This document shows, piece by piece, positions 1-64,000 of a stretch of 64,000 nt of DNA. Every line of letters begins with the position of its first letter. Within the stretch, counting starts at the first letter, position 1. The notes under the pieces were generated by a model that did no database searches, was not told the origin of the DNA, and saw nothing but the letters and a program-made list of their open reading frames with translations. The DNA comes from an uncultured bacterium. GTDB lineage: Bacteria > Eisenbacteria > RBG-16-71-46. Location: contig CAZPVG010000008.1 in assembly GCA_964589945.1 (NCBI GenBank), positions 6,639 to 70,638 on the forward strand, in the 5' to 3' direction. Both the position numbers and the translations under genes were made by a program.

Positions 1-41
1 TTCTGTTCGTGGGATTTGCCCCACCGGTACGCGGAGTGACC

Positions 42-1052
42 ATGCTCGGACGCAGGAAACTTCTCACCGCTTTGATGGAGCTCACCGGCCGCTCGGCGCC
101 GCGTTCGCGACCCGAGCTCGTCGCGGCGTTGCTCCAGCACGCCATGCAGCAGACGGAGGCGGATGGCGCCGTCCTCTCGCTGGCCACCGGCCGCCACCTC
201 GACCGCTACTCGGTGCGCCGGGGGGAGCCCGGCCCGGGTGAGGCGGAGTCGACCGGGCCGCCGACGACCTTCGACCGCTCGTTCATGACCGGGGGAGGGC
301 TTCGCGTCTTCGCGGACCTTTCCGACGCGCGGCCCCCGGCCGTCCAGGCGTCCTGCCCCGGGCTCGAGTCCGGCCCCGCGCTCTTCGTGCCCGTGCGGCT
401 GCGCGAGCACCAGATGGGCTACCTCGCCGTGTACCGGCGCCGGCAGTCGCCCCGCTTCCAGTTTCGCGACGCGCGCGCGCTGCTCATGCTCGCGGCGTGG
501 GGCGCGGCGATGCTCGAGAACCAGCGCACGGCCGAGAGCCTCGAGAAGATGGCGGTTACGGACGACCTGACGCAGGTCTACAACTATCGCTACCTCAAGA
601 CGGGGCTGCGGCGCGAGATCAAGCGCGCGCTCCGCTTCCGCCAGAACCTCTCGCTGCTCATGGTGGACGTGGACAACCTCAAGACCTACAACGACCGCAA
701 CGGGCACCTGCGCGGCAGCTTCCTCCTGAAGGAGATCGCGCAGCTGTTCACCCGCCAGGTGCGGTCGTGGGACCTCGTCGCGAAGTACGGCGGCGACGAG
801 TTCACCGTGATCCTGCCGCAGACCGAGCGCCCCGGCGCCGCGGCCGTGGCCGAGCGCCTGCGCGCCTGCATCGCCAACCACGCGTTCCCGCTCGCCCCGG
901 AGGGCAGCATCACCGTGAGCATCGGCATCTCCTGCTACCCGGGGGACGGCGACACCGTCTCCTCCCTGATCGAAGCCGCCGACCGGGCGCTCTACACGGC
1001 GAAACGGAAGGGGCGCAACCGGGTGGAGGGCGTCGAACCGCTCGCCGCCTAG
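42..1052 (+). CDS. GAF-domain diguanylate cyclase (GGDEF)
   Basis: ORF 9..1052. The C-terminal half has DDLTQVYNYRY, then the GGDEF active site KYGGDEFTVILPQ, with RSWD (an RxxD I-site) exactly 5 aa upstream. The N-terminal ~170 aa look GAF-like. The ATG at 42 has GGAG 5 nt upstream and GTG at 9 is the alternative. The frame is open to the window edge. Confidence 0.9.
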   Translation: MLGRRKLLTALMELTGRSAPRSRPELVAALLQHAMQQTEADGAVLSLATGRHLDRYSVRRGEPGPGEAESTGPPTTFDRSFMTGGGLRVFADLSDARPPAVQASCPGLESGPALFVPVRLREHQMGYLAVYRRRQSPRFQFRDARALLMLAAWGAAMLENQRTAESLEKMAVTDDLTQVYNYRYLKTGLRREIKRALRFRQNLSLLMVDVDNLKTYNDRNGHLRGSFLLKEIAQLFTRQVRSWDLVAKYGGDEFTVILPQTERPGAAAVAERLRACIANHAFPLAPEGSITVSIGISCYPGDGDTVSSLIEAADRALYTAKRKGRNRVEGVEPLAA

Positions 1053-1128
1053 GGGCGCGGCGCGTTGACCCTCGGCTCGGGCGCGGGTTAGCTTCGCGCG
1101 TTCACGTGCGTCGTCCCGCTGGTCCCCG

Positions 1129-2190
1129 ATGGAAACAGAAGTGGAGGATGCGGTGTCGGATCGAATCGGAATCGCGGTCGTCGGTACGGGGGATTGGGGA
1201 GCCAACCTCGTCCGCAACTTCTCGAACCTGCCGGGTGCGCGCCTCGTCGCCGTGTGCGACGCGGACCCGAAGCGCCTCGAGAAGACCGCCGCCCAGTATC
1301 CCGGAACGAAGGCCTGCACCGACGTCGCGCAGGTCGCGACCGACCCCGACATCCAGGGGGTCGTCGTGGCCGCGTCGGCCGTGAGCCATTACCCGCTGGC
1401 GAAGTCGCTGCTCGAGGCGGGCAAGGACGTCTACGTCGAGAAGCCCCTGACCCTCGAGGTCGCCCACGCCGAGGAACTCTGCCGGCTGGCGAGGCAGAAG
1501 GACCGCATCCTCATGGTCGGCCACCTGCTGCTCTACCATCCGGGTGTCCAGTACCTGAAGCGGGTCGTGAAGGACGGCACCATCGGCGACCTGCTCTACA
1601 TCTACTCGCAGCGCGTCAACCTCGGGAAGGTCCGCAAGGACGAAAACGCGCTCTGGAGTTTCGCGCCGCACGACCTGTCGGTCGTGCTCCACCTGCTCGA
1701 GGCCGAGCCGCTCGACGTCGTCGCGCGCGGGTCCGACTTCCTGCAGAACGGCGTCGAGGACGTGGTGTTCGTGGACATGCGCTTCCCCGAAGGGAAGATG
1801 GCCCACGTGCACGTCTCGTGGCTCGACCCGCACAAGCTGCGCAAGTTCACCGTCGTCGGCTCGCAGAAGATGGTCGTCTTCGACGACATGGAGGCGAGCG
1901 AGAAGATCCGCGTCTACGACAAGGGCGTTGACCGGGCCGGCCAGGTCGTCTCGTACGGCGACGCGCTCACGGTCCGCAGCGGCGACATCCTGATTCCGAA
2001 GATCTCGCTGCAGGAGCCCCTGCGGCTCGAGTGCCTGCACTTCGTCGAGTGCGTGCGCGAGCGCAAGGCCCCGCTCACCGACGGCCTTGGCGGCCTGCGC
2101 GTCGTCAAGGTGCTCGACGCCGCCCAGAAGAGCCTCAAGTCCGGCGGCGCGCCCGTCGCGATCGAGCCGTTGCCGCAGGAGGTCGCATGA
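1129..2190 (+). CDS. Gfo/Idh/MocA-family NAD-dependent sugar-nucleotide oxidoreductase (WbpB/WlbA-like)
   Basis: N-terminal Rossmann motif IGIAVVGTGDWGANLVRNF, plus EKPL and the overall Gfo/Idh/MocA pattern. It is first in an oxidoreductase-acetyltransferase-aminotransferase trio. An alternative GTG start at 1153 is preceded by GGAGG. Confidence 0.85.
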   Translation: METEVEDAVSDRIGIAVVGTGDWGANLVRNFSNLPGARLVAVCDADPKRLEKTAAQYPGTKACTDVAQVATDPDIQGVVVAASAVSHYPLAKSLLEAGKDVYVEKPLTLEVAHAEELCRLARQKDRILMVGHLLLYHPGVQYLKRVVKDGTIGDLLYIYSQRVNLGKVRKDENALWSFAPHDLSVVLHLLEAEPLDVVARGSDFLQNGVEDVVFVDMRFPEGKMAHVHVSWLDPHKLRKFTVVGSQKMVVFDDMEASEKIRVYDKGVDRAGQVVSYGDALTVRSGDILIPKISLQEPLRLECLHFVECVRERKAPLTDGLGGLRVVKVLDAAQKSLKSGGAPVAIEPLPQEVA

Positions 2191-2945
2191 GCGCCGCCGT
2201 CCACCCGAGCGCCCGGATCGGCGAGGGCACGACCCTCGGCGAGTTCTGCGTGATCGAGGCGAACGTCACGATCGGGAAGGGCTGCCGCATCGGCCATCAC
2301 GTCGTGATCCGCGAGGGCACGGTCGTCGGGGATACCGTCCGCATCGACGACCACGCCTCGCTGGGCAAGCACCCGATGAAGGCGGCCAACTCCGCGACGA
2401 CGAAGGAACAGGAGCTGCCGCCGCTCTCGATCGGCGAGCTGTGCATCGTCGGCACGGGCGTCGTGATCTACCGGGGCGCGGCCGTCGACCCGAAGGTGCT
2501 CATGGCCGACCTCGCCACGATCCGCGAGAACGTCACCATCGGCCGCGGCACGATCGTCGGCCGCGGCGTGACGGTCGAGAACTTCTGCAGCGTCGGGCGC
2601 TACTGCAAGCTCGAGAGCGAGTGCTACATCACGGCGTACTCGACGCTCGAGGACCGCGTGTTCATCGCGCCCGGCGTCGTGACGTCGAACGACAACTTCG
2701 TGGGCCGCACGCAGGAACGCTTCAAGCACTTCAAGGGCGTGACCGTGAAGAAGGGCGGCCGCATCGGCGCCGGCAGCGTGACGCTGCCCGGCGTGACGAT
2801 CGGCGAGGACGCCCTGGTCGCGGCCGGCTCGACCGTGACGAAGGACGTCGAGCCCCGAAAGATCGTCATGGGCACGCCGGCGCGCCCGCTGCGCCCCGTG
2901 CCCGTCGAACAGCTGCTGGAGAACCAGGGCTGGGTGGACGCGTAA
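2187..2945 (+). CDS. Hexapeptide-repeat (left-handed beta-helix) N-acetyltransferase (WbpD/WlbB-like)
   Basis: Part of track ORF 2031..2945. The ATG at 2187 overlaps the upstream TGA (ATGA). There are repeated [LIV]-G-x4 hexapeptides, such as IGEGTTLGEFCVIEANVTIGKGCRIGHHVVI and GGRIGAGSVTLPGVTIGEDALVAAGSTV. Confidence 0.85.
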   Translation: MSAAVHPSARIGEGTTLGEFCVIEANVTIGKGCRIGHHVVIREGTVVGDTVRIDDHASLGKHPMKAANSATTKEQELPPLSIGELCIVGTGVVIYRGAAVDPKVLMADLATIRENVTIGRGTIVGRGVTVENFCSVGRYCKLESECYITAYSTLEDRVFIAPGVVTSNDNFVGRTQERFKHFKGVTVKKGGRIGAGSVTLPGVTIGEDALVAAGSTVTKDVEPRKIVMGTPARPLRPVPVEQLLENQGWVDA

Positions 2946-2988
2946 CCGCGCGGACGGCCCCGACCCGGACCGAGGGAGACCGAGACTC

Positions 2989-4110
2989 ATGCCGACGAAT
3001 ACCATCGCGAAGGTGCCGCTCCTCGACCTTCGCGCCCAGTACGACACCATCCGCACCGAGATCGACGCCGCCGTGAAGGGCGTCTTCGAGAGCTGCCGCT
3101 TCATCGGCGGCCCCGAGGTCGCGTCGCTCGAGCAGGAGGTCGCCCGCTACTCGCAGACCGCGCACGCCGTGGCCTGCGCCTCCGGCACGGACGCCATCCT
3201 GCTCTCGCTGTGGGCGCTCGGCATCGGCCCCGGCGACGAGGTGATCTGTCCCACGTACACCTTCTTCGCCACCGCCGGGACCATCGCGAACAACGGCGCC
3301 ACGCCGGTGTTCGTGGACGTGGACCCGAAGACCTACAACCTCGACCTCCACCTGCTCGAGAAGGCCATCACGCCTCGCACGAAGGCGGTGGTCGCGGTGT
3401 CGCTGTTCGGGCAGTGCGCCGACATCCCCGCGATCAAGGCCATCTGCGACAAGCACCAGCTCTGGCTGATCGAGGACGCCGCGCAGTCCATCGGCTCGGA
3501 GTGGGAGGGCAAGCGCTCGGGGTCGATGTGCGACTTCGGCACGTTCTCGTTCTTCCCCTCGAAGAACCTCGGCGGCGCAGGTGACGGCGGCATGATCGTG
3601 ACGAACAACGCCGAGCTGGCCGAGAAGGCCCGCCTGCTCTGCAACCACGGCGCGAAGCCGAAGTACCACCATTCGGTGGTCGGCACGAACTCGCGTCTCG
3701 ACGCGCTCCAGGCCGCGCTCCTCCGGGTGAAGCTGCGCCACCTCGACCGCTGGAGCGAGGGCCGGGCGAAGAACGCCGCGCTCTACAACAAGCTGTTCGA
3801 GGGCTCGAAGGTGGGCACGCCCCACCACGACCCCCGCACGCGCCACATCTACAACCAGTACGTCATCCGCGTCCCTCGGCGCGAGGAGCTCAAGAAGCAC
3901 CTCGCCGAACGGAACATCGGGTGCGAGGTCTACTACCCGGTGCCCCTGCACCTGCAGAAGTGCTTCGCGCACCTCGGCGGGAAGCCGGGCGACATGCCGG
4001 TATCGGAAGCGGCGGCGAACGAGACGCTGGCGCTCCCCATCTACCCCGAACTGACGGAGGACATGATCCGCCACGTGGCGCAGACCGTCCGCGACTTCGT
4101 GGAAGGCTGA
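2989..4110 (+). CDS. DegT/DnrJ/EryC1/StrS-family PLP-dependent aminotransferase (WbpE/WlbC-like)
   Basis: Family-typical N-terminus (LLDLRAQYDTIRTEIDAAV, FIGGPEV) and the PLP-lysine context FSFFPSKNLGGAGDGG. It is third in the WlbABC-order trio. Confidence 0.9.
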   Translation: MPTNTIAKVPLLDLRAQYDTIRTEIDAAVKGVFESCRFIGGPEVASLEQEVARYSQTAHAVACASGTDAILLSLWALGIGPGDEVICPTYTFFATAGTIANNGATPVFVDVDPKTYNLDLHLLEKAITPRTKAVVAVSLFGQCADIPAIKAICDKHQLWLIEDAAQSIGSEWEGKRSGSMCDFGTFSFFPSKNLGGAGDGGMIVTNNAELAEKARLLCNHGAKPKYHHSVVGTNSRLDALQAALLRVKLRHLDRWSEGRAKNAALYNKLFEGSKVGTPHHDPRTRHIYNQYVIRVPRREELKKHLAERNIGCEVYYPVPLHLQKCFAHLGGKPGDMPVSEAAANETLALPIYPELTEDMIRHVAQTVRDFVEG

Positions 4111-4240
4111 GCCGCCGCGGGCGTCCCGCGCCCGCAACGAGACACCGAAGCGTGCCGCCGACCCGCCCTCCAGGCGGCGCGCTTCCGACGGTCCGTCGAA
4201 CCCCGCCGCGCCACCCCTGCCGCGGCGCTGACGCAGGTCC

Positions 4241-6163
4241 ATGACCGAAGCGAACAGCCAGGCTCTGCGCGAGCTCCTGCGACGCGTGGACGAGGTCCGC
4301 GGGCTGTCCGACCGTTCCGCCGCCACGGCGGTCAGCGGGGTGGACGAGACCGAGACGATGCTGCGCACGCTCTCCGAGCTGGTCGAGGAGCTCGAGCGCA
4401 GCCATCGCCGCCTGATCGAGACCAACGTCCAGCTTGTTTCGCTGCGCGAGGTCGCGGGCAGCCTCACGAACACGGTCGATACCGCGGAGACGACCCGGAC
4501 GGTGACGCGCTACCTCCAGCGTGCGTTCGGGTTCGACCAGGTGTGCCTGATGCTCGTGGACCGCGAGCGCGGCGTGCTGACGGGCGCGTGGACCGGCGGG
4601 GAGGAGGACGCCGCCCCGAGCGAGCTGCTCGAGGTGCCGCTCGTCGGCGAGCGCGGGGCCCTCACGCGAACGGTCTGGATGAACCGCACGCTGCTCCACC
4701 AGGACTGCCGCCGCCACCCGCCGGCCTGCCTGGCGGAAACGCATCCGCTCCACGAGCGCTTCCAGCGCGTCGGCTCGATGGCCAGTGTGCCGCTCCAGCG
4801 CAGCCCCTCCGGGCCCGCCGCGGACACGTGCGAGAACTGCCTCCTCGGCGACTCGCGAATGCTGGTCCCGCCCCCGGGCCCCGGCGCCGCGACCTGGTAC
4901 GCGGACCTCGAGGCCGCCCAGAAGCGCTGCCTCGGGTGCGGGAGGCTGTCGTGCCTCGGCGTGATCGCCACCGCGCGGGCCGCCGGCGCGCCGCCCCTGA
5001 CCGCGGCCGACGTCACGCTGGTCGAGTCCATCGCGCTCTCGGTCGCGCCGATGGTCGAGAACGCGCGACTCTTCCAGGACCTCCGCCGCAGCGAACGGTT
5101 CCTGCAGGACGTGCAGGACAGCATCGTCAGCTCGCTCGTGGCCGTGAACCTCGACGGCGCCGTCCTCGGCCTGAACCGCGCGGCCCAGGAGCTGCTCGGC
5201 TGGCCCGAGGCCGAGGCTCTCCAGCGGGCCGCCTCGGACGTCCTCGGCGACCACGTCGCCGAGCTGCTGGTGAGCGGCACGCTGGAGCACGGCCGCGAAG
5301 TGAGCCGGCACGAGGCGCTCGCGCGCTCGCGCGACGGGTCGGCGATCCCGGTCCAGCTGACGACCTCCCGCCTGCGGGATGACGCGAACGAGGTCTACGG
5401 CGCGATCGCGACGTTCATGGACCTCACCCCGATCAAGCGGGCCGAGGAGAACGCCCGCCAGCTCGACCGGCTCGCCGCGCTCGGACGCTTCACCTCGAGC
5501 GTCGCCCACGAGATCCGCAACCCCCTCACCGGGATCGGCATGGGCGTCCAGCACCTCGCCCGCGCGGTCACCGACAACCCGGGGCAGCGCCGCAACGTCG
5601 AGTTCATTCAGAGCGAGATCAAGCGCCTGGATCGCATCGTCCAGGACCTCTTCGACGTCACGCACCCCCGGCGGCTCGAGCAGCGGGCGCAGCCGCTCCT
5701 CGTCACGGCGCAGCGAGCGCACCAGTCGCTGGCGCCGCTGCTCGCCGAGCGCGGCATCGAGGTGACCTTCGAGGGGGAGCCGGGCACGCCGGACGTGGCG
5801 CACGACGCCGACCAGCTGCAGCAGGTGTTCATCAACCTCATCAAGAACGCGGCCGAGGCCTCGCCGTCCGGGAGCCGCGTCGCCGTGCGGGTGGCGCGGG
5901 AGGGTGACGACCGGCCGCCGCGCGGGCCCGGCGCGGTCGTCGCGACCGTGGCCGACCAGGGCCCGGGCATCGACGAGGAGACGTGCCGTACGCTCTTCGA
6001 ACCGTTCTTCACGACGAAGCCCGGGGGCACCGGGCTGGGGCTGTACATCTCACACGACATCGTCAAACGACACGGCGGAAACCTGACCGTCCACAGCGAA
6101 CCGGGCCACGGCGCCACGTTCCGCGTGGAGCTGCCGCTGGATTCCCAGGGAGGTCGATCATGA
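4241..6163 (+). CDS. Sensor histidine kinase (coiled-coil, GAF, PAS, HisKA-HATPase)
   Basis: H-box FTSSVAHEIRNPLTGI, N-box FINLIKNAAEA and G-boxes DQGPGI and GTGLGL. A PAS-like segment (VAVNLDGAVLGLNRAAQELLGW) precedes the H-box. The upstream GAF-like region carries a Cys-rich insert. Confidence 0.9.
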   Translation: MTEANSQALRELLRRVDEVRGLSDRSAATAVSGVDETETMLRTLSELVEELERSHRRLIETNVQLVSLREVAGSLTNTVDTAETTRTVTRYLQRAFGFDQVCLMLVDRERGVLTGAWTGGEEDAAPSELLEVPLVGERGALTRTVWMNRTLLHQDCRRHPPACLAETHPLHERFQRVGSMASVPLQRSPSGPAADTCENCLLGDSRMLVPPPGPGAATWYADLEAAQKRCLGCGRLSCLGVIATARAAGAPPLTAADVTLVESIALSVAPMVENARLFQDLRRSERFLQDVQDSIVSSLVAVNLDGAVLGLNRAAQELLGWPEAEALQRAASDVLGDHVAELLVSGTLEHGREVSRHEALARSRDGSAIPVQLTTSRLRDDANEVYGAIATFMDLTPIKRAEENARQLDRLAALGRFTSSVAHEIRNPLTGIGMGVQHLARAVTDNPGQRRNVEFIQSEIKRLDRIVQDLFDVTHPRRLEQRAQPLLVTAQRAHQSLAPLLAERGIEVTFEGEPGTPDVAHDADQLQQVFINLIKNAAEASPSGSRVAVRVAREGDDRPPRGPGAVVATVADQGPGIDEETCRTLFEPFFTTKPGGTGLGLYISHDIVKRHGGNLTVHSEPGHGATFRVELPLDSQGGRS

Positions 6164-7599
6164 GCAAGGCGAACGTTCTGGTCGTGGACGATCAGGACTC
6201 CATCCGACACTTCGTGTCCCAGGCCCTCGAGGACGACGGTTTCACCGTGGTCACGGCGGGATCGGTCCGCGAGGCGCGCGAGGCGATCGAGCGGGACATG
6301 CCGGACCTCGCCATCCTCGACCTCAAGCTGCCCGACGGCACGGGGCTCGAGCTGCTGCGCGAGATCAAGCGCGTCCAGATCGAGGTCCCGGTGGTGCTCA
6401 TGACCGCCTTCGGCGAGCTCGAAACGGCCGTCGAGGCGATGAGTGCGGGGGCCTTCTGGTTCGTGAAGAAGCCCTTCCAGAACGAGGAGTTGCTGGCTCT
6501 GGCCGCCCGGGCCATGGAATCGCAGAAGATCTGGCTGGAGCTCCGCCGTCTCCGGCACCAGGCGTTCGCCGACGAGGACTACCTGCACTCCTCGAGCCCG
6601 TCGATGCAGGAGGCCTACGCGATCGCCGAGCAGGTGGCGCGCGGCGACACGACCAGCGTGCTGATCGAAGGCGAGAGCGGCACGGGCAAGGAGTACTTCG
6701 CCAATCTCATCCACCGGATGAGCGCACGCCACTCGCAGCCGTTCGTCGAGATCAACTGTGCGGCCATCCCGAGCGAGCTGCTCGAGTCCGAGCTGTTCGG
6801 GCACGAGAGGGGGGCGTTCACGGACGCGCGCGCCCAGAAGCTGGGCCTCATGGAGCTGGCGAACGGCGGCACGCTGTTCCTCGATGAGATCGGGGAGATG
6901 TCGCCCATGCTGCAGGTGAAGCTCCTCCGCGTGCTCGAACGCCGCACCTTCAAGCGGGTCGGCGGAACGAAGGACATCGCCGTCAACCTGCGCATCATCT
7001 CGGCCACGAACCAGGACCTCGAGAAGATGGTCCGCGAGGGAACGTTCCGGGAGGACCTGTACTACCGGCTCAAGGTCGTGCCGCTCTTCGTGCCGCCGCT
7101 GCGCGATCGCCGGGAGGACATCGTCCCGCTGGCGCGGCTGTTCATGGAGCGCTTCGCGAAGCAGTTCAAGAAGCCCTTCCGCGACATCTCACCGGCGGCC
7201 CAGCGCGTGCTGATCGACTACGCCTGGCCCGGGAACATCCGGGAGCTGCGCAACCTGTTCGAGCGGACCATCCTGCTCGAGTCGGCCGAGTTGCTCGACG
7301 CGCCGCACCTGAAGCTGGCGGGCCGGGTCCGCCCGACGAGCGAGGCGTCGCTCGGCCAGCGGATCGACGAGGTGGTCACGGGCGTGATGCCGCCGTCGGG
7401 GATCCCGTTCGAGGCGCTCGTCGAGGAACTCGAGCGGGCCTTGATCCTGCGTGCCTCGTATGCTACCAAGTGGAACCAGAGTCGGACGGCGGAGATGCTG
7501 AACCTGAAGCGCGACAAGCTCCGCTACCGCATGAAGCTCTTCGGCATCCACGCCAAGGGCGACGACGACGAGGCCTCGAATCAATCTTCCGCAGCCTGA
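6160..7599 (+). CDS. Sigma54-dependent response regulator (NtrC family bEBP)
   Basis: The ATG at 6160 overlaps the kinase TGA (ATGA). It has a receiver domain (VLVVDDQDSIRH...DLAILDLKLPDG) and an AAA+ domain with Walker A GESGTGKE. The sigma54-contact loop is ELFGHERGAFTDA (a GAFTGA variant). The C-terminal Fis-type HTH is RTAEMLNLKRDKLRYRMKLFGI. Confidence 0.93.
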   Translation: MSKANVLVVDDQDSIRHFVSQALEDDGFTVVTAGSVREAREAIERDMPDLAILDLKLPDGTGLELLREIKRVQIEVPVVLMTAFGELETAVEAMSAGAFWFVKKPFQNEELLALAARAMESQKIWLELRRLRHQAFADEDYLHSSSPSMQEAYAIAEQVARGDTTSVLIEGESGTGKEYFANLIHRMSARHSQPFVEINCAAIPSELLESELFGHERGAFTDARAQKLGLMELANGGTLFLDEIGEMSPMLQVKLLRVLERRTFKRVGGTKDIAVNLRIISATNQDLEKMVREGTFREDLYYRLKVVPLFVPPLRDRREDIVPLARLFMERFAKQFKKPFRDISPAAQRVLIDYAWPGNIRELRNLFERTILLESAELLDAPHLKLAGRVRPTSEASLGQRIDEVVTGVMPPSGIPFEALVEELERALILRASYATKWNQSRTAEMLNLKRDKLRYRMKLFGIHAKGDDDEASNQSSAA

Positions 7600-7627
7600 G
7601 ACGAAGCCCCGCGCACACCGCGCGGCC

Positions 7628-8122
7628 CTGCCGGCCGCGCTGGCGACCGCGGGGCTTCTGCTTGCCTCCTGCGCCTACACGACGAGCCCGGCGCTGCTCC
7701 CCTCGCACCTGAAGTCGGTCGCGATCCCCACGTTCGAGAACTCGACCACCGAGTACACGCTCGACCAGGAGATCACGCAGGCCGTCGTCGAGCGGTTCGT
7801 GAAGGACAACCACCTGCGCGTCGTGGACGAGAAGTCGGCGAACTGCGTCGTGCGCGGGAAGATCACCCAGTACAAGAACTCGGTGTTCGGATTCTCGAAC
7901 GCCGCGCAGGCGCAGGAGTACCGCGTCACGATCGGCGTGCAGGTCGTCTTCAAGGACCTCGTGAAGAACCGCGAGCTCTGGAACGACGAGATCATCCGCA
8001 CGGCGAACTACTACGTGCAGGACGTACCCGGCCAGACGGCGAAGACGGAAGCGGATGGACGCAAAGAAGCCATCGACAAGATCGCGGACGAAATCCTCAC
8101 CCGCTCGGTCGAAGGCTGGTGA
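7628..8122 (+). CDS. lptE: LptE-like LPS-assembly lipoprotein (5' end uncertain, no canonical start codon)
   Basis: The track lists only 7799..8122, starting at the first GTG. The same frame upstream reads KPRAHRAALPAALATAGLLLASCAYTTS... (signal peptide plus lipobox LLASC), followed by SVAIPTFENSTTEYTLDQEITQAVVERF, which is typical of LptE. There is no ATG, GTG or TTG in frame between the ntrC-like stop (7597-7599) and the lipobox, so 7628 is the first in-frame CTG. The gene sits next to holA and leuS, as in E. coli. Confidence 0.6.
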   Translation: MPAALATAGLLLASCAYTTSPALLPSHLKSVAIPTFENSTTEYTLDQEITQAVVERFVKDNHLRVVDEKSANCVVRGKITQYKNSVFGFSNAAQAQEYRVTIGVQVVFKDLVKNRELWNDEIIRTANYYVQDVPGQTAKTEADGRKEAIDKIADEILTRSVEGW

Positions 8123-9137
8123 GCCCGGCGCCGGTGCGCCGGCGCGGCGGCCCCCGGCACGCCGCGCGGCCGCACCCCGCGCCGCCGCGCCGGCCGACGG
8201 CCTCGCGCTGCTCCGGCGAGCCGCCTCGGGCGAGTTCGCGCCGTCGCTCTACGTCGAGGGCCACGACGAGGCGCTGAAGGCGGCGTTCCTCGCGGGCTAC
8301 CGGCGTGCGTGGGCGGCGGCCGTTCCCGAGGCTCCCGCGGCCCGCGTGCTGTGGCCGGGGGAGGACGACGTGGACGCGGTGCTGAACGCCTGGCAGAGCG
8401 TCTCGATGTTCACCCCGCGCGAGCTGACGCTCGTGATGGGCGTCGAGGCGCTTGCCCGGAGCGAGAAGCGCGCCCGCGAGCTCGCGGAGGGCCTGGGCCG
8501 GCCCGGTGGGGAATCCTGCATCGTGCTGGTCGAGGCCGCCGCCGAGAAGGCCCGCAAGACGCTCGAGCCCGTGCGCGCGGCCTGCCGGGCGCTCTGGTCC
8601 GCGGCCCCGCCGGGCCAGCGCGAGCTGGCCGCCTGGGGCGAGAGCCGGCTCGCGGCCGAGTCGATCTCCGCCGAGCCCGAGGCGCTCGAGGCGCTGATCG
8701 GGGTGTGCGAGGGGGAGTCCGCGGCGTTCTTCAGCGAGCTCTCGAAGCTCGCCGGCTGGGCCGGACCGGGCGGCCACGTCTCGAAGGCGGACGTGCTCTC
8801 GCTCTCGCGACCCGTGATCGGCTCCGAGCTGCCCGGGTACCTGCTCGCCGTGGCCGCAGGCGACGCGGCCACGGCGGCCAAGCGGCTCGGCCGGCTCCTC
8901 GCGGCGCGCGGGAGCGAGGGCGAGCTGATGTTCGCGCTCGCGAACCTCGTGGGCGGGGCGCTCGGCGGCTGGGCGCGGTGGCGCGACCTGTCGGCGGCGC
9001 TCGGGCGGCGGCTCACGCCGCGCCAGCTCGCGCACGCGCTCGACGCCGTCTACCGCGCGGAGGCCGCGTGGAAGGGCGGCCGGACCGACGCGCTCGCCGC
9101 GCTGGAGCAGGCGACGCGCGAGGTGGCGGCAGGGTAG
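8055..9137 (+). CDS. holA: DNA polymerase III delta subunit (HolA-like)
   Basis: The length and pattern fit delta: a short conserved core (LYVEGHDEAL, SVSMFTPRELTLVMGVEAL, CIVLVEAAAEKARK) and a C-terminal helical domain (FFSELSKL, LPGYLLAVAAGDAATAAKRLGRLL). It lies between lptE and leuS. The only canonical in-frame start (ATG 8055) lies 68 nt inside lptE. Confidence 0.65.
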   Translation: MDAKKPSTRSRTKSSPARSKAGEPGAGAPARRPPARRAAAPRAAAPADGLALLRRAASGEFAPSLYVEGHDEALKAAFLAGYRRAWAAAVPEAPAARVLWPGEDDVDAVLNAWQSVSMFTPRELTLVMGVEALARSEKRARELAEGLGRPGGESCIVLVEAAAEKARKTLEPVRAACRALWSAAPPGQRELAAWGESRLAAESISAEPEALEALIGVCEGESAAFFSELSKLAGWAGPGGHVSKADVLSLSRPVIGSELPGYLLAVAAGDAATAAKRLGRLLAARGSEGELMFALANLVGGALGGWARWRDLSAALGRRLTPRQLAHALDAVYRAEAAWKGGRTDALAALEQATREVAAG

Positions 9138-9335
9138 GGGCGTGGCGCGCCGGGCCGGAGCCTCGCGCTGCCGGCGACGCTCCGCTGGTACGACGCGGAG
9201 CGGCTGCGCCGCGCCGGCTCCCCGATGCGGTTCGCCCCGGCCGGGGGCACGTGGAAGGGCGCCCGGCCCGCTCGGGATGACGGTCCCGGGCGCGGTCCGT
9301 TATCCTCCGCGCCCACCCCTCACACGGACCGGTCC

Positions 9336-11771
<2,436 letters not shown>

Positions 11772-11840
11772 CCGCGCGCCAGCAGGGCAGAGGCAGCCCG
11801 CACCCAGGCGACTCAAGGGCCCATAGCCCGCGGTGACCCC

Positions 11841-11882
11841 GATATTATGTCCAACCATCCTTCGGATGGTTGACATAATATC
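11841..11882 (+). terminator. AT-rich interrupted inverted repeat, possibly the leuS intrinsic terminator
   Basis: GATATTATGTCCAACCATCC-TTC-GGATGGTTGACATAATATC gives 19 bp of pairing with one bulged C and a 3-5 nt loop. It starts 70 nt after the leuS stop and is followed by TCTCTTAT. Its AT richness stands out against the GC-rich background. Confidence 0.4.
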
Positions 11883-12066
11883 TCTTATGCGACATGCGTT
11901 CGGACCCCTTTCACAGCTCCGGCGAGCCTCCTCGGCCCGCCCTCGCGCACCCCTTCCGGCGAACCCACCGGCTTCCCGCTCGCGACGCGGTCCCATGAAG
12001 GTCTAGCCTTTCACGATGACATGCGCCCGTGAGCGCCCGAGTTCACGCCTCCCGGAGGTCCCCGCC

Positions 12067-13071
12067 ATGAACTTCGTCCGCCCGCTGTCCGTCGCCGCCG
12101 TCGTCGCGTTCGCCGCCGCGGCACCCGCCTTCCCGGCCGCGGCCGTCCCCGCCGACGCACCGCTGCCGATCGCCGGCCGCTGGGACGTGACCGTGACCGG
12201 GCCGGACGGCGAAGCCTACCCGTCGTGGTTCGAGATCCGCGAGGAGCCTTCCGGGCTCGCGATGCGGATGGTCGGCCGGGCCGGTGCGCCGTTCGACGTG
12301 CCCTTCGTCGCCTGGGACGGCAGCCACCTCGAGTTCCAGCTTGCCGACGGCAGCCGCTGGCGCGGCGACTTCAACGGCCGCTGGTTCGGGGGCACCCTGA
12401 CCTCGCGGATGCAGTCGTTCACGGTGGACGATGCGCAGCGCCGCGCCCTCCTGGGCCACCGGTGGCCTCCGCCGCCCACGCCGCGCCCGGTCCGCTGGAC
12501 CGCCGTCCGCGCGCCCGCTCTCGCCGGTCACGACGTGCGCTGGGGCCGGCCCGAGAAGCTCTTCGACGGCCGCACGCTTGCCGGCTGGCGCCCGCGCCAC
12601 GAAGGCTCCTCGTCCGGCTGGACCGTGCGCGACGGCGCGCTCGCCAACCGGTTCCCGGGCGACGACCTCGTCTCCCTCGAGTCCTACAAGGACTTCAAGC
12701 TGCACCTCCAGTTTCGGCTGCAACCCGGTGAGGACAGCGGCGTTCACCTGCGCGGGCGCTACGAGGTCCAGCTTGTCGACCGCGACGATCCCGCGGCGTA
12801 CGCCGGCTCGACCGGGTCCATCTACGGGATGATCGCCCCGTCGATCGAGGAGCGGGCCGAGCCCGGCGCGTGGAACACGCTCGACGTCACGCTGATCGGC
12901 CGGGTCGTCTCGGTCGCCCTGAACGGCATCCGGATCATCGACCGGCAGCCCATCCCGGGGATCACCGGCGACGCGCTCGACGCGAACGAGGGCCGCCCGG
13001 GACCGATCGTGCTGCAGGGCTACCTCGGCCGCGTGGACTATCGCGACATCGAGGTCACCCCCTCGCTGTAG
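12067..13071 (+). CDS. Secreted DUF1080 (3-keto-disaccharide hydrolase / LamG-like) domain protein
   Basis: The internal ATG at 12067 gives the signal peptide MNFVRPLSVAAVVAFAAAAPAFPAAA. The C-terminal half matches the DUF1080 pattern: GWRPR...GWTVRDGAL...YKDFKLHLQFRL...DSGVHLRGRYEVQLVD...WNTLDVTLIG...GPIVLQGYLGRVDYRDIEV. Confidence 0.8.
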   Translation: MNFVRPLSVAAVVAFAAAAPAFPAAAVPADAPLPIAGRWDVTVTGPDGEAYPSWFEIREEPSGLAMRMVGRAGAPFDVPFVAWDGSHLEFQLADGSRWRGDFNGRWFGGTLTSRMQSFTVDDAQRRALLGHRWPPPPTPRPVRWTAVRAPALAGHDVRWGRPEKLFDGRTLAGWRPRHEGSSSGWTVRDGALANRFPGDDLVSLESYKDFKLHLQFRLQPGEDSGVHLRGRYEVQLVDRDDPAAYAGSTGSIYGMIAPSIEERAEPGAWNTLDVTLIGRVVSVALNGIRIIDRQPIPGITGDALDANEGRPGPIVLQGYLGRVDYRDIEVTPSL

Positions 13072-13111
13072 CCGTGGCCCGAAGCCGTCCACCGGGCGTC
13101 GCCGTTCGCAA

Positions 13112-13127
13112 CTGCACACTTGTGCAG
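13112..13127. promoter_or_regulatory. 16-bp palindrome CTGCACA-CT-TGTGCAG, a candidate operator with SOS-box-like geometry
   Basis: Perfect 7+7 inverted repeat ending 30 nt upstream of the ATG of the SplB-like radical SAM gene. It has the CTG-N10-CAG spacing of LexA boxes. No protein binding can be shown from sequence. Confidence 0.3.
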
Positions 13128-13156
13128 GCCGGCCCCGATGCGCTATTCCTCGGGGC

Positions 13157-14062
13157 ATGGCCCGGTCGGACTACCGCGAGGAACCCTGCCGCTCGGCGCT
13201 GAACCGCGTCCGCGGGATGCCGTTCGAGTGGTCGCTCAACCCCTACATGGGGTGCGCGCACCGCTGCGCGTTCTGCTACGTGCGCGCGTTCGAGCGCCGC
13301 GCCGACCGGCCCTCGGACGAGCGCTATGGCGATTCCATCCGGGTGAAGACGAACGTCGCGGAGGTGCTGCGCCGCGAGCTCGCCCGTCCCTCCTGGACGC
13401 GCTCGCTCGTCGCGATCGGGGCGGCGACCGACCCCTACCAGCCCGCCGAGGCCCGTTACCGGCTCACGCGCGCCTGCCTCGAGGCGCTCGCGGAGGCCTC
13501 CAACCCCTTCGGCATCGTGACGCGGGGGACGCTCGTCGTTCGCGACCGCGACGTCCTCGCGGCGGCCTCGGCGCGGGCGCGCGTGGTCGTGCACCTCTCG
13601 ATCCCGACGCTCGACGAGACGATCACCCGCCGCACCGAGCCCGGTGCACCGCCCCCGCGCCAGCGCCTGCGCGCGGTGCGGATGCTCGCCGACGCGGGCA
13701 TCCGGGTGGGGGTCGCGGTCGCGCCCGTGATCCCGGGCCTCACCGACTCGGCCGGGGGTCTCGCCGAGGTGGTCCGCGCCGTCCGCGACGCCGGCGCCGC
13801 GAAGCTGTGGACCGAGTTCCTCTACCTGCGGCCGGGAACGCGAGAGCACTTCCTGGGCGAGATCGGCCGCGCCTGGCCGGAGCAGCGCGCCGGGATCGAG
13901 CGGCTCTACGCGGGGCGTGCCTACCTCGACCGGGGGCGCTCGGAGCGGCTGCGGGCCGGCCTGGCGGCGCTGGGGCGCGACGTGCCGGTGCGTCCCGGGG
14001 TCCTTCCGCCGATCGAGCCGGAGCCGCCCTCCTTCGCGCGCCAGCTCGGGCTCGGGCTCTGA
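13157..14062 (+). CDS. Radical SAM protein, SplB / DNA-repair-photolyase-like (COG1533 type)
   Basis: N-terminal pattern CRSALNRVRGMPFEWSLNPYMGCAHRCAFCYVRAF contains the CxxxCxxC cluster motif. The later PYQPAE and IPGLTD motifs are typical of this family. Confidence 0.85.
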   Translation: MARSDYREEPCRSALNRVRGMPFEWSLNPYMGCAHRCAFCYVRAFERRADRPSDERYGDSIRVKTNVAEVLRRELARPSWTRSLVAIGAATDPYQPAEARYRLTRACLEALAEASNPFGIVTRGTLVVRDRDVLAAASARARVVVHLSIPTLDETITRRTEPGAPPPRQRLRAVRMLADAGIRVGVAVAPVIPGLTDSAGGLAEVVRAVRDAGAAKLWTEFLYLRPGTREHFLGEIGRAWPEQRAGIERLYAGRAYLDRGRSERLRAGLAALGRDVPVRPGVLPPIEPEPPSFARQLGLGL

Positions 14063-14241
14063 GAGCGCTCGCGCAGCTCCGAGTGCGCCCGGGAGGGCGA
14101 CGAACGCGCAGGCGCGCGCCCCTCGCGTGACAGGAGGCTGACGAGCCCCGGAGCGGCTGGAGTAGACTGGCGTGCGTCTCTCGGAAAGACCTCCCGCCCC
14201 CGATGGGCGGTGCGGCCGCAGCGGACCCCCCAGGCTCCCCT

Positions 14242-15369
14242 ATGTCGCCCTCCCGAAGTCGTTTTCCGGCCGCGGCCCGCGCGGCGACCCTCCCCCTTCT
14301 CTCCCTCCTCGTCGCGGCGGGATGTGCCGGCGGAAAGCAGGACCACCGCCCCCGCGTGCCGGTCACCGTCGCCACCGCCGTGCAGCGCGACATGCCCTTC
14401 GAGCTCATCGCCACCGGCACGGTCGAGGCGATCGAGACTGCGGACGTGGGCTCGAACGTCGGCGGCGTCGTCCAGCGCGTTGCGTTCCAGGAAGGCAGCC
14501 ACGTGAAGGCCGGGGACGTCCTCTTCGAGCTCGACCCGCGCCCGTTCCACGCCGCCTACGAGCAGGCCCGGGCCGCTTTCGCGCGCGACCGCGCGCAGGC
14601 GGTGGCCGCGCGGCTCGACGCCGAGCGGGCGCGCCAGCTCTTCGAGAGGCAGCTCACGTCGCAGGCCGACTACGACCAGCGCACGGCGACCGCCGAGGCG
14701 CTGACCGCGGCGGCCGCCGCGGACTCGGCGGCGATGGAGGCCGCGAAGCTCAACCTGCAGTTCGCCTCGATCCGCGCGCCGATCTCGGGGCGGACCGGCC
14801 GGCGCATGGTCGGGGTCGGCGACTACGTCAAGTCGGCGACGAGCGACCCGCTCGTCACGATCAACCGCACGGACCCCATTCTCGTCCGTTTCAGCATTCC
14901 GCAGGACGCGGTCCCGCAGCTCATGCGCTACCGCGGGCAGGCCTTCGTGCTCGCGCGGGTTCCGGACGAGGACTCCACGACGACGCACCGGGGCCGCCTC
15001 GTTTTCGTGGACAACGCCGTGGACCCGCAGAGCGGCACGCTGCTGCTCAAGGGCCAGTTCGCGAACCCGGGCGAGCGCTTCATCCCGGGCCAGTTCGTGG
15101 ACGTCCGGCTCGTGCTCTACACCGAGCCGAAGGCCCTCGTCGTGCCTTCACCCGCCGTGACGCTGGGACAGCAGGGCTCGTACGTCTACGTCATGAACGC
15201 CGACTCCACGGTCACGCCGCGGCCCATCGAGGTCGAGCGGGACATGGACGAGATGACCATCGTCGCGAAGGGCCTCGCCCCGGGCGAGACCGTCGTCACC
15301 GACGGGCAGCTCCGGCTCTCGCCGGGCGCCCGCGTGATGGTCCGCGCCGCGCCGAAGGCGCAGCCGTGA
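14242..15369 (+). CDS. Efflux RND transporter periplasmic adaptor (MFP) lipoprotein
   Basis: Track ORF 14203..15369. The ATG at 14242 gives the lipoprotein signal MSPSRSRFPAAARAATLPLLSLLVAAGC. It has hairpin/lipoyl motifs (GDVLFELDPRPF, NLQFASIRAPISGRTG) and a TGA overlapped by the start of the pump gene. Confidence 0.9.
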   Translation: MSPSRSRFPAAARAATLPLLSLLVAAGCAGGKQDHRPRVPVTVATAVQRDMPFELIATGTVEAIETADVGSNVGGVVQRVAFQEGSHVKAGDVLFELDPRPFHAAYEQARAAFARDRAQAVAARLDAERARQLFERQLTSQADYDQRTATAEALTAAAAADSAAMEAAKLNLQFASIRAPISGRTGRRMVGVGDYVKSATSDPLVTINRTDPILVRFSIPQDAVPQLMRYRGQAFVLARVPDEDSTTTHRGRLVFVDNAVDPQSGTLLLKGQFANPGERFIPGQFVDVRLVLYTEPKALVVPSPAVTLGQQGSYVYVMNADSTVTPRPIEVERDMDEMTIVAKGLAPGETVVTDGQLRLSPGARVMVRAAPKAQP

Positions 15370-18300
15370 ACGTCTCCGGGCTCTTCATCCGCCGGCCGGT
15401 CATGACCACGCTGGTCACGTTCGGCGTGGTCTTCTTCGGCGCGCTCGGCTACACCCAGCTGCCGGTCAGCGACCTGCCGAACGTGGACTACCCGACCATC
15501 TCGGTCTCCGCCAGCCTGCCGGGCGCGAGCCCGGAGACCATGGCGTCGGCGGTCGCGACGCCGCTCGAGAAGCAGTTCGCCACGATCGCCGGCATCGACG
15601 TGATGACCTCGAGCAGCGGCCAGGGCAGCACGAACATCACGCTGACCTTCGACCTCGGGCGGAACATCGACGCCGCCGCCCAGGACGTCCAGTCGGCGAT
15701 CGCGAAGACGCTCCGCTCGCTGCCCTCCGGCATCCTGCCGCCGTCGTACCGCAAGGTGAATCCGGCGGACCGCCCGATCATGTTCCTCGTCCTGACGTCG
15801 CCGATGCTGCCGCTCCAGAAGCTCGACGAGTACGCGGAAGGCTTCCTCGCGCAGCGGCTCTCCATGGTGAGCGGCGTCGCCCAGGTGGCGGTCTACGGCT
15901 CTCAGAAGTACGCGGTGCGGGTGCAGCTCGACCCGCAGGCGCTCGCCGCGCGGGGCATCCCGATCGCCGATGTCACCCAGGCGATCCAGGCCGCGAACGT
16001 GAACCTGCCGACCGGCGTGCTCTGGGGGCCCAACAAGACGGCCACCGTGCAGGCCGGCGGCGAGCTGCAGGACGCTGCCGCGTTCGGCAACATCATCGTG
16101 GACTACCGCAACGGTTCGCCCGTCCGGCTGCGCGATCTCGGGCGGGTGCTCGACGACGTCCAGAACAACCGCGTGGCGAGCTGGTACCGCGGCCAGCGCT
16201 GCATCGCGCTCGCGGTGCAGCGCCAGCCGGGCACGAACACGGTGCAGGTCGCGCGCGACGTCAGGGCCACGCTCGAGCACCTGAGGAACCAGCTGCCCAG
16301 CTCGGTCGAGGCGCACGTGATGTCCGACCACTCGATCCCCATCAAGCATTCCGTGGACGACGTCCAGTTCACGCTCCTGCTGACGCTCTCCCTGGTCGTG
16401 CTGGTCATCTTCCTCTTCCTGCGCAACCTGCCCGCGACCGTCATCCCGAGCCTCTCGCTGCCGATCTCGGTCATCGGGACGTTCGCGGTCATGCACCTGC
16501 TGGGCTTCAACCTCGACAACCTCTCGCTGATGGCGCTGACGCTGTCGGTCGGCTTCGTCGTGGACGACGCCATCGTCATGCTCGAGAACATCCACCGGCA
16601 CCTCGAGATGGGAAAACCCGCCCTTCAGGCGGCGCTCGAGGGCTCGCGCGAGATCGGCTTCACGATCCTCTCCATGACGATCTCGCTCGTCGCCGTGTTC
16701 ATCCCGGTGCTCTTCATGGGCGGCCTGCTCGGCCGGCTGTTCAACGAGTTCGCCGTGACGATCAGCGTCGCGATCCTCGTCTCCGGGTTCGTCTCGCTGA
16801 CGCTCACGCCCATGCTCTGCAGCCGGTTCCTGAGGGCGGAGCACCAGCAGCGGCACGGCCGCTTCTACAACGCCGTCGAGGGCGTCTACGACCGCGCGCT
16901 CGCCTTCTACGAGCGGACGCTGAACTGGGTCATGGACCACCGGCGGACGGCGATGCTGTTCTCGCTCGCGATCCTCGCGGGCACGGTGCTCCTGTTCCGC
17001 CTCGTGCCCAAGGGCTTCGTGCCGAGCGAGGACACCGGGCAGCTCTTCGCGACGACCGAGATGCCCGAGGGCACCTCGTTCGAGGCCATGGTGGCCCACC
17101 AGCGGGCGGTCGCGGCGATTCTCGAGGCCGATCCCAACGTCGCCGACTTCATCTCCTCGGCCGGCGCCGGCGGCCCGAACGCGAGCGGCAACCAGGGCCG
17201 CATGTTCATCAACCTCGTGCCCCGCTCGCAGCGGCGCCTGAGCGCGGACGAGGTGATCCGCGAGCTGATGCCGAAGCTCTCCCAGGTGCCGGGCATCCGC
17301 ACCTACCTCAGCAATCCGCCGGCGCTGAACGTCGGCGGCGGGCACTTCACGAAGAGCCAGTACCAGTTCACCCTCCAGAGCACCGACATCGGGGACCTCT
17401 ACGACGCGTCCGAGTCGCTCCTCGCCCGGCTCCAGAAGGTGAACGTGCTCGCCGACGTCACGAGCGACCTGCAGATCCGCAACCCGGAGGTGGACGTCCA
17501 CATCGATCGCGACCGGGCCGCGGCGCTCGGCGTGAGCGCGCAGGCGGTCGAGCAGGCGTTGTACGACGCCTACGGCTCGCGGCAGGTCTCGACCATCTTC
17601 ACCCCGAGCGACCAGTACTGGGTGATCCTGGAGCTCGAGCCGCGGCACCAGCGCGACGTGGCCGCCCTGCAGAAGCTGTACGTGACCTCGAATACCCGTT
17701 CCCTCGTGCCCCTCGGGGCGGTCGCGACGCTCACGCCGGCCCTGGGGCCGCTCAGCGTGAACCACTCCGGGCAGATCCCCGCGGTCACCATCTCGTTCAA
17801 CCTCCGCGAGGGCGCGTCGCTCGGCGAGGCCGTGGACGCCGTCCAGCGCATCGCCCGGCAGACGCTGCCGTCGAACATCTCGACCAGCTTCGCGGGCACC
17901 GCGCAGGTGTTCCAGTCCAGCCAGCAGGGCCTGAACTGGCTGCTGCTGCTCGCCGTGCTCGTCATCTACCTCGTGCTCGGGATCCTCTACGAGAGCTTCA
18001 TCCACCCGCTCACGATCCTCTCGGGGCTCCCGTTCGCCGGGTTCGGCGCCCTGCTGACGCTGTGGATCTTCCGCACCGAGCTCAGCATCTACGCGTTCGT
18101 CGGGGTCATCATGCTGGTCGGGCTCGTGAAGAAGAACGCCATCATGATGATCGACTTCGCGCTCGACGCCGAGCGCAACGACGGCAAGTCGCCGCGCGAG
18201 GCGATCCTGCAGGCGTGCGTCATCCGCTTCCGGCCGATCATGATGACGACCTTCGCGGCGCTGATGGGCACGCTGCCGATCGCAATCGGCTTCGGCACGG

Positions 18301-18491
18301 GTGCGGAGTCGCGCCGCCCGCTCGGGCTGGCGGTCGTCGGCGGCCTCGCCTTCTCGCAGATCGTCACGCTCTACGTCACGCCGGTGATCTACACGTACCT
18401 CGACGGCTTCCAGGACTGGCTGCGCTCCCGCGGCCCGGCGCGGCACCGCTTCGCGGAAGGCGGCGCCCCGGCGAAGCCCGATCCGGCGTAG
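15366..18491 (+). CDS. RND efflux permease (AcrB/MdtB/MdtC family)
   Basis: The GTG at 15366 (GTGA overlap with the adaptor stop) gives VNVSGLFIRRPVMTTLV...LPVSDLPNVDYPTISV. It is about 1041 aa with a 12-TM RND architecture and the conserved VGFVVDDAIVMLENI and LVGLVKKNAIMMIDFA motifs. The longer track ORF (14172..) is an upstream shadow extension. Confidence 0.95.
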   Translation: MNVSGLFIRRPVMTTLVTFGVVFFGALGYTQLPVSDLPNVDYPTISVSASLPGASPETMASAVATPLEKQFATIAGIDVMTSSSGQGSTNITLTFDLGRNIDAAAQDVQSAIAKTLRSLPSGILPPSYRKVNPADRPIMFLVLTSPMLPLQKLDEYAEGFLAQRLSMVSGVAQVAVYGSQKYAVRVQLDPQALAARGIPIADVTQAIQAANVNLPTGVLWGPNKTATVQAGGELQDAAAFGNIIVDYRNGSPVRLRDLGRVLDDVQNNRVASWYRGQRCIALAVQRQPGTNTVQVARDVRATLEHLRNQLPSSVEAHVMSDHSIPIKHSVDDVQFTLLLTLSLVVLVIFLFLRNLPATVIPSLSLPISVIGTFAVMHLLGFNLDNLSLMALTLSVGFVVDDAIVMLENIHRHLEMGKPALQAALEGSREIGFTILSMTISLVAVFIPVLFMGGLLGRLFNEFAVTISVAILVSGFVSLTLTPMLCSRFLRAEHQQRHGRFYNAVEGVYDRALAFYERTLNWVMDHRRTAMLFSLAILAGTVLLFRLVPKGFVPSEDTGQLFATTEMPEGTSFEAMVAHQRAVAAILEADPNVADFISSAGAGGPNASGNQGRMFINLVPRSQRRLSADEVIRELMPKLSQVPGIRTYLSNPPALNVGGGHFTKSQYQFTLQSTDIGDLYDASESLLARLQKVNVLADVTSDLQIRNPEVDVHIDRDRAAALGVSAQAVEQALYDAYGSRQVSTIFTPSDQYWVILELEPRHQRDVAALQKLYVTSNTRSLVPLGAVATLTPALGPLSVNHSGQIPAVTISFNLREGASLGEAVDAVQRIARQTLPSNISTSFAGTAQVFQSSQQGLNWLLLLAVLVIYLVLGILYESFIHPLTILSGLPFAGFGALLTLWIFRTELSIYAFVGVIMLVGLVKKNAIMMIDFALDAERNDGKSPREAILQACVIRFRPIMMTTFAALMGTLPIAIGFGTGAESRRPLGLAVVGGLAFSQIVTLYVTPVIYTYLDGFQDWLRSRGPARHRFAEGGAPAKPDPA

Positions 18492-18542
18492 GATGCGCGC
18501 GGCGCCCGGACGGCCGCGGCCCCGGGCCACGGGAGGCGACCG

Positions 18543-19910
18543 ATGCTGCGATCCGTGAACCCCGCCACCGGCGGGACGCTCCGCGAATACCCCGAACACG
18601 ACCTCGCCGCCGGCGCGAGGCTTCTCGACGCCGCCGGCCGCGCGTGGCGGGACTGGCGCGCGACGACCTTCGCCGGGCGCGCCGCCGTGCTCCGCGGCGC
18701 CGCGCGGAGGCTCCGCGCGCGCGCGGCCGGGCACGCCCGCCTCGCGACCCTCGAGATGGGCAAGCCGATCGTCCAGGCGGAGGCCGAGGTCGAGAAGTGC
18801 GCGTGGGTCTGCGAGTGGTACGCGGACCACGCCGAGGCGCTGCTCGCCGACGCCCCCGCCGCGACCGACGCGACCCGCAGCTACGTCCGCCGCGAGCCGC
18901 TCGGCGTCCTGCTCGCGGTGATGCCCTGGAACTTCCCATTCTGGCAGGTCTTCCGCGCCGCGGCGCCCGCGCTCGCGGCGGGCAACGTGGTGGCGCTCAA
19001 GCACGCCTCGAACGTGCCCGGCGTCGCGACGGCGATCGAGGAGATCTGGCGGGAAGCCGGCGCTCCCGAGGGGGTCTTCACGACGCTGCTGGCCCCCTCG
19101 CCGCTCGTCGGCGGCCTGATCGAGCATCCCGCCGTCGCCGCGGTGACGCTCACGGGCGGCGAGCCCGCCGGGGTCTCCGTCGGGCGGCAGGCCGGCGCGG
19201 CGCTCAAGAAGGTCGTGCTCGAGCTGGGCGGCTCCGACCCCTTCGTCGTCCTCGCGGACGCGGACGTCGAGTCGGTCGCGGCGCAGGCGGCGCTCGCGCG
19301 GGTGCAGAACAACGGCCAGAGCTGCATCGCCGCGAAGCGCTTCATCGTCGAGGCACCGGTCGCGGAGGCCTTCACCGCGCGACTCGTGGACGCGATGCGC
19401 GCGCTCGTCGTCGGGGACCCGCTCGAGCGCGCGACCCAGGTGGGCCCCCTCGCGCGTCCCGACCTCGTGGACGAACTGCACGCCCAGGTCGAGGGGTCCG
19501 TCGCCGCCGGCGCCCGGCTCGTCCTCGGAGGCGGGCGGCCGGGGGGCCCGGGCTGCTTCTACCCGCCGACCGTGCTCGACCGCGTCGAGCCCGGGAGCCC
19601 AGCGTTCGACGAGGAGACGTTCGGGCCGCTCGCCCCCGTGACGCGCGCGCGGGACGCGGGGCACGCGCTCGAGCTGGCGAACCGCTCCCGCTTCGGCCTC
19701 GGCGCCAGCGTGTGGTCGCGCGACGCGGCGCGCGCGGAGCAATTCGCGCTCGGTCTCGAAGCGGGGGCCGTGTTCGTGAACGGCATCGTGAAGTCCGACC
19801 CGCGCCTGCCCTTCGGCGGCATCAAGCGCTCCGGCCACGGCCGCGAGCTGGCGGCCGAAGGCCTGCGCGAGTTCGTCAACGCGAAGACCGTGTGGGTGAA
19901 GGAGCCCTGA
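18543..19910 (+). CDS. gabD: NAD(P)-dependent aldehyde dehydrogenase, succinate-semialdehyde dehydrogenase-like
   Basis: The N-terminus SVNPATG and LELGGSDPFVV (catalytic Glu) are present. NNGQSCIAAKRF carries the catalytic Cys. EETFGP and PFGGIKRSGHGRE are also present. Confidence 0.88.
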   Translation: MLRSVNPATGGTLREYPEHDLAAGARLLDAAGRAWRDWRATTFAGRAAVLRGAARRLRARAAGHARLATLEMGKPIVQAEAEVEKCAWVCEWYADHAEALLADAPAATDATRSYVRREPLGVLLAVMPWNFPFWQVFRAAAPALAAGNVVALKHASNVPGVATAIEEIWREAGAPEGVFTTLLAPSPLVGGLIEHPAVAAVTLTGGEPAGVSVGRQAGAALKKVVLELGGSDPFVVLADADVESVAAQAALARVQNNGQSCIAAKRFIVEAPVAEAFTARLVDAMRALVVGDPLERATQVGPLARPDLVDELHAQVEGSVAAGARLVLGGGRPGGPGCFYPPTVLDRVEPGSPAFDEETFGPLAPVTRARDAGHALELANRSRFGLGASVWSRDAARAEQFALGLEAGAVFVNGIVKSDPRLPFGGIKRSGHGRELAAEGLREFVNAKTVWVKEP

Positions 19911-19924
19911 CGGGACCGGCCTAG

Positions 19925-20485
19925 CTAGCGCCCCCGAGCGTAGGCCGTCGTGATGAACGCGGCGTCCTCGCCCCCGAGCTTCTCCAGCATCCGCCGGAGC
20001 CCGGGAGTCGGCTCCGTGAGCACGAGCTCCCCGCCGGGCTTCTCGAAGCGCACCTTGATCCGGTGACGCTTCGCGGCCGACTCCACCCAGGCGTCGTCGA
20101 GCAGCCCGAGCTTCAACGTGTCGGCCTCGAGCTGCACGCGGGCGAAGAGGTGCATGGGAAGCAGGAGCGGGCGCGCGTCGCCGCCGGGCATCGACTCCGG
20201 ATCGACGTGCAGGTCCGCGAAGAGCCGTTCCCCGAGCCGGAAGAACGTGACGTCGATGCGCATGTCCGGAAGGTCGGTGCGCGGCATGGCCAGCGCGTAG
20301 GCTCCGGTGCTGTCGCGTTCGAACTGCAGCGCGCCGCTCGGGTCCCCGGGGTCCCACCACTCGCCCTCGATGCCCGCCACTTCGACGCCGCGCCCCTCGG
20401 CGGCGGGGTAGAGGCTGGGGACGGGAATGCAGCCCGCGACGAGGACGCCGGCGAGCGCCACGAGGCCCAGCGCTGGGAATCGCAT
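19925..20485 (-). CDS. Hypothetical lipoprotein
   Basis: The signal peptide with lipobox is MRFPALGLVALAGVLVAGC. The composition is non-shadow (Phe, Lys, Asp, Met present). I recognise no family. Confidence 0.6.
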   Translation of the reverse strand: MRFPALGLVALAGVLVAGCIPVPSLYPAAEGRGVEVAGIEGEWWDPGDPSGALQFERDSTGAYALAMPRTDLPDMRIDVTFFRLGERLFADLHVDPESMPGGDARPLLLPMHLFARVQLEADTLKLGLLDDAWVESAAKRHRIKVRFEKPGGELVLTEPTPGLRRMLEKLGGEDAAFITTAYARGR

Positions 20486-20594
20486 TACGGCCCTCCTTTC
20501 GTCCGGGGAGCTCCGGGCGCGGCACGCCGCGCGCCCGCGAGGCTACACCCTCGCCGCGGCGGGCGCAGCGGGCCGGACGGACCCTCGCCGTGGC

Positions 20595-22715
20595 TCAGAC
20601 GCTCCAGTGCTCGGCCTCCCAGTCGGCGCCCGGCACGACCACGCGCAGGGGCTGCCCGGGCGGGAGCGTCTCGAGGCGCTCGGCGCCGCGGCCGAGGTGG
20701 AGCAGCAGCTCGAGCGTCCCGCCGGGCGGGACGCCCAGTGCCTCGAACGGCAGCGCGATCTCGAGCACGTCCTCCACCGCGGCTTCGCCCACCGGCTCGA
20801 CGGCACCCTCCCGCCCGCGTTCGACCGCCCTCCGGCCCGGCGCGAGGAGCCCCACCCGCAGCCGGCCCGGCGCGGGCGAGAGCAGCTCGAGCTCGACGGC
20901 CACGTCGTCCTGCGGCGCCTCCCCCCCGGCGAACTCCACGAGGAGGAAGAGGTGCGTCGTGTCGAAGCCGTACTGGAGCCCGGACACCAGCGTCGCGCTC
21001 GCGCGGTGCATCGAGCCGCCCGCCGGGAACTCCCACGTGCCGGCGCCGTCCCACTCGTAGTAGCGCGTGCGGCGGCCGTCGATGACCGGGTGGATGAGCC
21101 CGGCGGGTTCCGCGTGCACCGCGGCCGACGCGGGACGGACGATGGGTGCGAGGACCGCGTTCGGGACGGGCAGTCCCGCCCTCTCGTAAATCGCCTGAAG
21201 ATGGGACCGGAAGAGGCTGTCGAACAACGTCTTGTCGGCCGTGAAGTGGTCGTCCCCGAACCACCAGAACCAGTCCGACCCTTCCGCCGCCGCGAGCGAT
21301 TCCCACGCCTCCGGACGGCCCTCGCGGGTGTGGCCGGCTTCGACGAGGGCCGCCCGTGCGCGGGCGAGCAGATCCCAGGCGCGATTCTTCTCGGGGTGGC
21401 CGGCCCAGACGTGGAGGTCCGCGTCGATCCACGAGCCGGTGTGGAGGAAATCGAGGACACCGGGCTCCGGGCCGTCGGCGAGGACTTCGGAGGGCGTGCG
21501 CGTCCGGACGTCCGGGGCGGACTCCAGCGCCCCGTAGAGCGCGTCGAGGAACGGACCCCCGTCCCCGGGGTAGTGCTCCCAGCAGTTCTCGCCGTCGAGG
21601 ATCACGGAGACGACCGGGCGCCCGCGCAGCCCGGCGGCCGCATGTTCGGCGCCGATGCGCCGCAGTTGCCGCAGGAAGTCGGCGGCCGCGTCGGCCGCCT
21701 TCCAGCCCGCGTAGACGAACCCGATCCGGTCCGAGAGGTCGTGGTCGCGGAAGAAGATCGCGATCTCCCCCGCCTCCGTGCGGAAGGTCCACGGCCGGTA
21801 GAGCCCCTCCCGTCTCGCCCCCGCCGGTCCGACCGACTTCCACAGAACGAGCTCGTCGGTGGCGATCCACCGCACGCCGGCCGCCGCGAGGACTGCGGCC
21901 GCCTCCGGGCTCACGCTGCCCTCCGAGGGCCACATGCCGGCCGGCCGCACGCCGAAGGCGGAGGCGGTGCGCTCGAGCCCGCGCTCGACCTGCCAGCGGG
22001 CGTCCTCGGGCGAGGCGAGCTCGGCCGCGGGCACCGGCAGGTCGGGACGCGAGCGCCGTCCGGCGCGCACGTCCACGAGCAGCGGCAGGATCGGATGGTA
22101 GGCGGGCGAGCAGCTGATCTCGGCCTGACCGCGAGCCGCCAGTCGCCGGTAGGCCGGAACGACCCTCCCGAGCACGTCGGCGTGCAGCGCGAGGAGCGCG
22201 TCGCGGTCCGACAGTCCGGCCCGCCTCTCCGTTACGGCCGCCTCCGCGGCGGCCGCCGCCGGCTCGGAGAGCAGCAGCGGGTCGAGCCAGGCGAGCAGGA
22301 AATACACCGACAGCCGCATCAGCTCCGCGTCGGTCGCGACAGCCGGGGCGCGCAGGCGGCGGCAGAGGGCCTCGTAGCCCGGCCAGCGCGCGAACGCCCA
22401 GCGGGGCGCGGTCCGCATCCGGGCCTGGAGCTCCGCGCGTTCCCCTGCGCCGAGGGCCTTGGGCGGCCGGGCGAGCAGGTCGAACAGCAGGTCGCCGCCG
22501 CCGTTGCGGGCGTGGTCGAGCTGCTCGAGCAACGAAGGCACGAAGTTGAACGTCGCCTTCAGGCCCGCGTGGCGCTCGAGGCGGAGCGCCATGTCGAGGT
22601 AGTCCTTCGTGGCGTGCAGCCTCACCCACGGCAGGACCGAGCGCCCGTCGCGCGGATGGCGGTAGTCGGGCTGGTGATGGTGCCAGAGGAAGACGAGGTC
22701 GACGCCGGGGGACAT
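20595..22715 (-). CDS. Glycoside hydrolase family 57 protein (alpha-amylase / amylopullulanase-like)
   Basis: GH57 signature regions are present: LVFLWHHHQPDYR, HATKDYLDM, WPSEGSVSPE (nucleophile Glu context), ILDGENCWEHY and GSDWFWWFGDDH. A C-terminal beta-rich extension follows. Confidence 0.88.
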   Translation of the reverse strand: MSPGVDLVFLWHHHQPDYRHPRDGRSVLPWVRLHATKDYLDMALRLERHAGLKATFNFVPSLLEQLDHARNGGGDLLFDLLARPPKALGAGERAELQARMRTAPRWAFARWPGYEALCRRLRAPAVATDAELMRLSVYFLLAWLDPLLLSEPAAAAAEAAVTERRAGLSDRDALLALHADVLGRVVPAYRRLAARGQAEISCSPAYHPILPLLVDVRAGRRSRPDLPVPAAELASPEDARWQVERGLERTASAFGVRPAGMWPSEGSVSPEAAAVLAAAGVRWIATDELVLWKSVGPAGARREGLYRPWTFRTEAGEIAIFFRDHDLSDRIGFVYAGWKAADAAADFLRQLRRIGAEHAAAGLRGRPVVSVILDGENCWEHYPGDGGPFLDALYGALESAPDVRTRTPSEVLADGPEPGVLDFLHTGSWIDADLHVWAGHPEKNRAWDLLARARAALVEAGHTREGRPEAWESLAAAEGSDWFWWFGDDHFTADKTLFDSLFRSHLQAIYERAGLPVPNAVLAPIVRPASAAVHAEPAGLIHPVIDGRRTRYYEWDGAGTWEFPAGGSMHRASATLVSGLQYGFDTTHLFLLVEFAGGEAPQDDVAVELELLSPAPGRLRVGLLAPGRRAVERGREGAVEPVGEAAVEDVLEIALPFEALGVPPGGTLELLLHLGRGAERLETLPPGQPLRVVVPGADWEAEHWSV

Positions 22716-22746
22716 GGGCCATCCAGGCGCGGCCCGGGGCCGCGGG

Positions 22747-23418
22747 TCAGCTGTGCGTGAGGCCCTCGAGCTCGGCGAGGCGGACGCGCGCGAGGCTCGC
22801 GGAGCTGGTCTCGCCGAACTCGTCCACCAGGCGCTTCAACTGCTCGATCGCCGCGGTCTTGTTGCCGAGCGCCTCCTGGCAGCGGGCCGCACCGGCGAGG
22901 AATTCCGCGCTCGACTCGCGATCGAAGACCCCGACGAGGCCGTCGTAGAGCTTCGAGGCCTCGGCGTACTGCTTGTCGTTTTCGAGCGCGTAGGCGAGGT
23001 TGCGGCGCACGACGTTGCCCATCAGGCCCGAGTCGTGCTTGGCGAGGTACGCCCGGTACGACGTGACGGCGGCCTTGAAATCGCCGTTCCAGTAGTCCGC
23101 GTCGCCGGCGATCCGCAGCGCGTCGAGGCCGCTCGGGGTGCTGCCGTACTGCTTGGCCACCTCGTCGGCGATCGTCTTCGAGCGCTCGTAGTCGCCCTGC
23201 CAGAAGAGCGTGTTGGCCTGGGCGAGCTTGGTGGAGGCCGCGGTCTCCTGCGTCTCGTTCGAGCGGATCGTGAAGTACGCGACCGCGGCGACCACGATCA
23301 GGGCCGCGAGGGCGCCGAGGATGATGCGGGCGTACCGCTCCCAGAGAGCGGTCACCCGGTCGACGAGTTCCGCGCCCGGATCCGAGAGCGCGGTACCCTT
23401 GCGAGACTCCAGCGACAA
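22747..23418 (-). CDS. Membrane-anchored TPR protein (YfgM-like)
   Basis: TTG start with GGAGG 6 nt upstream. It has one N-terminal TM helix (ILGALAALIVVAAVAYF) followed by TPR-like helical repeats, the same architecture as YfgM/UPF0070. Confidence 0.65.
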   Translation of the reverse strand: MSLESRKGTALSDPGAELVDRVTALWERYARIILGALAALIVVAAVAYFTIRSNETQETAASTKLAQANTLFWQGDYERSKTIADEVAKQYGSTPSGLDALRIAGDADYWNGDFKAAVTSYRAYLAKHDSGLMGNVVRRNLAYALENDKQYAEASKLYDGLVGVFDRESSAEFLAGAARCQEALGNKTAAIEQLKRLVDEFGETSSASLARVRLAELEGLTHS

Positions 23419-23530
23419 GCGAAACCTCCGGAGAACAAAGGCGAAGAGACGGGGCTTCCCAAGGCGAGAAACGGCAAGGACTTTAACGGGCGGCCCGCCC
23501 GGGGGTCAAGGCACCCGGGCGCGGCGCACC

Positions 23531-24661
23531 TCAGGCCCCGCCGGCGCACATGACGCAGGCGACGTGGCCGCGCGCGCGCACCAGGATCTCCGCCGGCCGG
23601 CCGCAGGTCGGGCAGGCCGGAAGCGCCGGCCGGCCGCGCGCCACGTCCACGAGCGAGCGGACCTTGACGTGCATGGCGCCCGACTTGAGCTCCTGCTCGA
23701 GGTCGGCCACGGGCCACGACCACTCCTCGAGGCCCCACAGCCGGACCTCGGTGCGCATCTCCCAGCGCTGCCGCACCTCGGCGGCGCGCCGCTCCCATTC
23801 GAGCTTGAGGGACGTCGAGTCGCCGGTGTCCATCTCGCGGTCCTCGCCGCCGGTGCGGCGGCGCAGGCGGTCTTCCTCCTCCTCGATCCGGGCCGAGAAG
23901 AACGCCCCCAGCCGGTCCAGCTCGAGGTCCCGCAGCCGGCCGACCGAGACCGCCCATTCCTGCTCGCGCTCGGAGGCGAGTTCCTCGAGCGTCTGCCGGG
24001 CGAGCTGCAGCCAGCGCTCGCGCACCTCGGGCTCGAGTTCCTCGCCCATCTGGTAGAGCCCCTCGCGCGGCCGCACGTCGGGAACCTGCGGCGCCTGGGC
24101 GCGCTCGAGCACCTCGCCGCCCGCGCCCACGAGCACGACCCACTGCTCCTGCCATGGCAGGCCGCCCCAGCGGGTGATGACCGCGTGGAAGGCCATGCGC
24201 CGCTCGTACCGCACCGGACCCAGCCGCGGCGTGCCCCACGTGAGGCCGCGCACCTTGCAGACCGTGGCGAAGCCGGCCGGCGGCGCCCCCGGCACGTGCG
24301 CCAGCGCCGTCCGGCGCGTGAACATCGGGGCGGCCAGCGCAGCCTCGAGAATCCGGCGCCCGGCCGCGCTGCCCGGCGCCGTGAACCACGCCCCGCGCGG
24401 GACGGTCGGGCGCGCCGGGTCGAACACGAGGCGCACCCGCTGGCGCCGCCAGCGCTTCTGCAGCGGCGTCGAGAGCTCCACCTCCCAGTCGCCCCGGGGC
24501 GCGTCCTCGACGCGGCAGCCCGCGCGCTCGAGCCAGCTGCCGACGAAGCGCCGCCATTCGGGCTGCTCGGCGGCGGTCTCGCCGTGCGGGATCTCGGGCG
24601 CCGGCGCACGGGATCTCGCGCGCGCCGGGGCGCGCCGCCGTCTCGCACGCACGGCCGTCAC
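23531..24661 (-). CDS. Uncharacterised protein with C-terminal Zn-ribbon, translationally coupled to the SNF2 ATPase (possibly YqhG-like)
   Basis: This is the 3' third of track ORF 23531..26488. The GTG at 24661 overlaps the SNF2 TGA (GTGA). The composition is real-protein-like (Trp, Glu, Lys, Met), with an acidic coiled-coil-like centre (ARIEEEEDRLRRR...LKLEWERRAAEVRQRWE). The terminal motif is CPTCGRPAEILVRARGHVACVMCAGG (CPxC-N14-CxxC). Confidence 0.65.
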   Translation of the reverse strand: MTAVRARRRRAPARARSRAPAPEIPHGETAAEQPEWRRFVGSWLERAGCRVEDAPRGDWEVELSTPLQKRWRRQRVRLVFDPARPTVPRGAWFTAPGSAAGRRILEAALAAPMFTRRTALAHVPGAPPAGFATVCKVRGLTWGTPRLGPVRYERRMAFHAVITRWGGLPWQEQWVVLVGAGGEVLERAQAPQVPDVRPREGLYQMGEELEPEVRERWLQLARQTLEELASEREQEWAVSVGRLRDLELDRLGAFFSARIEEEEDRLRRRTGGEDREMDTGDSTSLKLEWERRAAEVRQRWEMRTEVRLWGLEEWSWPVADLEQELKSGAMHVKVRSLVDVARGRPALPACPTCGRPAEILVRARGHVACVMCAGGA

Positions 24662-26640
24662 GAGGAGCCCTCCTCCTCGGCGTCCTGCGGGCCGCGGAAC
24701 AGCCAGCTCTGGCTGTCGCGCTGCTGCTGGTAGAGCTTGCGCGCGGTGACGAGGTGCTGCGCGAGTTCGGTGAACCGCTTCTTGCGCACGCGCGGGTTGC
24801 GCGACTCCGTCCAGCGGCGGAAGACTTCCTCCTCGAACGATCCCTGCATCTGCCAGGTGCCGAGGATCTCCTCCATCTCGCCCACCACGAGCTCGAACAT
24901 GCGGATCTTCCGCTCGAGGATCTCGAGCACGTAGGCCTCGATCGTGCCCCGTGCGACGAGGTTCACGACCCGCACCGGGTGCTCCTGCCCGAGCCGGTGG
25001 ACGCGGCCGATGCGCTGCTCGACGCGCATCGGGTTCCAGGGCAGGTCGTAGTTGATCACGATGCGCGCGAACTGCAGGTTCCGGCCCTCGCCGCCGGCCT
25101 CCGTGCTGACGAGCACCTGGTCGCGCAGGCGGAACTGCTCGAGGGCCTCCTCCTTCTCGCGCCAGCCCATCTCGCCGTGGAACATCGCGTGCGTCACGCC
25201 CTCGGCGCGCAGCGCCTCCAGGATCGAGTCCTGCGTCGCCCGGAACTGGGTGAACACGATCGCCTTCTCGCCCCTGAGCGAGGCGATCACGCGCAGCAGC
25301 GTGCGGATCTTCCCCGGATCCTCGCGCAGCTCCGCGGCCCGATCGGCGAACGCCCGCACCCGCTTCGGATCGAGTCCGTCGGGGTGCGACGCGAGCTTGC
25401 GCAGCGTGCCGACAGCCGCCGCCCACGAGGAGCCCATTTCCTTCTGCAGGACCATGAGCGTGAAATAGTGCGGCTTGCCGGGCTGCCCGGCGTCGCCGTG
25501 CACGGCCTCGGCCACGAACTCGCTCACCTGGCGGTAGAGCTGCTTCTCGGCCGCGGACTGCTTGATCGCCACGGTCTCGACGCGCCGCGGCGCGAACGTG
25601 AGCTTCGTGTCGGCGCGGCGGCTGCGGATCATGACGCTCTGGAGCAGCCGGCGGAGCCGCGGCGTGTTGCGCGGCGTCCGCTTGTCGTGCGCGGAGAGGA
25701 AGTCGCGCCGGAACTGCGAGAACGTGCCGACGGTGCCCGGGCGGACGAGCGTGACGAGGTTGTAGAGCTCGCGCAGGTCGTTCTGGACCGGCGTCGCGGT
25801 GAGCAGCAGCAGGTAGCGCGGATTCAGGTCGTTGATGAACTTCCAGCCGAGCGTGAGGTGGTTGCGCAGGCGGTGCGCCTCGTCCACGACGACCATGTCG
25901 TAGTTCGCCCCGCGCACGCGACGCCGGTGGCGCTCGTGGCGCGCCGTCTCGAGCGACGAGATGACGAGCGGGTGGCGTCCCCACAGGCCGGCGGGCCCGC
26001 GCGAGACGACGAAGTCGAGTTCGAACTTCTCCCACAGCTCGGCGCGCCACTGCTCGCAGAGGGAGGCGGGAACGAGCACGAGCACCGTGCGCACCGCGCC
26101 GCGGAGCAGGTACTCCTTCAGCACGATGCCGGCCTCGACGGTCTTCCCGAGCCCGACCTCGTCGGCGAAGATGCCCCGGCCCCCGAAGTCGCGGAGCATG
26201 CGCAGGCACGCATCCACCTGGTGCGGAAACCGCTCGACGCCGCGCAGCGAGTCGAGCGAGAGCAGCCGGTCGGCGCTCGCCCAGCCGGCCCATTCCTCCG
26301 CCGCGGCGCGCAGGTCGAAATGCAGCTGCGGCTCGGCCTCGTTCTCGAGCCAGCGGCGGAGCAGCTCGTCGCCCTGGGCGTGCCAGTGCCGCGCCGCGGC
26401 CGACGGGCGCGCCAGCGCCACCTCGACTCCGTCCGTCTCCCCGCCCTCGGGCACCGTCGTGGGCGCCGCGCCGTCCACGATCGCCCACTCGCGCTGCGCC
26501 GAGAGCCGCCGCAGCTGGCCGCCGAAGACGACCTCGAGCACCTCCCGTCCGCGGTCGGTGTGCACCTCGACGATCAGCCCTTCACCGAACTGGGGGTGAT
26601 GGAGGCGCTGTCCCACCTGGTAGCGATCGGTCAGGTCCAC
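24658..26640 (-). CDS. SNF2-family DNA-dependent ATPase (RapA/HepA-like) with N-terminal Tudor-like domain
   Basis: Helicase motifs are present: I ADEVGLGKTVEAG, II VVVDEAHRLRN, III LLLTATPVQN, V VSTEAGGEGRNLQ and VI WNPMRVEQRIGRVHRLGQ. The N-terminal ~50 aa (VGQRLHHPQFGEGLIVEV...LEVVFGGQLRRL) fit the PcrA/UvrD C-terminal Tudor pattern. The GTG start overlaps the upstream gene by 10 nt. Confidence 0.92.
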   Translation of the reverse strand: MDLTDRYQVGQRLHHPQFGEGLIVEVHTDRGREVLEVVFGGQLRRLSAQREWAIVDGAAPTTVPEGGETDGVEVALARPSAAARHWHAQGDELLRRWLENEAEPQLHFDLRAAAEEWAGWASADRLLSLDSLRGVERFPHQVDACLRMLRDFGGRGIFADEVGLGKTVEAGIVLKEYLLRGAVRTVLVLVPASLCEQWRAELWEKFELDFVVSRGPAGLWGRHPLVISSLETARHERHRRRVRGANYDMVVVDEAHRLRNHLTLGWKFINDLNPRYLLLLTATPVQNDLRELYNLVTLVRPGTVGTFSQFRRDFLSAHDKRTPRNTPRLRRLLQSVMIRSRRADTKLTFAPRRVETVAIKQSAAEKQLYRQVSEFVAEAVHGDAGQPGKPHYFTLMVLQKEMGSSWAAAVGTLRKLASHPDGLDPKRVRAFADRAAELREDPGKIRTLLRVIASLRGEKAIVFTQFRATQDSILEALRAEGVTHAMFHGEMGWREKEEALEQFRLRDQVLVSTEAGGEGRNLQFARIVINYDLPWNPMRVEQRIGRVHRLGQEHPVRVVNLVARGTIEAYVLEILERKIRMFELVVGEMEEILGTWQMQGSFEEEVFRRWTESRNPRVRKKRFTELAQHLVTARKLYQQQRDSQSWLFRGPQDAEEEGSS

Positions 26641-28040
26641 AGGTCGAACTCCTGTCCCTTCTCGGGCACGTGAACCGAGGCGGTCATGCGCTCGCGCAGC
26701 AGCCCCGCGAGCGTCTCGGCCGCCGGCGGCTCGCCGTGGACGAGGAAGATGGTGCGCGGCGCCGGATCGAGCGCGGCCACCCAGTCGAGCAACTCGCGCT
26801 GGTCGGCGTGCGCGCTGAAGCCGTCGAGCGACGCGATCTCGGCGCGCACCCGCACGGGCTCCCCGAACACGTTCACGGTCTCGGCGCCCTCCTCCAGGCG
26901 GCGCCCCAGGGTGCCGTCACCCTGGTAGCCCACGAACAGCACGGTGTTCCGCTCGTTGCCGAGGGCGTGCTGCAGGTGGTGGAGCACTCGGCCGCCCTCG
27001 GCCATTCCGGAGGCCGAGATGATGATGCACGGGTCGCGGCGGTCGTTGAGCGCCTTCGACTCGTCGGCCGACCCGACGTAGCGCAGCCGTCCGAAGCCGA
27101 AGGGCGCCCCGCCCCCCTGCGAGAACAGCGCGGCCGTCTCGGCGTCGAAGCACTCCGGGTGGCGCACGAAGATCGCGGTGGCGTTCCGTGCCATCGGGCT
27201 GTCCACGAAGATCGGCAGGTCCGGCAGCCGCCCGCCTTCGATGAGATCGTGGAGCGTCGCGACGAGCTCCTGCGTGCGGCCCACGGCGAAAGCCGGCACG
27301 ACGAGCCGCCCCCCGCGCCCGACCGTGCGGGTGACGATGTCCACGAGGCCCTCGATCGTCTCGCTCTCGTCGGCGTGCAGCCGGTTGCCGTACGTGCTCT
27401 CGAGCACGAGCGTGTCGGCCCCGCGCGGCACCTCGGGGTCGCGCAGGATCGGGCGCTCCGGCCGGCCGAGGTCACCGCCCATCAGCAGCCGGTGCGTCCG
27501 GCCGTTCGCCGTGAATTCGAAGCTCGTCAGCGCCGAGCCCAGGATGTGGCCGGCGTCGTGGTAGCGGACGCGGATGCCCGGGAACAGCGTCCAGTCCTCG
27601 TGGTAGCGGTGCGTCTCGAAGCGACCGGTCACCGCGTCGACGTCGGACATCGTGTAGAGGGGCTTGCGGGGAGCGCGGCCGCCCCCGTATCGCCGGTTGA
27701 CGTGCTCGACGTCCTTCTGCTGCAGGAACGCGCTGTCGGCCAGCATCACGCGCGAAAGGTCGGCCGTGGCCGGCGTCAGGTGCACCGGGCCCCGGAATCC
27801 CTGCGCCGAGAGCGTCGGCAGGTTTCCGGTGTGGTCGAGATGGGCGTGGGAGATTACGACGGCGTCGAGCTCCCCGGGTGGGAAGCGGAACGTCCGGTTC
27901 ACGCGCTCGGCCTCGTCCCGGTGCCCCTGGTAGAGCCCGCAGTCGAAGAGGAACGAGCGGCGGCCGAAGCGCAGCAGGTGCCGCGATCCGGTCACCGTCC
28001 GGGCCGCCCCGTGGAACGCGATGCCGAGCGAAGTCGTCAT
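26631..28040 (-). CDS. MBL-fold beta-CASP nuclease (CPSF73/Ysh1-type, RNA-metabolising)
   Basis: HxHxDH motif VVISHAHLDHTGN, HDAGHILGS and the beta-CASP motif A LESTYG are present. The C-terminal RMMBL-type motif is LDGFSAHADQRELLDWV, with His at motif C. Length is 469 aa. Confidence 0.9.
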   Translation of the reverse strand: MTTSLGIAFHGAARTVTGSRHLLRFGRRSFLFDCGLYQGHRDEAERVNRTFRFPPGELDAVVISHAHLDHTGNLPTLSAQGFRGPVHLTPATADLSRVMLADSAFLQQKDVEHVNRRYGGGRAPRKPLYTMSDVDAVTGRFETHRYHEDWTLFPGIRVRYHDAGHILGSALTSFEFTANGRTHRLLMGGDLGRPERPILRDPEVPRGADTLVLESTYGNRLHADESETIEGLVDIVTRTVGRGGRLVVPAFAVGRTQELVATLHDLIEGGRLPDLPIFVDSPMARNATAIFVRHPECFDAETAALFSQGGGAPFGFGRLRYVGSADESKALNDRRDPCIIISASGMAEGGRVLHHLQHALGNERNTVLFVGYQGDGTLGRRLEEGAETVNVFGEPVRVRAEIASLDGFSAHADQRELLDWVAALDPAPRTIFLVHGEPPAAETLAGLLRERMTASVHVPEKGQEFDLWT

Positions 28041-28043
28041 GGG

Positions 28044-28679
28044 TCAGTAGGCCGCGTAGAAGATGATCCCCGCCGAAGCCTGGAGATTGTGGTTCACGGA
28101 GGAGGCGAGGAAGATCGCCTGGTAGCGGGCGCTGAAGTCCACCGCCCAGCTCCGGTAGACGTAGTGCTCCACCCCCCCGGCGGCGCTCAGGAACGTGCCG
28201 TCGCCGCCGATCGGGTACTGGATCTCGCCGCTCGAGAGCCTCGCCGAGATCTGCGCGAGCCCGGCCCCGAGCGAGAGCCAGCGCACGTTCTGGTTGCGCG
28301 TCCCGAAGAACTGGTAGAGCTCGATGCCCGTGGTCGTCAGGTTGAGCTCGTCGCGCGTGAGCAGCGAGTCGGCGGGCCCGAGCTCGTTGTTGAACGCGCC
28401 CGCCGGGTAGCCGAGCACCCGCGAGTCGAGCGTGTACTGGTCGAACGTCAGGCCGAGCCCGCGCTCGTAGCGCATGCGGTAGCGAAGCCGCACGCCGACG
28501 CCGAAGCCCGAGCCGAACTCCCGGCCGACGACGCCGGTGTTCGCGAGCGAGCCGAAGTCTCCCACCACCGCGATGCCGACCTGCCCGGCGCGCGGGAGCA
28601 CGAGGGTGGCCGCGCCGGCCGTCCCGGCGAGCACCATCCCGATCCCGATCCCGGCGAACCACGCTGCGAGACGCTTCAT
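28044..28679 (-). CDS. Small outer-membrane beta-barrel protein
   Basis: The internal ATG at 28679 gives the signal peptide MKRLAAWFAGIGIGMVLAGTAGAA. It has alternating hydrophobic beta-strand patterns (GVGVRLRYRMRY, LSLGAGLAQISARL, AVDFSARYQAIFL) and an aromatic C-terminus (IIFYAAY). Its stop lies 3 nt before the beta-CASP gene start. Confidence 0.75.
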   Translation of the reverse strand: MKRLAAWFAGIGIGMVLAGTAGAATLVLPRAGQVGIAVVGDFGSLANTGVVGREFGSGFGVGVRLRYRMRYERGLGLTFDQYTLDSRVLGYPAGAFNNELGPADSLLTRDELNLTTTGIELYQFFGTRNQNVRWLSLGAGLAQISARLSSGEIQYPIGGDGTFLSAAGGVEHYVYRSWAVDFSARYQAIFLASSVNHNLQASAGIIFYAAY

Positions 28680-28714
28680 CCTCTCCTCCACGACCCCGGT
28701 CGTCTGTCCCGCGC

Positions 28715-29653
28715 CTAGGCGCGGGGGTGGAACTGGCGATGCACCTCGCGCAGGTAGCCGCGGTCGAGGTGCGTGTAGATGGCGGTGGTGGTCACCGACG
28801 CGTGCCCGAGGAGTTCCTGGACGACGCGCAGGTCCGCTCCCCCCTCGAGCAGGTGCGTCGCGAACGAGTGCCGCAGGGCGTGCGGGTGCACGCGGGTCGC
28901 GAGGCCTGCCCGGCGCGCGTGCCCCCGCAGGATCTTCCACCAGCCCGCGCGGCTGAGCGGGCCGCCGCGCGCGTTGCAGAACACGCGGTCGTGGCGCGCC
29001 GACCGCACGAGCTGCGGCCGGCCGCGCTCGAGCCACTCCGCGAGCGCCGCGGCCGCGGCGCGCCCGAACGGCACGACGCGCTGCCGGTCGCCCTTGCCCG
29101 TCACGGTCACGAAGCGCCCCCGCATCTCCACCTGCCCGCGCGGGAGGCCGACGAGCTCGGAGACACGCAGTCCGCAGGCGTAGGCGAGCTCGAGCATGGC
29201 GCGGTCGCGAAGCGCGAGCGGAGCCTCGCCCTCAGGCTGCGCGAGCAGCCGTTCGAGGTCGGCCAGCGGGATCGCATACGGCAGCCGGCGCTCGCGGCGC
29301 GGGGCGGGCAGCACCGCGACCGGGTCTTCCGTCGCGTGGCCGACGCGCGCGAGGAAGGCGTGGAACCCCCGCAGGGTCGAGCGCCGTCGCGCGACGGTCG
29401 CTCCCGAGAGCCCGCGCCGCTGCAGCGAGGCGAAGTAGGCGTCCACGAAGGTCACCGTGGCCTCGCGCCAGTCGTCCAGCCGATGGGTCCGCGCGAAGGC
29501 CTGGTAGTCCTCGAGGTCCCGCCGGTACGCGTCGAGCGTCCGCGCGCTGAGCCGCCGGCCCTTCTGCAGCTCGTCGAGCCACGCCTCGACCGCCGGCCGC
29601 AGGGATGCGTCCCGCCGCCCCGGGGCCCCTGGCGTCGCGACGACCGGGCTCAC
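28715..29653 (-). CDS. xerD: Site-specific tyrosine recombinase XerD
   Basis: The GTG at 29653 overlaps the uvrC TGA (GTGA). It has the catalytic RHRY pattern: ELAYACGLRVSELVGL, GKGDRQRVVPFG, HPHALRHSFATHLLEGGADLRVVQELLGHASVTTTAIYTHL and a C-terminal HPRA. LSRAGWWKIL is XerD-like. Confidence 0.88.
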   Translation of the reverse strand: MSPVVATPGAPGRRDASLRPAVEAWLDELQKGRRLSARTLDAYRRDLEDYQAFARTHRLDDWREATVTFVDAYFASLQRRGLSGATVARRRSTLRGFHAFLARVGHATEDPVAVLPAPRRERRLPYAIPLADLERLLAQPEGEAPLALRDRAMLELAYACGLRVSELVGLPRGQVEMRGRFVTVTGKGDRQRVVPFGRAAAAALAEWLERGRPQLVRSARHDRVFCNARGGPLSRAGWWKILRGHARRAGLATRVHPHALRHSFATHLLEGGADLRVVQELLGHASVTTTAIYTHLDRGYLREVHRQFHPRA

Positions 29654-31473
29654 GCCGCCCCCTCCCGGCCCGCGAGGTGCTCGGCCACCCGGCGCGCGAG
29701 CGCGAGCGGCACGTGCGCGCGCGCCGCGATGTCCGGGGCGTCCGCCGCGCGCAGCGCCGTGACCGACCCGAACGCCTTGAGCAGCGCCGCGCGGCGCGCG
29801 GGGCCCACGCCGGGGACGGTGTCGAGCAGGCTGCCGATGCGCGCCCGCGACCGCAGCATGCGGTGGTACTCGAGGCCGAAGCGGTGCGCCTCGTCGCGCA
29901 GCCGCTGCAGCGCCCGCAGCGAGGGCGATCGGCGCGGCAGCCGGACGTCGGGGGCGCCCTCGCGCACGATGGTCTCCTCGCGCTTGGCGAGCCCGATCAT
30001 CGGGACGGGCCGCGTCGCGACGCGGTCGAGCGCCGCGCGGGCCGCCGAGAGCTGCCCGGCGCCCCCGTCGACCACGACGAGATCCGGGCGCGGCAGCTCG
30101 TCGGACTCGACGCGCGTCCAGTACCGCTCGACCGCCTCGCCGATCATGGCGAAATCGTCCGGGCCCGGACGGCGGATGCGCATCCGGCGGTAGAGCTTCT
30201 TGAGAGGCCGGCCGTCCTCCGAGGCGACCACCGCGGCGACGGCCTGGTCGGGCCCGAAGTTCGAGACGTCGAAGCAGACCATGCGATGGGGCGGCACCGG
30301 CAGCGCGAGCTCGCGCTGGAGCCCCGAGACGGCGGGTACGAGCCGCACGCGCCGTCCCGAGCGACGCGCCTCGATCTGCTCGAGCGCCGCGAGCGCGTTC
30401 CGCTCCGCGCCTTCGACGAGCCGGCGCGCCCGCCCGCGCACGGGCGCCACCAGCGCCACGGCGCGTCCCGCGTGGCGCGCGAGGGCCTCGGCGAGCGTGT
30501 CGTGATTCGCGGGCAGCGTGCCGACGAGCACCCGCCGCGGCAGGTCCGGGCGGGCGAGCGCGTACTGCGTGACCCAGGCCTCGACGAGCGCGCCGTCGTC
30601 GAGCCCGGAGGCGCGCTCGAGCAGCCGCGTCTCCTTGCCGATCACCCGACCCCCGCGCACGAGCAGCGTGGCGACGGCGGCCCGGTCCCCGTGCCGCGCG
30701 ACGCCCAGCACGTCGGTGTCGCGCGGGTCGTTCGTCACCATGCTCTGCGGCAGCCTCGCACGCTCGAGCAGCCGCACCTGGTCGCGCCGCCGGGCGGCCG
30801 TCTCGTAGCGGCGCTCCGCGGCGGCCTCCTCCATCTCGCGGCGCAGCCGCGTGATCAGCTCTTCGTCGCGGCCCGTGAGCAGCATGAGGAAGCCCTCGAC
30901 GAGCGCGCGGTAGTCCTCGCGCCGCACCCCCGCCCGCGAGTAGCACGGCCCGGCGCAGCGCTTGATGTGGAAGTACAGGCAGGGCCGGTCCTGCCGGCGG
31001 TAGTCCTCGAAGTTCCGGCAGGTGCGCAGCGGGAAGACCCGGCGCAGCTCGCGCAGTGTCCGGCGCAGGTGCTTCACGTCCGTGTACGGCCCGAGGTAGC
31101 GCGCGCCGTCGTCCCGGACCCGGCGGGTGACCGACAGCCGGGGGAACTCGTCCCGGAGCGACACCTTCACGAACGGGAAGCTCTTGTCGTCCTTCAGCAG
31201 CACGTTGAAATGCGGCCGGTGCTGCCGGATGAGCGTGGATTCGAGCAGCAGCGCCTCGGCGTCCGAGGCGGTCACGATCGTGTCCACGTCCACGGCCCGG
31301 GCGATCATCTCCTCCATCCGGGGCCGCTGCGGGTCGGGCGCAAGGTAGCTGCGCACGCGGGCCGCGAGGCTGCGCGCCTTGCCGACGTACAGCACCTCGC
31401 CGCGGCCGTCCTTGAACAGGTAAACCCCTGGAACGGCGGGCAAAATCGCGATTTTTTCGGCCAGCGCGCCCAC
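29650..31473 (-). CDS. uvrC: Excinuclease ABC subunit C
   Basis: The GIY-YIG domain is PGVYLFKDGRGEVLYVGKARSLAARVRSY. It also has a UVR domain (MEEAAAERRYETAARRRDQVRLLE), an endonuclease-V-like domain and C-terminal (HhH)2 (VPGVGPARRAALLKAFGS). The GTG at 31473 puts 14 aa before PGVY, as in known UvrC proteins. The track ORF extends to 31641, into the rpsT promoter region. Confidence 0.93.
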   Translation of the reverse strand: MGALAEKIAILPAVPGVYLFKDGRGEVLYVGKARSLAARVRSYLAPDPQRPRMEEMIARAVDVDTIVTASDAEALLLESTLIRQHRPHFNVLLKDDKSFPFVKVSLRDEFPRLSVTRRVRDDGARYLGPYTDVKHLRRTLRELRRVFPLRTCRNFEDYRRQDRPCLYFHIKRCAGPCYSRAGVRREDYRALVEGFLMLLTGRDEELITRLRREMEEAAAERRYETAARRRDQVRLLERARLPQSMVTNDPRDTDVLGVARHGDRAAVATLLVRGGRVIGKETRLLERASGLDDGALVEAWVTQYALARPDLPRRVLVGTLPANHDTLAEALARHAGRAVALVAPVRGRARRLVEGAERNALAALEQIEARRSGRRVRLVPAVSGLQRELALPVPPHRMVCFDVSNFGPDQAVAAVVASEDGRPLKKLYRRMRIRRPGPDDFAMIGEAVERYWTRVESDELPRPDLVVVDGGAGQLSAARAALDRVATRPVPMIGLAKREETIVREGAPDVRLPRRSPSLRALQRLRDEAHRFGLEYHRMLRSRARIGSLLDTVPGVGPARRAALLKAFGSVTALRAADAPDIAARAHVPLALARRVAEHLAGREGAA

Positions 31474-31618
31474 AGAACCCTCCAGGCACACGTGCGGGGG
31501 TACCAGAGGGAAGCAGACTACACGCCTCGGCGGCGTCGGGACAACGGGGAATCCGGTCTCGTCCCGGCACGGGCCGGCGGTCCCTCCCCGCTCCACCGGG
31601 GCGCGCACCCTCCGGGTC

Positions 31619-31647
31619 TTGACAGGGTCGCCGTAACCCATTACTTT
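31619..31647 (+). promoter_or_regulatory. Sigma70-type promoter of rpsT (TTGACA-N17-TACTTT)
   Basis: A perfect -35 hexamer at 31619-31624 and TACTTT at 31642-31647 with 17-nt spacing lie about 45 nt upstream of the rpsT ATG. GGAGGA sits at 31681-31686. The promoter lies in the divergent uvrC/rpsT intergenic region. Confidence 0.5.
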
Positions 31648-31690
31648 CCCACGGCTTTTTGACGATCTGCCGACCCTTCAGGAGGAGTCC

Positions 31691-31948
31691 ATGCCGCATC
31701 ACAAGTCCGCGGCCAAGCGCGTGGTGACCAACGAGAAGAGCCGCCAGAGGAACCTGGCGGCGAGCAGCCGGCTGCGCACGGCCGTCAAGACGGTCCGGGC
31801 GGCCAAGTCCCGCGCCGACGGCGAGGCCGCGCTGCGCGGCACCACGGCCGTTCTGGATCGCACGGCCGCCAAGGGGATCATCAAGCGCGAAGCCGCGAAC
31901 CGGCAGAAGGCGCGCCTGGCGAAGTTCGTCGCCAAGCTTCCGGCCTGA
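31691..31948 (+). CDS. rpsT: 30S ribosomal protein S20
   Basis: MPHHKSAAKRVVTNEKSRQRNLAASSRLRTAVK... is the canonical S20 N-terminus. It is 85 aa and basic. Confidence 0.95.
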   Translation: MPHHKSAAKRVVTNEKSRQRNLAASSRLRTAVKTVRAAKSRADGEAALRGTTAVLDRTAAKGIIKREAANRQKARLAKFVAKLPA

Positions 31949-31959
31949 TCGGGACCGAC

Positions 31960-32391
31960 ATGCTGCGCCGCTGGGCGGCCGCGCTGATGCTGGCGAGTGT
32001 CGTGAGCGGCATGCCGAACGGGGCCGCCTGCGCCTGGGCGCGGGCGGCCGAACCGTTCGAGGTCGTACCCCGCCCCCCGGCCGACCGGCAACACCATCGC
32101 GCGGCCCTGGCCTGCGCGCTCGTCGGCGCGGGCCTCATCGCCGCCTCCTTCCCGCTGTCCGACCTCGCGGACCGGCGCTACGCCGCCTACCTCGCCGAGT
32201 CCGAGCCGTCGGCCGTCGAGGAGCGGTACCGCGCGACGGTCCGTGCCGACCGCATGGCGAGCGGCTCGCTGCTCGTCGGCGAGGGTCTCCTCGTCACCGC
32301 CGTCTGGCTGCGCTTCGTCCACCGGTCGCGCGAGCCGCGGGCCGGCCTGGTCGTGGGTCCCGACCGATGCGCCCTGCTCGTGCGCTTCTGA
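31960..32391 (+). CDS. Hypothetical membrane/secreted protein
   Basis: It starts 12 nt after rpsT. It has an N-terminal signal-like segment and two hydrophobic helices (ALACALVGAGLIAASFPL and LLVGEGLLVTAVWLRF). I recognise no family. Confidence 0.5.
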   Translation: MLRRWAAALMLASVVSGMPNGAACAWARAAEPFEVVPRPPADRQHHRAALACALVGAGLIAASFPLSDLADRRYAAYLAESEPSAVEERYRATVRADRMASGSLLVGEGLLVTAVWLRFVHRSREPRAGLVVGPDRCALLVRF

Positions 32392-33620
32392 TCGTCGCGG
32401 CGGCGCTCGCGCTCGCGGGCTGCAGCCAGCGCGACCGCTCGAACCCGCTCGACCCGGCGAACCCGCAGACCGGCGGGCGCCCGTCGGGCTTCAACGCGAT
32501 CGCCGGCTACGCCTCGGTCCAGCTGCAGTGGAACCCGCAGCCCGAGCTCGGCGTGGACGGCTTCCAGGTCTACCGCCGGCTGCCCGGGGACTCGCTCTGG
32601 CGCCCCCTGGGCGGGCCGCAGCCTTCGAGCGCGTCGCGCTTCCTCGATTCCGGGCTCGTCAACGGGGAGCGCGTCCGCTACCGGCTCGACTGGTGGATCG
32701 ACGGCGCCCCCGCGGGGCGCCCGGTCGAGGACGAGGCCACGCCGGGTCCGCTGCGCCCGTGGGTGGCCGACCCGGGCGCCGGGGCGGTCCTGCGCCTGTC
32801 CCCCGACGGCCGCGACGTCAACTTCACCCAGACGTCCTTCGGCGTAGTGGGCCGCATCGCGGTGGACCCGATCGACGGCTGGGTGTGGGCCTCGGACACC
32901 TTCGACGGGATCGTCTGGTCCTACGACCCGTTCTCGCGCCTGGCCGTCGCGATCCCGGGCGTCTCGCGGCCCGACGCGATGGCGATCAGCCCCTTCGACC
33001 ATTCCGTGTGGGTGTGCGACCTCGCGGGCGGCGTCTCGCACTTCCGCCGCGACGGCTCGGTGCCGACGCCCGGCCGGCTCGCGCCGATCGACGGCCCGGC
33101 CGCCATCGCGGCGAACCCCGCGGACGCCTCGATCTGGGTCGTCGAGCGCGGCGGCAACCGCCTGCGCCACTTCGCCGCGAACGGCACGCCGCTCGGGGCC
33201 GCGAACGTGGGCGCGCCCTCGCGCGTCGCGGTCGACTCGCTCACGCGGGTCGCCTGGGTGACCTCGTACGAGCTCGGCCGGATCTGGCGGGTCGGCGAAG
33301 CCGGCCAGATCGTGGACTCGACGAGCGTGGCCAGCGGCCCCATCGGCATCGCCATCGACCGGCCGCACGGGCTCGCCTGGGTGGCCGACGACCGCGGCGG
33401 GCGCCTGCTCGGCCTCGACCTCAACTCGCTCGCGGTCCGGGTCACGACCACGGCCGCCGGGGCGCCCTACGACGTCGCGGTGGACGAGGCGACGGGCGAG
33501 GTCTGGGCGCTCTCGCGCTCGAGCCGCGCCGTCACGCGCCTCGCGCCCGACGGCACCCGGATCGACGGCCTCGCCGGCTTCGACGATCCGGTCGAGATCC
33601 GGATCGATCCCGGCCGGTGA
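32367..33620 (+). CDS. Lipoprotein with fibronectin-III-like domain and beta-propeller (NHL/YncE-like) repeats
   Basis: The lipobox is MRPARALLIVAAALALAGC. The FN3-like segment is GYASVQLQWNPQPELGVDGFQVYRR. About six repeats follow of the type (V/I)AVDP..G.VWV.D....G.V.R. Confidence 0.7.
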   Translation: MRPARALLIVAAALALAGCSQRDRSNPLDPANPQTGGRPSGFNAIAGYASVQLQWNPQPELGVDGFQVYRRLPGDSLWRPLGGPQPSSASRFLDSGLVNGERVRYRLDWWIDGAPAGRPVEDEATPGPLRPWVADPGAGAVLRLSPDGRDVNFTQTSFGVVGRIAVDPIDGWVWASDTFDGIVWSYDPFSRLAVAIPGVSRPDAMAISPFDHSVWVCDLAGGVSHFRRDGSVPTPGRLAPIDGPAAIAANPADASIWVVERGGNRLRHFAANGTPLGAANVGAPSRVAVDSLTRVAWVTSYELGRIWRVGEAGQIVDSTSVASGPIGIAIDRPHGLAWVADDRGGRLLGLDLNSLAVRVTTTAAGAPYDVAVDEATGEVWALSRSSRAVTRLAPDGTRIDGLAGFDDPVEIRIDPGR

Positions 33621-33644
33621 GGCCGCTCCCCGCCGGAACGAGCG

Positions 33645-36455
33645 TCAGAAGTTGTAGGCGATGAAGAACACGTGGTACGGCGCGCGATTCTGGAACCGGT
33701 GCCAGTCCTCGCTGACCCACATCCAGTTCCAGCGGATCGCCGGCCAGTAGCCGCCTCCCAGGTAGAGCCCCCAGCCCGCCACGCCGATCCGCCGGTCCCC
33801 GGCCGGGTCGAACGTCCACGCCGCGTCCCCGAACGCCACGGCGTTGATCGTCGGCAGCATCCAGGGCGTCGGCACGCCGAGCACGAGGCCGCGCACGAGC
33901 GGGTAGCGCGTCTCGTGCTGGACCACGATCGTCTGCAGGCCGGCCGCGTACCGCGTGTCGGGCACGTGCAGTCGCGTGGGGCCGCCGAGGTAGAGGCGCT
34001 GGGCGTCGCGGCTGAAGCTGGCCCAGCCGCTGACCCGCCAGGCCGTGACGAGGTTCGGCAGCGGCTGGCGGTAGTGCCGCGCCTCGCCGTACAGCGTGCC
34101 GACGTCGGAGCGCCCGCCGGTGATGTCGCGTGTGAAACCCGCGGTCAGGTTGAGCCGCGTGCCGCCGATCGGGCCGCTCCAGGACCAGCGCGAGTTGTCG
34201 TGCACGAAGCTCAGGAAGTTCGAGACGAGGTCCACCGTCGGTGCCTCGCCGTCGCGGAGCAGGTGGTTCGAGGCGTGGCGCACCTCGACGGTGGCGTCCA
34301 CGCGATCGAAGCGACTGAACGGGTAGCTCGCGATCCCGAGCAGCCCGACGCGCTTCTCCCGGCGCAGCACCTCGAAGTCCGGGTCGTAGAGGCTCGTCAG
34401 CCGGAACACGCCGACGCCGTAGTTGAGCCGCTGCGCCTGGTTGATGTAGGTGACGCCCCCCTCCCAGCCGTCCCAGAAGTCGCCGAAGTGCTCGCTGTCG
34501 TTGGCGATCGTGATGACGTACTGCTCGTTCCCCAGCATGTCGCTCAGCGCGATCTGGCCGAAGCTCTGCGTGTAACCGAACGCGGAGTTCGTCCCGATCA
34601 TGTTCTGCACGAGGTCGAGGCCCAGGCGGCGCTGGTAGCGCTGCTCCGGTTCCTCGTGCGCGACCGCGGGCAGCACCGCGTGGTACGGGCCGGGCGTCTC
34701 GGGCTCGACCGCGAGCGACTCGGGCTTCACGGGGATCGCCCAGGTGCGGAACGTGACGGCCTGCTCCGCCGTGAAGAGCAGGGCGCGCCCGTCCAGAGTC
34801 CAGTCGGGATCGCTGGCCGGGCCGAGCAGCCGGGTGACGCGCCGCGCCTCGCGGGAGGGCGCCGAGGGCCGCACCCAGAGGTCGCTCGTGCCCCCGCGCG
34901 TCGATCGGAACGCCAGCCAGCGGCCGTCCGGCGACCATGCGGGCTGGCGGTCGTCGCCCGACCCGGCGAAGCTCACCCGCTCGGGAGTGCCGCCCGCGAG
35001 GGCGAGCCGGTAGAGCGCGTAGCGCCCGCCCTCGTTGCAGCGGTCCGAGGCGAACGCCACCCAGGCGCCGTCCGGCGAGACGGCCGGGTCCACGTCGTCG
35101 TAGTCGTCGTGCGTGAGGCGCTCGAGCCGCACCGAATCCGGCAGCATCGTCGCGCGGTAGAGGTCGCTCTGCCCGTCGTAGTCCTGGGCCGTGAACACGA
35201 CGGCGCTGTCGCCCGGGACGAAGCTCGGGTCGTGGATCGCCACCAGCTCGGGAAAGTGGAGCTGGTGCAGCACGCGGCCCGACCGGGGGTCGATCACGAG
35301 GATCGCGTCGCGCCCGCCCTGCTGCGCGGAGACGACGATGAGCCCCGAGCGCGAGACGCCCGGCCGGTTCTGGAACAGGTGGAAGGACTCGAACATCGGC
35401 GTGCCGCCGCTGCGCAGCAGCCGCCGCTCGCGCCGTCCCCCGCCCGGTTCCGGCTCGCTCACGACGAGGTCCACGGCGCCGTCGTCCACCGCGAACCAGC
35501 AGAAGCGGTACGCGGTGTCCGGGCCCGCCGCGACCGGCAGCGCGCGCGGTCCGAGGTTGAAGCGGCTCTCCTGGCGGAACGGCCGCGCCACCTCCGCCGG
35601 GCGCGAGCAGGTCGCGACGGCCGGGTAGTAGCGCTTCTTCAGCGACTGGAACCACTCGTCGTCCACTTCCTCCAGTGGACGCCCGTAGGTCAGGCGGAAG
35701 CAGGTCGCGAAGTCCTCGACCCGCCAGGCGTTCTCGAGCAGGGCGATGATCCGGCGCTCGCCGTAGCGCGCCGAGAGCCACAACAGGAACGACTGGCCCT
35801 CCTTGTACATCATCACCGAGCCGGTGATGGGCTCGCTGCGCGTCACCGGGTAGGCGAGGCCCGAGACGACCATGTCGCGCAGCAGCCCCTCGGCGTCGGC
35901 GTCCCAGTGCGTGCCCATGTACTCCGCGAGGCCCTCGACGAACCACAGCGGCGGGAACCAGTTCTGCGCCTTGTGGTGGGCCTTGAAGACCTGCGAGAGC
36001 TTCTCGAGCATGTACGCGTGCACGAGCTCGTGCCGCGTCACCCAGCGCAGCCTCGTCCACGAGCCGTTGTGCGGCACGAGCACGCGGCCCTTGATCAACT
36101 CGGTCAGGCCGCCCGTGGACTCGGTGAGGATCTCGGGCGTGGCGTTCGTCTGCTGGAACAGGTGGTGCGCCGAGTAGAGCAGGATCGGGATGCGGTGCCG
36201 GGGCTTCATCCCGAAGCGGTGGTCGTATTCGACGGCCACGCTTTCGGCGAACGCCGTCATGGAGCGCGCCAGGCTCTCCTCGCGCGCGTAGTAGTGCACG
36301 CGCAGGTGCGGCGTCTCGAGGACGGCCCAGTGCAGGCGCTCGTACTGCACCTTGTTCTGGCCGAACGCCTGCGCCCGCGCCCCGGGCGGGGCGGCGCAGA
36401 GGACGGCAGCAGCGACCAGCGCGGCCGTGAGGATGCGCACGTGACGCAGCGCCAA
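33645..36455 (-). CDS. Peptidase-MA-like / TolB-like PD40 beta-propeller / C-terminal Omp85-like beta-barrel fusion protein
   Basis: The TTG at 36455 is preceded by GGAGG 5 nt upstream and the signal peptide is ...RILTAALVAAAVLCAAPPGARAQA. The gluzincin motif is HELVHAYM...WFVEGLAEY. PD40 repeats are present (PAVSPDGAWVAFASDR, PAWSPDGRWLAFRSTR). The C-terminal ~330 aa form a beta-strand-rich region ending in the aromatic FFIAYNF. The track ORF (to 37121) is extended by a shadow frame over dapB. Confidence 0.8.
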   Translation of the reverse strand: MALRHVRILTAALVAAAVLCAAPPGARAQAFGQNKVQYERLHWAVLETPHLRVHYYAREESLARSMTAFAESVAVEYDHRFGMKPRHRIPILLYSAHHLFQQTNATPEILTESTGGLTELIKGRVLVPHNGSWTRLRWVTRHELVHAYMLEKLSQVFKAHHKAQNWFPPLWFVEGLAEYMGTHWDADAEGLLRDMVVSGLAYPVTRSEPITGSVMMYKEGQSFLLWLSARYGERRIIALLENAWRVEDFATCFRLTYGRPLEEVDDEWFQSLKKRYYPAVATCSRPAEVARPFRQESRFNLGPRALPVAAGPDTAYRFCWFAVDDGAVDLVVSEPEPGGGRRERRLLRSGGTPMFESFHLFQNRPGVSRSGLIVVSAQQGGRDAILVIDPRSGRVLHQLHFPELVAIHDPSFVPGDSAVVFTAQDYDGQSDLYRATMLPDSVRLERLTHDDYDDVDPAVSPDGAWVAFASDRCNEGGRYALYRLALAGGTPERVSFAGSGDDRQPAWSPDGRWLAFRSTRGGTSDLWVRPSAPSREARRVTRLLGPASDPDWTLDGRALLFTAEQAVTFRTWAIPVKPESLAVEPETPGPYHAVLPAVAHEEPEQRYQRRLGLDLVQNMIGTNSAFGYTQSFGQIALSDMLGNEQYVITIANDSEHFGDFWDGWEGGVTYINQAQRLNYGVGVFRLTSLYDPDFEVLRREKRVGLLGIASYPFSRFDRVDATVEVRHASNHLLRDGEAPTVDLVSNFLSFVHDNSRWSWSGPIGGTRLNLTAGFTRDITGGRSDVGTLYGEARHYRQPLPNLVTAWRVSGWASFSRDAQRLYLGGPTRLHVPDTRYAAGLQTIVVQHETRYPLVRGLVLGVPTPWMLPTINAVAFGDAAWTFDPAGDRRIGVAGWGLYLGGGYWPAIRWNWMWVSEDWHRFQNRAPYHVFFIAYNF

Positions 36456-36478
36456 GCGAACCTCCGGGGGATGTCGGA

Positions 36479-37255
36479 TCAGGATGCGGAGCCGGGCCCG
36501 GTCAGGAGCGCCTCGATACCATACAGCCCCGGCGCGGCCTGTGCGACGAATCTCGCGGCCTGCAGCGCCCCGTGCGCGAACGCGGCGCGGTCCTGGGCGA
36601 CGTGCCGCAGCTCGAGCGACTCGCCCTCCCCCGCCAGCAGCACCGCGTGGTCCCCGACCCAGGTGCCCCCGCGCACGGAGTGCACGCCGACCTCGGCGGC
36701 CGGACGCGGGCCCACGATGCCCTCGCGCCCGGCCCGGAGCGCCGCGCGCGTGAGCCCCCGAGCCTCGAGCACCTCGTCGGCCAGCGTGAGCGCGGTCCCG
36801 GAGGGGCTGTCCTTCTTGAGCCGGTGGTGGCGTTCGACGATCTCGACGTCCCAGGTGCCCGGGACGGCGGCCAGCGCCGCGGCGACCGCCCGGCGGAGCG
36901 CCGCGACACCGACGCTGAAGTTGCTCGCGCGCAGCACGGCCACCCGGGCCGAGGCCTCCCGCACGGCGCGCTCCTGGTCGGCCGACAGGCCCGTCGAGCC
37001 CGAGACGAGCGGCGTGCCGTGCCCGGCGCAGAGCGCCGCCGTGCGCGCCGCGGTGTCGGCGTTGCTGAACTCGATCACCACGACACCCGGCTCGAGGACC
37101 GGCGCGAGATCGTCCGTCCACACGCCGGGCAGCGCGCTGACCAGCTCGGGGCGGTCGGTGCGCGCCACGATCACGAGGTCCCGCGCGCCCTCCGCCGCGC
37201 TCTCGATGGCACGTCCCATGCGCCCCGCGGCGCCGACCAGCGCGACGCGGATCAT
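36479..37255 (-). CDS. dapB: 4-hydroxy-tetrahydrodipicolinate reductase
   Basis: The ATG at 37255 overlaps the dapA TGA (ATGA). Motifs are MIRVALVGAAGRMG (NAD site), GTTG-like SGSTG and ERHHRLKKDSPSGTA. Confidence 0.93.
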   Translation of the reverse strand: MIRVALVGAAGRMGRAIESAAEGARDLVIVARTDRPELVSALPGVWTDDLAPVLEPGVVVIEFSNADTAARTAALCAGHGTPLVSGSTGLSADQERAVREASARVAVLRASNFSVGVAALRRAVAAALAAVPGTWDVEIVERHHRLKKDSPSGTALTLADEVLEARGLTRAALRAGREGIVGPRPAAEVGVHSVRGGTWVGDHAVLLAGEGESLELRHVAQDRAAFAHGALQAARFVAQAAPGLYGIEALLTGPGSAS

Positions 37256-38142
37256 GCCCGGGACGCCGCCCCGGCCAGGGTCACCCCGACGGCGCGCGCG
37301 GCGTCGAGCACGATCTTCTCGCTCGCCGGCTCGATCGGCACGAGCGGCAGTCGCAGCTCGTTCGCCATCAGGCCCATCTCGGAGAGCAGGAACTTGGCCG
37401 GCCCCGGGTTGGATTCCACGAACGCGGCCTTGAAGATCGGGTGGAGCTTCTCGTGCATCGCCCTCGCGTCGGCGACCTTCCCGGCGCGCGCGGCGTCCAC
37501 GAGGGCGCGCATCTCGCGCGGCACGAGCTGGCCGACCACCGAGATGATCCCCTCGCCGCCGACGGCGATGCACGGCAGGGTCAGCGAGTCGTCGCCCGAG
37601 AGCAGCGTGAAGCGCGTCTTCGTCTTCACCTGCGACATCTGGTCCACGCTCCCCGAGGCCTCCTTGACCGCCTTCACGTTCGGCAGGTCCTGGACCTTCG
37701 CCAGCACGTCGGGCGTCGTGTTCGTGCCCGTCCGCCCCGGGACGTTGTAGAGGATGACCGGCAGCCTGGTGGACTTCGCGACGGCCGCGAAGTGCGCCGC
37801 CTGCCCCTTCGGGGTGGGCTTGTTGTAGTACGGGGTCACGACCATCGCGCCGTCGAGGCCGATTTCCTCGGCGATCTTCGTGAGCGCGATCGAGTCGGCC
37901 GTCGCGTTCGTGCCCGTGCCGGCCACGATCCAGACGCGGCCCTTCACGCGCTCCTTCACGAACGCCCACAGGCCGCGGCGCTCCTCGACCGTGCAGGTCG
38001 CCGCTTCGCCGGTGGAACCGCTCACGACCAGCCCCTGCACGCCGCCCTCGATCATCCACTCGACCAGCCGCGCGGTCGCCTCGCGGTCGATCGCGCCGTT
38101 TCGGAACGGCGTCACCATGGCTACGGAAAGGCCTTCGAACAT
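37252..38142 (-). CDS. dapA: 4-hydroxy-tetrahydrodipicolinate synthase
   Basis: Motifs are VAMVTPF, VSGSTGEAAT, ILYNVPGRTG and KEASG (Schiff-base Lys context). A strong RBS (GAGGAGGG) lies upstream. Confidence 0.95.
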   Translation of the reverse strand: MFEGLSVAMVTPFRNGAIDREATARLVEWMIEGGVQGLVVSGSTGEAATCTVEERRGLWAFVKERVKGRVWIVAGTGTNATADSIALTKIAEEIGLDGAMVVTPYYNKPTPKGQAAHFAAVAKSTRLPVILYNVPGRTGTNTTPDVLAKVQDLPNVKAVKEASGSVDQMSQVKTKTRFTLLSGDDSLTLPCIAVGGEGIISVVGQLVPREMRALVDAARAGKVADARAMHEKLHPIFKAAFVESNPGPAKFLLSEMGLMANELRLPLVPIEPASEKIVLDAARAVGVTLAGAASRA

Positions 38143-38193
38143 CTCGCGCTCCCTCCTCGTCGGGCCCGGCGCGCTCGCGCCGGTCCCCGCATC

Positions 38194-39027
38194 CTATACG
38201 GCCGGCCCGGTCCCCGGCGAAGGGAAAGGCCACTCGCCCGTGAACGCGACGAGGGCCGGGCCGGTGAGGGTGGCCGTGCGGTCCTGCGGCCCCCCGGCGA
38301 AGTCCACGACCAGGTCATCGCCGCCTGCCGTCCGCACCGTGACCGACTCGGGGGCGCCGGCCTCGACGACGGCCCACAGGGCGCTGGCGATCGCACCGCT
38401 GCCGCACGCGAGCGTTTCGCCCTCGACGCCGCGCTCGAACGTGCGCATCGCCAGCCGGCCGTCGGGCCGGGGCGAGACGAAGTCCACGTTCGCACCCGCG
38501 GGCCCGAATCGCTCGTGGCGCCGCAGCGGCGGCGCGACCGACTCGAGCGGCACGGCCGCGACGTCGGGCACCGGCACGACGAAGTGCGGGACGCCCGCGA
38601 CGAGCAGCCGTCCCTCGACCGGCCGGCCGGCGACCGTCAACTCCTCGCGCCGCCCCGGGCTCACCGGGCCGAACGCCAGCGCGATGCGTCCGTCGGCGAG
38701 CGCACGGGCGCGCTTCGGGCCCGCGGCCGTGCGGAACGACACCGAGCCGTCCGCGCCGAGGCCGCGGTCGAGCGCGAAACGCGCGAGGCAGCGGGCGCCG
38801 TTGCCGCAGAACTCCGCCGGTCCGCCGTCGGCGTTGTGGTAGCGCATTGAGAAATCCAGCTCGGCGTCGCACTCGAGCAGCAGCACGCCGTCCGCCCCGA
38901 CCCCGCGCCGCCGGTCGCAGAGCGCCGCGAAGAGCGCGCGCGGGTCGCCGGGAAGGAAGGGCTCGCGATGGTCGATCACGACGAAGTCGTTCGCGGCGCC
39001 GTGCATCTTCGTGAACGCCAGGCTCAT
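38194..39027 (-). CDS. dapF: Diaminopimelate epimerase
   Basis: The ATG at 39027 overlaps the upstream TGA (ATGA). It has FTKMHGAANDFVVID and both catalytic Cys motifs, FCGNGARC and ACGSGA. Confidence 0.93.
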   Translation of the reverse strand: MSLAFTKMHGAANDFVVIDHREPFLPGDPRALFAALCDRRRGVGADGVLLLECDAELDFSMRYHNADGGPAEFCGNGARCLARFALDRGLGADGSVSFRTAAGPKRARALADGRIALAFGPVSPGRREELTVAGRPVEGRLLVAGVPHFVVPVPDVAAVPLESVAPPLRRHERFGPAGANVDFVSPRPDGRLAMRTFERGVEGETLACGSGAIASALWAVVEAGAPESVTVRTAGGDDLVVDFAGGPQDRTATLTGPALVAFTGEWPFPSPGTGPAV

Positions 39028-40109
39028 GGCGATTCCTCGCGGCGGTGCATGTAGAGCACGAACATCGCCCCCTTCACCTCGCCGCCGGGGGTGATCCGCA
39101 CCTGGATCTCGTCGCTCGCGGGCTCCTTGTCCACCTCCCAGATCCGGTCGCGGTCGCGGTCCCGGAACCCGCGCACCCGGTAGGTGCCGGGGGGCCACTT
39201 GAGGTCGAAGCTGCCCGAGTTCGGCACCTCGTAGAGGATCTTGCGGCTCGTGTCGGCCAGCGACGTCACGATGAGCCGCAGCGAGCCCTGCCGGTCGCTC
39301 ACCGTGTCGAGCACCACCCCGGCGAAGCTGCCGGGGGCCTTCTCGTCCACCATCTTGATGTTCACGCCCGTCGCGACCGGGTGTTCGTCGGTGAGCACGA
39401 TCGTCGAGTCGCCGGGTTCCAGCAGGTCGGTGTCCGGTTCGTAGGAGCGGTTGTGGTTGAGGTCGGCGAAGGCCCACACCCGCCAGGGGTGACCGGTGGC
39501 GAGCCCCGCGACCCGGAAGGCGCCCGAGGCGTCGGCGACGCCGAGCGCGTCGAAGTCCCGGGCCGTGCTGTCGGGCTGGCGGCCGTCCTCGTAGCACCAC
39601 AGCAGCGTTCCGGGGGCCTTGAAGCCCACCGCTTCGACGGTCCCCTCGATGACGCCCTTCGGGAATTCGGCCGCCGTCGTGAAGATGACCGTGCGCGACT
39701 CGGCGAGGTTGTTGCCGTGCCGGTCCCGGGCGCCGCTGCCGATGAAGAGCGTGTACGTCCGGTCGGGTTTGAGCGAGTCCGCGAGCACGAGCGTGAGCGT
39801 GTTCCCGCTCCAGCGGCGCTGCCGGACGTCGAGCGGCGGGGAGAACTCCATCGCCGCGCCGGTGCCGCGCGGCTCCATGCCCTCGCTGAAGGTGATCGAG
39901 ACGCGCGCGTCGAGCGGCACGCCCGCGGTGCCGGAGTCCGGCGCGATCGAGACGATGCGGGGGGGCTCGAGGTCGGGCGGACCGCCCGAAGGCGGGGCCT
40001 TCTTCGCGCAGCCCGCCGCCGCGACCGCCGCGAGCAGGGCGACCGCCGCGGCGCCCGCGGCCCGCCCTGCGCCACCGCGCGGGTCAGGCACGGGGGTGCG
40101 CCTGCGCAT
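39024..40109 (-). CDS. Lipoprotein with SbsA-type Ig-like domain and carboxypeptidase-regulatory-like beta-sandwich
   Basis: The lipobox is ALLAAVAAAGC. The N-terminal pattern PPRIVSIAPDSGTAGVPLDARVSITFSEGM...TYTLFIGSGARDRHGNNL is typical of the Big_5/SbsA_Ig fold. It lies between xerC and dapF. Confidence 0.7.
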   Translation of the reverse strand: MRRRTPVPDPRGGAGRAAGAAAVALLAAVAAAGCAKKAPPSGGPPDLEPPRIVSIAPDSGTAGVPLDARVSITFSEGMEPRGTGAAMEFSPPLDVRQRRWSGNTLTLVLADSLKPDRTYTLFIGSGARDRHGNNLAESRTVIFTTAAEFPKGVIEGTVEAVGFKAPGTLLWCYEDGRQPDSTARDFDALGVADASGAFRVAGLATGHPWRVWAFADLNHNRSYEPDTDLLEPGDSTIVLTDEHPVATGVNIKMVDEKAPGSFAGVVLDTVSDRQGSLRLIVTSLADTSRKILYEVPNSGSFDLKWPPGTYRVRGFRDRDRDRIWEVDKEPASDEIQVRITPGGEVKGAMFVLYMHRREESP

Positions 40110-41025
40110 AGGCCTCCTTGAGCTTCGAGCGCGACACGTGGGTGTAGATCTGCGTGCTCGCCAGCGAGCGGTGCCCCAGCAGCTCCTGGATCGCCCGCAG
40201 GTCGGCGCCCGCGTCGAGCAGGTGGCTTGCGAACGAGTGGCGCAGGGCGTGCGGCGACACCCCGAGCCCGGCGGCCACCGCGCCCAGGCGTCGCGCGACC
40301 ACCCGCTGCACCGTGCGGCCCGAGAGCCGGCCCGAGCGGCCGGCGAAGAGCGGCTCGCCCCGCCCCGCGCGCGCGCGGTCCGTGGCGGCGAGGTGGCGGT
40401 CGAGCGCGGCGAGGGCCCGCGCGCCGAGCGGGGCGAGGCGTTCGCGCCGTCCCTTGCCCCGCACGCGGAGCAGCCGCCCGGTGCGGTCGAGGTCGCCGTG
40501 GTTCAGCCCCACGAGCTCCGAGAGCCGCAGCCCGGCCGAATAGGCCATCTCGATGAGGGCCGCGTCGCGGAGCGCCTGCGGGTCGCGCGCCGCCGCGAGG
40601 CGGTCCAGCGCGTCGTTGAGGTCCACCTGCGGGAGCGTGCGCGGCAGGCGCTTCGGCTTTCGCGGCGACGGCAGGTCGCGCGCGGCGGCCGCGGGCAGCC
40701 GCCCGCGCCGGAGAAGGAAGCGCTCGAACCCCCGCCACGCGGCGAGGGCGCGCGCGGTGCTGCTCGCGGCGTGCCCGGTGCGGTAGAGGTCGCGCTGGGC
40801 CCGCTCGAGCCCCCCGCGCGTCCAGAGCGCCGGGTCCACGGCGCGCTCGCGAAGCGGCGGGGCGCCGCCCGCCACCTCCTTCGCGATCCGCTCGTCGGTG
40901 CGGCCGTCGCGCGCGAGGAAGTCGAGCAGGGAGGTCAGGTCGCGCCGGTACGCGGCGACGGTGTGGGGCGACGCCCGCCGGGTCGCCGAGAGCTCGCGGA
41001 GGAAGTCCTCGAGCGCGTCACGCAC
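40084..41025 (-). CDS. xerC: Site-specific tyrosine recombinase XerC
   Basis: Motifs are SPHTVAAYRRDL, EMAYSAGLRLSELVGL, GKGRRERLAPLG and SPHALRHSFASHLLDAGADLRAIQELLGHRSLASTQIYTHV, with a C-terminal HPRA. It is linked to dapF, as in E. coli. Confidence 0.88.
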   Translation of the reverse strand: MRDALEDFLRELSATRRASPHTVAAYRRDLTSLLDFLARDGRTDERIAKEVAGGAPPLRERAVDPALWTRGGLERAQRDLYRTGHAASSTARALAAWRGFERFLLRRGRLPAAAARDLPSPRKPKRLPRTLPQVDLNDALDRLAAARDPQALRDAALIEMAYSAGLRLSELVGLNHGDLDRTGRLLRVRGKGRRERLAPLGARALAALDRHLAATDRARAGRGEPLFAGRSGRLSGRTVQRVVARRLGAVAAGLGVSPHALRHSFASHLLDAGADLRAIQELLGHRSLASTQIYTHVSRSKLKEAYAQAHPRA

Positions 41026-43549
41026 CGCCGGTCTCGAGCGGGAAGCGGGACTTGCAGTTCGGGCACTGCAGCGTCGTGCCCGCCCGGCTCACCTTCTCGA
41101 CCAGGAACGGCGCGCCGCAGCTCGGGCACGGCGTGGGCCGCGGCTTGTCCCACAGCGCGTAGTCGCACTGCGGGAAACGCGTGCACGAGTAGAACGTCTT
41201 CCCGCGCTTCGACCGCTTCTCCGCGATCTCGCCCTCGCCGCACTTCGGGCACTTCACACCCAGCGTGAACGGCTTCGTGAACTTGCACTCGGGCCGCCGG
41301 AAGCAGTGGATGTAGCGTCCGTAGGGGCCGTTGCGCGCGAGCAGGCTGCTGCCGCATTCGGGGCAGGTGCCCTCGACGGGTACGGGCAGCTCGGACTCGT
41401 CGAGCGGCTGCGTGTGCTTGCACTCCGGGTAGCCCGGGCAGGCGAGGAACGGGCCGTTGCGGCCGAACTTCTTCACGAGCTTGCGGCCACACGAGGGGCA
41501 GTCGATGTCGGTGGGCTTCTGCAGGCGCTCCTTGATCTCCTTCGTCCGGCCCTTGAGGTGCTCGAGGTCCTTCGAGAGCGGCGCCCACAGCTCGCGCACG
41601 ACCGAGTGCCACTCGCGCTTGCCCTCCTCGACCTCGTCGAGTTCCTCCTCCATCCCGGCGGTGAACTTGACGTTGAACACGTCCGGGAAGTGCTCGACGA
41701 GCAGCTCCGTCACGAGCATGCCGAGCTCGGTGGGCTTGAGCGAGCGGCCCTCCCGCTCGACGTAGTCGCGCCGCGTGATGGTCGCCACGATCGTCGCGTA
41801 GGTGCTCGGGCGGCCGATGTTCTCCTCCTCGAGCGCCCGCACCAGCGAGGCGTCCGTGTAACGCGGCGGCGGCTGCGTGAAGTGCTGCTCGGGCCGTACG
41901 GGCGACTCGTGATCGCCCAGGGCGTCGCCGGCGACCTGCAGGTCGGTGCCGGTCCTGAGGTCGGGCAGGCGCCCCTCCTCGGCCACGTCGTCCTCGTCGC
42001 GACCGTAGACCTTGAGCCACCCGGGGAAGCGCAGCACGCTGCCCGAGGCGCGCAGGCCGAGCCGGCCGGCTTCGATCTCGACCGTCGTCGCGTCGTACTC
42101 CGCCGGGGTCGCCTGCGAGGCGACCGCGCGCTTCCAGATGAGGTCGTAGAGCTTGAACTGCTCGTCGGTGAGGAAGCGCCGGAGCTCCGAGGGCGTGCGC
42201 TCGATCGACGTCGGGCGGATGGCCTCGTGGGCCTCCTGGGCCCCCTTCTTGCTGCGGTAGAAGTTGGGCTTCTCCGGCACGTACTCGGCCCCGAACTCCC
42301 GCCCGAGCCAGCCGCGGGTCTCGGCGAGCGCCTCGTCGGAGAGCCGGAAGGAGTCCGTGCGCATGTAGGTGATCAGGCCCACGCTGCCCTGGCCCTTGAT
42401 CTCGATGCCCTCGTAGAGCTTCTGCGCGACCTGCATGGTGCGCTGGCTCGTGAAGCCGTGCCGGTTCGAGGCGGCCTGCTGCAGCGCGCTCGTGTTGAAC
42501 GGCGGCACGGCCCCCTTGGTCCGCGGGCGCGTCTCGATGCCCGTGATGCGCGCGGGCGCGCCGCGCAGCTCCTCGGCGAGCTCCGAGGCACGTCCCGCCG
42601 CGTCGTCGCCCCGGAGCTGGTCCTTCTCGAGCTTGTCCTCGCCGACGCGCACGAGCTTGGCCGTGAAGCGCTCGTCCTCCGGCGTCGCGTAGTCCACCTC
42701 GAGGGTCCAGTACTCCTCGGGCACGAACGCGTCGCGTTCCTTCTCGCGATCGCAGATGAGCCGCAGGGCGACGCTCTGCACGCGGCCGGCCGAGAGGCCG
42801 TACTTGATCGTGCTCCAGACGAACGGGCTCACCTTGTAGCCCACGAGCCGGTCGAGGACGCGGCGGCCCTGCTGGGCGTTGAACAGGTTCAGGTCGAGCC
42901 CGCGCGGGTGCTGGAGCGCCTCGGTCACCGCCCTCTGGGTGATCTCGTTGAACGTCAGGCGGCGGATCGGCCGCTTCGCGCTCTTGAGCACGTCGGCGAG
43001 GTGGCAGGCGATGGCCTCGCCTTCGCGGTCGGGATCGGGCGCGAGGTAGATGCTCGCCGCGTGGCGCGCCGCCGCGCGGATCTTCGCGACGACCTGGCGC
43101 TTCGACGGGATGAGCTCGTACTGCGGCTCGAAGTCGTTGTCGAGGTCCACGCCCAGCTGGCTCTTCGGCAGGTCCATCACGTGACCGTTCGACGCCAGCA
43201 CCATGAAGTCCTTGCCGAGGAACTTGTTCAGCGTCTTCGACTTGGTCGGCGACTCGACGATGACCAGGTTCTTGCCCGCCGCGCGGCCGGCCACGGCGGC
43301 CATCGCCGCCTCGTCCTCGGCGTCCTCCGCCTTCGGCGCGGCCGCCGCCCCGCGCGAGCCGGCCTTCCGGCGCACGGCGGGCGTGCCGTCGCCCTCGCGG
43401 ACGGCGGCACGGCGGGGCTTTGCGGCCGGCTTCGCGGCCGGCTTCGCCGCGCCCTTCTTCCCGGCAGCCTTCTTCTTCGCGGCCTTCTTCTTCGCGCCTC
43501 GGGCGGCCGACGCCGCCTTCCGGTCAGTGCGCGACTTCGATGTCGCCAT
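41018..43549 (-). CDS. topA: DNA topoisomerase I with N-terminal Lys/Ala-rich extension
   Basis: The Toprim motif is KNLVIVESPTKSKTLNKFLG and the active-site Tyr context is GLITYMRTDS. Four C-terminal CxxC...CxxC Zn-ribbon units are present. The ATG at 43549 adds about 82 aa of KKAAKKKAAGKK / AKPAAKPAAKP. An alternative conventional start is the ATG at 43303. Confidence 0.93.
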   Translation of the reverse strand: MATSKSRTDRKAASAARGAKKKAAKKKAAGKKGAAKPAAKPAAKPRRAAVREGDGTPAVRRKAGSRGAAAAPKAEDAEDEAAMAAVAGRAAGKNLVIVESPTKSKTLNKFLGKDFMVLASNGHVMDLPKSQLGVDLDNDFEPQYELIPSKRQVVAKIRAAARHAASIYLAPDPDREGEAIACHLADVLKSAKRPIRRLTFNEITQRAVTEALQHPRGLDLNLFNAQQGRRVLDRLVGYKVSPFVWSTIKYGLSAGRVQSVALRLICDREKERDAFVPEEYWTLEVDYATPEDERFTAKLVRVGEDKLEKDQLRGDDAAGRASELAEELRGAPARITGIETRPRTKGAVPPFNTSALQQAASNRHGFTSQRTMQVAQKLYEGIEIKGQGSVGLITYMRTDSFRLSDEALAETRGWLGREFGAEYVPEKPNFYRSKKGAQEAHEAIRPTSIERTPSELRRFLTDEQFKLYDLIWKRAVASQATPAEYDATTVEIEAGRLGLRASGSVLRFPGWLKVYGRDEDDVAEEGRLPDLRTGTDLQVAGDALGDHESPVRPEQHFTQPPPRYTDASLVRALEEENIGRPSTYATIVATITRRDYVEREGRSLKPTELGMLVTELLVEHFPDVFNVKFTAGMEEELDEVEEGKREWHSVVRELWAPLSKDLEHLKGRTKEIKERLQKPTDIDCPSCGRKLVKKFGRNGPFLACPGYPECKHTQPLDESELPVPVEGTCPECGSSLLARNGPYGRYIHCFRRPECKFTKPFTLGVKCPKCGEGEIAEKRSKRGKTFYSCTRFPQCDYALWDKPRPTPCPSCGAPFLVEKVSRAGTTLQCPNCKSRFPLETGGA

Positions 43550-43999
43550 GCCCCGCCTCTCCCGCGCCGCCCGGCGCGTGCTCGAGCGCCACGCGCGCCG
43601 CCACGTCCCGCGCGAATTCGACGCTCACCGGCCGCACGCCGCTCGTGGTGAGCATCTCGATCACGCGCTCGAACTGCTCCGAATCGAGTGTCCCCTGCAG
43701 GCGCAGGTCGAGCAGGTAGCCCCAGGCCTCCGTGCTCAGGGACTCGCGCTCCTCGGCGTTCAGCACGCGGGCGGCGTGCCGGCCCGGCGCGCCCGCGATC
43801 CACGCCGCGGGCTCCCCGCCGCCGGCGAGGCACCGGATCGCGAGGATCGCCGACGCGAGGTCCTCGCTCGTGAAGCCGCCCTCCTCCATCGCCTCGCCGA
43901 GCGTCTCGAGCGCGAGGTCGTCGCCCTCGAGGTGCTCCTCGAGCTTCGCGGCGAGCAGCGCGAGCAGCCGGGCCACCGGTTCCGTTCCGCCGCGCTCGC

Positions 44000-44003
<4 letters not shown>
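43524..44003 (-). CDS. smg: Smg (DUF494) family protein
   Basis: The ATG at 44003 overlaps the secA TGA (ATGA). It is about 159 aa and acidic. The pattern [14 protein letters not shown]...[38 protein letters not shown] matches Smg, and it sits immediately upstream of topA as in enterobacteria. Confidence 0.72.
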
Positions 44004-46984
<2,981 letters not shown>

Positions 46985-47043
46985 GGGCGGGAGAATAGAG
47001 GCTCGGTCAACCAAGGGCAAAAGCGGCGGATTCCGGCATGCGC

Positions 47044-47068
47044 GCGGCCCGGTGCGAAGCACCGGGCC
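47044..47068 (-). terminator. Perfect 11-bp GC-rich hairpin downstream of csp
   Basis: CGGCCCGGTGC-GAA-GCACCGGGCCG ends 25 nt below the csp stop (47093), between csp and secA. No clear U-tract follows, so it may be a terminator or an attenuator. Confidence 0.4.
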
Positions 47069-47092
47069 GTGGGGGTCGACGGGCTGTGGACT

Positions 47093-47302
47093 TCAGACCT
47101 TGCTGACGTGCGCTGCTTCCGCGGTGGTCTCCTTGCCGCTCTTCAGTTCGAATTCCACCGTCTCGCCCGGGTGCAGGGTCCGGAACCCCTGACCTTCGAT
47201 GGCCGAGAAGTGGACGAAGACTTCCGATTCCTCCGAGCCCTCCGTGGTGATGAAGCCGTAGCCCTTCTGGTCACTGAACCACTTGACGGTGCCACGCGCC
47301 AT
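47093..47302 (-). CDS. cspA: Cold-shock protein (CspA family)
   Basis: The internal ATG at 47302 (AGGAGG 9 nt upstream) gives [19 protein letters not shown]...VFVHFSAI, containing the RNP1 and RNP2 motifs. Confidence 0.95.
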
Positions 47303-47383
47303 GTGGGGGACCCTCCTGTACCTCAAGATGACCGGAGTGAGCCCGGACCCGTCAGGAAGGTTGCCCCCCCGGGGTGCAACGGG

Positions 47384-48322
47384 TCAAGCGGCTTCGGACG
47401 AGTGCGCGAGGCGGGCCCGTGCGCCGGGGCGGCGCGAGGTCAACAGGTCGTGAAGCTGGCGCGCCGCGGCGTGGGCCGGCTCGCACCCGAGCACCAGGTC
47501 CAGCTGGTCGAGGGCCTGCTGGGTCCTCCCCGCCGCCTCGAGGGCCCGGGCCAGCTCGAGGCGGGCCGCGTGGAAGCCGGGGTTCAGCTCCAGCGCCCGG
47601 GCGAGCGACTCGATCGCGTCGTCGTGGGCGCCGAGCTGCAGCTCGTGGGCGCCGAGGAGCAGGTGCAGGTCCGGGTAGTTGGGACGCTCCAGGACCGCGT
47701 TGCGCACCTGCTCGAGCGCCCGCGGCATGTCACCGAGCAGCAGCAGCTCCTGGTAGCGCTGCATCTGGGTGTCGAGCCAGCGGTCGCCGGCGTCGAGCGC
47801 CTCGTGCAGCAGCGGGGCGGCGTCTTCGATGTCGGCGCGGCCCAGCCGCTCCAGCCCCTGCTCGAAGGATCGAGGCTCCGCGAGCCCGCCCTCCGCCGCC
47901 AGCACCCTCAGCGTCTCCATGGCCTCGCCGATGCGGCCCTCGCGGGCGTCCAGCAGCGCCCGCTCCACCGCGGCCCGGCGGTACCGCGGGTTGATGGCCA
48001 GCGCCCGCCCGAACGCGCGGCGGGCCTCGGCGGCCCGGCCCAGCTGCGTGCGGAGGCAGCCGACCTGACACCAGTAGTCCGCCCACTCCACCACGTCGGT
48101 CGCGATCTCGAGCGCGCGCAGGGCGACGTCCACGAATCCGGCCCCTTCCGCGGCGGCGGCGACGTCACCGAGCGCGGAGGCGAGGCGCTGGACTTCATCG
48201 GGGCCCGAGGCCGCCTCGAGGGCGTCGGCGAGGCAGGTCACGGCCTCGGCGAAGCGTCCTTCGTCGGCCAGCGACAGGGCCCGTGCCTGGGGGGCGAGCG
48301 ATTCGGGGTCGGGAGCCGGCAT
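47384..48322 (-). CDS. Tetratricopeptide-repeat protein
   Basis: It has about 8 tandem 34-aa helical repeats with the A..A/Y..AL..P pattern, such as AEARRAFGRALAINPRY and DAIESLARALELNPGF. Confidence 0.75.
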   Translation of the reverse strand: MPAPDPESLAPQARALSLADEGRFAEAVTCLADALEAASGPDEVQRLASALGDVAAAAEGAGFVDVALRALEIATDVVEWADYWCQVGCLRTQLGRAAEARRAFGRALAINPRYRRAAVERALLDAREGRIGEAMETLRVLAAEGGLAEPRSFEQGLERLGRADIEDAAPLLHEALDAGDRWLDTQMQRYQELLLLGDMPRALEQVRNAVLERPNYPDLHLLLGAHELQLGAHDDAIESLARALELNPGFHAARLELARALEAAGRTQQALDQLDLVLGCEPAHAAARQLHDLLTSRRPGARARLAHSSEAA

Positions 48323-48398
48323 TTCGCGCCGGTTATCGGCCGAAACCCGCGCCGACTTGCGCCGCGGATGGGGGCCCCGGCGAGGGCCCGGCCTCCCC

Positions 48399-49046
48399 TC
48401 AGCCGAGCAGCAGCTTCATGGCGTAGCCCGAGGCGAGCGTGATCCCGAGGTTGTCGTCGAGCGGGATGGGCAGCACCTCGACGAGCGTCGCCACGAGTGC
48501 GCCCGCCACCATCACGGGCAGGGTGAGCGGCGATGCCCAGGCGACGTAGCAGGCCCAGGCGACGCACGCGAGGAAGCAGCCCGCCGCGCCCTCGACCGAC
48601 TTGTTGAACACCCGGTGACGGCCCCAGGCGCGCCCGACCAGTGCCCCCATCGCGTCCCCCAGCACCGTGAAGCCCAGCGCCGCCGCGGCGACGGGCTGCG
48701 GGAAGATCTCGATCGCGAGCAGCGCGGCGAGCAGCAGGTACGTCGAGCCGAGCAGGCTGAAGCGCTCGTGCTCTCGGATCAGCTCGCCGAGGAAGACCCG
48801 GAAGAAGCGCCGCACCCGGTCCTCGTGCAGCCGCAGCAGGTCGATGGCGATCGCGCCGGCGGTGAGGGCCACGAAGAGCAGCTCGAACTGGTGCCGGCCG
48901 CGCGGCCAGGGCAGGACCTCGTGGAGCAGGTCGAGCGGCAGCACGATGAACGCGGCGTGGATGGCCTTGCGGCGGGCCTCGCGGAGCCAGGACTCCGAGC
49001 GCAGCGGCTTGAACGGATCGGCTGGGGTTCGGGACGGCTCGGACAC
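48399..49046 (-). CDS. CTP-dependent polyprenol/diacylglycerol kinase family membrane protein (CTP_transf_1, dolichol/phytol-kinase-like)
   Basis: It has multiple TM helices. The C-terminal signature VLGDAMGALVGRAWGRHRVFNKSVEGAAGCFLA is typical of the CdsA/SEC59/phytol-kinase superfamily. Confidence 0.72.
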   Translation of the reverse strand: MSEPSRTPADPFKPLRSESWLREARRKAIHAAFIVLPLDLLHEVLPWPRGRHQFELLFVALTAGAIAIDLLRLHEDRVRRFFRVFLGELIREHERFSLLGSTYLLLAALLAIEIFPQPVAAAALGFTVLGDAMGALVGRAWGRHRVFNKSVEGAAGCFLACVAWACYVAWASPLTLPVMVAGALVATLVEVLPIPLDDNLGITLASGYAMKLLLG

Positions 49047-49085
49047 GCGCGCACGATAGCAGACCGGCGGCCCGATGCCGCCTGC

Positions 49086-51137
49086 TCAGGGCCCGGTCGT
49101 CGGCCGCAGCTCGCGGTAGGCGCCGCGGTAGCCGGTGATCCGCTTCACGTAGTCCTGCGAGTCCGCGTTCGAGGCGAACTCGGCGAACAGCGCCTCGCCG
49201 CCGCGATCGAGCAGCACGCGCCAGTCCGGCCGGATGGTGCCGGGACCGGCGTTGTAGGCGGCGAGCGCGACCGCGGTCACGTTCCCGAAGCGCTCGAGCA
49301 TGCGGGCGAGGTAGCGCGCGCCGTAGCGGATGGACGTGTCCGGCGAGAACAGCGTGGATTCGCGCGGCGCGGGGTCCTTCATCCAGCGCGCGACGTCCCC
49401 CGCGGTGGAGAGCAGCAGCTGCGTGAGCCCGAGGGCGTTGCTGCGCGAGCGCGCGGTCGGGTCGAAGCGGCTCTCCTGCCGCATGAGCGCCCACAGCAGC
49501 GCGCGCCCGATGCCGAGCGACTCGGCCGCCGCGACCCGCGCCTCGAACGCGGGCGGGTACGCCCACGGCACGATCGCCCAGGCGAGGCTGTCGTCGCCGG
49601 CGTCCTCGGCCAGCGAGAACGCCCGCTCGGCCCACCGGGTCCCCTGTGCCGCCCGTCCGAGCCGGAACGCGATGTCGGCGGCGCCCAGCCAGCCGTGCGC
49701 ACCGGGGGGATCCGCGGCGCCCGCGAGCGCGACCGAGCGCAGCGCGTCGTCGTCCAGCCCCCAGAGGGCCAGCGAGCCGCCGGGCCCGGCGCCGGGCGGC
49801 GTCGCCGCCGCGGCGATGCTCCCGTGCCAGCCGGTGACGCCGAGCGTCTCGCGCGCGGCCTCGCGGTAGAAGCCGTAGCCCGGCAGCCGGGCCAGGCCTT
49901 CGAGCAGCGAGTCGGACGCGGCGCGGTCGGTCGCGCGCAGCGTCACGCCGAGCCAGAACCGGCCCGCCTCCTCGGAGGAACCCCACCACCACGTCCGCGC
50001 CGAGTCCGGCTCGCCGCGCGCGAGCTGCACGATGCCCGCCCGCACGCGCGCCTCGGCGGCGCGGCGGCCGCCCGTGTCCGCCACCCGCCGCAGGCCGCGC
50101 AGCGCGGCGGCCCAGCGGCTCTCGTCCTCGGCCTCGCGCGCGTACTCCCACCAGGCCGTCTCGCGCAACGAGCGGCCGCCGGCCTCGGCCGCGGCGCGCG
50201 CGTACTCGGCGAGCGCCGCGCTCGTGCGGCCGCGGTCGCGCAGCGCGCGCGCGCGCTCGATCCTCACGCGGGCGCGTGCGTCGCCGGGGGGCGCCAGCGC
50301 CAGCGCCGAGTCGGCGGCCCGCGCGGCCTCGTGCCGGCGGCGCCCGGCCCGCAGCACCTCCGCGAGGCGCAGCGCGACCCGCCAGCGCCCGGCGGGCGCC
50401 TCGCGCGGCAGCAGGTGACGCAGCCGGGACGCCGCCGAGGAGCGCGCGCCGCGCAGGGCGTCCGACTCGGCCCCGGCCCGCTCGTCGGCCCGGTCGAGCG
50501 AGTCGCCGTGAAGGGCGGTGAGCGTGTCGAGCATCCGCAGCGCGGGGCCCGAGGGCGGCAGCGAGGGAAACAGCTTCAGCACCACCCTCGCGTGCTCCTC
50601 CGCCTCGAGGGGACGGCCGCGCGCGGCGGCGAGCTCCGCCCGCTCGAGCCCCCATTCCGCGCGGTCGGCCCCCGGCCATCCGGACGTTTCCGCCGAGGCG
50701 AGCAGCGAATCGGCGCGCGCGCTGTCCCCCGCCGCGAGCGCCGCGTCCGCGCGCAGCGAGAGCGCGGTCCATGCCCACGGCGACTCCGCGAGGCGCGGCG
50801 CGCCGAGGGCCGAGTCGGCGGCCGCGGCGAGCCCGCGCGCGAGCCGCGCCCGGCCCAGCTCGAGCAGCGCCACCGCCGGCAGGGACGGGTCGGCGGCGCG
50901 CGCGGCCCAGCCCGCCAGCGAGTCGCCGCGGGCGAACGCCGCCGCTCCGGGGTCGGTCGAATCCGGGGCCGCGACGCCCGGGCAGACCTCGCCGCCGCAC
51001 CAGAGCGCGCGACCTTCGCGCGCGGTGGGGCCCCCCAGCGCCGGGGCGGGCAGGGCGGCATGCGCCGCGGTGCCGGGCACCGTCACCATCGCCACCGCAA
51101 CGGCCGCGGCGCGGAGCCCGCGACCGGTCACTCCCAT
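49086..51137 (-). CDS. Lytic murein transglycosylase (Slt70-like)
   Basis: The ATG at 51137 gives the signal peptide MGVTGRGLRAAAVAVAMVTVPGTAAHA. A long Ala/Arg-rich superhelical (U-domain-like) region follows. The C-terminal SLT domain is LLWALMRQESRFDPTARSRSNALGLTQLL...AYNAGPG. The longer track ORF (to 51935) is a shadow over guaA. Confidence 0.85.
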   Translation of the reverse strand: MGVTGRGLRAAAVAVAMVTVPGTAAHAALPAPALGGPTAREGRALWCGGEVCPGVAAPDSTDPGAAAFARGDSLAGWAARAADPSLPAVALLELGRARLARGLAAAADSALGAPRLAESPWAWTALSLRADAALAAGDSARADSLLASAETSGWPGADRAEWGLERAELAAARGRPLEAEEHARVVLKLFPSLPPSGPALRMLDTLTALHGDSLDRADERAGAESDALRGARSSAASRLRHLLPREAPAGRWRVALRLAEVLRAGRRRHEAARAADSALALAPPGDARARVRIERARALRDRGRTSAALAEYARAAAEAGGRSLRETAWWEYAREAEDESRWAAALRGLRRVADTGGRRAAEARVRAGIVQLARGEPDSARTWWWGSSEEAGRFWLGVTLRATDRAASDSLLEGLARLPGYGFYREAARETLGVTGWHGSIAAAATPPGAGPGGSLALWGLDDDALRSVALAGAADPPGAHGWLGAADIAFRLGRAAQGTRWAERAFSLAEDAGDDSLAWAIVPWAYPPAFEARVAAAESLGIGRALLWALMRQESRFDPTARSRSNALGLTQLLLSTAGDVARWMKDPAPRESTLFSPDTSIRYGARYLARMLERFGNVTAVALAAYNAGPGTIRPDWRVLLDRGGEALFAEFASNADSQDYVKRITGYRGAYRELRPTTGP

Positions 51138-52666
51138 TCGATCGTCGCCGGGGGCTTGCTGGTCACGTCGAAGACGACGCGGTTCACGCCGCGCACCTCG
51201 TTGGCCACGCGGTTCGCCACGCGCGCGAGCAGGGCGGGCGGGAGCCGTGTCCAGTCGGCCGTCATGCCGTCCACGCTGTTCACCGCGCGCAGCGCGATCA
51301 CCTTCTCGTACGAGCGCTCGTCGCCCTTCACCCCGACCGTCGAGACCGGCAGCAGGACGGCGAACGCCTGCCACGTGCGGTCGTACCACTTCGCGCGGCG
51401 CAGCTCCTCGAGGAAGATGGCATCTGCCTCGCGCACGATGGCGAGGTCGGTTTCGTTCACCGCGCCGAGGATGCGCACCGCGAGCCCCGGCCCGGGGAAC
51501 GGGTGCCGGTCCACGAGGACGCCGGGCAGGCCCAGCTCGCGCCCGAGCGCGCGCACTTCGTCCTTGAAGAGCCACCGGAGCGGCTCGACCAGCTTGAGCG
51601 TCATCCAGTCCGGCAGGCCCCCGACGTTGTGGTGCGACTTGATCACCTGAGCGCCGTGGCCCGCGGAGGCCGACTCGATGACGTCCGGGTAGAGCGTTCC
51701 CTGCGCCAGGAACTCGACCGGCCCGAGCCGCCGCGACTCCTCCTCGAACACGGCCACGAACTCGTTGCCGATGATCCGGCGCTTCTGCTCCGGGTCGGTG
51801 ACTCCCGCGAGCTTCCCGAGGAAGCGTTCCCGGGCGTCCACGACCTTGAGGTTCAGGTGGCGCCGCTCCCCGAGCTCGCGCAAGACCTCCGCGGCCTCGT
51901 CCTTGCGCAGGAGCCCGTGGTCCACGAGCACGCACGTGAGCCGGTCGCCGATCGCGCGGTGGACGAGCGTCGCGGCCACGGTCGAGTCCACGCCGCCCGA
52001 GAGGCCGCAGAGCACGTGCCCGTCCCCCACCTGCGCGCGCACGTCCCGCACCGCCTCGCGGACGAAGTTCTTCATGGACCAGCCGCCCTTCAGGCCCGCC
52101 ACCTTGAAGAGGAAGTTCGAGAGCACGCGCCGGCCGTAGGGCGAATGGACCACCTCGGGGTGGAACTGGATGAGGTGGAACGGGAGCTTCTCGTGCCGCG
52201 CCGCCGCGAACGCGCAGCTCGACGTGTGCGCGACCTTCCGCCAGCCGGGCCCGAGCGCCTTCACCTCGTCGCCGTGGCTCATCCAGGCCCGGAAGCGCCT
52301 CGGCACGCCGGCGAAGAGCGGCGAGGGCGCGTCCACGACGAACGTCGCCGTGCCGTACTCGGCGTGCCTGGCCTTCGCGACCTCGCCGCCGGTCAGCTGC
52401 TGCGTCACCTGGAAGCCGTAGCAGATCCCCAGGAGCGGCTTCTTCAGGCCGTAGATCCCGGCGTCGGGCAGGGGCGCCTCGGCCCGGTAGCCGCTCGCCG
52501 GCGAGCCCGAAAGCACGATCGCGTTCGGCTTCTTCGCCCGGATCGCTTCGAGCGGCGTCGTGCCGGGCACGATCTCGGAGAAGACGCCCAGCTCCCGCAC
52601 GCGCCGCGCGATGAGCTGCGTGTACTGCGAGCCGAAGTCGAGGATGAGGACGAGCTCCTTCGCCAT
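51128..52666 (-). CDS. guaA: GMP synthase (glutamine-hydrolysing)
   Basis: The GATase domain motifs are LILDFGSQYTQLIARRVRE and GICYG. The PP-loop is GLSGGVDSTV. The C-terminal dimerisation domain ends in PPATIEWE. Confidence 0.97.
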   Translation of the reverse strand: MAKELVLILDFGSQYTQLIARRVRELGVFSEIVPGTTPLEAIRAKKPNAIVLSGSPASGYRAEAPLPDAGIYGLKKPLLGICYGFQVTQQLTGGEVAKARHAEYGTATFVVDAPSPLFAGVPRRFRAWMSHGDEVKALGPGWRKVAHTSSCAFAAARHEKLPFHLIQFHPEVVHSPYGRRVLSNFLFKVAGLKGGWSMKNFVREAVRDVRAQVGDGHVLCGLSGGVDSTVAATLVHRAIGDRLTCVLVDHGLLRKDEAAEVLRELGERRHLNLKVVDARERFLGKLAGVTDPEQKRRIIGNEFVAVFEEESRRLGPVEFLAQGTLYPDVIESASAGHGAQVIKSHHNVGGLPDWMTLKLVEPLRWLFKDEVRALGRELGLPGVLVDRHPFPGPGLAVRILGAVNETDLAIVREADAIFLEELRRAKWYDRTWQAFAVLLPVSTVGVKGDERSYEKVIALRAVNSVDGMTADWTRLPPALLARVANRVANEVRGVNRVVFDVTSKPPATIEWE

Positions 52667-52671
52667 GCGCG

Positions 52672-53388
52672 TCAGCTCCCCCGGCGCGCGCGGGCGCGCC
52701 CCTTCCCGGCCCGCGTCTTCTTCGCGGTCCCGCCGCGCTTCGCCCCGGTCTTCCGTCTCGCGTGCGGCGCGGCCGCGGGCCGCTTCGCGAAGTCGAGCGG
52801 CGGCACCCGGACGCCGCGGCGCGAGCAGTCGAGCAGGATCGCGAAGCGCCGCTCCCGCGTCGCCGCCTGCTTCGCGCTCATGATCCAGAATGTCACCTGG
52901 TGGTGGTAGCCCGGAGGCATCGAGCCGTAGTGCGCGCGCGCCTTCGCGTCGGCGGCGAGCCGGCGGGCGAAGTCCTCCGGGAACGAGTACCGGCGCACCT
53001 CGAAGGAGTAGCGATGCGTCTTCGCCGGGTCCCGCGCCGCGAACACCGCGCGGCCCGCCGCCGTCATCCGCCCTGCCTGCTCGAGCCGCTCGACGTGGCG
53101 CAGGTTGACCTGGCTCCAGAGGCTGCCCGCTCGGCGCGGGGAGAAGCGGATGGAGTACGCGCCGTCGTCGATTCCCCGCCGCACGCCGTCGATCCAGCCG
53201 AAGCAGAGGGCCTCGTCGAGCGCCTGCGCGTAGGTGAGCCCGCCCCGGCCGGTCGCGACGCGCTGGAAGCCGACGACCAGCTCCGGCGCGGCGGAGTGGT
53301 GCTTCGCGAGCCAGGCGCGGAATGCGGCCGCGGTCGCGAAGAACCGGGGCGCGGCTCCGCCCCGACGACCCGCGCGTGCCGGGCTCAC
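52672..53388 (-). CDS. YdeI/OmpD-associated (DUF1801-related) family protein
   Basis: The GTG at 53388 overlaps the upstream TGA (GTGA). The pattern F.TAAAFRAWLAKHH...EALCFGWIDGVRR...YSIRFSPRR..S.WS..N matches the family. A Lys/Arg-rich tail follows. Confidence 0.7.
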   Translation of the reverse strand: MSPARAGRRGGAAPRFFATAAAFRAWLAKHHSAAPELVVGFQRVATGRGGLTYAQALDEALCFGWIDGVRRGIDDGAYSIRFSPRRAGSLWSQVNLRHVERLEQAGRMTAAGRAVFAARDPAKTHRYSFEVRRYSFPEDFARRLAADAKARAHYGSMPPGYHHQVTFWIMSAKQAATRERRFAILLDCSRRGVRVPPLDFAKRPAAAPHARRKTGAKRGGTAKKTRAGKGRARARRGS

Positions 53389-53657
53389 GCTTCGTCCGCC
53401 TCGTCGCGTCCGCCGGAGCCGATCACGCCCCCGGCGGCGGCCAGCACGACCGGCAGCACGAGCCCGAGCCCGATCCCGCGCGTGTCGCCGGGGAACGGCG
53501 GGCGGTTCGTGATCTTCACGAAGCCCAGGTCGAGCGTGTTCTGCTTCTCGTTCCAGGTGGCCCACGCCCACGCGGGCTTGCCGAAGTACGCCACGAACAG
53601 GATCGCCGCGAGCAGGAACGCGGCCCCGGCCACGATACGGCGCTGGTTTCGGTTCAC
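53385..53657 (-). CDS. Small hypothetical two-TM membrane protein
   Basis: It is 90 aa with two hydrophobic helices (AGAAFLLAAILFVAYF and GLGLVLPVVLAAAGGVI). It is wedged between purH and the ydeI-like gene with short gaps or overlaps. Confidence 0.5.
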   Translation of the reverse strand: MNRNQRRIVAGAAFLLAAILFVAYFGKPAWAWATWNEKQNTLDLGFVKITNRPPFPGDTRGIGLGLVLPVVLAAAGGVIGSGGRDEADEA

Positions 53658-53664
53658 GGGCGCC

Positions 53665-55242
53665 TCAGTGCCGGAACGTCCGGAGGTCGGTGAAGATCAT
53701 GGCGACGTCGAGGCGGTCCGCCTCGGCGATCACCTCGGGGTCGCGCATCGACCCGCCCGGCTGGACGATGGCGGTGATGCCGGCCTCGGCGGCGTGCGTC
53801 ACGCTGTCGGCGAACGGGAAGAACCCGTCGCTCGCGAGCACCGCCCCGTGCACGTCGTGGCCGGCGCGGTGCGCCTTGAGCAGGGCGACGTCCACCGCGT
53901 CCACGCGCGAGGTCTGGCCGCTGCCGAGCCCGATCAGCTCCTCCCCGCGCGCGAGCACGATCGCGTTCGTCCGCGCGGCGGCGCACACCTCCCACGCGAA
54001 GGCCAGGCTGGTCGTCTCCTCGGCGGTCGGCGCGCGTTTCGTCACCGTCCGCCAGGGCGGCGGCGCCCCGGATCCCTCGCCCTGAAGCAACGCCCACGGC
54101 CCGACGAGGCGCACGCCCCAGGCGTCGGGGCTCGCGAGATCGGCGGCCGTGAGCTGCAGCAGCCGCGCGTTCTTCTTCTTCCGCAGGAGCGTGTCGGCCT
54201 CCGGCTCGATCGAGGGGAACGCGATGCACTCGACGAACTGGTCGTGCAGCGCGCCCGCGGTGGCGGTGTCCAGCGGGCGGTTGAACGCCACGATGCCGCC
54301 GAAGGACGACAGCGCGTCGGCGTCGCGGGCGAGCGAGTACGCGTCCACGAGCGAGTCCGCGCAGGCGACGCCGCACGGCTGGTTGTGCTTCACGATCACG
54401 CACGCGGGCCTCTCGAAGCGCCACACCAGCGTCACCGCGGCCTCGAGGTCGAGCAGGTTGTTGTAAGAAAGCTCCTTGCCCTCGCGCCACGACTGCAGCG
54501 TGCGCACGGTCCCGCCGCGCGCGTACAGGGCGGCGACCTGGTGTGGGTTCTCGCCGTAGCGCAGCGTGCGGGCCCGCTCCAGCACGAGCGCGTGCACGGC
54601 CGGCGGCTCGCCGGGCGCCGCGAGCCGGCGGGCGATCTCGGCGGCGATCGCACCGTCGTAGCGCGCCGTGCGCGCGAAGGCGGCCAGCGCCCAGCGCCGC
54701 CGGTCCTCCGGCGTGACGCCTCGGGCGAGCGCCTCGAGCACGTCGGCGTACTGCGAGACGTCGTGGACGACGATCACCGCCTCGTGGTTCTTGGCGGCGC
54801 CGCGCAGCAGCGCGACGCCCCCGATGTCGATCTCCTCGACCATTCCCGCGTCGTCGAGCGACGCCCCCTTCTCCTCGAACGGATACAGGGTCACCGCGAC
54901 GAGGTCGATGGGCTCGAGCCCCCGCGATTCGAGCGCGGCGAGGTCGCCGGGCTCGGCCCGGCGCGCGAGGATGGGCGCGTGCACGTGCGGATGCAGGGTC
55001 TTCACGCGGCCGCCGAGCATCTCGCCGAAGCCGGTCCACTCCTCCACCGGCGTCACCGCGATCCCGGCCGACTTGAGGTGCGCGGCCGTCCCGCCGCTCG
55101 CCAGCACGCGCGTGCCGTGATCCGCCAGGGCGCGCGCGAACTCCAGCGCCCCGGACTTGTCCGAGAGTGACAGCAGCGCGGCGCGCGGCCAGCCCGGAGA
55201 CCGCGTGCGTTTCTCGCCTGACTGCGGTGCGGACGCGGTCAT
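53665..55242 (-). CDS. purH: Bifunctional AICAR formyltransferase / IMP cyclohydrolase
   Basis: The ATG at 55242 overlaps the purC TGA (ATGA). The MGS-like domain motifs are ALLSLSDKSG and GGRVKTLHP. The AICARFT domain has KHNQPCG, and the C-terminus is AIVQPGGSMRD...FTDLRTFRH. Confidence 0.96.
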   Translation of the reverse strand: MTASAPQSGEKRTRSPGWPRAALLSLSDKSGALEFARALADHGTRVLASGGTAAHLKSAGIAVTPVEEWTGFGEMLGGRVKTLHPHVHAPILARRAEPGDLAALESRGLEPIDLVAVTLYPFEEKGASLDDAGMVEEIDIGGVALLRGAAKNHEAVIVVHDVSQYADVLEALARGVTPEDRRRWALAAFARTARYDGAIAAEIARRLAAPGEPPAVHALVLERARTLRYGENPHQVAALYARGGTVRTLQSWREGKELSYNNLLDLEAAVTLVWRFERPACVIVKHNQPCGVACADSLVDAYSLARDADALSSFGGIVAFNRPLDTATAGALHDQFVECIAFPSIEPEADTLLRKKKNARLLQLTAADLASPDAWGVRLVGPWALLQGEGSGAPPPWRTVTKRAPTAEETTSLAFAWEVCAAARTNAIVLARGEELIGLGSGQTSRVDAVDVALLKAHRAGHDVHGAVLASDGFFPFADSVTHAAEAGITAIVQPGGSMRDPEVIAEADRLDVAMIFTDLRTFRH

Positions 55243-56171
55243 CGCGGTCCTCCCGAGAGCCGCCGGATGGCCTCGAGGTAGCGCTCCTGCGTCTTCGCGA
55301 CCACTTCGGCCGGCAGTGCGGGCGCCGGCGGCTCGTGGTCCCAGCCGCTGCCGTCCAGCCAGTCGCGGACGTACTGCTTGTCGAAGCTGATCAGCTTGCC
55401 CGCCTCGTACTCGCCGCGGTCCCAGTAGCGCGACGAGTCGGGCGAGAGCGCCTCGTCGATGAGCGCGAGCGCCCCGTCGATCCGCCCGAACTCGAACTTC
55501 GTGTCGGCCAGCACCAGCCCGCGGTCCCAGGCCCAGGCGCGGGCCTCCTCGTAGAGGGCGAGGCTCCTCTCCCGCAGCGCCGCGGCCGTCCCGCGGCCGG
55601 TGACCTCCGCCATGCGCTCGAAGGAGATGTTCTCGTCGTGCCCCGTGTCGTTCTTGGTGGCGGGGGTGAAGATCGCCGGCTCTAGCTTCGATCCGTCCTT
55701 CAGGCCCGCCGGCAGCCGGATGCCGCAGACGCTCTGCGAGGCGCGGTACTCCTTCCAGCCGCTGCCCGTCAGGTAGCCGCGCACGACGCACTCGATGTCG
55801 ATGCGCTCGGCGCGCCGCACGAGCTGGCCGCGCCCCTGCAGCATCGCGGCACGCTCGCGGAAGGGCGACGGGAACGTCGCCGGGTCGTCGCTGACGAGGT
55901 GGTGGGGCCGGGCGCTCTTCAGGTGCTTCATCCAGAAGGCGCTGATGAGCGACAGGATCGCGCCCTTCCCCGGGATGGGCGTCGGCAGGATCGAGTCGTA
56001 GGCCGACAGCCGGTCGCTCGCGACGATCACGAAGTGCTCCGGCCCGGCCTCGTACACGGTGCGGACCTTGCCGCGCCGGAAGGGCTTCGCGCCGGGAACC
56101 TCGACGTCGGGCACGGCGTGCCGCGGATCGAGCAGCTCGGGGGCGACGACGATGGGTTCGGTGCTGTTCAC
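55239..56171 (-). CDS. purC: Phosphoribosylaminoimidazole-succinocarboxamide synthase
   Basis: Motifs are RGKVRTVYE, VASDRLSAYD, GKG..L and LADTKFEFG (long-form SAICAR synthetase). Confidence 0.93.
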   Translation of the reverse strand: MNSTEPIVVAPELLDPRHAVPDVEVPGAKPFRRGKVRTVYEAGPEHFVIVASDRLSAYDSILPTPIPGKGAILSLISAFWMKHLKSARPHHLVSDDPATFPSPFRERAAMLQGRGQLVRRAERIDIECVVRGYLTGSGWKEYRASQSVCGIRLPAGLKDGSKLEPAIFTPATKNDTGHDENISFERMAEVTGRGTAAALRERSLALYEEARAWAWDRGLVLADTKFEFGRIDGALALIDEALSPDSSRYWDRGEYEAGKLISFDKQYVRDWLDGSGWDHEPPAPALPAEVVAKTQERYLEAIRRLSGGPR

Positions 56172-56203
56172 GTTCTCCTCCTGCCGCCTCTCGGGACGGC
56201 CGT

Positions 56204-57007
56204 TCAGGTGATCGCCGCGTCGGTCCCCCGGGCGGCCGGGCCGGGGGTGGTGAAGTGTTCGTGCAGGTAGGCGGGCAGCCGGTCGATGGTCGAGACGGCC
56301 CGAGTGCGCTCGCCCGCATAATCGCCGAAGGGATCCAGAAGCACGAAGTGCATTCCGGCGGCCCGCGAGCCCTCCTCGTCCACCGAGCGCAGGTCGCCGA
56401 CGTAGAGGGCGTTCTCCGACGCGACCCCCATCCGCGCCAGGGCCCGGCGGAAGATCTCGGGATCGGGCTTCTCAACGCCCTCGAGGTGGGAGTCCACGAC
56501 GAACTCCAGCCCGTCTCGCGTGCCGGTTTCGATCAGGTGCTCCTCGGCCCGGCCGTCGGAGTTGCTGATGCAGGCCGCGCGCAGCCCCAGCGCGACCACG
56601 CCCGCGACGCACTCGCGGGCGCCCTCGTTGGCCCGCGCCCAGAGCATCCCGCCCGAGGCCTGGCGCTCCCACAGCTCCGCCACGGCTTCCTCGAGCAGAG
56701 GGTGGCGGCAGCCCGCGCCCTCGAGCATGCCGGTGAAGTAGGCCTCGATCGAGACGATCGTCGGCGTCACGCGCTGCAGGCCCGGGGGCACCCTGCCGAG
56801 GGCGGCCGCGGCGCCGACGGCTGCCGTCGCGTCGTACGCGCGACGCCCGCGCACTTCGCCGCGGCGCACGTCCTCGACGGTCGCGCCGACCCCGAGATCG
56901 CGGAGCATCTCCGCGATCCACTCGAAGTCGAGCCGCACAAGCGTCCCGCCGGCGTCGAAGAACACCGCTTCGAGCGGCGGTCGCAAGCCGTTGTCCCGCT
57001 CAGCCAT
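56204..57007 (-). CDS. HAD-superfamily hydrolase (subfamily IA-like)
   Basis: Motif I is VFFDAGGTL and motif II is CISNSD. Motif III/IV is K.PDPEIF...YVGDLRSVDEEG. Confidence 0.8.
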   Translation of the reverse strand: MAERDNGLRPPLEAVFFDAGGTLVRLDFEWIAEMLRDLGVGATVEDVRRGEVRGRRAYDATAAVGAAAALGRVPPGLQRVTPTIVSIEAYFTGMLEGAGCRHPLLEEAVAELWERQASGGMLWARANEGARECVAGVVALGLRAACISNSDGRAEEHLIETGTRDGLEFVVDSHLEGVEKPDPEIFRRALARMGVASENALYVGDLRSVDEEGSRAAGMHFVLLDPFGDYAGERTRAVSTIDRLPAYLHEHFTTPGPAARGTDAAIT

Positions 57008-57638
57008 GCGTGGCCTCCTTCGAGCGGAACACGAGCCTGCGACCCTGCTTCACCCAGGGCTGGGTGAGGAACCGCCGGACGGCCGCCGGGTAGAGCGCGT
57101 GCTCGGCCGCGTGCATCCGTTCGGTGAGCGACTCGAGCGACTCGTCCTCGCCCACCTCGACCACGGACTGCGCCACGATCGGTCCCGCGTCGAGCGCGTC
57201 CTCGACGAGGTGGACGGTGCAGCCCGTCACCCGGACACCGTGGCGCCACGCCTGGCCGATGGCATCGAGGCCGGGGAACGCGGGCAGCAGCGAGGGATGG
57301 ATGTTGACCAGGCGGTCCGCGTACGCGCCCAGGATCGGCGCGTGCAGCCGGCGCATGAAGCCGGCGAGCAGGACCACGTCCACCGCGCGCACGGCGAGCG
57401 CGGCGAGCCACGGCCGCTCGTCCTCGAGCTTCGTCCGGAAGCGGCCGACCGGCGGCAGCACTGCCTCGACCTGCAGGCGCCTGGCGCGCTCGAGCGCGAA
57501 CGCCGCAGGGTTGTCACACAGCAGCGCGACGATCGTGCCGCCCAGCTCGCCGCGCGCCGAAGCGGCGGCGAGGGCCTCGAAGTTCGAGCCATTGCCGGAA
57601 GCGAAGACGGCGATGCGGGCGGTGCTGGACGAGGGCAC
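57000..57638 (-). CDS. purN: Phosphoribosylglycinamide formyltransferase
   Basis: The GTG at 57638 gives VPSSSTARIAVFASGNGSNFEAL. Motifs are VVLAGFMR, NIHPSLLPAFPG and GCTVHLVEDALDAGPI. The longer track ORF (to 58100) is a shadow extension. Confidence 0.92.
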   Translation of the reverse strand: MPSSSTARIAVFASGNGSNFEALAAASARGELGGTIVALLCDNPAAFALERARRLQVEAVLPPVGRFRTKLEDERPWLAALAVRAVDVVLLAGFMRRLHAPILGAYADRLVNIHPSLLPAFPGLDAIGQAWRHGVRVTGCTVHLVEDALDAGPIVAQSVVEVGEDESLESLTERMHAAEHALYPAAVRRFLTQPWVKQGRRLVFRSKEATHG

Positions 57639-57646
57639 GCCGCAAT

Positions 57647-58087
57647 CTAGCTTGGGGGTGCGGGAGCGGCAAGCGGGTCCGCCCGTCGATCGGGTGCGAC
57701 GGGAAGCGTGCGCGCGAGCTGGCGTGTGGGGATGCCGAAGGCGAGGCCACCTACGTCGAGCATGCCGGGCCAGAAGTGGGCGGCCGAGAAGACAACCGAC
57801 GTGACCAGGATCGAGGGCCAGGCCTTCCACCGGCGCATGAGCCCGCCCTGCACGTACCCGCGGAACAGCAGCTCTTCGCCGATCGCGGGAGTGAAGGAGG
57901 CGAGCAACGCCCACGCCACGAGGAACGCCGGGTGCCCGAAGGTCGGATGTGGCGGCCGGTGCCCGAACGTCGGCCGACCCCTCAACGAGGGGCGCGAGGA
58001 CCGTGCGGCGCTCCGCGTGCTCGGGGGACGCGAGAGGCCTTCGGCCGTCGAGGAGGGCCGCGGCTCGTCCATGGCGCATCCTGCCAC
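57647..58087 (-). CDS. CPBP-family intramembrane protease fragment (short, possibly truncated or degenerate)
   Basis: It contains CPBP motif 1 (GEELLFRGY) and motif 2 (VVFSAAHF) but lacks the third HxxxN/D motif. Only about two TM helices are present. The N-terminal ~55 aa are Pro/Arg/Ser-rich low complexity and include a duplicated PTFGH. Confidence 0.4.
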   Translation of the reverse strand: MAGCAMDEPRPSSTAEGLSRPPSTRSAARSSRPSLRGRPTFGHRPPHPTFGHPAFLVAWALLASFTPAIGEELLFRGYVQGGLMRRWKAWPSILVTSVVFSAAHFWPGMLDVGGLAFGIPTRQLARTLPVAPDRRADPLAAPAPPS

Positions 58088-58102
58088 CTCGGCGGGTCAC
58101 GC

Positions 58103-60496
58103 TCAGGGCGTCGGGTCCGGTGCCGGTGCGAAGACGGGGACGTCGAGGAGAAACCGGCGACTCCTCCAGTCCAGCTTCCTCGCGCCTCCCTCCCCCAGCT
58201 CGTACCAGACGGCCCCCTCGCGGTCGGTCCGGTCCACGACGACGCCGAAGGCGGCGAGGCGCACGAGGACGAGAGGGTGCGGATGGCCGTAGGGGTTTCG
58301 GCGGCCCGCCGAGACGATCGCGCGCGCGGGGCGCGAGCGCGCGAGGAACGACGCGCCGGTGGACGATCCCGAGCCGTGGTGCCCCGCCTTGAGCACGGCC
58401 GCGCCCGGCGCGACCGCGAGCGCCTCCTCGACGAGGCTGTCGGCGTCGGCCATGAGCAGCGCGCGGCCCGCGCCGTCGCCGACCTCGAGGACGAGCGCGG
58501 CCGCGTTGTCACCGCGGACCGAGATCGCTCCCCCGGGCTCGTCCGGGCGCGGCGGCCAGAGCACGCGCGCCGGCGGGAAGCCCGGCAGCGAGTCGCCGCG
58601 CGCGAGCGTGCGCGCCCCGAACCTCTCCGCGGGTCCGGGAACACCGGGGCGGGGCGCGGGCGCGAGCGTCGCGCGCACGGGGAGCGATCGCAGGACGGCG
58701 CGAGCGCCGCCGGTGTGGTCGCCATCGTCGTGCGTGAGCGAGAGCTGCTCGAGCCGCCGCACGCCGGCCCACCGCAGGAACGGCAGCACGGTGGCCTCGC
58801 CGGCGTCGAAGTGCGGCGTGCGCGGGCCCGCGTCCACGAGCCACCAGCGGCCGCCGGCCGCGACCGCGAGCGCGTCGCCCTGGCCGACGTCGAGCGCGAC
58901 GAGCCACCACCGGCCGGGAGGCGGCGCGAGCGGCTGCGCGAGCAACGCGGCGACGAGCGCGACGAAGAAGAGCAGCGCGCCGGCCGCCGCGGCCGTGCGC
59001 GCCGCCCGCGAGCGGCCGAACGCTCGCGCGTCGATCGTGCGCGGGCCCGGCAGCCCGAGCGCCAGCAGCCCCGCTCCCGCGCCCGCGAGCCAGGGCAGCG
59101 CCGGGTGGCCGCCGCACGGCAGCAGCGCGAGCTTCGGCGACGCGGCGACTGCGGCGAGGGCGCCGAGCGCCGCGGCGAGCGGCTCGCAGGCGCGGATCAG
59201 AGGCGCGCCGGCACCGGGCAGCGCCGCCTCGAGCACCCCGCCCAGCCACGCGGCCGCGAGCAGCAGTTCGGCCACGGGCACCGCGGCGAGGTTCGCGACC
59301 AGGCCCGTCCACGGCAGGGCGTGGAAGCGCGCGAGCAGCAGCGGCAGCGCCGTCGCCTGGGCGGCGAGCGTCGTCGTGAACGGGACCGCGAGCCGTCGCA
59401 GCCGCGGGAACCGTTCGAGGGTCGCGGCGAGCGGCGCCGGGAGCGTGACGAGCCCGAGCGTCGCGGCGCACGAGAGCTGGAATCCGAGGTCGCCCGCCCA
59501 CGCGGGCCGCGCGGCCAGCAGCGCGAATGCCGCGAGCGCGAGCGCCTGCAGCGGATCGAGTGCGCGCTGCGTGAGCCGCGCGGCGGCCGCGGCGAGCTCG
59601 CCCGCGCACGCCCGCATCAGCGAGGGCAGCGGCCCCGCGAGGAGCACGTAGAGCGCGGCGCAGGCGGCCCCGGCGACGGCGCGCGCTGCGGGCCCGCCGC
59701 GCGCCGCGGCGACGGCCGCGCGCGCGACAGCCGCGAGCCAGACGACGTGCAGGCCCGACAGCGCGAGCAGGTGCACGAGCCCCGCCGCGCGCAGGCGCGC
59801 GTCGGTCTCGGGCGTCATGGCGCTGCGGTCGCCGAAGAGGAGCGGCGCCGCCAGCTCGCGTGCGCGTGCCGTGAGCGTCCGCGCGAGCGCGCGCTCGATC
59901 GCCCGCCGCAGGCGGAGCGCCGCGGCGACCGGCAGGTGCGCCGCGCCGCGTGCGGGGAGGACCAGCACCGTGTACGCGCGGCCGTGCGCGAGCGCTCCGG
60001 CCGCCGCGGCGGCGCGCGCGGCGTCGAATCCCCCGGGATTGCGCGCGCCGGAGAACCGCTCGAGCCGGGCCAGCACCCGCACCGTGTCCCCCCAGTCGGC
60101 GACGCATCGTTCGGGAAGGCGGAGCCGGATCCGCGCGCCGCGCGGCAGCGCAGGCCTCGCGGCCACGACGCGCGCGAGCGCGACCGGCTCGCCGGACTCG
60201 CGGCGCGCGGGCTCGACCAGCACGCACGCCGCGCGCACGAGCGTTCCGTCGGCGGGCAGCGCCGCGAGCGCCGCCGCGTGACGGGCGTGCGAGGCGGCGC
60301 CGCGCGCCCCGCCCGCGAGCAGCGCGGCGATCGCCACGAGGGCCGCGCCCGTCCTCGGCGGCGCGATCCAGGCGAGCGCCCCGACGGCGAGCGCGACGGC
60401 GAGCAGCGCGAGCGCGACGCCGGCGCCCGCGCCGGCCCCGAGCGAAAGGCCCGCCCACGTCGCGACGGCGATCGGAACCGCGGTCCGTCCCCCCAT
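58103..60496 (-). CDS. comEC: DNA internalisation-related competence protein ComEC/Rec2 (with MBL domain)
   Basis: It has a polytopic Ala/Leu-rich membrane core with LSGLHV. The C-terminal metallo-beta-lactamase domain has LVALDVGQGDALAV, LSLTHDDGDHTGG and KAGHHGS. Confidence 0.88.
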   Translation of the reverse strand: MGGRTAVPIAVATWAGLSLGAGAGAGVALALLAVALAVGALAWIAPPRTGAALVAIAALLAGGARGAASHARHAAALAALPADGTLVRAACVLVEPARRESGEPVALARVVAARPALPRGARIRLRLPERCVADWGDTVRVLARLERFSGARNPGGFDAARAAAAAGALAHGRAYTVLVLPARGAAHLPVAAALRLRRAIERALARTLTARARELAAPLLFGDRSAMTPETDARLRAAGLVHLLALSGLHVVWLAAVARAAVAAARGGPAARAVAGAACAALYVLLAGPLPSLMRACAGELAAAAARLTQRALDPLQALALAAFALLAARPAWAGDLGFQLSCAATLGLVTLPAPLAATLERFPRLRRLAVPFTTTLAAQATALPLLLARFHALPWTGLVANLAAVPVAELLLAAAWLGGVLEAALPGAGAPLIRACEPLAAALGALAAVAASPKLALLPCGGHPALPWLAGAGAGLLALGLPGPRTIDARAFGRSRAARTAAAAGALLFFVALVAALLAQPLAPPPGRWWLVALDVGQGDALAVAAGGRWWLVDAGPRTPHFDAGEATVLPFLRWAGVRRLEQLSLTHDDGDHTGGARAVLRSLPVRATLAPAPRPGVPGPAERFGARTLARGDSLPGFPPARVLWPPRPDEPGGAISVRGDNAAALVLEVGDGAGRALLMADADSLVEEALAVAPGAAVLKAGHHGSGSSTGASFLARSRPARAIVSAGRRNPYGHPHPLVLVRLAAFGVVVDRTDREGAVWYELGEGGARKLDWRSRRFLLDVPVFAPAPDPTP

Positions 60497-60540
60497 GCCC
60501 GCGCGGCGGCGGCGAGAGCCGTGCCAGCGCGCGGCGCGCG

Positions 60541-60578
60541 AAAGAGGCGGCGCCGCCCGCGGGGCGGGCGGCGCCGTC
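60541..60578 (-). terminator. GC-rich hairpin plus short T-tract downstream of the PEGA-protein gene
   Basis: On the minus strand the sequence is GACGGCGCCGCCCGC-CCC-GCGGGCGGCGCCGCC followed by TCTTT. It starts 23 nt after the stop at 60601 and has one mismatch pair in a 15-bp stem. Confidence 0.45.
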
Positions 60579-60600
60579 GTTCACGTCGTGGGCGGATGCG

Positions 60601-63600
60601 TCAGCGCGAGGAACGCCCGCCGGAGCCGCGGGCGAGCTTCGAAGTCTGGACCTCGGAGTAGTACTCGTCTCCCTGCCGCGTCGTGACGCTCACGTACCAG
60701 CGCGTCTCGCCGTTGCGGTCGAACGCCCCGTCGGGGAAGACCGAAGCGACGACGAGCTGGCCCGACGACTTGAGCGGCGTCATGGAATAGCGGCGCCACA
60801 GCCCCTCGCCCGTCCGCACGCGCAGCCAGGCTTCGCCCAGGTCGGAGGCGGTCAGGCCCTCGACCCCCGCCGAGAGCAGCGTGGACTGGCCGGCCGCGAA
60901 CGTCTTCGTGTCGCCGAGAGGCGTGACGGTCACGTTCTCGGTGTCGAGCCCGAACTGGAACATCGCGAAGCGCTGGTTTCCTCCCGGCAAGTCGATCACC
61001 TGAACGGGCGCCGATTCGCCGCGGTACACCACCCGCAGGCTGTGCGGCCCGCGCGGCAGCTCGATCGTGAGCGGCGTCACACCCTTGAGCGTGCCGTCCA
61101 CGTAGACCTGCGCGCCGGGCAGCGGCGCCGAGCCCGTCTCGTCGTTGATCGTGGCCTGCGCCTGGATCACGCCGTCGGCCGGCGCGCTCATGGGCCGCGC
61201 CACGAGCTGGGCCGTCGCACGCACGCCGACTTCGACCGTCTGCACCCAGGCCGGCATGCCCGGCCCGCTGAAGTGCAGCTCGTGCAGCCCGGGCTCGATG
61301 CTCTCGACCTTGAGCGGGGCGTAGCCCGCCTTGCGACCGTCGATCGTGACCGCGATCGGCACGCTGGAATCGGGGTCGAGCACTTCGAGGGTGCCGTTCA
61401 GCGACTCGGAGACCGTCAGCTTCTCGCCCCGGCGGCCCTTGAGCGGGACGGTCACGCCGCCGAGCCCCGGCAGCAGCAGCTTCACGGTGTGGTCGCCCTG
61501 CGTGAGATCGAGCTTCGCGGGCGTCCGGGTCGCCTGGGGCTTGCCGTCGATCTCGATCTGGGCGCCCGAGGGCGAGCTGTCGATGCTGACGGAGAACTGC
61601 GCCGGGCCGAGCCCGATCGCGCGCAGCGCGCTGACGATCGGCCCTCCCCGGTCCCCCGGACTCGCGAGGCCACCGACGAGCCAGCCGACGAGGAACACGG
61701 CGACGACGCCGACGGCCCAGGTGACGGGCCGGCGGAGCAGCGGAACCTTCCGGTGAAGGGGCTCCTCGGGCGCTTCGAACGCGCGGGCGCGACGCACGGG
61801 CGCCTCGCCGCGGCGGCGATCCTCGAGCCACGGCACCGAGTCGTCCTCGAACGATGGCGCGGCGGCGCGCGCCTCGGCGGCCGGCGGTTCGGCGGCGCGC
61901 GGCGCCTCCGGCGCGGCCACCGGTTCCGTCAGCGCTGTCGTCTCGAGAGGGCGCGGCACGGGGGGCAGGTCGAGCTCGCGGTGCGCGAACTCGATCACGG
62001 GCGCGGGCGGCGGAGCGGGAGCGGGAGTGGCGACGCGCGCCTCCGTCTCCTCGGGAGCGGCCGCGGGCGGCAGCTCGGCGGCCGCCGGCGCTTCGGCGGA
62101 AGCGGGCGGGGGTGCGGGCTCGACCTCGGCCGCCGGAGGCGACGCCGGCTCGGGCTCGTGGACCGGAGGAGAGTCCGAGATGACGACGTGTCCCGTCACC
62201 GGCGGGGGGACATCGGCCGGCGGCTCGGGCTCGGGCGTGGCCGCGGGCGGGCTCGCGCCCTCCTGCCGGGGCACCTGCGGGATGGCGAAGGTCTCGTGGG
62301 CACCAACAGGCTCGTGGTCGATCCCGAGCGGCTGCTCCCCCGCCTGCGCGGGGACCTCGGGCGAGAGCCTGGGCATCGCCTCGACGTCGGCCTCTTCCAT
62401 CTCTCGCAGCAGGTCCTGGAGCCGCTGGTTGACGGCGAAGGAACCCGAAGGCGAGTCCTGGTGGACGTGTGCCCCGGTGGCCGGCGCGGCCGGCTCCGAC
62501 GCCGGCGGCGCGGGCAGGCGGCCGGCCGCTTCGTCCGTGGCGCGCGCGCCGAGAACGTCGGCGATCCCGGCGGGCCGGAGCCCCACGGGCTCCGCGGGCA
62601 TCGCCGGGGCTGCAGCGGCTGACGGCGACCCGGCGCTTTCGCCGGCGAGATCCAGCGCGGTCTGCGCCGTGTCGTCCGGCACTCCGGGCTCGGAAATCAG
62701 CGAGTCGTACGCGGAGACGGGCGCAGCCTGGTCCTCCACCAGGGCCGGCTCGGGCCCGCGTGGTGCGCGGCGTCCCCAGCCCAGCACGCGCGCGAGCCAG
62801 CGCGCCACCGGATGCTGGGGCTTCTCCGGTTCCACCGCCTCCTGCTCCACTGGCGCGGCCTCGAAGCGGACGTCCTCTTCGGCGGCGTCGGGCTGCGATG
62901 CCGGCGGCTCCGCCGCGACGGGCACGCGCGCCGGCGCGATCTGCGTCGGCCGGGACGCGACGTCTGCTTCGAAACGCGCTTCGGGCTGCGCGGGCTGCGG
63001 CACATCGGCCGACCGCTCGTACGGATGCTCGGCCAGCCCGGGCTGCTGGACCGGCAGGGATTCGGGCAGGTCGGGATAGAACGCGCGCTCGACGGCCGGC
63101 GGGGCCGGCGCGGGTTCGACGTGCACGTCGGCCTCGGGCGCCGTCACGGCCGGTTCCGGCCGTGGCGGGGCGGCCGCGGCCTGGGGCGCCGCCTGGCCCG
63201 CGGCCGCGTCGCAGATCCACTCGGCTTCGAGCGAGGCCGGAGCGGGAGCATCGTCTGCTCCCTGCGGCCAGTAGTCGAGCGTCACGACGACGTCGGAGCC
63301 CGGGGCGAAGACCGCCGCGCGCGCCTCGCGACCGCCTTCGTCGCGCACGAGCACCCACTGCGGCTCGACCGGGTCGCCGTCCACGAGCACGTGCACGCGC
63401 GCCTCCCCCACCCAGCCGAAGGCGGCGCCTTCGGGGCGGTCCACGAAGGCGCTCGAGCAGGGCTTCGGCAGCTCGAGCCGGTCCCAGAGCTCGGAGTGCG
63501 AGAAGAGCAGGCCCGTGAGGGCGTGATGGAGCAATGCCGGAATCGCGCGGGTCCGGGTGTCGGCCCGGGACGTCTCCACGGCGACGCCGGCCAGGTCGTG

Positions 63601-63753
63601 CAGCCAGCCCTCGATCTCCGGCTGGCTGAAGCCCGCGGGCACGCCGAGCACGACCAGCTCCAGTTCCGAGCGGTTGATGCCGGCGGTCAGAACTTCGCCA
63701 CCGGACCGCGCGGAAACGGCCCAGCGCGATGCGGAGCTGCTGGCGAGGGTCAT
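60601..63753 (-). CDS. Large single-pass membrane protein: N-terminal globular domain, ~550-aa Pro/Ala/Glu-rich disordered linker, TM helix, tandem PEGA domains
   Basis: The TM helix is VTWAVGVVAVFLVGWLVGGLA. At least three PEGA-type repeats follow (GAQIEIDGKPQATRTPAKLDLTQGDHTVKL, VTIDGRKAGYAPLKVESIEPGLHELHF and AQVYVDGTLKGVTPLTIELPRGPHSLRV). I do not recognise the N-terminal ~190 aa. Confidence 0.8.
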   Translation of the reverse strand: MTLASSSASRWAVSARSGGEVLTAGINRSELELVVLGVPAGFSQPEIEGWLHDLAGVAVETSRADTRTRAIPALLHHALTGLLFSHSELWDRLELPKPCSSAFVDRPEGAAFGWVGEARVHVLVDGDPVEPQWVLVRDEGGREARAAVFAPGSDVVVTLDYWPQGADDAPAPASLEAEWICDAAAGQAAPQAAAAPPRPEPAVTAPEADVHVEPAPAPPAVERAFYPDLPESLPVQQPGLAEHPYERSADVPQPAQPEARFEADVASRPTQIAPARVPVAAEPPASQPDAAEEDVRFEAAPVEQEAVEPEKPQHPVARWLARVLGWGRRAPRGPEPALVEDQAAPVSAYDSLISEPGVPDDTAQTALDLAGESAGSPSAAAAPAMPAEPVGLRPAGIADVLGARATDEAAGRLPAPPASEPAAPATGAHVHQDSPSGSFAVNQRLQDLLREMEEADVEAMPRLSPEVPAQAGEQPLGIDHEPVGAHETFAIPQVPRQEGASPPAATPEPEPPADVPPPVTGHVVISDSPPVHEPEPASPPAAEVEPAPPPASAEAPAAAELPPAAAPEETEARVATPAPAPPPAPVIEFAHRELDLPPVPRPLETTALTEPVAAPEAPRAAEPPAAEARAAAPSFEDDSVPWLEDRRRGEAPVRRARAFEAPEEPLHRKVPLLRRPVTWAVGVVAVFLVGWLVGGLASPGDRGGPIVSALRAIGLGPAQFSVSIDSSPSGAQIEIDGKPQATRTPAKLDLTQGDHTVKLLLPGLGGVTVPLKGRRGEKLTVSESLNGTLEVLDPDSSVPIAVTIDGRKAGYAPLKVESIEPGLHELHFSGPGMPAWVQTVEVGVRATAQLVARPMSAPADGVIQAQATINDETGSAPLPGAQVYVDGTLKGVTPLTIELPRGPHSLRVVYRGESAPVQVIDLPGGNQRFAMFQFGLDTENVTVTPLGDTKTFAAGQSTLLSAGVEGLTASDLGEAWLRVRTGEGLWRRYSMTPLKSSGQLVVASVFPDGAFDRNGETRWYVSVTTRQGDEYYSEVQTSKLARGSGGRSSR

Positions 63754-63860
63754 CGAGGGGCTCCTTCCCCGAAACGTGGGCGCGCACGCTTCGCTGCGTA
63801 CGGACGCGACGGGCGCACGCTAGCCAACGGCGTTGCAAGTGTCAACGGCGGACGGGGTTG

Positions 63861-63875
63861 TGGCATAGGTCTTGC
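63861..63875 (+). promoter_or_regulatory. Sigma54-type -24/-12 promoter element (TGGCAT-N5-TTGC)
   Basis: TGGCATAGGTCTTGCC matches the TGGCAC-N5-TTGCW consensus with correct GG/GC spacing. It lies in the intergenic region right of the PEGA gene start and points toward the window edge. Confidence 0.4.
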
Positions 63876-64000
63876 CCTGATACTCCCTGTCCCCCGGCGG
63901 AAACGTCGTTCATTCCGCCCGAGGGTCGTGGGAACGGTTGCAAGTTGACCCTTCCTTGCGTTGCGAGATGCATGCCGGTCGCGCTAGCGTGCCGGCTGAA

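Follow-up and report, generated by a model that had tools for sequence, protein, structure and literature searches.

The organization of a locus in a 64,000-nucleotide stretch of a Candidatus Eisenbacteria genome (hereafter, the window) raises the question whether four tightly packed minus-strand genes, encoding an outer-membrane beta-barrel protein, a beta-CASP nuclease, an SNF2-family ATPase and a zinc ribbon protein, comprise a single RNA polymerase-directed module, as proposed in a preliminary description, or whether only some of these genes belong together.

Organization of the locus and its conserved core

All four open reading frames and their junctions were reread as previously described. 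They encode the barrel protein (211 aa; 28044..28679, minus strand here and throughout), recognized by its signal peptide and aromatic C-terminus; a beta-CASP metallo-beta-lactamase RNase of the TTHA0252/CPSF73 type (469 aa; 26631..28040) and the SNF2-family ATPase (660 aa; 24658..26640), both identified by Pfam and PDB matches, to RapA in the case of the ATPase; and a 376-aa partner protein, denoted gene4 (23531..24661), delineated by linkage to the SNF2 gene and by AlphaFold/Foldseek analysis. The barrel TGA (28046-28044) is separated by ccc from the nuclease ATG (28040), the nuclease TGA (26633-26631) is overlapped by the SNF2 gene, which starts with GTG at 26640, and the SNF2 gene and gene4 share a GTGA overlap (24661-24658). 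A probable fixed stoichiometry had been deduced from this packing; however, in the orthologous locus L001, overlaps are found at the uvrC/xerD, xerD/barrel, barrel/nuclease, nuclease/SNF2 and SNF2/gene4 junctions and, because uvrC, xerD and the barrel gene are included, overlap alone defines neither a functional unit nor a stoichiometry. The single promoter-like site in the region 22500-32000 (0.1 expected by chance), a sigma-70-like consensus match TTGACC-18-TAAAGT located between the gene4 stop and a TPR gene (23480..23509), probably marks the downstream end of the transcription unit.

The neighbourhood consists of deeply conserved housekeeping genes (rpsT, uvrC, xerD, GH57, leuS) and is not a variable island. 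The order uvrC-xerD-barrel-SNF2-gene4 is kept across deep Eisenbacteria lineages, with the xerD, barrel, TPR and GH57 genes equally syntenic with uvrC; uvrC, xerD and the barrel gene are syntenic neighbours only. The barrel protein, which had been counted as a member of the cassette, shows a weak match to TIGR04565, and its orthologs match OMP_b-brl. These orthologs lie between xerD and whichever gene comes next, in loci with and without the nuclease alike, and no barrel gene was found at the non-syntenic SNF2-gene4 loci, so that the barrel is no part of the SNF2-gene4 module.

Among the loci with downstream sequence, a gene4 homolog detected by HMM is invariably located directly downstream of the SNF2 gene (80/80), and a 4-nt NTGA stop/start overlap is readable at this junction in 50 of 56 loci. 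The linked loci include the non-syntenic L003/L004, L010 (a Bacillota MAG) and L011, where uvrC is not nearby; even in other contexts, the SNF2 partners of gene4 are orthologous (38-48% identity). The conserved core consists of the SNF2 gene and gene4 alone, and the four-gene cassette is not one conserved unit.

The SNF2 ATPase and its Tudor domain

The first half of the conserved pair is, by sequence, a RapA-like motor. The SNF2 protein contains the Pfam domains SNF2-rel_dom (5e-37) and Helicase_C (1e-25), and all helicase motifs, noted previously in the window protein, are invariant among its orthologs. The top PDB sequence match is Escherichia coli RapA (about 5e-40), also known as HepA, an RNA polymerase-recycling Swi2/Snf2 ATPase whose core is the nearest to that of the window protein; residues 96-583 align with RapA 114-633 (hhalign, E 1.7e-48). 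The NCBIfam RapA cut-off is not reached (193 vs 576 bits), and RapA-type Tudor domains were not found in the SNF2 protein.

Similarly to RapA, a Tudor-fold domain is predicted N-terminal to the motor, but this is a single domain of the UvrD/PcrA type (about residues 9-43; 26512..26616), in contrast to the tandem RapA-type Tudor domains of RapA. The earlier assignment of this segment to the PcrA/UvrD Tudor fold holds for the family more clearly than for the window protein itself: the latter reaches 15.2 bits with Pfam PF21196, under the 23.9-bit cut-off, which is passed by one ortholog (L007, 25.9 bits), with others at 20.7, 19.4 and 16.3 bits. A profile of 18 orthologs, compared with PDB sequences, retrieves the C-terminal domains of UvrD (7egs_B, 3.2e-8; 6yi2_A, 4e-8) and PcrA (5dma, 9e-3), which places these domains in the same sequence family. 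Whereas PcrA and UvrD are SF1 helicases with a C-terminal Tudor domain, here the predicted domain would be N-terminal in an SF2 Swi2/Snf2 ATPase. The PcrA Tudor domain binds both the RNA polymerase beta subunit and UvrB, recognizing the same target, a TGE hairpin motif, in the two proteins (PMC8318588). With UvrB as an alternative partner of UvrD-type Tudor domains, the SNF2 Tudor domain need not target RNA polymerase.

The partner protein gene4

Apart from weak zinc-ribbon matches, no Pfam family was found for the window gene4, which had been considered an orphan. Its structural model suggests a different status. The AlphaFold model (pLDDT 85) retrieves RapA from the PDB with Foldseek (8spg, 8.8e-5; 8t0l_F, 1.8e-3), with no non-RapA match under 0.03, and an independent model of the distant member P0161 (19% identity) again retrieves RapA (4.8e-7 and 4.2e-6), the next match being at 0.23; these are local 3Di similarities over about 315 columns, with low TM-scores (0.26-0.30) and rmsd of 10-11 A. 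In hhalign, gene4 aligns collinearly with RapA and with a RapA C-terminal profile, at probabilities of 3-5%; gene4 residues about 30-254 (23900..24574) correspond to RapA ~709-924, within Pfam RapA_C. The same RapA region is covered by a RapA_C match in the family member P0174 (residues 13-94 vs model positions 104-189, E 7.5e-4), and Pfam YqhG weakly matches 6 of the 39 family members (model positions 122-235) but not the window gene4 itself, all these matches being under the gathering cut-offs and confined to a minority of members. At the level of sequence, gene4 is thus weakly linked to RapA_C and YqhG.

The C-terminus of gene4 contains a predicted CPxC...CxxC zinc ribbon (Cys350, 353, 369 and 372; 23546..23614). 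Across the 39 family members, C350 and C353 never vary and C369 and C372 rarely do, and several Pfam zinc-ribbon families match weakly. No counterpart of this ribbon was detected in E. coli RapA at the sequence level. Taken together, gene4 looks like a RapA C-terminal-region-like module with a terminal zinc ribbon, related to YqhG.

The E. coli RapA Pfam layout is collinear with the SNF2 protein followed by gene4, and the models suggest that a RapA_C-region fold forms the C-terminal module in both systems. Unlike RapA, the window module consists of two genes, with the split after about RapA residue 710, its C-terminal module bears a Cys4 zinc ribbon, and its proteins miss the NCBIfam RapA and the Pfam RapA_C, Tudor_1_RapA and Tudor_RapA thresholds. 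The Bacillus subtilis YqhH/YqhG pair (PF11079) likewise combines a short SNF2 gene with an adjoining gene for a small protein of unknown function; the likeness of gene4 to YqhG was assessed through the Pfam model. In contrast to gene4, YqhG is shorter (258 model positions), and we know of no zinc ribbon in it. Under the name HepA/RapA, YqhH has been regarded as a RapA homolog interacting with RNA polymerase (PMC7385302); yqhG adjoins yqhH (PMC6123443). Given that RapA and YqhH/YqhG are known relatives of the core, the statement that no bacterial system of this composition has been described is only partly true.

The beta-CASP nuclease

The nuclease contains Beta-Casp (4.5e-41), RMMBL (5.4e-21) and Lactamase_B domains, and its top PDB match, over the full length, is the Thermus thermophilus RNase TTHA0252 (5e-87). 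With TTHA0252 it shares the length of about 430-470 aa, the metal-binding motifs, beta-CASP motifs A-C and RMMBL. In the metal-binding motif 2, HAHLDH (27831..27848), H65, H67, D69 and H70 are invariant in the orthologs. The GFSAHAD motif had been described as motif C. We take H396 of CPSF73, within SFSAHTD, and H418, within LVHGE, as the reference, and GFSAHAD (His411) is then motif B, and LVHGE (His435) motif C (26730..26822). The placement in the RNA-acting CPSF73/TTHA0252 branch nevertheless stands because the true motif C carries a histidine that, like His411, is invariant in 9 nuclease orthologs.

The phyletic pattern of the nuclease is distinct from that of the core pair. In 64 loci, the nuclease gene directly precedes the SNF2 gene on its upstream side, and 17 evaluable loci lack it: it was not found at any of the 11 deeper SNF2-gene4 loci, and at this site it is missing from 6 members of the close clade that are dispersed over the SNF2 tree. 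In L102 and L107, orthologs that nest within the SNF2-linked nuclease clade are encoded at another locus, next to a Peptidase_S46 gene and without an SNF2 gene, and neither an SNF2 gene nor gene4 was found within 6 kb of any of 62 nuclease homologs (44-51% identity). The preliminary description made the proposed partnership contingent on co-occurrence in related genomes; the SNF2-gene4 pair does co-occur beyond this lineage, whereas the nuclease does not. Within the close Eisenbacteria clade, the nuclease is kept at the site in 64 of 70 loci, and its stop overlaps the SNF2 start in 51 of the 55 loci having the nuclease; this retention (~90%) with overlapping junctions could reflect selection for co-expression. 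The nuclease is a lineage-specific, facultative operon member in one Eisenbacteria clade. This coupling to a RapA-like motor distinguishes it from TTHA0252 and other bacterial CPSF73-type RNases; bacterial CPSF homologs have been described as lacking a known physiological role (PMC8501993).

Functional interpretation

Considering the observed homology, architecture, gene linkage and phyletic pattern, we favour, with some reserve, the explanation that the functional unit is the translationally coupled SNF2-gene4 pair, a RapA-like system split in two, whereas the nuclease is a separately evolving passenger. The proposal that the nuclease, the motor and the zinc-ribbon protein form a fixed complex, with the Tudor domain locating RNA polymerase, the motor moving along DNA, and nascent RNA being cut or degraded by the CPSF73-type nuclease, appears unlikely. 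This scheme of termination and rescue, torpedo-like or FttA-like, draws on the RapA-like motor with its predicted Tudor domain, on the high retention and overlap of the nuclease gene in the close clade, and on the nuclease fold and active site shared with archaeal FttA/aCPSF1 and eukaryotic CPSF73/Xrn2 torpedo systems; in eukaryotes, a Swi2/Snf2 helper, TTF2, shares homology with RapA (PMC8501993); RapA, furthermore, reportedly prevents R-loops from post-termination complexes, which would provide an RNase substrate (10.1101/2024.09.28.614012). Unlike FttA, however, the window nuclease lacks KH domains, and its aCPSF1 score of 313 bits falls short of the 580-bit cut-off; its association with the motor is not conserved, as indicated by the 17 loci without it, the relocated orthologs and the unlinked homologs; the polymerase contact is hypothetical; and the similar overlaps at the uvrC, xerD and barrel junctions deprive the packing of specific meaning.

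Somewhat less likely again is a role in nucleotide excision repair, with the Tudor domain docking on UvrB and the SNF2-gene4 pair working alongside the adjacent uvrC in remodelling repair complexes or complexes stalled at lesions. Such a role is compatible with the dual specificity of UvrD/PcrA-type Tudor domains, the deep synteny with uvrC and the effect of a yqhH mutation on UV resistance in Bacillus thuringiensis (PMC10054049), but uvrC adjacency carries little weight when the other neighbours are equally syntenic and the pair occurs without it at the non-syntenic loci, and the sole structural relative of gene4 is RapA, an RNA polymerase factor. A defence module combining an SNF2 helicase and a nuclease, as in the DISARM, BREX, Dpd and Zorya accessories, previously considered a weaker alternative, is very improbable: the sizeable partial scores of the SNF2 protein to the DrmD, BrxH, DpdE and ZorD models are far under the family cut-offs and stem from matches restricted to the generic ATPase core, the nuclease shows similarity to Cas14 of type VII CRISPR (401 bits) but, like gene4, has no PADLOC match, and the site is a housekeeping neighbourhood where neither a methyltransferase nor a CRISPR array nor any other partner gene is present.

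An RNA polymerase-directed role is the best reading of the SNF2-gene4 pair. We infer that the two proteins form a RapA-like complex in which the Tudor domain would dock on RNA polymerase, and the motor would spend ATP on DNA to dislodge stalled polymerases and those that remain trapped once transcription has terminated. RapA contacts the beta' zinc-binding domain and the flap tip through its N-terminal domain (PMC8666675), and its spacer inserts as a wedge into the opened cleft (10.1101/2024.09.28.614012); gene4 would provide the spacer/CTD-like part, the RapA counterpart of which contacts this cleft. The nuclease gene appears to have been inserted just upstream of the motor gene in one Eisenbacteria clade, where it would be co-expressed and may assist, without being obligate, by degrading RNA remaining on such polymerase complexes. 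Altogether, the RapA plan, that is, a Tudor domain, a Swi2/Snf2 motor and a C-terminal module, would be spread here over two polypeptides, as also appears to be the case for B. subtilis YqhH and YqhG.

Gene order and genomic context

The window, which has a G+C content of ~73%, encodes four open reading frames on the minus strand between positions 23531 and 28679: a barrel protein (28044..28679), a beta-CASP RNase of 469 aa (26631..28040), a SNF2 family ATPase of 660 aa (24658..26640) and a zinc ribbon protein of 376 aa (23531..24661), denoted here gene4. The junctions are exactly those given in the preliminary description: the barrel and nuclease genes are joined by TGA-ccc-ATG, the GTG start codon of the SNF2 gene overlaps the end of the nuclease gene by 10 nt, and the SNF2 gene and gene4 share a GTGA overlap. 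Upstream of the four genes are uvrC and a gene for an xerD-type recombinase, and downstream are genes for a YbgF-like TPR protein and a GH57 enzyme. The same description took the tight packing to imply co-translation and probably a fixed stoichiometry of the products. The packing is, however, not confined to the four genes: in L001, a related locus with 71-75% identity to that of the window, overlaps are present at five consecutive junctions, from uvrC through the last gene. Accordingly, the overlaps indicate an operon-like array rather than a stoichiometrically fixed complex.

In the 22500-32000 region, a single sigma-70-like promoter match was detected (TTGACC-18-TAAAGT, positions 23480-23509, minus strand). 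It falls within the 112-nt gap that separates the gene4 stop codon from the TPR gene, and the position of this predicted promoter suggests that the TPR gene has its own transcription. Searches of the window for Rfam families and tRNAs returned no matches; no second copy of a SNF2, RapA, beta-CASP or gene4 gene was found within the window, and rpoB and uvrB are absent from it. The listed uvrC reading frame (29650-31691 region) encodes 663 aa from an ATG at 31641, with an excess of ~50 aa over its orthologs (605-614 aa), and just 49 nt separate this ATG from that of the divergent rpsT gene (31691); on these two grounds, the real uvrC start probably lies further downstream.

Conservation of the gene neighborhood

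The SNF2 protein was searched against 185,579 species genomes, which yielded 80 loci. Among the loci evaluable for linkage with gene4, i.e., those with more than 130 nt downstream of the SNF2 gene, gene4 directly follows in 80 of 80, and 50 of 56 loci allow a 4-nt stop/start overlap between the two genes. In the reciprocal survey with gene4, each distant family member that could be placed has a SNF2 gene immediately upstream, mostly overlapping. The close homologs come nearly all from Candidatus Eisenbacteria MAGs. Seven contigs with 74-84% identity to the window locus (~51% for L090) carry other MAG labels, namely Acidiferrales (L017), Verrucomicrobiia (L030), Saccharimonadaceae (L043), Limnocylindria (L063), Methylomirabilota (L083), Udaeobacter (L087) and Micavibrio (L090); these are probably mis-binned Eisenbacteria.

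The distribution of the nuclease gene is different. It is located upstream of the SNF2 gene in 64 loci and is missing in 17 evaluable ones. Of these, 11 comprise every locus where the SNF2 identity does not exceed 52%, and the remaining six are close relatives (L040, L046, L052, L062, L066 and L087) with the barrel gene immediately adjacent to the SNF2 gene. These six loci are spread over the neighbor-joining tree of the SNF2 proteins, which implies several losses or relocations of the nuclease. In L006-L009, the order uvrC-xerD-barrel-SNF2-gene4-TPR(-GH57) is retained without a beta-CASP gene, and in L003/L004, L010 (a Bacillota MAG) and L011 the SNF2-gene4 pair is found in unrelated contexts, also without it.

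In a metagenome scan with the nuclease, the orthologs with 64-82% identity are followed by the SNF2 gene, with two exceptions, L102 and L107, where the ortholog (L102:1759-3168 and L107:3731-5137; 65-66% identity) is located directly after a Peptidase_S46 gene, the next gene encodes a P-type ATPase (L102) or a cytochrome bd-like protein (L107), and no SNF2 gene is found within 3-6 kb. Both orthologs nest within the SNF2-linked clade, and the Peptidase_S46 neighborhood is an alternative home of the nuclease gene. More distant nuclease homologs, with 44-51% identity, have neither a SNF2 gene nor gene4 within 6 kb (0 of 62). Thus, of the proposed co-occurrence of the nuclease, SNF2 and zinc ribbon genes, only the SNF2-gene4 linkage stands. 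The conserved module consists of SNF2 and gene4; the nuclease entered the operon a single time, in the ancestor of one Eisenbacteria clade, and then left this position repeatedly. The barrel protein carries a signal peptide, ends in an aromatic C-terminus and weakly matches TIGR04565, and its orthologs match OMP_b-brl; membership in the module is ruled out by the phyletic pattern, and this gene goes with xerD.

Several of the relative loci encode additional proteins. In L003 and L004 (1346-5194 and 1345-5194, respectively), the SNF2-gene4 pair is directly preceded by another SNF2 gene, which is larger and of the DUF3670 type; it forms a single fused reading frame of 1282 aa in L003 and two frames of 268 and 1000 aa in L004. 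In two deep lineages (L008:9205-10812 and L009:9218-10792), gene4 and the TPR gene are separated by an extra reading frame of ~525-535 aa without a Pfam match; the L009 copy overlaps the stop codon of gene4 and, given this overlap, could be a third member of the module there. Between uvrC and xerD, the deeper lineages L007 (3727-4350) and L008 (3916-4551) encode a small, plain protein of the Lactamase_B fold (207-211 aa) that is not a beta-CASP enzyme, and in L007 an MGMT-like methyltransferase gene is located there as well.

Probable relationship of the SNF2 protein and gene4 to RapA

The SNF2 protein contains the SNF2-rel_dom and Helicase_C domains in Pfam searches, and the full set of helicase motifs noted previously is present and conserved in the orthologs. 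The best sequence match in the PDB is RapA (HepA) of Escherichia coli, the Swi2/Snf2 ATPase that recycles RNA polymerase, with residues 96-583 aligned to RapA residues 114-633 (hhalign E-value of 1.7e-48). Nevertheless, the protein scores below the cut-off of the RapA equivalog family (NCBIfam PRK04914; 192.7 vs 576 bits).

The N-terminal region differs from that of RapA. The preliminary description assigned it to the UvrD/PcrA-type Tudor domains, and at the family level this assignment is confirmed. The window protein itself scores under the cut-off of PF21196 (PcrA_UvrD_tudor; 15.2 vs 23.9 bits), but the L007 ortholog scores above it (25.9 bits), with three other orthologs at 16-21 bits, and a profile of 18 orthologous N-termini matches isolated C-terminal Tudor domains of E. 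coli UvrD among the PDB sequences (3.2e-8 and 4e-8) as well as UvrD of Thermus thermophilus and PcrA (9e-3). RapA has tandem N-terminal Tudor-like domains, whereas the SNF2 protein has a single one, of the UvrD type: the window protein has no match to Pfam Tudor_1_RapA or Tudor_RapA at E <= 0.1, and the alignment of the N-terminal profile with RapA residues 1-110 is not significant, so that a RapA-type identity is not detectable.

The gene4 protein has no sequence match in Pfam, NCBIfam, PADLOC or the PDB, and its family is small: a set of 1.84 billion proteins contains 58 representatives at the level of 50% identity. Members with identity as low as 19-30% share an N-terminal alpha/beta domain, a long helical hairpin and beta-hairpins that end in a Cys4 ribbon. 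Some members are considerably longer (508-652 aa), with a long extension C-terminal to the zinc ribbon (P0195, L011:8001-9959; P0172; P0168). The preliminary description recognized no domain in gene4 other than the ribbon; in fold searches, models of two members return RapA. In a Foldseek comparison of the gene4 AlphaFold model (pLDDT 85) with the PDB, RapA entries rank first and second (8.8e-5 and 1.8e-3; probability 1.0 and 0.99; ~316 columns), and apart from RapA nothing is found below 0.03. The model of P0161 (pLDDT 91), a member with 19% identity from another genomic context, matches RapA at 4.8e-7 and 4.2e-6, with the next match at 0.23. The TM-scores of the family to RapA are low (0.26-0.30), as would be expected if the domain orientations differed; these matches are to RapA entries as such, and the region is placed by hhalign and Pfam. 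In hhalign comparisons, gene4 residues 36-110 are collinear with RapA residues 715-793 and, against the profile of the RapA C-terminus, residues 30-254 are collinear with RapA ~709-924; both alignments have a probability of only 3-5% and were used solely as corroboration of the fold matches. One of the 39 family members examined against Pfam matches RapA_C (P0174; E-value of 7.5e-4, below the cut-off), at positions equivalent to those in the hhalign alignment.

The domain order in E. coli RapA is Tudor-Tudor-SNF2-Helicase_C-RapA_C. With SNF2 residues 96-583 corresponding to RapA 114-633 and the start of gene4 to RapA ~709, the two genes together are collinear with one RapA, and the parts of this translationally coupled pair would map onto the Tudor domain, the motor and the C-terminal module of RapA. 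In RapA, RapA_C follows the motor on the same chain, whereas here the candidate RapA_C-like part is a separate polypeptide. The possibility that a sequencing error broke up a single gene was ruled out, because 50 of 56 independent assemblies show the same change of frame with an overlap of 4 nt.

Weak matches to Pfam YqhG (PF11079) were detected in 6 of the 39 gene4 family members (at best 17.6 bits and an E-value of 0.002, with a gathering cut-off of 25 bits) and none in the window protein. The YqhG-type feature of being encoded beside a short RapA-like SNF2 gene is found for gene4 in 80 of 80 loci. YqhH of Bacillus subtilis has already been named HepA/RapA (PMC7385302), and yqhG adjoins yqhH in Bacillus (PMC6123443), which suggests that the same split RapA design is present in Firmicutes. 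The uncharacterised YqhG family would thus be linked to RapA_C.

The beta-CASP nuclease

The nuclease matches Beta-Casp (140.6 bits), RMMBL (74.8 bits) and Lactamase_B of Pfam, all above the thresholds. The best solved relative is RNase TTHA0252 of T. thermophilus (5e-87), followed by archaeal aCPSF1/FttA, type VII Cas14, CPSF73 and INTS11. Residues H65, H67, D69, H70, H165, D190, E214, H411 and H435 are invariant across the orthologs, and the protein has all the features of the CPSF73/TTHA0252 branch, namely RMMBL, the metallo-beta-lactamase motifs 1-4 and the beta-CASP motifs A-C, the last of them with His. The GFSAHAD sequence, previously read as motif C, is motif B; motif C is LVHGE, which also carries the His, so the placement in the RNA branch holds. 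The protein scores far below the cut-off of the RNase J family (TIGR00649; 15.9 vs 400 bits). It differs from aCPSF1/FttA, being below the equivalog cut-off (TIGR03675; 312.8 vs 580.2 bits) and matching only positions 176-627 of the model, without the region of the N-terminal KH domains. Similarly, it matches only positions 3-435 of 612 in the model of type VII CRISPR Cas14 (NF045584; 401 bits vs a cut-off of 800), and no CRISPR context is present.

Predicted function and alternatives

By analogy, SNF2 and gene4 would most likely form a RapA-like enzyme, the task of which would be the removal of RNA polymerase in the stalled or post-termination state. In E. coli, the N-terminal domain of RapA touches the zinc-binding domain of beta' and the flap tip, which relieves autoinhibition (PMC8666675), and RapA opens the clamp of post-termination complexes, with its spacer domain wedged into the cleft (10.1101/2024.09.28.614012). 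The Tudor domain of PcrA/UvrD binds the TGE hairpin that is present in RNA polymerase beta and in UvrB (PMC8318588). Given the UvrD type of the Tudor domain, the docking of the pair may differ from that of E. coli RapA, with a predicted site on RNA polymerase (or UvrB) distinct from the zinc-binding domain and flap contact.

In the clade that has it, the nuclease possibly cooperates with the pair by clearing RNA, either nascent or in R-loops; for bacterial CPSF homologs in general, a function has not been established (PMC8501993). An obligate partnership is disfavored by the phyletic pattern, and the proposal that the nuclease, the SNF2 motor and the zinc ribbon protein form a single three-component, torpedo-like machine appears unlikely. 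To be considered equally unlikely is the scenario in which a CPSF73-type RNase was recruited, in the core Eisenbacteria clade, to the operon that encodes a split RapA-like motor, with both acting on stalled or post-termination RNA polymerase, the motor opening or dislodging the polymerase and the nuclease removing nascent or R-loop RNA. If true, torpedo termination as known for eukaryotic TTF2/Xrn2 or archaeal FttA would have an equivalent in bacteria, built around a RapA-type ATPase. The type of the Tudor domain and the synteny with uvrC favor an accessory role in nucleotide excision repair through UvrB, but the SNF2-gene4 pair is also found without uvrC and has a RapA-like fold, which makes such a role rather improbable. 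A defense module is highly improbable and was rejected: the SNF2 scores to DrmD (DISARM), BrxH (BREX), DpdE and ZorD are all below the NCBIfam cut-offs, the PADLOC matches are confined to the ATPase core, the neighboring genes have none, and the synteny is conserved and of a housekeeping kind.

The new aspects of the RapA-like reading are the two-polypeptide organization, the UvrD-type Tudor domain and the C-terminal subunit that bears a zinc ribbon; a limited literature search found no description of a split RapA design. The association with the nuclease is a clade-specific curiosity, and the phyletic data argue that the coupling of nuclease and motor is optional. The single clade in which a CPSF73-type RNase is coupled to the motor offers a natural experiment on nuclease-assisted polymerase removal outside Firmicutes. 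Altogether, the RapA plan can exist on two polypeptides and with a Tudor domain of the UvrD/PcrA type, and the gene4 family, which has no annotation, and by extension Pfam YqhG, gains a testable role as the detached C-terminal module of a RapA-type ATPase that recycles RNA polymerase.
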